From Saccostrea echinata (lineage: Eukaryota), in the NCBI RefSeq assembly GCF_033153115.1, contig NW_026889805.1:1178001-1242000 (forward strand): a stretch of DNA of 64,000 bases, given 5' to 3'. The notes beneath the pieces are model-generated. The model was not told the DNA's origin. It made no database searches and was given only the letters and a program-made list of their open reading frames with translations. The position numbers were made by a program, and so were the translations under genes. Positions 1-64,000 of the stretch are shown piece after piece; positions within the stretch are counted from its first letter, which is position 1; each line of letters opens with the position of its first letter.

Positions 1-27076: not shown

Positions 27077-27217
27077 TTTTTAGCTCACCTGAGCCAAAGG
27101 CTCAAATGAGCTTTTCTGATCAAAAATTGCCCGTTGTCTATCGTCGTCGTTGTCGTTGTTGGCGTCGTTGTCGTCGTAATTTTTTCACATTTTCGTCTTC
27201 TTCTCCAGAACTACTGG

Positions 27218-27248
<31 letters not shown>

Positions 27249-28100
27249 TCTTGGGTAAAGGGGATTCAAGTTAGTTCAAATGAAGGGCCACGCCTTCTTC
27301 CAAAGGGAGCTAATTGCAAAATCGTTAAAAATTTATGGCATTTTTAAAATCTTCTTCTCAAGAACCACTCTGCTAGAAAATATGAAACTTATGTGGAAGC
27401 ATTCTCAGGTGGTGTAGATTCAAGTTTGTTCAAATCATGACCCTCGGGGCTAGGGTAAAGCCTAAATGGACGATCAAAGTTTTACAAAGGAATATATAGG
27501 AAAAATCTTTTAAAAAATCTTCTTCTCAAGAACAGCAAAGCCCTGATTGGTCATATTAGTATGGAAGCATTTTCAGGTAGTGTAGATTCAAGTTTGTTCA
27601 AATCTTGACCACTTGGGGTAGGATGTGGTCACAGTGGGCCATTAGATTTTTACATAGGAATACATAGGGAAAATCTTCAAAAATCTTCTCAAGAACAGCA
27701 AAGCCATGATTATTCATATTTATCTGGAAGCATTTCAAGGTGGTGTAGATTCAAGTTTGTTCAAATCATGACCCCCGGGGGTAGGGTAGGGCCACAATGG
27801 ACGATCAAAGTTTTACATAGAAATATATAGGAACAATCTTAAAAAAATTTCTTCTCAAGAACAGCAAAGCCATGGTTGGTCATATTTGTATGCAAGCATC
27901 CTCAGATAGTGTAGATTCAAGTTTGTTTAAATCATGACCCCTGGGGGTAGGGTGGGGCCACAATGTAATTTCAGACTTGTAGGAAAAAAGTCCCAGTTCA
28001 AAAAATATGTAAACATACTCAGTTCGTGTAGATTCAATTTTGTTCAAATCATACATCCCCCTCTCCCTTTTAGGGGTAGGTTGGGACCACTTATGCATTT
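27077..28100 (+). mobile_element. Helentron-associated non-autonomous element (HINE) with an internal ~167-bp satellite (Cg170/BIV160-like)
   Basis: Head ttttagctcacctgagccaaaggctcaaatgagc, (gtc)n microsatellite, then 4-5 tandem units with cttctcaagaac recurring at ~27354, 27521, 27685 and 27851. Confidence 0.8.
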
Positions 28101-28667
28101 AAGCTTTTCAATACTAAACTGATTTTTGTGTGGGTGTAACCGGTCGACAAAATGCTTACTCTTCCTGGGCATCTGGGGTTTCCAAGGATCCATATTCTTG
28201 CCCTAATTTACGACTCATTATGAATTTTATCACTGTTGGTTATTTTTACGTTTAGGTAATCTTCTTGGGCACAAATTTCAGACCCCAGGGAGGGGGGCTT
28301 CGATGTTTGTGAGCCCGATAATTATTAAGAGGGCATATAACTTGATGTGGATCTCGGATACAAAAGAAAGTCTTTTAACCCCTTTCATTGTCGCGTGTAT
28401 ATAATGACTTCTATTGTAAAATATAAACTACTTAAGTGTATTCTTCTCAGTACTGTTTGTCCAGCTTGCATTTATTGACACAAATTTTTAAGGTGGATAT
28501 TGGATTTCAACGTTAGATCATATTTAGAATACAAATAATGAAAGAACAGAATTTTTAAACAAATGCCATACCCATTTTGTTGTTTTAATAGATCGTTTTG
28601 ATGAGAACTTTAAAACTTAGACATAGATTACATAATAAAAACTGTAAAAAAAAAAATTATCCACAAA

Positions 28668-29903
28668 ATGAAAGACAGGAGAATGATCGGACAACTTTTT
28701 GCTGTTATTATTTTTGATTATCTATGTTTGTTTTCTGAGGCATATACAATAAATGATGAACTGAGTCTACATACAGCGATATTCAATTCCACATACGACC
28801 GAGACGTTCGACCGGGAGCAAGTAGATCCACTCCATTACAAATTATGGTTACGTTTATATTTAAGAGTATAAAGGAGCTTGATGAATCTGTGGGGAAATT
28901 CTCCATTACTGGAGCTCTAGGTGTTTTCTGGGTAGACCATCGATTGTCATGGAATCCAACTGATTACGGAGGGGACTTGAATACAACCGTAGTCCCGCAA
29001 AAGAAAATCTGGATACCCTTCCTTGTCAATACAATGGACTTTGACACATTAAAACCGATTGGGCACAACGAACTCAATTTAAGAGTCGCAAATGATGGAA
29101 AAGTCACTTGGATAACGCCTAACATGTTTGAGAGTACTTGCGATGCTGATATGTCTTTTTACCCATTCGATTCACAGATTTGTACCTTGAGGTTCTATAT
29201 ACAAGGATTCACGCTCTCTGAAATCGTATTCGCGATTCCTAAGTCTTCCATGGACATGAATGAATATAGTGAAAATGGTATTTGGGAAGTAAAAGAAACT
29301 CAAATTTATATTGCCATAAACTCACAACAAATTCAAGAGGTTCGAATGACAATCAGCATGAAGAGGCGCCCAGTTTATTATATATCTAGTTTGATATTGC
29401 CAGTTATTTTTCTTGCATTTCTCCAGTTGTTTGTTTTTGTAATGCCACCAGAATGTGGTGAACGCGTTGGATTTGTTACCACGGTTCTTCTAGCCATTGC
29501 TGTCTATCTCACCTTAGTTCAAGATAAATTACCAGAAGGTTCTGAACCCAGTGTTTCCTTCCTCAGTTACAAACTATTGGGAGACTTCATGATCGGGGTA
29601 TTCATGACAATAAGTGTGATTGTTGGGCTACGATTTTATCATAGGGAGGAGGAAACGGTAATTCCCGATTACTTGGAGACGTTTCACAGAATGTTGTTTC
29701 GTTGTTGTCGTTGCAAGAGAAAACATAAAGTGAATTTTGACGAGAAGAAAAGCGCAACGGAAGTGACCATTGATTCTGTATCTAAGATTCTTACATGGCG
29801 AGACATCGGAATGGCAATAGATCGTTTCTGTCTTATTCTCTTTGGAATAATTCTGGTTATTTCTAACGGTGTTTATCTCGCAGTAATGTGTTTCTATACT
29901 TAA
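28668..29903 (+). CDS. Divergent nAChR-like Cys-loop subunit, intronless CDS (copy 2, 411 aa)
   Basis: Same architecture as copy 1. Cys-loop CDADMSFYPFDSQIC, identical M2 peptide, aataaa at ~30000. Confidence 0.93.
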   Translation: MKDRRMIGQLFAVIIFDYLCLFSEAYTINDELSLHTAIFNSTYDRDVRPGASRSTPLQIMVTFIFKSIKELDESVGKFSITGALGVFWVDHRLSWNPTDYGGDLNTTVVPQKKIWIPFLVNTMDFDTLKPIGHNELNLRVANDGKVTWITPNMFESTCDADMSFYPFDSQICTLRFYIQGFTLSEIVFAIPKSSMDMNEYSENGIWEVKETQIYIAINSQQIQEVRMTISMKRRPVYYISSLILPVIFLAFLQLFVFVMPPECGERVGFVTTVLLAIAVYLTLVQDKLPEGSEPSVSFLSYKLLGDFMIGVFMTISVIVGLRFYHREEETVIPDYLETFHRMLFRCCRCKRKHKVNFDEKKSATEVTIDSVSKILTWRDIGMAIDRFCLILFGIILVISNGVYLAVMCFYT

Positions 29904-31681
29904 GATTGTCCTAAATGTATTTTCCCTGCACAAAAATTTATATCTTTTTCCTGTTTCAAATAGCCATAATTCATTCACAAACCACGTTCAACGGAAGTAA
30001 ATAAAAGGTCAACATGAATAAGCTATTTTGTATAAATAAAAAAAGTTGAAGGTTATATTAAATAATTTTAGTTGTTAGGATTTTTCGTCAGGTGACCTAT
30101 GAAAGATAAAGTAAAATACGAGCGTTTAAAGTCCAAGAAATCTGAAATCATTTTCAAAAGTCCATTCAAACAATAAAATTTATTAGGAGAGCCAACACGG
30201 GCCTCTGAAGGCAGGGGTGGGAACAGGTGCCATAGAGGAGAAAACATTCCTATAAATTTGATTCAGAAAAGGTGTACAGTAAAACTAGGCATCGCAGAAC
30301 GGAACGGTGTAAGAATTATGGTAATCGATAAGAAATTATGTAATCTGTTGGTCGGAAAATATAATATATAGGTAAATGTTAACACAATTTCCTGAAATTT
30401 CAATTAAAATCACAAATAAAAAAAAAATATCTGAAATTATTATTATATATACGTACCTATCCTATTAAAGCTGGTTTGGAGATAATTCAAGCCCTCCATG
30501 TTGACATCGTGTGGTTAATTGGTCAGTATGTCGAGATGTTAATTCCTCCGTAAACACCATGTCGCTATTCAACCTGTCGTGTGTTTCTTTTATTATTTTT
30601 TTATTAAATGATCGTTGAGTATTGTTATCTGATTATTAATGAACCAAGTTTCATATCACAGAAGGTGACACATTCAGTCTCTAATCAGCAAATTTAAACA
30701 GAGCTATTTGAAATTCTTAATCACATTTTAAAAAGTGCAGTTCCAAGGTTGAATCTTACTTTATTACTATGGATACCTAAAAGTGAAGTGTCTTGGGAGT
30801 ATCCCAACCCAAATGTGGATCACACAATTATCAGAAGGTATCACACTACTGAGTGATGGTTACCAATGGTTGTACACGTCAATTATAATAAATTCAAAAA
30901 CTGGTCTTGGTTAATGATATTCCTAGAAAAAATGCATTACCTGATACATGTAACAAGTTTATTCAAATTTATATATCATGCTTACCTATAACTAGTTTAG
31001 CTGCATTGAAGATATCTAGCTGGCACTTTGATGGTGCCAATTTGAACCTGTAATTTTTAGGCTGCAATTTTATTACAGATGCTTGCAATACTAGTTTACT
31101 CAGCTAATCATATTTATGTGCTAATTCCTTTACCTCTGATAGAGAGTCTTTCCATAGATATTATTAATGCCTGTTATGCATGAATGTTTATCTGAAATTA
31201 TATTATTTAAGAAACATCGTAAAAAAGTGATAGATCAGACTTAGTTTTGATTATGGTTACAACGAAGAATGAAATTACGTGACATCTCTTCTGACATTTT
31301 TTATGTAACTCATACTTCAGGTTTGTTTGAAGTGTCTCTTTTTTTAGTTGCCTATTGAAATAATGTTAATATCTGATTAAATACTAAGATAATATAATTA
31401 TATGTAACATTGTTTTAGTCTTGAGAAGAGTTTACAATGATGAAACATGTCGAGAATTAGTTATACTATTAACCTATTAATCGTTCTGAACGTCTTGCAG
31501 TTAACAGATTGGCAATTCTGTTTTTGATTACCATTCCTAATACTGTAAACCAATTTTTATACGCGTGTGAGAAATATTCGCAAGATCCGAGAGCCATTCA
31601 AGCTCGCTGATATTAGTTATTTGATGTGTCATGCTTTATTCATGTAAATATGATAATCGTGTCTAGTAAAGTGATGGGCAG

Positions 31682-31839
31682 CCGCTGGCGGATTTAGAGG
31701 GGGGACCCAGGGGGGCTGCCCCCTTTTGTGTCCAAAATATACATAAGATTTAATAAATCAATTTTTTGTGGCCATTGGCCCCTACCCCGACCCCAACTGC
31801 CCCCCCCCCCCCTTTCCAAGATTCCTGGATCCGCCACTG
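31682..31839. mobile_element. Short MITE with G/C-run subterminal arms
   Basis: Imperfect TIR ctggcggattta / ggatccgccactg, with a G-run and a C-run inside. Confidence 0.55.
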
Positions 31840-32049
31840 ACAGCAACTTGTATATTGGATGTTTTCAAAATAAGGAAATAATGTTACTTTTTCTTATCAA
31901 AATATATGACTTTATTAGCATTCAATATAATTTAAAAGTTCTACTATTAATTATAAATTACTATAATTTTGTCCGAGGTTTTTTGTTTAACGTTCCTCTT
32001 CAGAATTTTCACCATATGGAGATGCCAACACTTCCGGTGGAGAGCTGAC

Positions 32050-32530
32050 TTATCCTACTTGTGCTTTATTCCTTAACTTCATAAAATTCCTTACAAACAA
32101 AGATACATTGCAGGATCTAGAAATTTCTCTAACAAGCCATTATCTTCACTCCTTACAAAAATATTAACTGCTGTAAAGGAGGACCTCAAGACATACTGTG
32201 CTACTGCATATTTTAGAAGTGGTGTTAATCAGATGCGGATCTTTAAAAACTCTGAAGAACTTGTAGAAACTTTAAAACTACCAAAATTTTCGAAAGTCTA
32301 TAACATCAAAACGTACTCTTGTTCTACAATGTCTCACGATAAAGAATAATAAAAAAGACTTTTTGATATCATAGACAACTGCCTTTTCAATAAAAACGGA
32401 ACTCGGAAACCAAGTTTTCCATAAACTGTTGGGATTCCGATGGATACTAATTGTTTTCCTTATTTGCTGGCCTGTTTTTATATTTCTATGAAGAAGAATT
32501 TATGTGAAAACTTCTACATAAGAAGAATAA
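32050..32530 (+). mobile_element. Penelope-like RT fragment
   Basis: RSGVNQMRIFKNS and VGIPMDTNC motifs, frameshifted. Confidence 0.65.
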
Positions 32531-33239
32531 AAGAGATATGCAGGTGCCCTATGATGGATATTGATTAAATAAACACAATACCTTTACCTTTATCCTAAGC
32601 AATTTTCTCACAGTCCAAAATATGTTCTCGTCGTATATTATAGAGGGTAATTAATGTATTAAGTGTTAAGTTAGTATGGGATTGAGGAATTGTCATCATT
32701 AAAGCATAAAAAGTAAATCAATTACAAAAATAAAGGTTTTTAATGAAAAAATTATCACTAAAAATTGGTATTTGGAAAAAATGCAGAGCTAGGGTAAAAT
32801 ATCTGATGAATTCTTTTAAGATTTGTTTTTGAGAGGGGTTTTTATGAAAGATAAGATTTTAGATTTCTTATTTAAAAATAATTGATCATTTTACATACTC
32901 TTAACAGCCTGTGTCGAACAGTGCTTAGAGGGTTTGCTCTATATTCGCGAAGTAAGGAGTTGAACCATACGTCACGGGCTCGAATCCCATTGCGGGACGC
33001 GAAGACCGATCCATCGGATGAGACCTGAGACCGTATACAGAAGACCATTCAAGAAGATTGACAATATTCAGAAAATTGACAATATTCAGAAAATTGACAA
33101 TATTCTTTTATATTCATATTATTTCAAAAAGTAGCCCAAGGTAAAAATGATGTTGATTACATTCAAACTCTTAGATGTAATAAATTAAATAAAAATACAA
33201 GTATTCAGCTATTCATGATTATCATTACATTTTACTACT

Positions 33240-33530
33240 GTCGCCCGCGTGGTGCAGTAGTAAGAGCGTCTGCTCTAGAGTCGCAGAGTAAGGAGTTGAT
33301 CATTAACTCGGGACGTGGGACGTGGAGACCGGTCCCTCGGATGAGACCGTATAAACCGAGGTCCCGTGTCGCAGTATAGGTGCTGACATGCTGGCACAAA
33401 AAAGATCCCTCACTGCTCAATGGCCGTGAGTGCAGAGTATAGGTCAAAATTTGTAGCCCTCCACCGGCAAGTGGTGGCGTCTCCATATGAGTGAAAAATT
33501 CTCGACAGGGACGTTAAACAACAAACAAAC
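33240..33530 (+). mobile_element. tRNA-derived SINE with Deu/Nin-like central domain
   Basis: tRNA-like head, core ggatgagaccgtataaaccgaggtcccgtgtc, tail gggacgttaaacaacaaacaaac. Confidence 0.8.
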
Positions 33531-34840
33531 ATCTTATTGCTTGAAGAAAAGTAAACAATTAAAGCTAATTACAATAAACATGGATCATATTTATTTATTT
33601 CTGACAAAAGGGAAAAAAAAGCATTTTTAAAATTATGCGTAAATTCATTTTTTTCCTCCTCAAATTATATTCCGGAGACGTAAATAAAAAGCAGATGAGA
33701 ACAATTCTATTTGGCACATCTGAATTTGTTTCAGGACATGATAGTAACTATCAATATGTCTCCCAGTGTATTCAAGAGCATGTTCTTTAACATTTTTTTT
33801 TAAATTAGACAGAGTACTGATAAACAAGTGAATGTATAAAAGTCTCGTTTGGGGTTTTCTATGGTGGATTCTATGATCTTGTTTGCAAATACTATTGGTC
33901 ATTAGGTCGAATCTTGTCTGACGAATAACATACAAATTTTTAAGCCATTATTTACTTACTGAATTTATTATGAAATTCTTCATTTACTCAATCATAAAAA
34001 GGAGCACACGGATGGTGTGATCCGTCGACAGGGGATGCTAAATACCTTTATGGCACTTGCTCTCACCTCCGATATTTTTAGAGATCCAAGTTTGCTCTGC
34101 TTACAATCGTTTAAGAAATGAGAATTATTTTTGTTTGTTATGATCATATTTCATGGACTGAATAGATATTATCGATGAGGAACTCTCGTATCTTTCAAAG
34201 AAAATTTATTAAGAAGATGAATGATCTGAAAATGACCAACAAAAGATGCAAAAATGTCAGTGCCTCATTTTTGATTAAAAAAGAAGAAGCATATATTCTA
34301 TGATTCAAAAATTTGCTTTTTATTAATCGTACGGTAAGAGTGTTGAAAAAGGAAAGTTTTTTATTGCTGTTAGTTTCGGAATATTTGTTTGATTTAATTA
34401 AAATATGCTATCAGCGCTAAAGGCAGAATGCCCTCCTGAGACACTATCGGATTATTGTATTATTTGTCTCTAATCAATTCTATGAGTAAGTTGTAAAGGG
34501 AGTTGTTTGACATCATTAACGTCGAATTTCCGCTGTCGGGCTTTGTTTAATGAAGGAGCTTTAAATTTAGTTATCATATGGAATATTAAAGATAATTTTC
34601 AAGCTCTTCCCCAAACCTGGATACAATTTTAGTATTAGTTCGAAATGCTTTAATAGTTTGTCTTAGCTATAATTTACTCAGAATTAAGAAGAGCATTTAG
34701 CGATCTGTTTCTTTTAGTCAGAATAAATATTGGTTGGAATCTGAATGTCTAATATTCAGATATTTATTGTTCACTTTTCAGAACGACCTCTCCCGATCTT
34801 CATTGGTTTCTTCCTAATGATTACTTATGTAATAAGAGAT

Positions 34841-36070
34841 ATGAGTGCAACTAGAATATTTTTGAGATTGGCATATCTGGTGTGTATTTCATCTTTGACT
34901 AAGACGTATACATTAAAAGATGAGCTGAACCTTCATGCAGCAATATTCAATTCCACCTACGACACGAATGTTAGACCGGGAGAAAATAGGTCGATTCCAT
35001 TACAAATAAATGTTACTTTTTACTTCAAGAGTATTAAAGAGGTTGATGAATCTATTAGTAAATTCTCCATAACGGGAGCCCTTGGTGTGATGTGGAAAGA
35101 CGACCGTTTGACTTGGGAGCCTTCTTACTTCGGAGGGGACCTGTATATCACAATTGTCCCACAGAAGAAGATTTGGATGCCTTTCCTTGTCAATATTAAT
35201 GCATATAACGAATTGAAAGAGATTGGTTCCAGCAACATGGATCTAAGGATAGAAAGCAATGGAGGAATAACTTGGGTTACGCCCAACATTTTTGAGAGTA
35301 CTTGTGACGCCGATATGTCCTACTATCCATTCGATTCTCAGACTTGTACATTACGATTCTATATACCAGGGTTCATGCCCTCTGAGATCGCATTTACGAT
35401 TCCTGAGAATAGCATAAACATGAATGAATACAGTAAGAATGGTCTGTGGGATGTGACAAATACTAGGATGTATACAGCCCTAAACATTCTTCAGTTCCAG
35501 GAGGTACGAATGTCCGTCACAATGAAAAGACGACCGGTTTATTACATATCAAGTTTGATATTACCAGTTGCTTTTCTCTCTTTTCTTCAGTTGTTTGTAT
35601 TCTTGATGCCACCTGATTGTGGTGAACGTGTTGGTTTTGTTACCACGGTCCTTCTAGCCATTGCTGTCTATCTCACCTTAGTACAAGATAAATTACCAGA
35701 AGGTTCTGAACCCAGTGTTTCATACCTCAGCTATAAGCTACTCGGGGACTTTATGATCGGAGTGTTCATGGAAATTGGCGTTATTATTGGGCTACGATTC
35801 TATTATAGAGAACATGAACAAAGAATTCCAGACTACTTAAAAACGCTTCATAGAATTTCCTTTTGTGACCTCTCCTGTTGTTACTTAAAAAAGCACAAAG
35901 TGGCTACTGATGAAAAGGAAACCATGGAAGAGATAAAGAACCCTGTGTCTGAGCCACTTACCTGGCTGGATATCGGAAAGGCGACAGATCGCCTCTGTCT
36001 TTTTATGTTTGGATTCGGTCTGATGAATTGTAACATAGTGTACCTGATTGTCATTGTGTCGTTCTATTAG
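34841..36070 (+). CDS. Divergent nAChR-like Cys-loop subunit, intronless CDS (copy 3, ~409 aa)
   Basis: Start placed at MSATRIFL by alignment with copies 1 and 2; the ORF is open from 34745 and there is a probable 5'UTR acceptor ttttcag at ~34780. Cys-loop CDADMSYYPFDSQTC and M1-M4 are intact. Confidence 0.9.
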   Translation: MSATRIFLRLAYLVCISSLTKTYTLKDELNLHAAIFNSTYDTNVRPGENRSIPLQINVTFYFKSIKEVDESISKFSITGALGVMWKDDRLTWEPSYFGGDLYITIVPQKKIWMPFLVNINAYNELKEIGSSNMDLRIESNGGITWVTPNIFESTCDADMSYYPFDSQTCTLRFYIPGFMPSEIAFTIPENSINMNEYSKNGLWDVTNTRMYTALNILQFQEVRMSVTMKRRPVYYISSLILPVAFLSFLQLFVFLMPPDCGERVGFVTTVLLAIAVYLTLVQDKLPEGSEPSVSYLSYKLLGDFMIGVFMEIGVIIGLRFYYREHEQRIPDYLKTLHRISFCDLSCCYLKKHKVATDEKETMEEIKNPVSEPLTWLDIGKATDRLCLFMFGFGLMNCNIVYLIVIVSFY

Positions 36071-38369
36071 GCTTGAACTGTACGTAATGCCTAATGTTTA
36101 CCTTTACGTCCTACAGTAAAGTTTGCGCTATATTGAAACACTCACAAGATGTGAGATGTTAATTAAAACATAACAGCATTTTTATGATATTGCAACACAT
36201 ACCTTATTTTAGATTCTCCTTCGAAAGTCCATGACTTTAACACATGTGAACTGCGCTGTTGTAATGACTATTTTTTTTTTTGGGGGGGGGGGGGGGGATG
36301 CTGGAAATCCAACTCATATCCATCACCAAAGAAACCGCCTGAAACGCAAGTGTCGGATTTTACTTTACATTTCTTTCTCAATATTTTATAATAAAAATGC
36401 GATTACAAATTAATAAGATAATATTTGTTTATCTGCCTTATCCCACCTCGGATGTTTTAGAGATTCATGTTTGCTTTGCTCATGATTGGTATTGTTTGAA
36501 TGGACTTTTGAGCTTGATTAATGTTCGTTATCTCCATATTTCACGTCATAAAGGTATACCCATTTTTATTACGACGTGTTTTCCCCTGCTTTATTCAGTT
36601 AACAACAAATATTATCCCGTTAAACCTCGGAGACAATTAATATAAAATAGGTTCCGATATGTGTATAAGATTGAGTATAGCATTAAAATTTATGTACAGT
36701 TCTTTTGTACAGTAAATTTATATAGCTGACTATACACCCATCACTCAAGTAGATTAATGATTGGAAAATCAATAATTTTTGTAACAGAGATTTTATGACT
36801 CTTGTGTTCTAGTGAAAATAAAAATAAATCACTTACCAACAAATAGTGAAACTAGATAACATTTTATCAGTTCATTAAGTATCTGAAGTTTAAGTTACAA
36901 TACCAGAAGCGTCTATAACAAGTGTTTTTCTACATCAACTACATCATTGAATGTTTTTATTATAATATTCCAACATATTTATCAATCTGAAAAAAATATA
37001 AAACATACTCCCATTCTTATCATAATCAAGATGTGTTTGTGAAACACCGATGCCCCTATATGACAGCTTATAGCGAAAATTAAAGTTTGCCAAATGCAAG
37101 TCTAAAATAAAAATCCAGGTCAAAATTAAAAAAAAGGTACCCAAAGAATGGTATTGTCACAAGGAAAATGCCTGTGGAATAAGAGAGTTCTAGCACCAAC
37201 CTTTCAAAAGTAATGACCAAGGTTAAAGTTTTCAAACTCAGTTTTATTAGATGGTTCAAGTTTTGAAAATTTGTTGTAAATGTACAGAGCTTTTGTCATC
37301 TGACAAACTTGAGTTCGAATACAATTATGCAAGTATTTCAAAATCATATACTCCTAATAAAGTTCTGTTTTGCACAGATCAGAATCTTACTAATTTTATT
37401 GGGACATTGTTTAAGTTTCTAATTATCGAACTTATTGAATTTAAACTCACCTGTCTCTTTGCTTAGAATTATTTATTCAGGATTTCAGTAATTAGTTATC
37501 GTGCAAAATCAATGAATATTATTTACAGTCGTGCTTCTCAATAATGCAATGTTCAAATAAAAGTTCACTGAAGAAATATAATATTTACATTTGCATTAAA
37601 TATATTTCTTAGATGAACCTATTGAACAGAAAATATGTTCAATTCTGTCCGAACTTATCAGGGGGTCAGAGGTCATGGCGTGACCGAATCACACAGCGAG
37701 ATGATATCTTGTCTGACATATTTCTGTCCCGGTGACACTGGTTTCGGAACTTCTAAGCCGTTAAACTAAAAGCGATGAAAAAGATAAAGTTATTGAAACA
37801 TTTTTTTTTCGTTCAACAAATAATCATTAGTTCTTTCTTCGGTGTGAAGAATGTTTTTAATTAGCCTAAAATCACGCTTACCTTTTTAACCTGAAATTCC
37901 TTTGAAGGTAGGCCTATGTAAACTGAAGACGATACCACCGCTTTTGACTTCATATATTAAGAACTCATACAATAATAGTAAGATTATTCTCAGTAGCGAT
38001 AATTGTTTTTTTTTTCATTATGAACAGATATTTCCTGAACTGGACTGCTGAACATCAATGTAAGTATTCAAATGTTGGAGCGAGGCGAACTCTCAAGACC
38101 AAACAGCTTCTAGGTCATTGCGCGTCACAACATAGCAATACGGCGGACCGTTCGTGTAATAAATGAAAGTTCTTTTCAGAATATTCGTCTCAAATGTAAA
38201 TAAAAGTAATAAACAAGCCCTTCGGGCTTCACAGGATTTGATCACGTGACCAACCAAGTTCATTTCCCAGAGAACTTTTTAACATTGTTGTTTATTTCTT
38301 AATTATATTAATAATGTTTACATGCAATAAAAACCACATAAGGAATTGTACTTGAACTTTTTGTTATTT

Positions 38370-39285
38370 CATCAATGAAATATGTGGAGATAACGAACAG
38401 TATTCAAGCTCAAAAGTTAAACAATACAAATTTTGGAGCAGAGCAAATACGGATGTCTAAAACATTAGAGGTGGGATCAGGTGCCATGGAGGAATAAGCA
38501 TCTCCTGTGGACCCGTCACACCCACCGTGTGCTCCTTGTCATGATTGGGAAATAACGGTAAAATCCGTCGACAATTCAGTGTGTAAATAATGGCCTAACA
38601 ATTAGTTTGAAAAAGTCAGTCAGCATTTGATTTAATGATAGATTGTATTTGCCGACAAGGTCAATGTATCGACCATAGAACTTACGAAATGATGACTTTA
38701 GACGTGACTGTTGATATTCTTGTTTCATTTACTTGTTTGTCAATAACTTACCTCGTTTTAGAAATTGTTCCTATACGTAGAGAGCATGCTCTTGTGTATC
38801 GAATCAACTGAGAGATATAAACCCCGTATGCAAGTGATAAGGATATATTGCTGCATAAGTAAGAGAAGTTAATGATTGAAAAGTTAAAGTCATCACGTTT
38901 ATCATAAAGCTTTGTTGTTAGATTACCATTAACGTCTTTTTCTAGTAAAATATCCAAATATGAAACAGATGTGACAGACTCTGTGGTATCTTTTATTTCA
39001 AGCTCACCGGGATATATCGTGTCGACAAAAGTATGGAAATAACCATTGTTAAATGACAATACGTCGTCGATATATCTAAATGTTGAGTTGAAGGCCACAG
39101 CAAGTGTTTTCTTCTTTTCACTTCAAAGATTTTAAACAAATTCTGCTTCATATGAATACAAAAAATAGGTCTGCTAATAACGGGGCGAAATTGGTACCCA
39201 TGGGAATTGCGATAGACTGCTGGAAGATCTGGTCACCAAAAACCACATAGATATTGTCAATCAGAAATTCAAGCATCTTTTTAGG
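38370..39285 (-). mobile_element. Penelope-like element 3' half
   Basis: IPMGTNFAPLLAD, FRYIDDVLS, KLYDKRDDFNFSIINF, QLIRYTRACS, and the 3' motif at ~38465-38530. Confidence 0.8.
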
Positions 39286-41029
39286 TTATTTTACATTTGG
39301 TTTTAGACGGCGCATTCAAACTCGCGTATTAGCAAAATCTAAAGTTTAGTTGACTACCAAATAATGTTTAAAAATCGGTCAAATTTATTGGGAAATCTTG
39401 TCTCCTAAGGATCATTTGAGGTCAATTCAATCCAGTTATTAAGCTGTATTATGTATTAAATTCCTATATTTTTTATTTATTTTATTATTTTTCTGTTAAA
39501 TGCATATATGAAATCTAAAAAATATTAAATAATAAAATTTGGTTTATGATGGATAAAAGGAGTCTTGCTTGGGAATTCTATATTTGTATGAAGCAGAAAT
39601 ACAACCTGAGTCGAATGTCTACACGATAAATTCAAAATTAACAACATGACACAAAGAAAACTTGTTGTGTCTTTTAACTCAACATGTAGATATATGGGCG
39701 ACGTTGTATTAACTTTAGTAATTTTAATTCAAATGTCGACTTCATATTGAATTCAAAATATATATTTAAAAAATCAATGATAACTAACCTGTCAGACAAA
39801 ATACATGTAGATGACTTCAGCTTTTCCATTATTAACTTCTCTTATTTATGTAGTAGTATTCCAATATCACCTGCATATGATATTCATGTTCCTGAAACTG
39901 ATTCTATACCAGGAACATGCTCTGAGTACGATCTAAACCTAGGAGAAATACTGACAAATAAGCTGAAATAACAAGGATTTCATACATACAGCTCATTGAT
40001 CGACAGAGAATGATTACTCCTCCTAGGCGCCTGATCCAAGAACGTGAATTTCCAATGGTCAGTGTTTTGTTTGATGAATTTATGAGATTTATCATTGTCC
40101 GTTATCCTTACTTTTTGCACTCTATTTTGTCAAAAATACCTTTGAGAGTTATATCTGTTGAAAATACTTATTTTTAGATAAAGTTTTCATTTTCTTTTTT
40201 TAAGTTAATATATTTTTATTTTCCTTTGTCGACAATTGTATACTGGAAACTGAAGCAAAATAATTATACTCCTCTTGATAAAAAGGTTTAATGACTATAA
40301 GTGATTGACATTGGAATTGCTTTTAAATTTTAACTTGATTTTCATAGATAGACTGTCGTAATTAATGACAATCACTATTTACTTAACAAATGGACTTGGC
40401 AAAGCACTGTTTACAACATTAAAGAAACACGACAAGCAATAAATCGTTTATAGATTCCATTTTTACTATCAATTATACCAAATGCTTGCAATACCTTATG
40501 TAAATAAGGAAAGGGGTCAACGATTATACTTCAATATTAATGTTCCTTTTTCACATCTCTTTCGATTAGGGTAATGTAAATTAAAACATTTGATGAGAAA
40601 TAGTCATCACTTATCACTCTGTACTTAATTTCATGAGTTGAATGAAGGCAATTGTGAATGAATGGATTCTTTTCAACCTTTGTAAATTTATTTTAATAAT
40701 GATTCGTTAGAGAAATTACAAGCGCATAAATTTTCTATACAAACCAAGAATTCTTAGAGTTTTGCATAAGCATTATGGAATTTCCGTATAAACTAAGCAT
40801 TAAGTCATAAATATTCACCCTCGGCCATCCATCTAAAGCAAGTGTAAGCTGATAAGTCCAAGGGCCGTAATTCAATATACATAATGTAGATGGAAAAGCA
40901 AACTTGAAGGTAAACATCTTTTTAAAGAAGCGTTTGATAAATATAATCATAAATATACTAAATTTCTAAGTTCAGAGGTTGTGAAAATAAACTGATTAAA
41001 ACAAAATTTAACTTTTTATTAGAAGCTTA

Positions 41030-41960
41030 TTTTGTATTCATATAAAGCAGAATTATTCAAAAACTTCTACATGAGAAGAAGAAACACTTGCTGTGGCCTT
41101 CAACTCGACATTTCGCTATATCGACGACGTATTTTCTTTTTTTATTCATATGTCGACTCGATATATCTCAGTGAGCTTGATATAAAAGAAACTACAGTGT
41201 CTGACACATCTGTTTCATATTTGGATATTTTACTAGAGAAAGACATTAATGATAACCTAACAACAAACCTTTATGATAAATGTGATGACTTTAACTGTTC
41301 AATCGTTAAATTCCCTTACATAGGTAGCGACATACTTTTAACACCTGCATATGGGTTTTATGTCTTTCAGTTGATTCGATACGCAAGAGCATGCTCTACG
41401 TATGAACAATTTCTAAGACGAGGTAAGCTATTGATAAACAAGTTAATGAAACAAGGATATCAACAGTCTCATTTGAGGTCATCATTTCTCACTGGGATAT
41501 ATCAAGTCGACATAGGAATGAAAGTAACAATTGTTAATTGATAATACGTCGTCGATATACTAGTACCGAAATGTCGAGTTGAAAGCCACAGCAAGTATTT
41601 TCTTCTTCTCATGTAGAAGATTTTAAATAAATTCTGCTTCATATGAATACAAAAAAGATCTGCTAATAAGGGGGCGCAATTGGTTCCCATGGGAATTCCA
41701 ACAGATTGTTGGAAGACCTGATCTCCAAAAACTACATAGATTTTGTCAATCAGAAACTCAAGCATCTTTTTAATATCAACTTCAGTGTACTTGTGTGAAC
41801 AATAAGAGTGTTTTTTAACAAAATAATTCTGTAAATGACAAATGACAAGGTAAGTATATTTACGAGTTCCATTTTTATTGAAAAGGCAGTTTTGATGCTA
41901 CTGATTTCAGTAAAATTTGTGATTTTAAATTTTCCAAAATTTTTTTGAAGTTTTTAAGCC
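41030..41960. mobile_element. Two convergent Penelope-like RT fragments joined at ~41490
   Basis: Plus strand YSYKAE...QLIRYARACSTYEQF; minus strand GIPMGTNCAPLLADLF. The shared segment forms an inverted repeat. Confidence 0.75.
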
Positions 41961-42621
41961 CTGTCTAGGAAATATCCAGAAAACTGGCAGACGAAGAGAA
42001 CACACAGGCCATCTGCGGTTCCATCGGAAGCGGACTTATATTGTCTCGCACGTATATACAAAGAAATAAGGGTGAAAATTATAGAAAGACACTACATACA
42101 AAGAGAAAAGACGCTTATGAAGTAATCCATGTACAACTTTTGCTCTTCTCGATAGTCAACCATTTAATTTATGAATAATGAATACGTCTTTACAATAACA
42201 GAATTATCAATCCCATATATTTTTTCAGACGCATAATCTTTGCTTTATATTTTCAAATATCTGATCGAATCATTTGTTTGCCATTTAGTTGAAAGGATTG
42301 TAACACTTTTATCTTATTTTAGAAAAATGTAAGTATCTAGAGGATTTGACTTTTTATTAAAAAAAAAAAACTTTCTCTTTTATATATTTAAATTTTATAA
42401 CAGCTTCCAGTGAAATATTCTTTTCTACCAACCATGAGTCATTTCCTAGGAAACAACAATTTGAAGAGAATTGTTTATTAGGAAATTCAAATAAAAAGTG
42501 ATATAACTCCGTTTTTGTATGTTTAAAATTTATATTAATTCACTTTTAGAATGCATACACTAACTAGCCATAACACACAACATTGTTTTGAGGTTCTGAC
42601 AATCGTTGTGGAGTACTGTTG

Positions 42622-45600
42622 TTATTCTGGACTCTGACCCGGCGCCAGATAGAATCGTTTGGTCAGAGTGGACCACGTACACGGCATTTGTTTGTGGCCG
42701 GTATTGGTCTGCCATTGAGGATCGTAAGCCAGGGCCTCCTTCACGTCAATTAGCATGTCCTCCATGTGCTCCTCCAGATAGTTGTCCTTAAAAATCTTTA
42801 TCACGTTGTGGAAAAACCAAGAACCTAAGTGTGGCCTCCGCCAAGCAAAGTAGCCTGAAAGGACAAGTGAACGATTTTAAACTGTGTATTTAAAAAAAAG
42901 TATTGCAAGAATTTTGTTGATTGTAGCTTAATTAAAATTGTAATTTTCTTAACAAATATAAAATTAGGAAAAGCTACTAAAAATTTTATTTAAAAATTAA
43001 TACCATAAAATATTACGTAAGATATTTACGCTATCAACAAATAATGTTGTACTTAAATCAGGCATTATCATTTACTGTAAATCACTTTTTATTTACGAGA
43101 ATTTTTTGTTTGCATTTTTTTCGCGAGATAATCTGTTCAATAACATTTTTTTTCGCAAAATATTTTCATGGACAAAGATTTTTTAAAACAGTTCCAAATT
43201 TCGTCAAAATTTTGTCTTCTATCTTGCCAAAAATTGGCGATCTATAGAACTAGCATATTCACATAAATTTTGAACACCCCAAGAAAATCCATTGTCAAGC
43301 GAAACAGTTTTGTTTAAAGTTCAGTGCAGTCATGAATGTAGAGATAAATTATTTCCAGTTTGGATTTCACTATTGTACTTCATTAAATGAATATATTTAG
43401 GGTTAGGGTTAGAATTAGCACTTACCTTACATAAGCCACTAGGAGATCAGCATCTTTTACCACTTACCGGGTGTAGTAGCATAAGCCATTAGGAGATCAG
43501 CATCTGTTGGTATAGAGATTTTTACCACTTACCTGATGTAGTAGCATAAGCCATTAGGAGATCAGCATCTGTGGCTGTAGAGATCTTTTACCACTTACCT
43601 GATATAGTACAATTAGGAGATCAAAATCTGTGGGCATAGAGATTTTTTACCACCTACCTGGTGTAGTAGCATAAGCCATCAGCAGATCAGCATCTGTTGG
43701 TATAGAGACCTTTCCTACCACTTGATCTATCATGACTTCCTCCTTATCATCAGACAAATCCACTGTACCCTGGGGAGATTTACCACGACAAGCCTGCACG
43801 AAGAAACACTTAGGTTTCCCTACAAAAGTAAGATTAATAGCATTGGGTTCTTTTACTTAAATATGTTGCTGTCTCTTCTTCATGGACCAAAAAAACTACT
43901 TACCTGCAAAATATTTTAATTTGTCGTTTTTAAAATAAGCTACAATTTCGTCGAGTGATATAGTTTTGTCGTCATCTGTAATAATGCCCTCCTGCAATAA
44001 GCATTTATATATCAGTCCTACAGTCTTTGATTCTTTGTATGTATAATTAATTGATCGTATTTCAAGTTAGAGAATACTACTTACATAAAAGAACAGAATA
44101 AGATTTTTGTGCTAATTTTCAATAAATGTTTTGAATTTGTTTGATGTAATCGTAATTGTTAAATGTTAAAAGTTGTCAATAAACATTTGTTGTATAGTTA
44201 ACCTCATTTCCGTGGCTCATTATGAAGACTAGAAGACAGTAATAGTCAGCTGCTTTACGTCTGTTATTGAAAAGACCCGCTGTTTCCTCTAAAAATTCCA
44301 TTAGATCTTGTTTTGTTGTGTCATGTTCTACATGGCATTCAAAGTTCAATGTCTTCTCAAAAAAATTGTGGATGTTTCTAAAATCAGCTTCTGTGCCTGG
44401 ATATAATAAAATGAATATCAAAGAACAACAAATGTCAAAGAGAAACATGGAAGTAAGCAGGTTATAGGTGATTTATTTAAACTGTTATGCCGCCATCATA
44501 TATTTTCATTTTCCTCTAAATGTTGATATTTTGACCGTCATCTAATGTTACAAGATTGATTGTATATATTTAATCACTGTCTCTAGTGCCACTATGTCTT
44601 TATGTGTGTCATTATTTATCACTGTCTATGTTTCCAATATATCTTTGTCTGTGTCATTGTTAATCACTGTCTATGTTTCCAATATATCTTTGTCTGTGTC
44701 ATTATTAATCACTGTCTATGTTTCCACTATGTCTTTATGTGTGTCATTATTAATCACTGTCTATGTTTCCAATATATCTTTGTCTGTGTCATTATTAATC
44801 ACTGTCTATGTTTCCAATATATCTTTGTCTGTGTCATTATTAATCACTGTCTTTGTTTCCACTATGTCTTTATGTGTGTCATTATTAATCACTGTCTATG
44901 TTTCCAATATATCTTTGTCTGTGTCATTATTAGTCCCCTACCGGTGAAACTGGAGGGGACTATAGGTTTCCTCTGAGTCTGTCCGTCCGTCTGTCTGTCT
45001 ATGCTTCCACTATATTGTTGTCTGTGTCATTATTTATCACTTCCTGTATTTCCAATAAGTCTTCCCCTGTGTCCTTATTAATCACAGTCTCTATTGCCAC
45101 TATTTCTTTCTCTGTGTCATTATTTATGATTGTCTCTATTACCACTATCGCATGTCAAACGTTGCAATATTCGAGCTTTTCCATTTGTATTGTATAATTT
45201 TCCATTTATATTCTATAATTTTCCATTTGCATTGTATCATTTCCCATTTGTATTGTATAATGTTTATTTGTATTCTATGATTTTCCATATGTATTCTACA
45301 ATTTCTCATTTGTATTGTATAATTTTTCATTTGTATTGTAAAATTTTTATTTGTATTCTATAATTTTTCATTTGTACTGTATATTTTTTCATTTGTATTG
45401 TATAATTTTTATTTGTATTGTATAATTTTCCATTTGTGTTCTATAATTTTTCATTTGTGTTGTATAATTTTTCATTTGTATTGTATAAATTTTATTTGTA
45501 TTCTATAATTTTCCATTTGTATTGTATAATTTTCCATTTGTATTCTATAATTTTCCATTTGTATTCTATACATTTCCATTTGTATTGTATAATTTTACAG

Positions 45601-47158
45601 TACAAATGGAAAAAACATACAATACAAATGAGAAATTATACAAGTGAAAAATTATACAATACAAATGGAAAATTATACAATACCAATCGAAAATTATAGA
45701 ATACAAATAAAAAGTATAGAATACAAATAAAAAAAATCATATAACACAAAAAAATAATACAATACAAATGGAAAATTATACAATACCAATCGAAAATTAT
45801 AGAATACAAATAAAAAGTATAGAATACAAATGAAAAATTATATAACACAAAAAAAAATAATACAATACAAATGGGAAATGATACAATACAAATGGAAAAT
45901 TATACAATACAAATGGAAAATTATACAATACAAATGGAAAAGATCGAATATTGCAACATTTGACTTGCCATATACCACTATATCATTCTCTGTGTCATTA
46001 TTAATCACTGTCTCTATTGCCACTATATCTTTGTCTGTGTTATTATTTACCACTGTCTCTATTTCTACAATACCTTTCTCTGTGTCATTATTTATCACTG
46101 TCTCTATTTCCAATATGTCTTTCTCTTTGTCATCTTCTCTATGTTTATGTTTGTGTGAAAATAATTCTAAATATAAAATATAACTCTTCTTACCTTCTCT
46201 GCCTTTTGTGAAGTTAAGAATTAGAGCCAGCCCCTTTTGCTTTTCATCTCTCGAATATCTTCTTTTTTCTACATGTCAAAAAGAAAACAAAAACAGTAAT
46301 CTTGCTTTTTTCACATGTTATTATCAGATTAAACAGTCTACGTACTTGATGAATGTGCTCCTTTTTTCTGGGTTGGTCCATCTGATTTTTCAGACAGAGA
46401 TTCTTGGTTATCCTCTTCCAACTTTCGTTTTTTACCATCCAACTCTTAGAAAATTAAGTTATTGAATATGCTAAGTAAAACTTAAAGGCTTCATGGTTAC
46501 AATTTAAATAACTCGTCCACAATAAAGATGANNNNNNNNNNNNNNNNNNNNNNNNNNNNNNNNNNNNNNNNNNNNNNNNNNNNNNNNNNNNNNNNNNNNN
46601 NNNNNNNNNNNNNNNNNNNNNNNNNNNNNNNNNNNNNNNNNNNNNNNNNNNNNNNNNNNNNNNNNNTACTAATGCCACTGCCTATATCAAATACAAATGC
46701 TTTCTTAATATATGTACTTAATAAATTACGTACATGTGCTATGAAAAAAAGTGAATTTTTTTTCTTTAGATGGTTTGAAGTATTATTAGACTGGATTTAC
46801 TTTTATTTTCCTCTGACGACTCTGCTGTCTGGGGTCTGTTTGCTTCTGCGATGATTTTTTTAATCTCCTCTGCTCTTTCATTGATTTCATCAACCCACGT
46901 AACGTCTATACATTCAATTAGTTTAATGAAATCATCATAATGTCCAGGCTTCACATGCCCTTTCTTCTGTAACTTCTCTACAATGTCCAGCACATTGTTG
47001 CAGTTCATTATCGCGTAGGGAGGTAATTTCATTTTTAAGCGATGTTTTACCTTTTCGAAATCATGAGCGTCTACCTTAGAGTTGATGAAATCATGAAGAT
47101 TAGTGATTAGTTTATTGTGGAGATCTCTTGCTTCTTGTGGAATCTTCTCAGGAGCCAT
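42622..47158 (-). CDS. Caspase with N-terminal death-fold (DED-like) prodomain, 7 exons, ~402 aa
   Basis: Exons 47158-46801, 46444-46346, 46268-46194, 44396-44203, 43991-43904, 43819-43658 and 42854-42622. All introns are GT-AG with consistent phases. Motifs GLALILNF..REGT, FIMSHG, KPKCFFVQACRG, IPTDADLLMAYATTPGYFAWR, GSWF, KQMP..STLTKRFY. The gap in intron 1 could hide another exon. Confidence 0.88.
43420..43657 (-). repeat. Tandem partial duplications (~66 bp) of the caspase exon 6 3' end including the splice donor
   Basis: About four copies of ...gatgctgatctcctaatggcttatgctactacaccag|gtaagtggta directly downstream of the true donor. Confidence 0.85.
44570..46130. repeat. 45-bp minisatellite in caspase intron 3, hosting nested insertions
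   Basis: Unit ttaatcactgtctatgtttccaatatatctttgtctgtgtcatta. Interrupted at ~44930-45000 (HINE-like head) and at 45146-45972. Confidence 0.9.
45146..45972. mobile_element. Foldback element built from 21-bp repeats; 6-bp TSD and TATGG-like end (IS3EU-like non-autonomous)
   Basis: TIR tatcgcatgtcaaacgttgcaatattcgagc / gatcgaatattgcaacatttgacttgccata. TSD taccac at 45140-45145 and 45973-45978. Arms of (ttccatttgtattgtataatt)n invert at ~45598. Confidence 0.75.
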
Positions 47159-47789
47159 TTTGGTTTAGTTTGTTATTTAACGGTGCATGCTTCTATAAAA
47201 TTATGCGTTCAGTCTGCTATTTAAACTTCCTGTTTGCATAAGTGGGTCATGTCAATGATCTAATGGAGGCGCCCAGAGGAGATTAAATCTAAAAAAATTC
47301 ATGATTTAAGACAATCTTTTAAAAGAAAATTTCTATTTGACTTCTGCTGAGAAATCTTTGGATCATAATTTTTTTTAAATCTATATGCAAATGAAACAAA
47401 AGATTAAAAGGATACCAAGTTATATTTGAAGCAGTCGTTGTCTATTATAGAAATTATATTATACGTAATACAATTACCTTTTTTTATTTATAAAAAGTAA
47501 ATAAATAAATAAAATGTAGCACCGCTCTGATACAAATTCGACAATTCATGTTACTTGTTGCATTCTATAGTAGATAATACTAATAGAGGAAGCCTCTATT
47601 TAGTCTTATAAAGTAATTATAAAATCTTTGATTAATGTTTTACATTATCGTTTTTCTATGATTCATTATTTCTATTCCAAAAGATAACTGCCAACGGTTC
47701 AAGCAATGTACACATTTAGTTTAAAGTTTAAACTTTATTTTCGTTCAAACACTTCTACAGGAGAAGGACATTCTTATTTTTGCTTTTAA

Positions 47790-49200
47790 GATTTTGATAT
47801 ATGGACGACTTTTTTGTCAATTCACTTAAATTAGTTATTTTCATTTATATGTCCACTCGATATATATCCCAGTGAACTCGAAATAAAAGACATCACAGAG
47901 TCTGCCATATCTGCTTCATTCTTGGCTGTTTTATTGACTAGAGCTAATGGCCAACTAAAAATCTAAACTAAAAACGGGATGACTTCAGCTTTTGCATCGT
48001 CAACTTTCCTTATTTATGTACTAAAATTTCACTATCACCGGTATAGGGTGTTTATGTCTCCCAACCGATCTTAATTGTTGTTCTGAATACGATCAATTTT
48101 AAAATAGAGGCAGGTTAATGAACAATCAGTTAATATTAAAGGTTTTGAATTATCTCAATTCATTTCATCATCTCGTTGCATTTCGTAAATTGTATGGTCG
48201 TTTTATAATGACCTTGTTTGCAAATATAATCTATTGTTGGGTCATATGCAGTATGACTGACATGTTTCCCACCAATTATTATATATTTTTAATTACAAAT
48301 TTGACTAAGTATGATCAATACAGAGGGCTCATGGCGGGAGTAACAGGTCAACAGGGGATGCTTACTCCTCCTAGGCACCTGATTCCAATTCTGTCGTCTC
48401 CAGGGGTCCCGTGTTTTAGTCCTGTTCATGATTCCTTTTGTCTACTGGATTTATGATCATTGTTGGTTATCTTCACAAATCGTAAACAGAGCATATTTCT
48501 GGAAACACCAGCGGTGTGATGAGGTGCTAGATTGAGTAAACATCCCTCTGTATTGATGTTGTGAATGTGGTAATTCGCAGTCAAAATAAGTATAAAAACA
48601 AGTGCCTTACAATTGGTATGAAACATGTTTGTCAAACCAATGATAGGTTTTTTTCAGAATTATAATAACTTTAAAAATGGAGAAATGCCACAAATGCAAA
48701 GGAGACTATTACTATATAAATGAATGGAGTTGAAAAGCTGGCCATCCCTTTGTCATAATAGTTTAATTGTTTGCCAACATGAATGAAAATGACTATTATT
48801 GATTGAAAAAACATCGACAAATATATAAATGTCTGAAGGCCACATCAAGAGTTTTCTTCTTCTCATGTAGAGTTCTGAATAAATGCTGATTCAAAAGATA
48901 CAAAAACGATTCGGCGCAATTAGTTTCCATCGAACTTCAAAATACCGGTACTTGTGTGTAGAATCAGAATGGTTTTTTTTTTTTTTTTTTTTTTGACATA
49001 GTAATTTTGTAGAAGACAAATCACAAGATAAGAAAATTCGCTATAGTTCCATTTTCTTGCAGAAATAGTTATTTCTGATGTCAAAAAGTATTTTCTAATG
49101 TTGTCCTGAAAAATAGTTGTATAAATGTTAAAAAGTCATTTCTTTTGATGCGATTTTTTGACAAAATCTTGTGATTTCATTTTCACTTGTAAAGTTCTTT
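47790..49200. mobile_element. Tail-to-tail Penelope-like remnants
   Basis: Plus-strand IYPSELEIKDITES through the 3' motif at ~48330-48390, then a decayed minus-strand copy from ~48490. Confidence 0.6.
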
Positions 49201-49830
49201 GATGATAACCAGCATTGCAGCACGTGATAATTAGCATCAGCGTTGAAGCCGCCCATAGTAGAATTGTCGTATACTATAACTTTGATTTTAAAAACTATAA
49301 CACACCAAAAATATATAGACCCGTTTTACTGAAATTTGCAATTTTACTATTTTCGTATCCTGATATACATTCTTCAGAGAAACTAGAATGAAAGAATTTG
49401 TTTCAATCCCTCTCCCTCCTCTGACCTTTCTCCATCTTTCTGATACATCCTGGAGTAATAGCAACCAAATAAGGACACAAACACATAATTCAGAGGTCAC
49501 AAATAATAATTAAAAAAACCCAAACAAATTCCACATTTATTTACTTTAATAAATAATCTACTGGTGACAAATAAGATATTTTTAAATATGAAGATGAATT
49601 AAAGAATATTGATACTGCATTGTCTTTAAGGAGCAGAATCTAAACAAAACAGAAAAAAAATGTTATTTTTTTTTCTAAAATCTCCATACAATGGGTCTTG
49701 TAATCAGTCATATAAAGTAAATAAATAAATGTCAAAAATGATATCCTTCTGCAAGAAATATTTTTGCGATATTATTCGACTTTTAGTTCAAGCAGTTACC
49801 CAGATAAATAAAAATTAATAGGTGACTTCC

Positions 49831-50376
49831 TCAGCCGTAACGACGCCTCCCGTAACCATAGCGACGATATCTACCGTAACCGTAGCGACCTCGACCACCA
49901 TAACCAAAGCGACCACGACCACCGTAACCATAGCCACGACCGTAACCATAGCCACCATAACCACGATATCCTAGTGATCTACCATACCATCCTCGCCGGC
50001 CTTCAAAATAAGATATTTAGATATTATTTCCTGTTTCCATTATTTACATCATGGATGAGATGACTACTAATGCCATCATTTCATAATTATGGTCTTTGGC
50101 ATTAGACATACTACAGTTTGAGCTGGAAAATTTCACAATTAAAAATTGAATTAGAATAATGTATGTGTATATTTTTTTCTGCTTAAAATTATTTTACAAT
50201 GATAACTTAAAATTTTTAAAAGAAAATTCAAGTATATTATGTTGTCATGTTAAAATCCGATTCTACAAGCCGTATAAAAACTTTGATCATTCATACTCAC
50301 CCTCTGATGGTAAAAACAAACTGCACAATATCACAACAAAGAAAAGAAGGGGTAGAATTGCCCGGCTGAATTTCAT
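49831..50376 (-). CDS. Small secreted Gly/Arg/Tyr-rich peptide (81 aa, 2 exons)
   Basis: Exon 1 (50376-50301) encodes MKFSRAILPLLFFVVILCSLFLPSE with donor gtgagt. Exon 2 (50000-49831) encodes G-RRGWYGRSLGYRGYGGYGYGRGYGYGGRGRFGYGGRGRYGYGRYRRYGYGRRRYG*. Phase-1 intron; TATAAA about 50 nt upstream of the ATG. Confidence 0.88.
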
Positions 50377-50424
50377 ACTTTATTAATTTTGCGCTACAGT
50401 CCGAGACAAAGTCTTGTGGATCAA

Positions 50425-50430
50425 TTTATA
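50425..50430 (-). promoter_or_regulatory. Putative TATA box of the Gly/Arg/Tyr peptide gene
   Basis: TATAAA on the minus strand about 50 nt upstream of the ATG. Confidence 0.45.
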
Positions 50431-51131
50431 TTCAATAATGCGACACATTAAGGTAACAGTGCGATATAAGGCGCCAGTAATGGACTTCTAAAACATCTAC
50501 ACAACTGACCAAAACAACCAACCGCAGATGTATATGTTTTGTAAACAAACTTATTGTGGGCGTGTCAATATAAAGGTTTAGTAGTGTCATGATGATTAAG
50601 TGACCAAAACATTTCTATAGATATGACATTTATTAATGTATGAAATGACCGCTAATGTACATTTGCAGTTCACCAATTATAATCTTTAGAACTTCATTCT
50701 TATTCTATATTATTATAAATGTCTACTAATGATCCAGCTCGCATAAAGCGGAATGACATTTTTGAATTTGAAAAATTTCAAAACAATGTTCATGTATATA
50801 AACATGTACTTGTAGAACACAAGATTGCAGTACTTGAAGATATTTGGCTGAATTGTTTGCTATGTGTTTATGTGTATTGAACTAGCTAAGCTTTAATCCC
50901 TATACAATTCTTTCACTTGAATGACAAAATTGAGCTCTGCATTTTACAAAATGGAGATCAAATCATGAAGACAATGCTTTTGATTTATTAGTCACTTTGT
51001 CTGCATTTCTTTTTCTGCAACTTAAACCTTAATTTCTCATAGCTTTGGAAGTAAACGATTTGGTAAAGATGCTCGGTCAGATATTTGAACCTTATTGCTA
51101 GAGACGGTCAGATATTTGAACCTTATTGCTA

Positions 51132-51199
51132 GAGAAAATGAATTGGTTGAAGTATAAGTCCATATATATGGACTTATACTTCAACCAATTCATTTTCTC
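51132..51199. repeat. Perfect 68-bp spacer-less palindrome
   Basis: gagaaaatgaattggttgaagtataagtccatat followed immediately by its exact reverse complement. Confidence 0.95.
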
Positions 51200-51970
51200 G
51201 GGAATTGGAAATTTAAAACAATTTTATAAAATTGAGAAACGTTGCCCCAGAGGTTGTATTAGAACCTTTAAAAAGGCCACTTGAACATAGCTAGGGTTAC
51301 AGTGATTGAAAATGGCAATTTTGCGCCTGGTCCATGCAGTGGAAAAACTTGAAGATCTCCAACAGTGACCTGATCCTGACAGAAGGCCATTTGGAAAAGT
51401 TCAAGGTCACAAGAATTATAACTAACTCCTTGCAATCTTATATCAGCTTAACTAGAAGAGGCGTTTTTTGTTTATATAGTTTCGACTGATAAGCACACAA
51501 TTTTCAAGCATTTACTCTATTGTGTGCCGTGGAAGACACAAGACCCGTTATGGTGATTGTACAGATTTCTCTACATTACAAATAGGCCAGGCTCGGATGC
51601 GTTTACCATTCACAAACACAGTGCAGATAATAAACTGAATGATAGGGGGATATATAAGGATGCGCTACAGGATAATGAACGACACCTTATTTTCCCGAGA
51701 AAACTTTTGGTACTGATAAGCGATACAATAAACGAATGTTTATTTTTGATGAACATAATCCTTTATAAGATTTTTATATGCGAGAATAAAATTTTCGCGA
51801 GCAGGCCGTCTAAAATAAAGTTCTAGCAAATAAAAAGTAATTTACAGTATTGCAAATATAGTTTATTACATTAAATTACAATACGTCTAGACTCCAGAAA
51901 AAGTGTTAAGCCCGTTATACATATAAATTTTCTCTCCTCAGTACACACTAATCACGTTAATTCTCTAAGC

Positions 51971-53779
51971 TTAATACACACTGACACCGTATTTCCCTCC
52001 CTGGGATCCCCCCTTCCCGCTATAATACTGCCAAACCTTGACAAGTTCTTCCGGATACTTAGCAGCACTACCAAATTTTTCGAAATCAATTTTCCCAGAT
52101 TCCTTTGGATATGCCACTACACCATGTCGGGAAGCGTCGTCTGTCTTGGAAGATCCTCCTGATAAATACTTTTTAAAATCATCAATAAGTTTTACACCAG
52201 CGTCATCTGTGGCGCCATTTTCATGGCCATTACTGGATGCCTGAGATACAGAGTAGTGTTGGTTAAAACCAATCCCGTGTAGGCTCTCTGGATATAAATT
52301 AGATGTATGTTTGGTAGGAAAATCGCTTAGTTCTCCGGCGGTTTTCTCCAATTCGCCAACTGCTGGAAGACCAATTGATCCTGTTTTTGGATAATTTGGA
52401 TAATAGATGGCGGATCTAGAGGAGTGTGCAGTCTCCTTGTCTGGTAAGACTCCGTGACTGCTACATCCGCCGGAGATTCCTTTGAAGTAAGAGGACAGGA
52501 GACCTCCACTGCTTGTTGGTAATTTATTCCCTCCATTGTTTCCATGTTCAGTGTGTGTAGTGTCAGCACTGTGAATGACTCCATGGACATTAGGTTTATA
52601 ACCAGATCCTACATTTTTATAAAGATAGTTACTAAATACTGCTTTATAAACATGTCCTCCCTTATTTCCAAGATCACCAGATTCACCACCGAGACTATTA
52701 CCTTTTCCATAAATTTGGTACTGGCTGTCTATATTGTAAGATTTTCTGTTGACTGGGTAAACATCAGGGGATGGCTTGACTACAGAACCACCATTGTTAC
52801 CAAAGTCACCGTGAGCACTGCCTAGACTATAACTTTTACCATAAATTGGATACGTATTGGTTTGAGCTGGATATGCAAGGCCGTCATTTTTTCCATGGTC
52901 ACTAGGGACAGTGCCTGGGTTGCGAGATTTCGTGTAGGTCTGGTATGAGCTAGGGGGCGGTTGATAAAGATCTCCGCCATTGTTTCCTTGGTCATTACCA
53001 GTACCACTTGTTGGATAGACCGGGTATGTAATTGATCCTTCCCCTCCATTGTTTTTACTGTGACTATAAATTCCAGAGCTGTCGCCTGGGTATGTTTGAT
53101 AGATGGAAGTTGACGGTTTATAGACAAATTGACCGATGTTTCCATGGTCACCAGACCCACTACCGAGGCTGTAACTTGCTGGGTGGGCGGGGTATATATC
53201 CAGCTTGTTCCCATTCTCATGGTTCTGACTTCCTCCTATCTGGTCTATACTCAGCTCCAGGGATTTAAGTCCCTGAGTCTCTACATGACCACTCTCACTT
53301 TCTGTCCCGCCTTTAGGGCTGCCAGGGTAGTACAGACCAGGGTAAACAGAGTACTGGTTGTCCTTTGAGTTTGCTGTGTATGGATCTCCTCCATTTTGTT
53401 TGGTCAGCGGATGGTATACTGCCTCTGTCAAAGAGGGTGGTCCATGAGAATTTATGGGATATGTCGGGTATTTTGAAGTATCTCCGATTCCATTAGAATG
53501 CCCGGTGGGATAAATAAGTTTTGTCTCACCGTGTCCAAAGTATTGTCCACTGTGACCGGAAATATCGGAGTATTGTCCAGTTTGACCTTGAATATAATAG
53601 TTCTTAGATCCGCCATTAGCATCATCAGCGGGAGCATAATATTTCTTTGGTCCTAAATCGTCTATCTTCGATACCCCTTTGGATATATCATCAGGTTTAG
53701 TGGGTAAACCATGATACCAACTTCCTGTCACCTGGGAAAAGCTTGATACCAGTGTGGTACAAAGAAGAATGAGCGACAT
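51971..53779 (-). CDS. Secreted low-complexity Gly/Ser/Tyr/Pro/Asn/His-rich protein (602 aa), shell-matrix or adhesive-like
   Basis: Uninterrupted 1.8-kb ORF, signal peptide MSLILLCTTLVSSFSQVTG, degenerate GDHGNNGGxVYKP repeats. Acceptor ctttag 5 nt before the ATG; candidate upstream UTR donor at ~54099. Confidence 0.85.
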   Translation of the reverse strand: MSLILLCTTLVSSFSQVTGSWYHGLPTKPDDISKGVSKIDDLGPKKYYAPADDANGGSKNYYIQGQTGQYSDISGHSGQYFGHGETKLIYPTGHSNGIGDTSKYPTYPINSHGPPSLTEAVYHPLTKQNGGDPYTANSKDNQYSVYPGLYYPGSPKGGTESESGHVETQGLKSLELSIDQIGGSQNHENGNKLDIYPAHPASYSLGSGSGDHGNIGQFVYKPSTSIYQTYPGDSSGIYSHSKNNGGEGSITYPVYPTSGTGNDQGNNGGDLYQPPPSSYQTYTKSRNPGTVPSDHGKNDGLAYPAQTNTYPIYGKSYSLGSAHGDFGNNGGSVVKPSPDVYPVNRKSYNIDSQYQIYGKGNSLGGESGDLGNKGGHVYKAVFSNYLYKNVGSGYKPNVHGVIHSADTTHTEHGNNGGNKLPTSSGGLLSSYFKGISGGCSSHGVLPDKETAHSSRSAIYYPNYPKTGSIGLPAVGELEKTAGELSDFPTKHTSNLYPESLHGIGFNQHYSVSQASSNGHENGATDDAGVKLIDDFKKYLSGGSSKTDDASRHGVVAYPKESGKIDFEKFGSAAKYPEELVKVWQYYSGKGGSQGGKYGVSVY

Positions 53780-54914
53780 GATTCCTAAAGAAAGAAGTTA
53801 GAAACATTTTACTTACTTGTAGTCCACTTTTTTCCTTAAAAATAGGAAGAGTACCAAAAGAACAAAATAGAAGAATTTAAGTGTACACTGTACTAGTACG
53901 GCTGTATATGCTATTCGTAAAATGTCCTTCTTTGTGTCCACGTGATAAATTACTTTCTAATACTCTATATAATTTTCTTTTTTCTGATCTTGTAGAAATT
54001 AATTTAAAGAATTTTTATATTATGTTTAAAATGTTTAACGATGGTAATTTTGTAAAATCTATAAAAAGAATCAACGATGGGATAAATAAAATATTTTACC
54101 TTCTCTTGTGAGAGACTGCGGCTTAAAGCAAAAACTACAGACAACGTTAGAGACTATATATTGAGTGTAACCATAGCAACATTTGAATTAAATAGATTTA
54201 CGCTCTTAATCACTTAATACAATTTAGAAATATGACAGGACATTATTTCAAACCTTAAATCCGAAATAACAACAAACGAACTTCTGAGGGTATCCATATT
54301 AATAATAATTAATTAATTAAGAAAACCGACACTTCTAGAAACATGGAACAAATTGTTTAAGAATAGAAAGTTAAAATGTCACACAATTCTCGTAAAAATA
54401 TGACACAAACATTCTTATGACATGAAGAAATTAGCTAATTATAACAAAGGAAAATTAATGTCCCGTGAAAATGTCGGGAACCAGAAATAATACAATATGT
54501 CTTCTTCAGCTTAGGACTTTTGACTGTGTTACTCGTAACATCGGTAGGTCACTCTGTGACTTTGACCAATAATTGCTCACTCGATTTTAATACTTAAAAT
54601 AATTTTTTGAAAGAAAGGAAATGCGTAATATTTCAATAGCCAACTTTGCAAGAAGTTTTTCTTGAACACCCTTGGAACATATACTTTGAATCAATGGATT
54701 TGAGTTGTATCACTAATTTTGGGTATGTCCAGGGCCACATGCACTAATGGTCAAAGCATTATTGTCATCGAGTTAAAAAACATGTACATATATCTTAATT
54801 AGAATTAAAGTCAAAGTCGAATGTTATATTTAGAAACATCTCTTTTTTTTAAAGAGACTATCAATCATGTAAAATGTATTGGATCAGACAATGATCATCT
54901 TAATTGGCAACTAA

Positions 54915-56050
54915 TACATCTCCCGTGTCATTTTTATAGATTGGTACATCTCCCGTGTTATTGTTATAGGTTATGTGATATATCTCCCGTGTTATAGTTA
55001 TAGGTTATGTGATATATCTCCCGTATTATAGTTATAGGCTATGTGATATATCTCCCGTGTTATTGTTATAGGTTATGTGATATATCTCCCGTGTTATAGT
55101 TATAGGTTATGTGATATATCTCCCGTGTTATAGTTATAGGTTATGTGATATATCTCCCGTGTTATAGTTATAGGTTATGTGATATATCTCCCGTATTATA
55201 GTTATAGGTTATGTGATATATCTCCCGTGTTATTGTTATAGGTTATGTGATATATCTCCCGTGTTATAGTTATAGGTTATGTGATATATCTCCCGTGTTA
55301 TTGTTATAGGTTATGTGATATATCTCCCGTGTTATAGTTATAGGCTATGTGATATATCTCCCGTGTTATTGTTATAGGTTATGTGATATATCTTACGTGT
55401 TATAGTTATAGGTTATGTGATACATCTCCCGTGTTATAGTTATAGATCATGTGATATATCTCCCGTGTTATAGTTATAAGCTATGTGATATATCTCACGT
55501 GTTATAGTTATAGGCATATCCCCCGTGTTATTGTTATAGGTTATGTGTTATATCTCCCGTGTTATTTCTATAGGATATGTGATATATTCCCCGTGTTATT
55601 TCTATAGGTTATGTGATATATTCCCCGTGTTATTTCTATAGGTTATGTGATATATCTATAGGTTATGTGATATATCTCCCTTGTTATAGTTATAGGATAT
55701 GTGATATATCCCCCATGTTTAGTTATAGATTATGTGATATATCTCCCGTGTTATAGTTATAGGCTATGTGATATATCTCCAATGTTATAGTTATAGGCTA
55801 TGTGATATATCTCCCATGTTATAGTTATAGGCTATGTGATATATCTCCCGTGTTATTGTTATAGGTTATGTGATATATCTCCCGTGTTATAGTTATAGGT
55901 TTTGTGATATATCTCCCGTGTTATTGTTATAGGTTATGTGATATATCTCCCGTGTTATAGTTATAGGTTATGTGATATATCTCTTGGTTATATTTATAGG
56001 CTATGAGATATATCTCCCGTATTATTGTTATAGGCTATGTGATATATACA
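54915..56050. repeat. Minisatellite, 34-bp unit (atatctcccgtgttatagttataggttatgtgat)
   Basis: About 33 tandem copies read directly from the sequence. Confidence 0.95.
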
Positions 56051-58398
56051 TCATTTATCTATAAGGTGTATGCTTAATAAAATGCATATTGACAGAAAAC
56101 TGGTTGTTGAGTTTACGTGCAATATTGCCCTTTATCGGTTTCATATGCATGCTTAGTCAAAAGCATTATGCATGTGATAAGGCCAAATTAATCAGTCAAA
56201 TATAAAGATGCTCAGATCGGTTCTTTCACTGAGAGAAGACATGATCCTGTGTTCTCATCCCAAAGAGATTTGAACTCCTGGCTGTCCTCTTTAAATTTTA
56301 CCATAGGCCTCCCATCGAATTTCGTAAATGACGAAATGATATCAATATACGTATAGCCCTATATACTATAAATTATTGTATGGAGGGTAGACCTATTTCC
56401 TCTATCACAAAATTAGATAGAGAGGCCTATGAATTTTATTTACTGCAATAGAAGAAAAAGAAAATCTTGGTCAACAATTTATTCTCAACAGAAATGCCTT
56501 TATCTCTGTATATGGTCCCCATAACAGTGGAATAAATTAAGTGATATTTACATCTATATATACATTAAACTTAACAGTTACTTAAAACACTCAACTCTCA
56601 TTTTCAACAGTGATTTGACAACAATACATGACTGCAGCACCAGAACACAATCACTCCAAACCCTAACACTAAATCTGTCAACAAATCAAACACTAAATCT
56701 TGCACTAAATCAAAACACTCCATTTCATTAAGAATAGATTTTCATGGCGCTCCCAGTCAAGTTAATATTTCCTAAAGGTGATTAAAAAGTAAAATATAAA
56801 ATCACACAAAGGACCTAACCTTATAACAGTTAAATCTTTATATCAAAATGTTTTAAATAACAGCTTTCCAGATCTGTAACAAATCTTATTATTTCTCATT
56901 GTATCTGGTCTATAGCTTACTGACTGGTATGTAAATACTTGATATAACATGTTTAGTCACACAATAGGTAAATCAACCTGAGCTATAAAATGTCTTCTCT
57001 GTCTATCAAATCTCATTTGTTCCTGATAAAGGCAACTCTATAACAGTTAAATAGGATAGTATTTCTAAAAAAAAAAGTTAAAAATGTCTTCAACAAAACA
57101 AATAGTTGTGCTAAAAATTTGTATAAATACAAAATGTATATCAAAAACATTAAGTCTAGAACTAGGAATAATTTTTTCTTAAAATCAATAATCAAAGCCT
57201 GATAAATTGACGTACAATTGATTAAAAAAAATTGTTGCTTTTGTAGTAGTTGTGGTGAAATGTGACTAAAATAATCTACTAGAATTATAACAAGGTTATA
57301 AATTATAATGACTAGTCTAATTTATATATTGACTCTATAAAAAGACATGAAACATTCCATTCTACTGTCTACAGAATTATCTACACAACTAAAATCTAAG
57401 CATATAAAAACATCAAATATTTTGTTTGATGTATTCTGACCCATTTTGTTTTAAATTTTGAGGGGTGAGGTCAACTGTAATATATTTTTTCCTTTTATTC
57501 ATATCTCTCAATGCTCATGATGCTGGCTTGCATGTACACTAACATGTAAGCCGGTCAACATAAAGTAAACCTCAAATATTTTAGTGACTCATAACCAATC
57601 ATTGTTATACGTGTACAGGTTTATATGGGAAATCTATGTCTAGGTCATGTATCCATTTTTTTTTTCAAACCTTAAAAAAGAAAACAAAATGAAGCTAAAA
57701 GTTTGTTGTAATAAAACAAATGAGTTGCTTTGAATCAGGCAGCTCTGGTTGAGTACATCAAACAAAACATTCATTGTTGGCCTAACTATAGAAGCTAAGC
57801 AGCTCTAAATAACTGGTCGATATCTCCATCTAATGGTAATCTAATATATACCCTTTTGACACAGATTATCAATGAATTATTAATGATTATTAATGAACAT
57901 GATGAAAGACTGCCACAGAGTCAAGTATAGAACTGAATCAGATCATATTTGAAAGTTTTGGAAATGAAAAGTCTCCAACAAAACCAGAAATGCTTACATA
58001 TAGTAAAATACAACAGCTTGATTAAAAAGGTATGTAAAATAAAGTTCTCATACAAAAATAAGAGAATGGGAAGACAATTCAGTAATACATATAGTGAATT
58101 GTTCAATTAAAATCAGGTCATTTGATCTGTAAAGAATAAAAAATAAACTAAACAAAAAAAATTCAAATCTAATAAGGTTGTTAGATATAGCTTAACAACA
58201 CAAAATACTTCATTTAGCAATATTGAAAATTGCAATATAAGTTCACTAAAAAGAAAAATATTTCAAAATGTATAGAAATTAACAACACAAGATACTTCAT
58301 TCAACAGTCTTGAAACATTCAATCTAAATTAATTCATTTGTTCACTAAAAAAGACAGATATTTTTTAAAAGTACTCAAATTTCAAACAATCTAAATAC

Positions 58399-60375
58399 CT
58401 AATAAGCTTGTTGTATAGAAGTTAACAAGACAGCATGCTCATCCACCCACTGTATAAATGCGGGAGATCGCTGTTTGATTATTTTCATCAGGGTGACACA
58501 GTCACTCTCTGCACTATGGAGATTGACTGGATCCTGTCCAAAGGATCTTCTGTAAATGTCAACAAGTTTGTATGATACCCTCGGGGGAAATCGGGACACT
58601 GGAGAGGCCCCTGGTTTGAATCCTGAGCATGCGTTTTCAGTGGTGGATCTAAAGAGTGAACGACAGGCCATTCCATTTGGGACAGCTCTTTTTCCTGCCT
58701 CTACATTATATGTTTCATTTCTTCCACTGACTGGAGTATTTAGCTGAAATGCTGCAGTAGAGCGCACCAGGCCCGTCATAGGGGTCAGGCACTGCTCTTT
58801 TTGAGGGGTGAAACAGTGTTCTTTCATGGGGGTAAGGCACTGGTCTTTCTGTGGGTTGGACACAGTAGTGAAGGTTTGACCACTGGTGGAGGGAGTCTCA
58901 GGGGTACACAGACCCTCACAATTAGCTAACACACTGACAGTTTGTTCTTTAGGAGTCACACAGTCTGAAGTTTTTAACAGACATATAGGAGTCTCACTAT
59001 TCAGTTTGTTGCGAGATTCTGATTGTGACTGTTCTATGTTCTCCACGGCTTGTAGGAAATCATCATCAGGCAGACTCCCTTGAGAGGCAGGAATGGTATG
59101 CTGACTGTGAACATTTTCCTTGTCTTCTAGAGGATTATGGTTTTCTTCTGAGTCTGACATTTCTACGTCTTTGTCTTCACTATCATCTTCCTCCTCATCA
59201 TCATCATCAAAACTCAGTCTCTTTTTCACTGACTCAATGTCACATGTATTTCTTTTACTTATGACATCTGCTGACATTTTCAAGCTTGATCCTATTGGCT
59301 TATGTCCAATCAGATCTATTGAATCATCATTTTTTTCATCATCTTTTTTTCCTGCGGAGTCAAATAATCTTTTTCGTATAGATTTGGCCTCAATGGGGAC
59401 TCTGTCAAAGTCTGCGTCACATTTGCGTTTTTTCTGTCTCACTCGACCTTTGACATCTATAACCTGCTCAGGCACCTCGGGAATGTTCTGTCCTACAGGT
59501 GTTGCGGTTGAAGCTCCATTGTTGGTATTTTGTGCTGGATCTGATAATACGTCTGCTGCTTCTGTATCAAGGGCACGAAGTGCTTCCAGTGAATCAGCAC
59601 AGTAAATCTCACCTGGCAAAGTACGAGCAATTCTTTTGAGTTCAGCATTCAGAATCTTGAAGTCATATCCATTTCCATTGTGAGCCAGCAGACATATAGG
59701 CTGAGGAAGTCGAGAAACAAAATGTGAAATAGAGGTGATGGTGTCATCATCAAATGGTGACTGAGCCTCCAACGCATCGTTGTATAGACCTGTTGGAAAC
59801 AGAACATGTAACTGTAAATATAAAGATACAACACATTCCTTGTTATGAGGGCTTTTATTTACATCTATTGCAAATATTGTAAATGAATATATGTTCAGCA
59901 TTTAACAAGCTGTGGAAAGGAAAAGTCAGAAAAATATTATTTTCTTAAACACCCTATACATGTAGCTATGTAAATCCAAGCATTAAAACTGAATCTATGA
60001 CATATCACATGGAATTATGAATGGTAGAAATTTAGTCTAAATTTTAATAAACCAAGATTCTTGAATGTTTCTGTCTACACTTGTTCAGGAGAATATCTTT
60101 TCTTTGTATAAAATTGCCTATACATGCAGCAATTCTATCCTGTGTAACATACCAGTAACAATGCTTGCTGTAGGATCAATCATCTTTTTGGGGTTGATAC
60201 ACATCACCAGCTTGTTACAAACACGGGGCAACCCTACGGGGGTCAAGAGTTCCTCTCTCTGGACAGACAACAGACATAACTCCGTCACCCTCGGCCTGGC
60301 ACCTGGGTTTATAAGTCCTGTGCACTCCAGGTCTAAAATCACTAATGTGGCGATTTTCTCCCTCGGTAACACCAT
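58399..60375 (-). CDS. TREX1/TREX2-like DEDDh 3'-5' exonuclease (~537 aa, 2 coding exons)
   Basis: Exons 60375-60153 and 59789-58399 (phase 1, GT-AG). ExoI LDLECTGL, PRVTELCL, PRVCNKL, ExoII LLAHNGNGYDF, CADSL, SYKL..IY, ExoIII HSAESDC. Confidence 0.88.
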
Positions 60376-63364
60376 GGTCCGCTTTCTGAAAATGAAATAC
60401 TTGATTCATTCACAGTTCCAAGTTCCCTCTCACTGGTTAAGTTTATAAGACCTAACAAGATTTGCCAGTTGGTGAACATGTCTGGACACATCCGAAAATT
60501 AAATGTCCAAGCACGATTCCCGCGAGTCATTCATACGCTATTTATGCAGAACTAATCCCCAGTGTGAAAAAAACTAAAAGATATATATAAAATAAAGTAA
60601 AACATTCATACCTATATTTTTACAACCATCACATAAAGTAATCCAACACCATAAATCTGAATGTTGACATTTTTCACCAAAAGATCACGTGACATTTATT
60701 ATTGTGACGTACCAGTAGACAACTTGTGCCAAAGATATTCGACTTTGCTAAAGCATATTATAAATATTTTTTAACAGTTTGATTAATACATACAACACCG
60801 AAAATGTTCTGTATGAATTCTGTGTAAGAGATTAGTTTTGTTGGATATTTCCTTGAGTGTTTAGTTCAGACCTGGGTAAAATTAGTCAATTAGATTCGAT
60901 TTCAACTCGCTGTATTTTTTCCCCATGTACGTATGATTTTAAAGATTTTTTGGCAGTTTACATCAAGATGCACATAAATTATAACACAAGCAGGCCCGTG
61001 TAGTAATTTGAAGGAGGTGTTACCATTTATGTGTCTGGAAAAAAAATCCAAAAAAAACCCCTCCATCTCGCGTTCCATTATCCTGCAGCATATATATATA
61101 TGCATGGTCACTAAACGTACATGTATTTTAAGTGCTCCACCATGCATATGAACAGCCGGTTTAAATACTTTGATATTGATTTACAATAACATCCTTACTT
61201 TTAAAAGGTAAACCGATTATTCTTTTAATCCATTGCACTATTTATCCCTAAGTCTATCATTCAAAACAGCAATGCACCACAGTCGAATTATCATTTTCGC
61301 TGCTATAAGGTTTTCATGTTTCTTTCAACAAGTAATTTGTAAATTATCAAAAGGAAAAGGGGACCGTTCATCAGAGTTAAAATATTAATTATGTAAGCCC
61401 TTTCAATCCAATTTTTATCAGTGTAAAATAAAGTAAGTGTCAATATTATTGATTAGATAAAGCAGTGAAATTTAATTTTTGTGTTGTGTAGTGATTTTTA
61501 TTGCAATTTTAACTTTTTGGTCACTATTAATGTTAAGCGGCAACCTGCCTCAAAATTCTACTCTCTCCTCGGTGTTCTATGCTAAGAAAGGAAAATAACT
61601 ATAGGTATTTATTATATTGACTTTAGTATAACATGTACATGTACTTATTAAAACATTTTTTTTAATAAAACAAATTTTTCCATGACTAAAGAGCACCTAA
61701 TCGTTCACAAAACTAAAATGTACTTCGAACGTTGAATAGAATACCAGTCCTCGTCATAATTTAATACTATATATTACACCCCCCCCCCTTCTCCTGATGC
61801 ATTGTTTTAATCAGAATGTAACCTTTTACACCATTTATGCACACGTCAGGTGCCCGAGGTCGTTACGTGTGCATCAGAACCAAGCATCAGAAGAGAGGTT
61901 GGCTGTAATTGGAATCATGCACCAACAGAAGGGGACTTGTTGTAATTCAGAATCATGCAACAGGAGAAAGTACACGAAAAGATCTCGTAATAACGAGATA
62001 ATAATTTTCTCGTTTTTACGAGATTATTTTCTCGTAATTACGCGATCTTTTTTGTAATTACGAGATAAGTTTAGGAGATGATTTTCTCGTAAATGCGAAA
62101 TAATGAAGCGTATTTTTTTTCTTTTTTTAAAATTTGATACCAGTAGGCTCTCGTAATTTATATAGAGCAATGGGGTAAAAGCTAGGGAAATTTTAGAAGT
62201 AAGCTTGATTTTTTTTTCTTACAAGTGGATTACACCTTTTTTTTTAAAATAATCTAAGAACTATTTTAATATCAGTAGCATAAAGACATTTTGAACAGGT
62301 GCAGGTCCATTTTTTCGATGGGCGGGGGGTTGGGGGGGGGAGGTTCCACATCAACCCCTAGTCTGAATTGTTTTTGACAAAAAAAAAAAACAAACAAACA
62401 AACAAACTAAAACAAACAAAAAATAAATAGATGGATAAATAAAAAATCAAGAAAAAACCTTAAACAACCGGTCATGTTTCCGAGGGGGGAGGGGGGGGGG
62501 TCATTTTTACTTTACTTTGACAATTAAAGAAATTTAATAACTAAATTTTCAGGGGGGGGGGGGGCTCTCCCTCCCCGTCTAGATCCGCGCATGTTGCCGG
62601 AAGAATTATTTTATTTCTTTCTTTTTTATTTCTCAGTAGACTCCATTTACTTTTTCTTCAAAGTAGAATATACTAGCATCTGTGTTTCACATGCATTGTA
62701 TAAATAAAATTGAATACATGGTGAATATAATATGCGAAGGTCTGCTGTACACATCTATCAACCTTAACCACTATTAACCTACGTGATATAGGGTAAAGTG
62801 ATAATGGGTGACTCACTCGCTATCATGAATCATTATCTGGAGTGTTTACAAAATCAGCGTTATTTTTATTTTCTGTATTCAGTTAGCGAAAGTAATTATA
62901 GCACTCAATTCTGACTGAAAGTCTCGCCATCAAGTTAAATATCATTTGCTGTTATTTGAATCAAAAGCACCTAGCGTTATATTTCCATTTGGTATTTGAC
63001 TATTTGTATTACAACATTTCCGTAAATTGATTTTTTAGTTATGCAACATATATTGAAATGATTTTATTTATTGTATTTAATTTAATTAAACTATGAAGTT
63101 ACGATGAAAATTTAAAACAAAATGATTTAAAATTATCTTTCTTCATTAGTTATTGGATATTGAATCGGGATCGAGGTTTAAGCGTATTTGATTTAAAAAG
63201 AAAAATTACATTTAAAACATTAATATAACTATTCACTAAACATAGAATGATTTCATCATTTGTAATAATAATTTGTCAGTTTTATTTGCATGTGATTTTT
63301 AAAATATTTTAAAAATATTTTTTCGTTGATATAAGCGACCTGTCCCGATTTGTTACAATTCAAA

Positions 63365-63445
63365 ATGGCTTCCAGCGAGACGACCGACGAATCTCTCTAT
63401 CCTATTGCTGTGTTAATAGACGAGCTCAGAAACGAAGATGTCCAG
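63365..63445 (+). CDS. PPP2R1A: Protein phosphatase 2A 65 kDa scaffold subunit A, first coding exon (gene continues beyond the window)
   Basis: MASSETTDESLYPIAVLIDELRNEDVQ matches the conserved PR65/A N-terminus and is followed by the donor gtatgt. Confidence 0.92.
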
Positions 63446-64000
63446 GTATGTTGGCAACAGAATTACTTGCTATTACTATGTATATTATCTCCAACTTTAT
63501 ATCTTAAACAATTTGTTCATCCGCCCTTATATTGGTCAATGAATGGTTCAGAATGTTGGTTGTCAATACATTGCAGGCGTTATACGCACGGCTTCATTAA
63601 ATAATTGATACTGCTTCTGTATATTGTAGGCATACCCATTTGCAAAGAATATTCTGAAATTGCAGATGAACGTCTGTCTTGACTCAGAATATTTGAAAAT
63701 TATTTGATAGGAATTGAGGAAAGGGAACTATATTTTAGTATTAGTAATAGTATAATTAAAAATAGGTTCCTGATAAGTATTACACATTTGTAATTGCCCA
63801 TTGTAACGTGTACAATGTAAACATAGTAGATGAGGCTTTGTTATGAATTTAAAGAATTCATATAAACAACATGTATATAAACATGATGCATGATAAATTA
63901 GGGAACACTTCACTAAAGTTTGTTGTTCCCTATAAATATGGTGCTAAAATATGTGCCACAGAAAGCGTGAGCAATCTACAAAGTTGATGAAAAGGCCCCA

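Follow-up and report, generated by a model that had tools for sequence, protein, structure and literature searches.

Shematrins contain Gly repeats and end in a short basic run with Tyr, and the mammalian high-Gly/Tyr KAP19 proteins are matrix proteins of hair keratin that lack a signal peptide. KRMP-3 of the pearl oyster is described as a small, basic protein (101 aa, pI 9.5-9.8) with a signal peptide, a Lys-rich region following it and a 38-residue Gly/Tyr region that binds chitin in vitro; the protein is located in the insoluble prism matrix, and quinone tanning has been proposed for Gly/Tyr regions (PMC4498902). GY-rich proteins and tyrosinases are reported to be abundant in the prism matrix of P. 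fucata (PMC4660305), and the tyrosinases of C. gigas have expanded (PMC4897951, PMC10225672), with co-option in the mantle (PMC4897951). In mussels, Mfp-3 is a Gly-rich protein of 5-7 kDa, about a quarter of its residues being cationic and a fifth to a quarter Tyr or DOPA (PMC5132118), and the myticalins, which are restricted to Mytiloida, are gill-specific, often amidated peptides with a pI above 11 and more than 10% Arg (PMC5577615). Little is known about the proteins of the cement and periostracum of oysters, and two studies describe the constituents of the larval oyster adhesive as trypsin-resistant and unidentified (PMC6337334, PMC6193008).

In this paper we describe a gene for a predicted secreted peptide of Gly, Arg and Tyr, found on the minus strand of a window of Saccostrea echinata DNA, that is, the whole 64-kb stretch that was analysed. 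The gene is real and spliced, with three exons (Table 1). Its coding exons, 50376-50301 (76 nt) and 50000-49831 (170 nt), join into an 81-aa open frame, and in-frame stops lie just 5' of the start codon, the ATG at 50376. Intron 1 is of phase 1 and GT..AG type, with a GTGAGT donor and its AG acceptor at 50001. If the intron is retained, a stop lying five codons before this acceptor shuts the frame, so that a track of open reading frames misses the gene. A short upstream open reading frame of 21 codons (50448-50383, minus strand) is in frame with the main ATG and ends 6 nt before it.

Table 1. Features of the peptide gene, with positions counted from the first letter of the window
Feature	Position	Strand	Remarks
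5' leader	50377..50505	-	transcript contigs reach 50490 (X1) and 50505 (X4); extent of contig cover, not a mapped start site
exon 1, coding part	50301..50376	-	predicted signal peptide, residues 1-25 and first base of Gly26; matches XP_061164187.1 residues 1-26
intron 1	50001..50300	-	300 nt; joint in X1, X4 and X6 (X6 with 3 letters between)
exon 2	49800..50000	-	remainder of the Gly26 codon; entire mature peptide; stop codon at 49833-49831; then 31 nt of 3'UTR
predicted mature peptide	49834..49998	-	55 aa, G22 R15 Y14, GYG-rich, 11-residue Arg/Tyr/Gly tail
intron 2	49640..49799	-	GT..AG intron of 160 nt within the 3'UTR; X1 and X5 contain the joint 49639/49800
exon 3, non-coding	49523..49639	-	X1 contig ends at 49523; AATAAA at 49541-49536

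The evidence for splicing comes from contigs of four of the six matching public runs (X1, X4, X5 and X6), which belong to two studies and none of which is recorded as RNA. Exactly the length of intron 1 is missing from the X1 and X4 contigs, at the joint of 50301 to 50000 that the initial annotation had proposed. The X6 contig also skips intron 1, the three other letters at its joint making silent changes in a Gly and an Arg codon, and the X5 contig ends at 49990 without reaching the joint, which is thus supported in three of the four runs. Two of the four contain the joint of the second intron, 31 nt past the stop; the gene consequently has three exons, and not the two first proposed. The X4 contig breaks off at this position (49800), where a loose end of 19 letters in X6 looks like the beginning of exon 3. 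By the 50-55-nt rule for junctions downstream of a stop codon, the 3'UTR junction would be too near the stop for nonsense-mediated decay. The contigs look mRNA-derived, because two GT..AG introns are skipped, a bin lying wholly within intron 1 has zero depth in all four runs, and the X1 contig ends just past the AATAAA, 13 nt beyond it; a processed DNA copy is formally possible as their source instead. The contigs carry no information on tissue or level, and their depth was not taken as a rank of expression.

A search with the mature peptide returned a single protein of 81 aa, RefSeq XP_061164187.1 of S. echinata, which is named 'keratin-associated protein 19-2-like' and has the same sequence as the spliced precursor; its orthologue in Magallana gigas is the uncharacterised UniProt entry K1RHC4 (78 aa, 76% identity to the precursor). 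The gene had been called hidden, which is correct for the track of open reading frames, but it was already in RefSeq and UniRef; XP_061164187.1 and K1RHC4 are both automatic entries, and the gene is annotated with no study of it located. A search of main texts, which took in neither subscription papers nor the majority of supplements, found no paper that names either accession or three of the motifs. The keratin name is misleading and reflects the Gly/Tyr composition only: identity as a keratin-associated protein was rejected in view of the N-terminal hydrophobic segment of signal type, and no profile matches at the cut-off. A Pfam search with the precursor returned no family at its cut-off, the sole match being Keratin_2_head (E 2.6, 8.5 bits against a cut-off of 28.2). 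A sequence search of the PDB gave just a signal-peptide-level match (E 0.27), and the ESM Atlas gave no usable match, the model having a pLDDT of 0.44 at which structure hits are meaningless; the mature peptide is predicted to be disordered.

A phmmer search with the precursor against 1.84 billion representatives produced only two hits, both of oyster type, K1RHC4 and a second entry, P0005. The latter differs from K1RHC4 by a single residue and by 33 residues inserted behind residue 26, and is an unspliced read-through of the K1RHC4 gene, with the intron at the same position as intron 1 of S. echinata. A second sequence search with the precursor gave these two relatives again; two further matches in it, P0006 and P0007 (E 8.6 and 9.5, with cluster members P0008 and P0009), were discarded as compositional. 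Identical residues between the two species number 18 of 26 for the signal peptide and 41 of 55 for the mature peptide, the latter figure being inflated by the three-letter alphabet, and the last 11 residues all agree. By these comparisons the peptide is conserved between two oyster genera and belongs to a small family that is apparently oyster-restricted, short spliced low-complexity genes being poorly annotated elsewhere. The unfiltered tblastn search that had been suggested as a check found no paralogue in the 64-kb window, within which the gene is single-copy.

The first 26 residues of the precursor have a basic start, a hydrophobic core (9-residue hydropathy peak 3.6) and the end S-E-G. 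On the hydropathy and the -3/-1 rule for signal peptide cleavage, a signal peptide is predicted, with cleavage after S-E-G (Gly26). The remaining residues 27-81 form a mature peptide of 55 aa with 22 Gly (40%), 15 Arg (27%), 14 Tyr (25%) and one each of Trp, Ser, Leu and Phe; Asp, Glu and Cys are absent, the last residue is Gly, and the predicted mass, pI and net charge are 6.43 kDa, 11.0 and about +15. A recount thus returned every figure of composition given at the outset. Among 7,769 stop-free windows of 55 residues in six frames, the runner-up contains 19 Gly, Arg and Tyr residues, against 51 in the mature peptide. The coding region registers as a 24-nt tandem repeat, and it uses four Gly, six Arg and two Tyr codons; a chance open reading frame or a DNA microsatellite is ruled out by the four Gly and six Arg codons, the splicing and the conservation.

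Gly-Tyr neighbours number 21 against a mean of 11.2 in 20,000 shuffles (P=1e-4), Tyr is flanked by Gly in 13 of 14 cases, and Tyr-Tyr is absent (P=0.012, shuffles). The many adjacent Tyr-Arg pairs emphasized by the initial annotation do not exceed expectation: there are 6, against 7.6 in the same number of shuffles (P for at least as many, 0.84), and it is Gly-Tyr that is enriched instead. The M. gigas orthologue repeats the pattern, with Gly-Tyr at 18 against 8.3 (enriched) and Tyr-Arg at 5 against 6.9 (not enriched). A selected Tyr-Arg adjacency was dropped as an idea since the counts lie below the shuffle mean; Tyr-Arg cation-pi contacts need no adjacency in a flexible chain.

The GY/YG pairs give the peptide the Gly/Tyr-rich region by which KRMP proteins are in part defined; the Lys-rich region that follows the signal peptide in that definition is missing, there being no Lys in the mature peptide (PMC4498902). 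With KRMP-3 it shares a signal peptide, small size, basic character and Gly-Tyr repeats; unlike the KRMP proteins, prismalin-14 and the shematrins, it is much richer in Arg, has no acidic domain and shows no detectable homology to them. Its tail, Arg-Arg-Arg-Tyr-Gly, resembles the shematrin end, with no homology match in phmmer. Judged by sequence, the peptide is a member of none of the KRMP, Mfp-3, myticalin or keratin-associated families and would be one more of the secreted low-complexity Gly/Tyr peptides of molluscs. By analogy, its most plausible mode of action is that of the Gly/Tyr regions in shell proteins of pearl oysters.

The reading that we prefer, tentatively and with a little less than even confidence, is that this secreted, unstructured Gly/Tyr/Arg peptide would be a cross-linked structural part of the organic matrix that the mantle deposits, whether in the periostracum, the organic layers of the shell or the cementing layer. 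It is preferred because the enriched GYG pattern is common to the peptide and to the Gly/Tyr region of KRMP-3, and this pattern makes shell-matrix regions of KRMP/prismalin type a likelier model than a DOPA primer. In such a scheme the mantle epithelium would secrete the peptide, and the GYG repeats would bind chitin, as does the Gly/Tyr region of KRMP-3. The 15 Arg would bind acidic matrix proteins or polyanions, standing in for the basic region of KRMP in binding acidic partners, and the salt of seawater would screen the +15 charge and let Tyr and Arg condense the peptide. Tyrosinase or peroxidase might then turn Tyr into DOPA-quinone or dityrosine, giving an insoluble network. The matrix reading is supported by the apparently constrained mature part, the lack of an anionic propiece and the neighbouring gene for a low-complexity, predicted secreted protein. 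Against it are an Arg content of 27%, which is far above that of an ordinary Gly/Tyr region and suits an antimicrobial peptide just as well, and the lack of detectable homology to any characterised shell protein.

Shell proteomes give a negative of little weight. In two C. gigas shell-proteome supplements, one holding sequences and low-complexity labels (PMC6231486) and the other peptide lists (PMC5854119), the motifs and accession of the orthologue are absent from the parts covered. In the former, the 7 'Y-rich' and 9 'R-rich' rows contain no small Gly/Arg/Tyr protein, and of the 'G-rich' rows 14 of 30 were covered (PMC6231486). A string search of the accessible supplements of three other papers likewise found no orthologue strings (PMC9456362, PMC5400390, PMC12564202). 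These blanks are weak negatives because the tryptic peptides of the mature part, the longest of which has 9 residues, are so short and would moreover be cross-linked. Tryptic proteomics would systematically under-detect a peptide of this kind, and the database name hides it too. The published sources searched, with genome-wide C. gigas tables outside reach, located no expression site for the peptide or its orthologue.

The high Arg content brings in a possible, though rather unlikely, alternative: the peptide may be a linear cationic Gly-rich antimicrobial peptide belonging to haemocytes or to the mucus of gill or mantle, possibly amidated at the C-terminus, in which Arg would bind anionic microbial surfaces and Tyr and Trp insert, or which would enter cells and bind nucleic acids. 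The charge of about +15 on 55 residues, the pI of 11, the lack of Cys, the predicted signal peptide and the terminal Gly all agree with it. There are analogues among the Gly/Tyr-rich amidated antimicrobial peptides of nematodes and arthropods, namely nematode NLP-29/31 and the caenacins, the spider ctenidins and armadillidin, which are of similar size and bear signal peptides. Linear Arg-rich antimicrobial peptides also occur in bivalves, as the myticalins, oyster molluscidin and CgPrp (PMC5577615), and a gill-specific secreted glycine-rich protein is reported from Mytilisepta (PMC5549309). Amidation at the last Gly is possible from the sequence, but on composition alone about 40% of such peptides would end in Gly.

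The closest comparison under this alternative is with the myticalins, which are likewise secreted, Cys-free and Arg-rich, with a pI near 11 and possible amidation (PMC5577615). They differ from the oyster peptide in three respects. A myticalin has an anionic C-terminal propiece following a dibasic site, and the oyster peptide has no acidic residue; in the myticalin gene, intron 1 lies in the 5'UTR and one exon encodes both signal and mature peptide, whereas intron 1 of the oyster gene separates these two and its intron 2 lies in the 3'UTR; and the mature part of myticalins is hypervariable, that of the oyster peptide conserved (PMC5577615). The oyster gene is also present in one copy only in the 64-kb window.

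Compared with the window, exon 2 has no differences in 200 nt in either X1 or X4, and none in X5. Exon 1 and the leader together have 7 in 191 (X1) and 10 in 206 (X4), which departs from exon 2 with Fisher P values of 0.006 and 0.002, and these differences include V15G, A6T and F3I in the signal peptide. In X4 the 0 of 200 in exon 2 stands against 32 of 1,902 in the neighbouring gene (P 0.067, not significant). In X6, which carries a third organism label, exon 2 has 17 differences in 198 nt (about 9%), against 194 in 1,269 for the neighbouring gene (P 0.012); an insertion of 6 nt in exon 2 keeps the frame, and the four coding changes seen (two of the 17 from the difference table and two at the joint) are all silent, a tally that does not amount to an estimate of dN/dS. 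In contrast to the antimicrobial peptides of mussels, which diversify, the mature part appears to be under constraint. A mature exon that is invariant and a signal exon that is variable are the reverse of the myticalin pattern; the invariant mature exon and the missing propiece argue mildly against an antimicrobial role. The invariance of exon 2 extends to silent sites and may reflect haplotype sharing instead of selection.

The likeness to Mfp-3 raised by the initial annotation extends to size, charge and Tyr content, and stops short of homology and of Asn and Pro. On it rests an unlikely alternative, that the peptide is a convergent counterpart of Mfp-3, an interfacial primer of the cement of larval or juvenile oysters, in which Tyr would be converted to DOPA, Arg would displace cations and water from the surface, and the peptide would coacervate on meeting seawater. 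At 6.4 kDa it is within the range of Mfp-3 and is likewise Gly-rich; cationic residues amount to 27% against about 26% in Mfp-3f, and Tyr to 25% against 20% for Dopa and Tyr together (PMC5132118). Tyrosinases and a peroxidase of C. gigas are reported as pediveliger-specific (PMC6337334), the larval adhesive footprint resists trypsin and its true proteins were probably missed (PMC6193008), and homologues of the peptide were found solely in cementing oysters. Against a primer, Pfam and phmmer detect no homology to Mfp-3, Tyr-Arg adjacency is not enriched, and Asn, Pro and Lys are absent from the mature peptide, Asn making up 10-18% of Mfp-3 (PMC5132118). Asn numbers 0 of 55 in S. echinata and 2 of 52 in M. 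gigas. Mfp-3 has 30-35 variants, and exon 2 of the oyster peptide shows no sign of such polymorphism, being invariant in the X1, X4 and X5 contigs. In its fullest form the idea becomes more doubtful still: oysters would have arrived independently at an Mfp-3 of their own, a three-letter peptide of Gly, Arg and DOPA that only cementing oysters possess and that condenses in seawater, primes rock for permanent cement and escapes every tryptic proteome through fragments of at most 9 residues and cross-linking.

Other secreted roles seem very unlikely. The precursor could be cut at Arg-Arg into short amidated peptides, or the peptide could form part of the coat or mucus of gametes or of the gut. 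RR and RRR sites are present, including a conserved Gly-Arg-Arg-Arg near the C-terminus, as potential convertase and amidation sites; Arg pairs are to be expected at 27% Arg, and the resulting pieces would form no repeated conserved motif. Typical neuropeptide precursors have acidic spacers, and none occurs here.

The shortlist first drawn up, of an adhesive primer, a shell cross-linking peptide or an antimicrobial peptide, named the right candidates, with the Gly-Tyr enrichment now favouring shell matrix over the DOPA primer. As a matrix peptide it would be a modest addition to a known class; as a cement primer or a salt-tolerant antimicrobial peptide it would be of interest to biomaterials and aquaculture. 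With its near-pure alphabet of Gly, Arg and Tyr, it is short and cheap to synthesise.

About 1.5 kb upstream of the region where the peptide transcript starts, on the same strand, a gene at 53779-51974 (minus) encodes a predicted secreted protein of 602 aa that is low in complexity and rich in Gly, Ser, Tyr, Lys, Pro and Asn, and that has no Pfam family. The only relative found is the uncharacterised LOC134246930 of S. cucullata (71% identical), and the exact sequence is absent from the protein collection searched. Contigs of X4, X5 and X6 cover the gene and those of X1 do not. It probably has a 5'UTR exon ending near 54100; a loose end of an X4 contig resembles 54119-54102, which suggests a spliced leader. 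The protein is a candidate matrix protein, and the adjacency of two orphan secreted Tyr-rich genes is suggestive of a matrix locus. Downstream of the 602-aa gene, numerous unrelated contigs from each of the four runs match the short segment 51681-51856, which is probably the end of a dispersed repeat.

Elsewhere in the window, three uninterrupted frames resembling nicotinic acetylcholine receptors are found on the plus strand (11774-13024, 28614-29903 and 34745-36070), the first with Pfam ligand-binding (LBD) and membrane domains and the second and third sharing 82% and 69% identity with it; a fourth copy, short and broken, lies at 22775-22980. Decayed retroelement-like fragments with similar translations occur at 2244-3061, 38748-39122 and 41023-41897, and one of the four pieces scanned has a weak RVT_1 match (E 0.0036). 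A 132-codon frame (46766-47164, minus) adjoining an assembly gap at 46532-46666 has a weak death-effector-domain match below the cut-off (E 0.0015). A 500-codon frame (58399-59901, minus) has no Pfam match, whole or as an N-terminal piece, and contains a long acidic disordered insert, around which are motifs that we take to be those of a TREX-type DEDDh exonuclease. Two 21-bp satellite arrays in inverted orientation (45146-45972) are flanked by a 45-bp repeat (44570-45148 and 45975-46133), giving a large imperfect palindrome-like block, and minisatellite arrays of about 1.1 kb each occupy 54948-56047 (34 bp) and 8424-9503 (28 bp).
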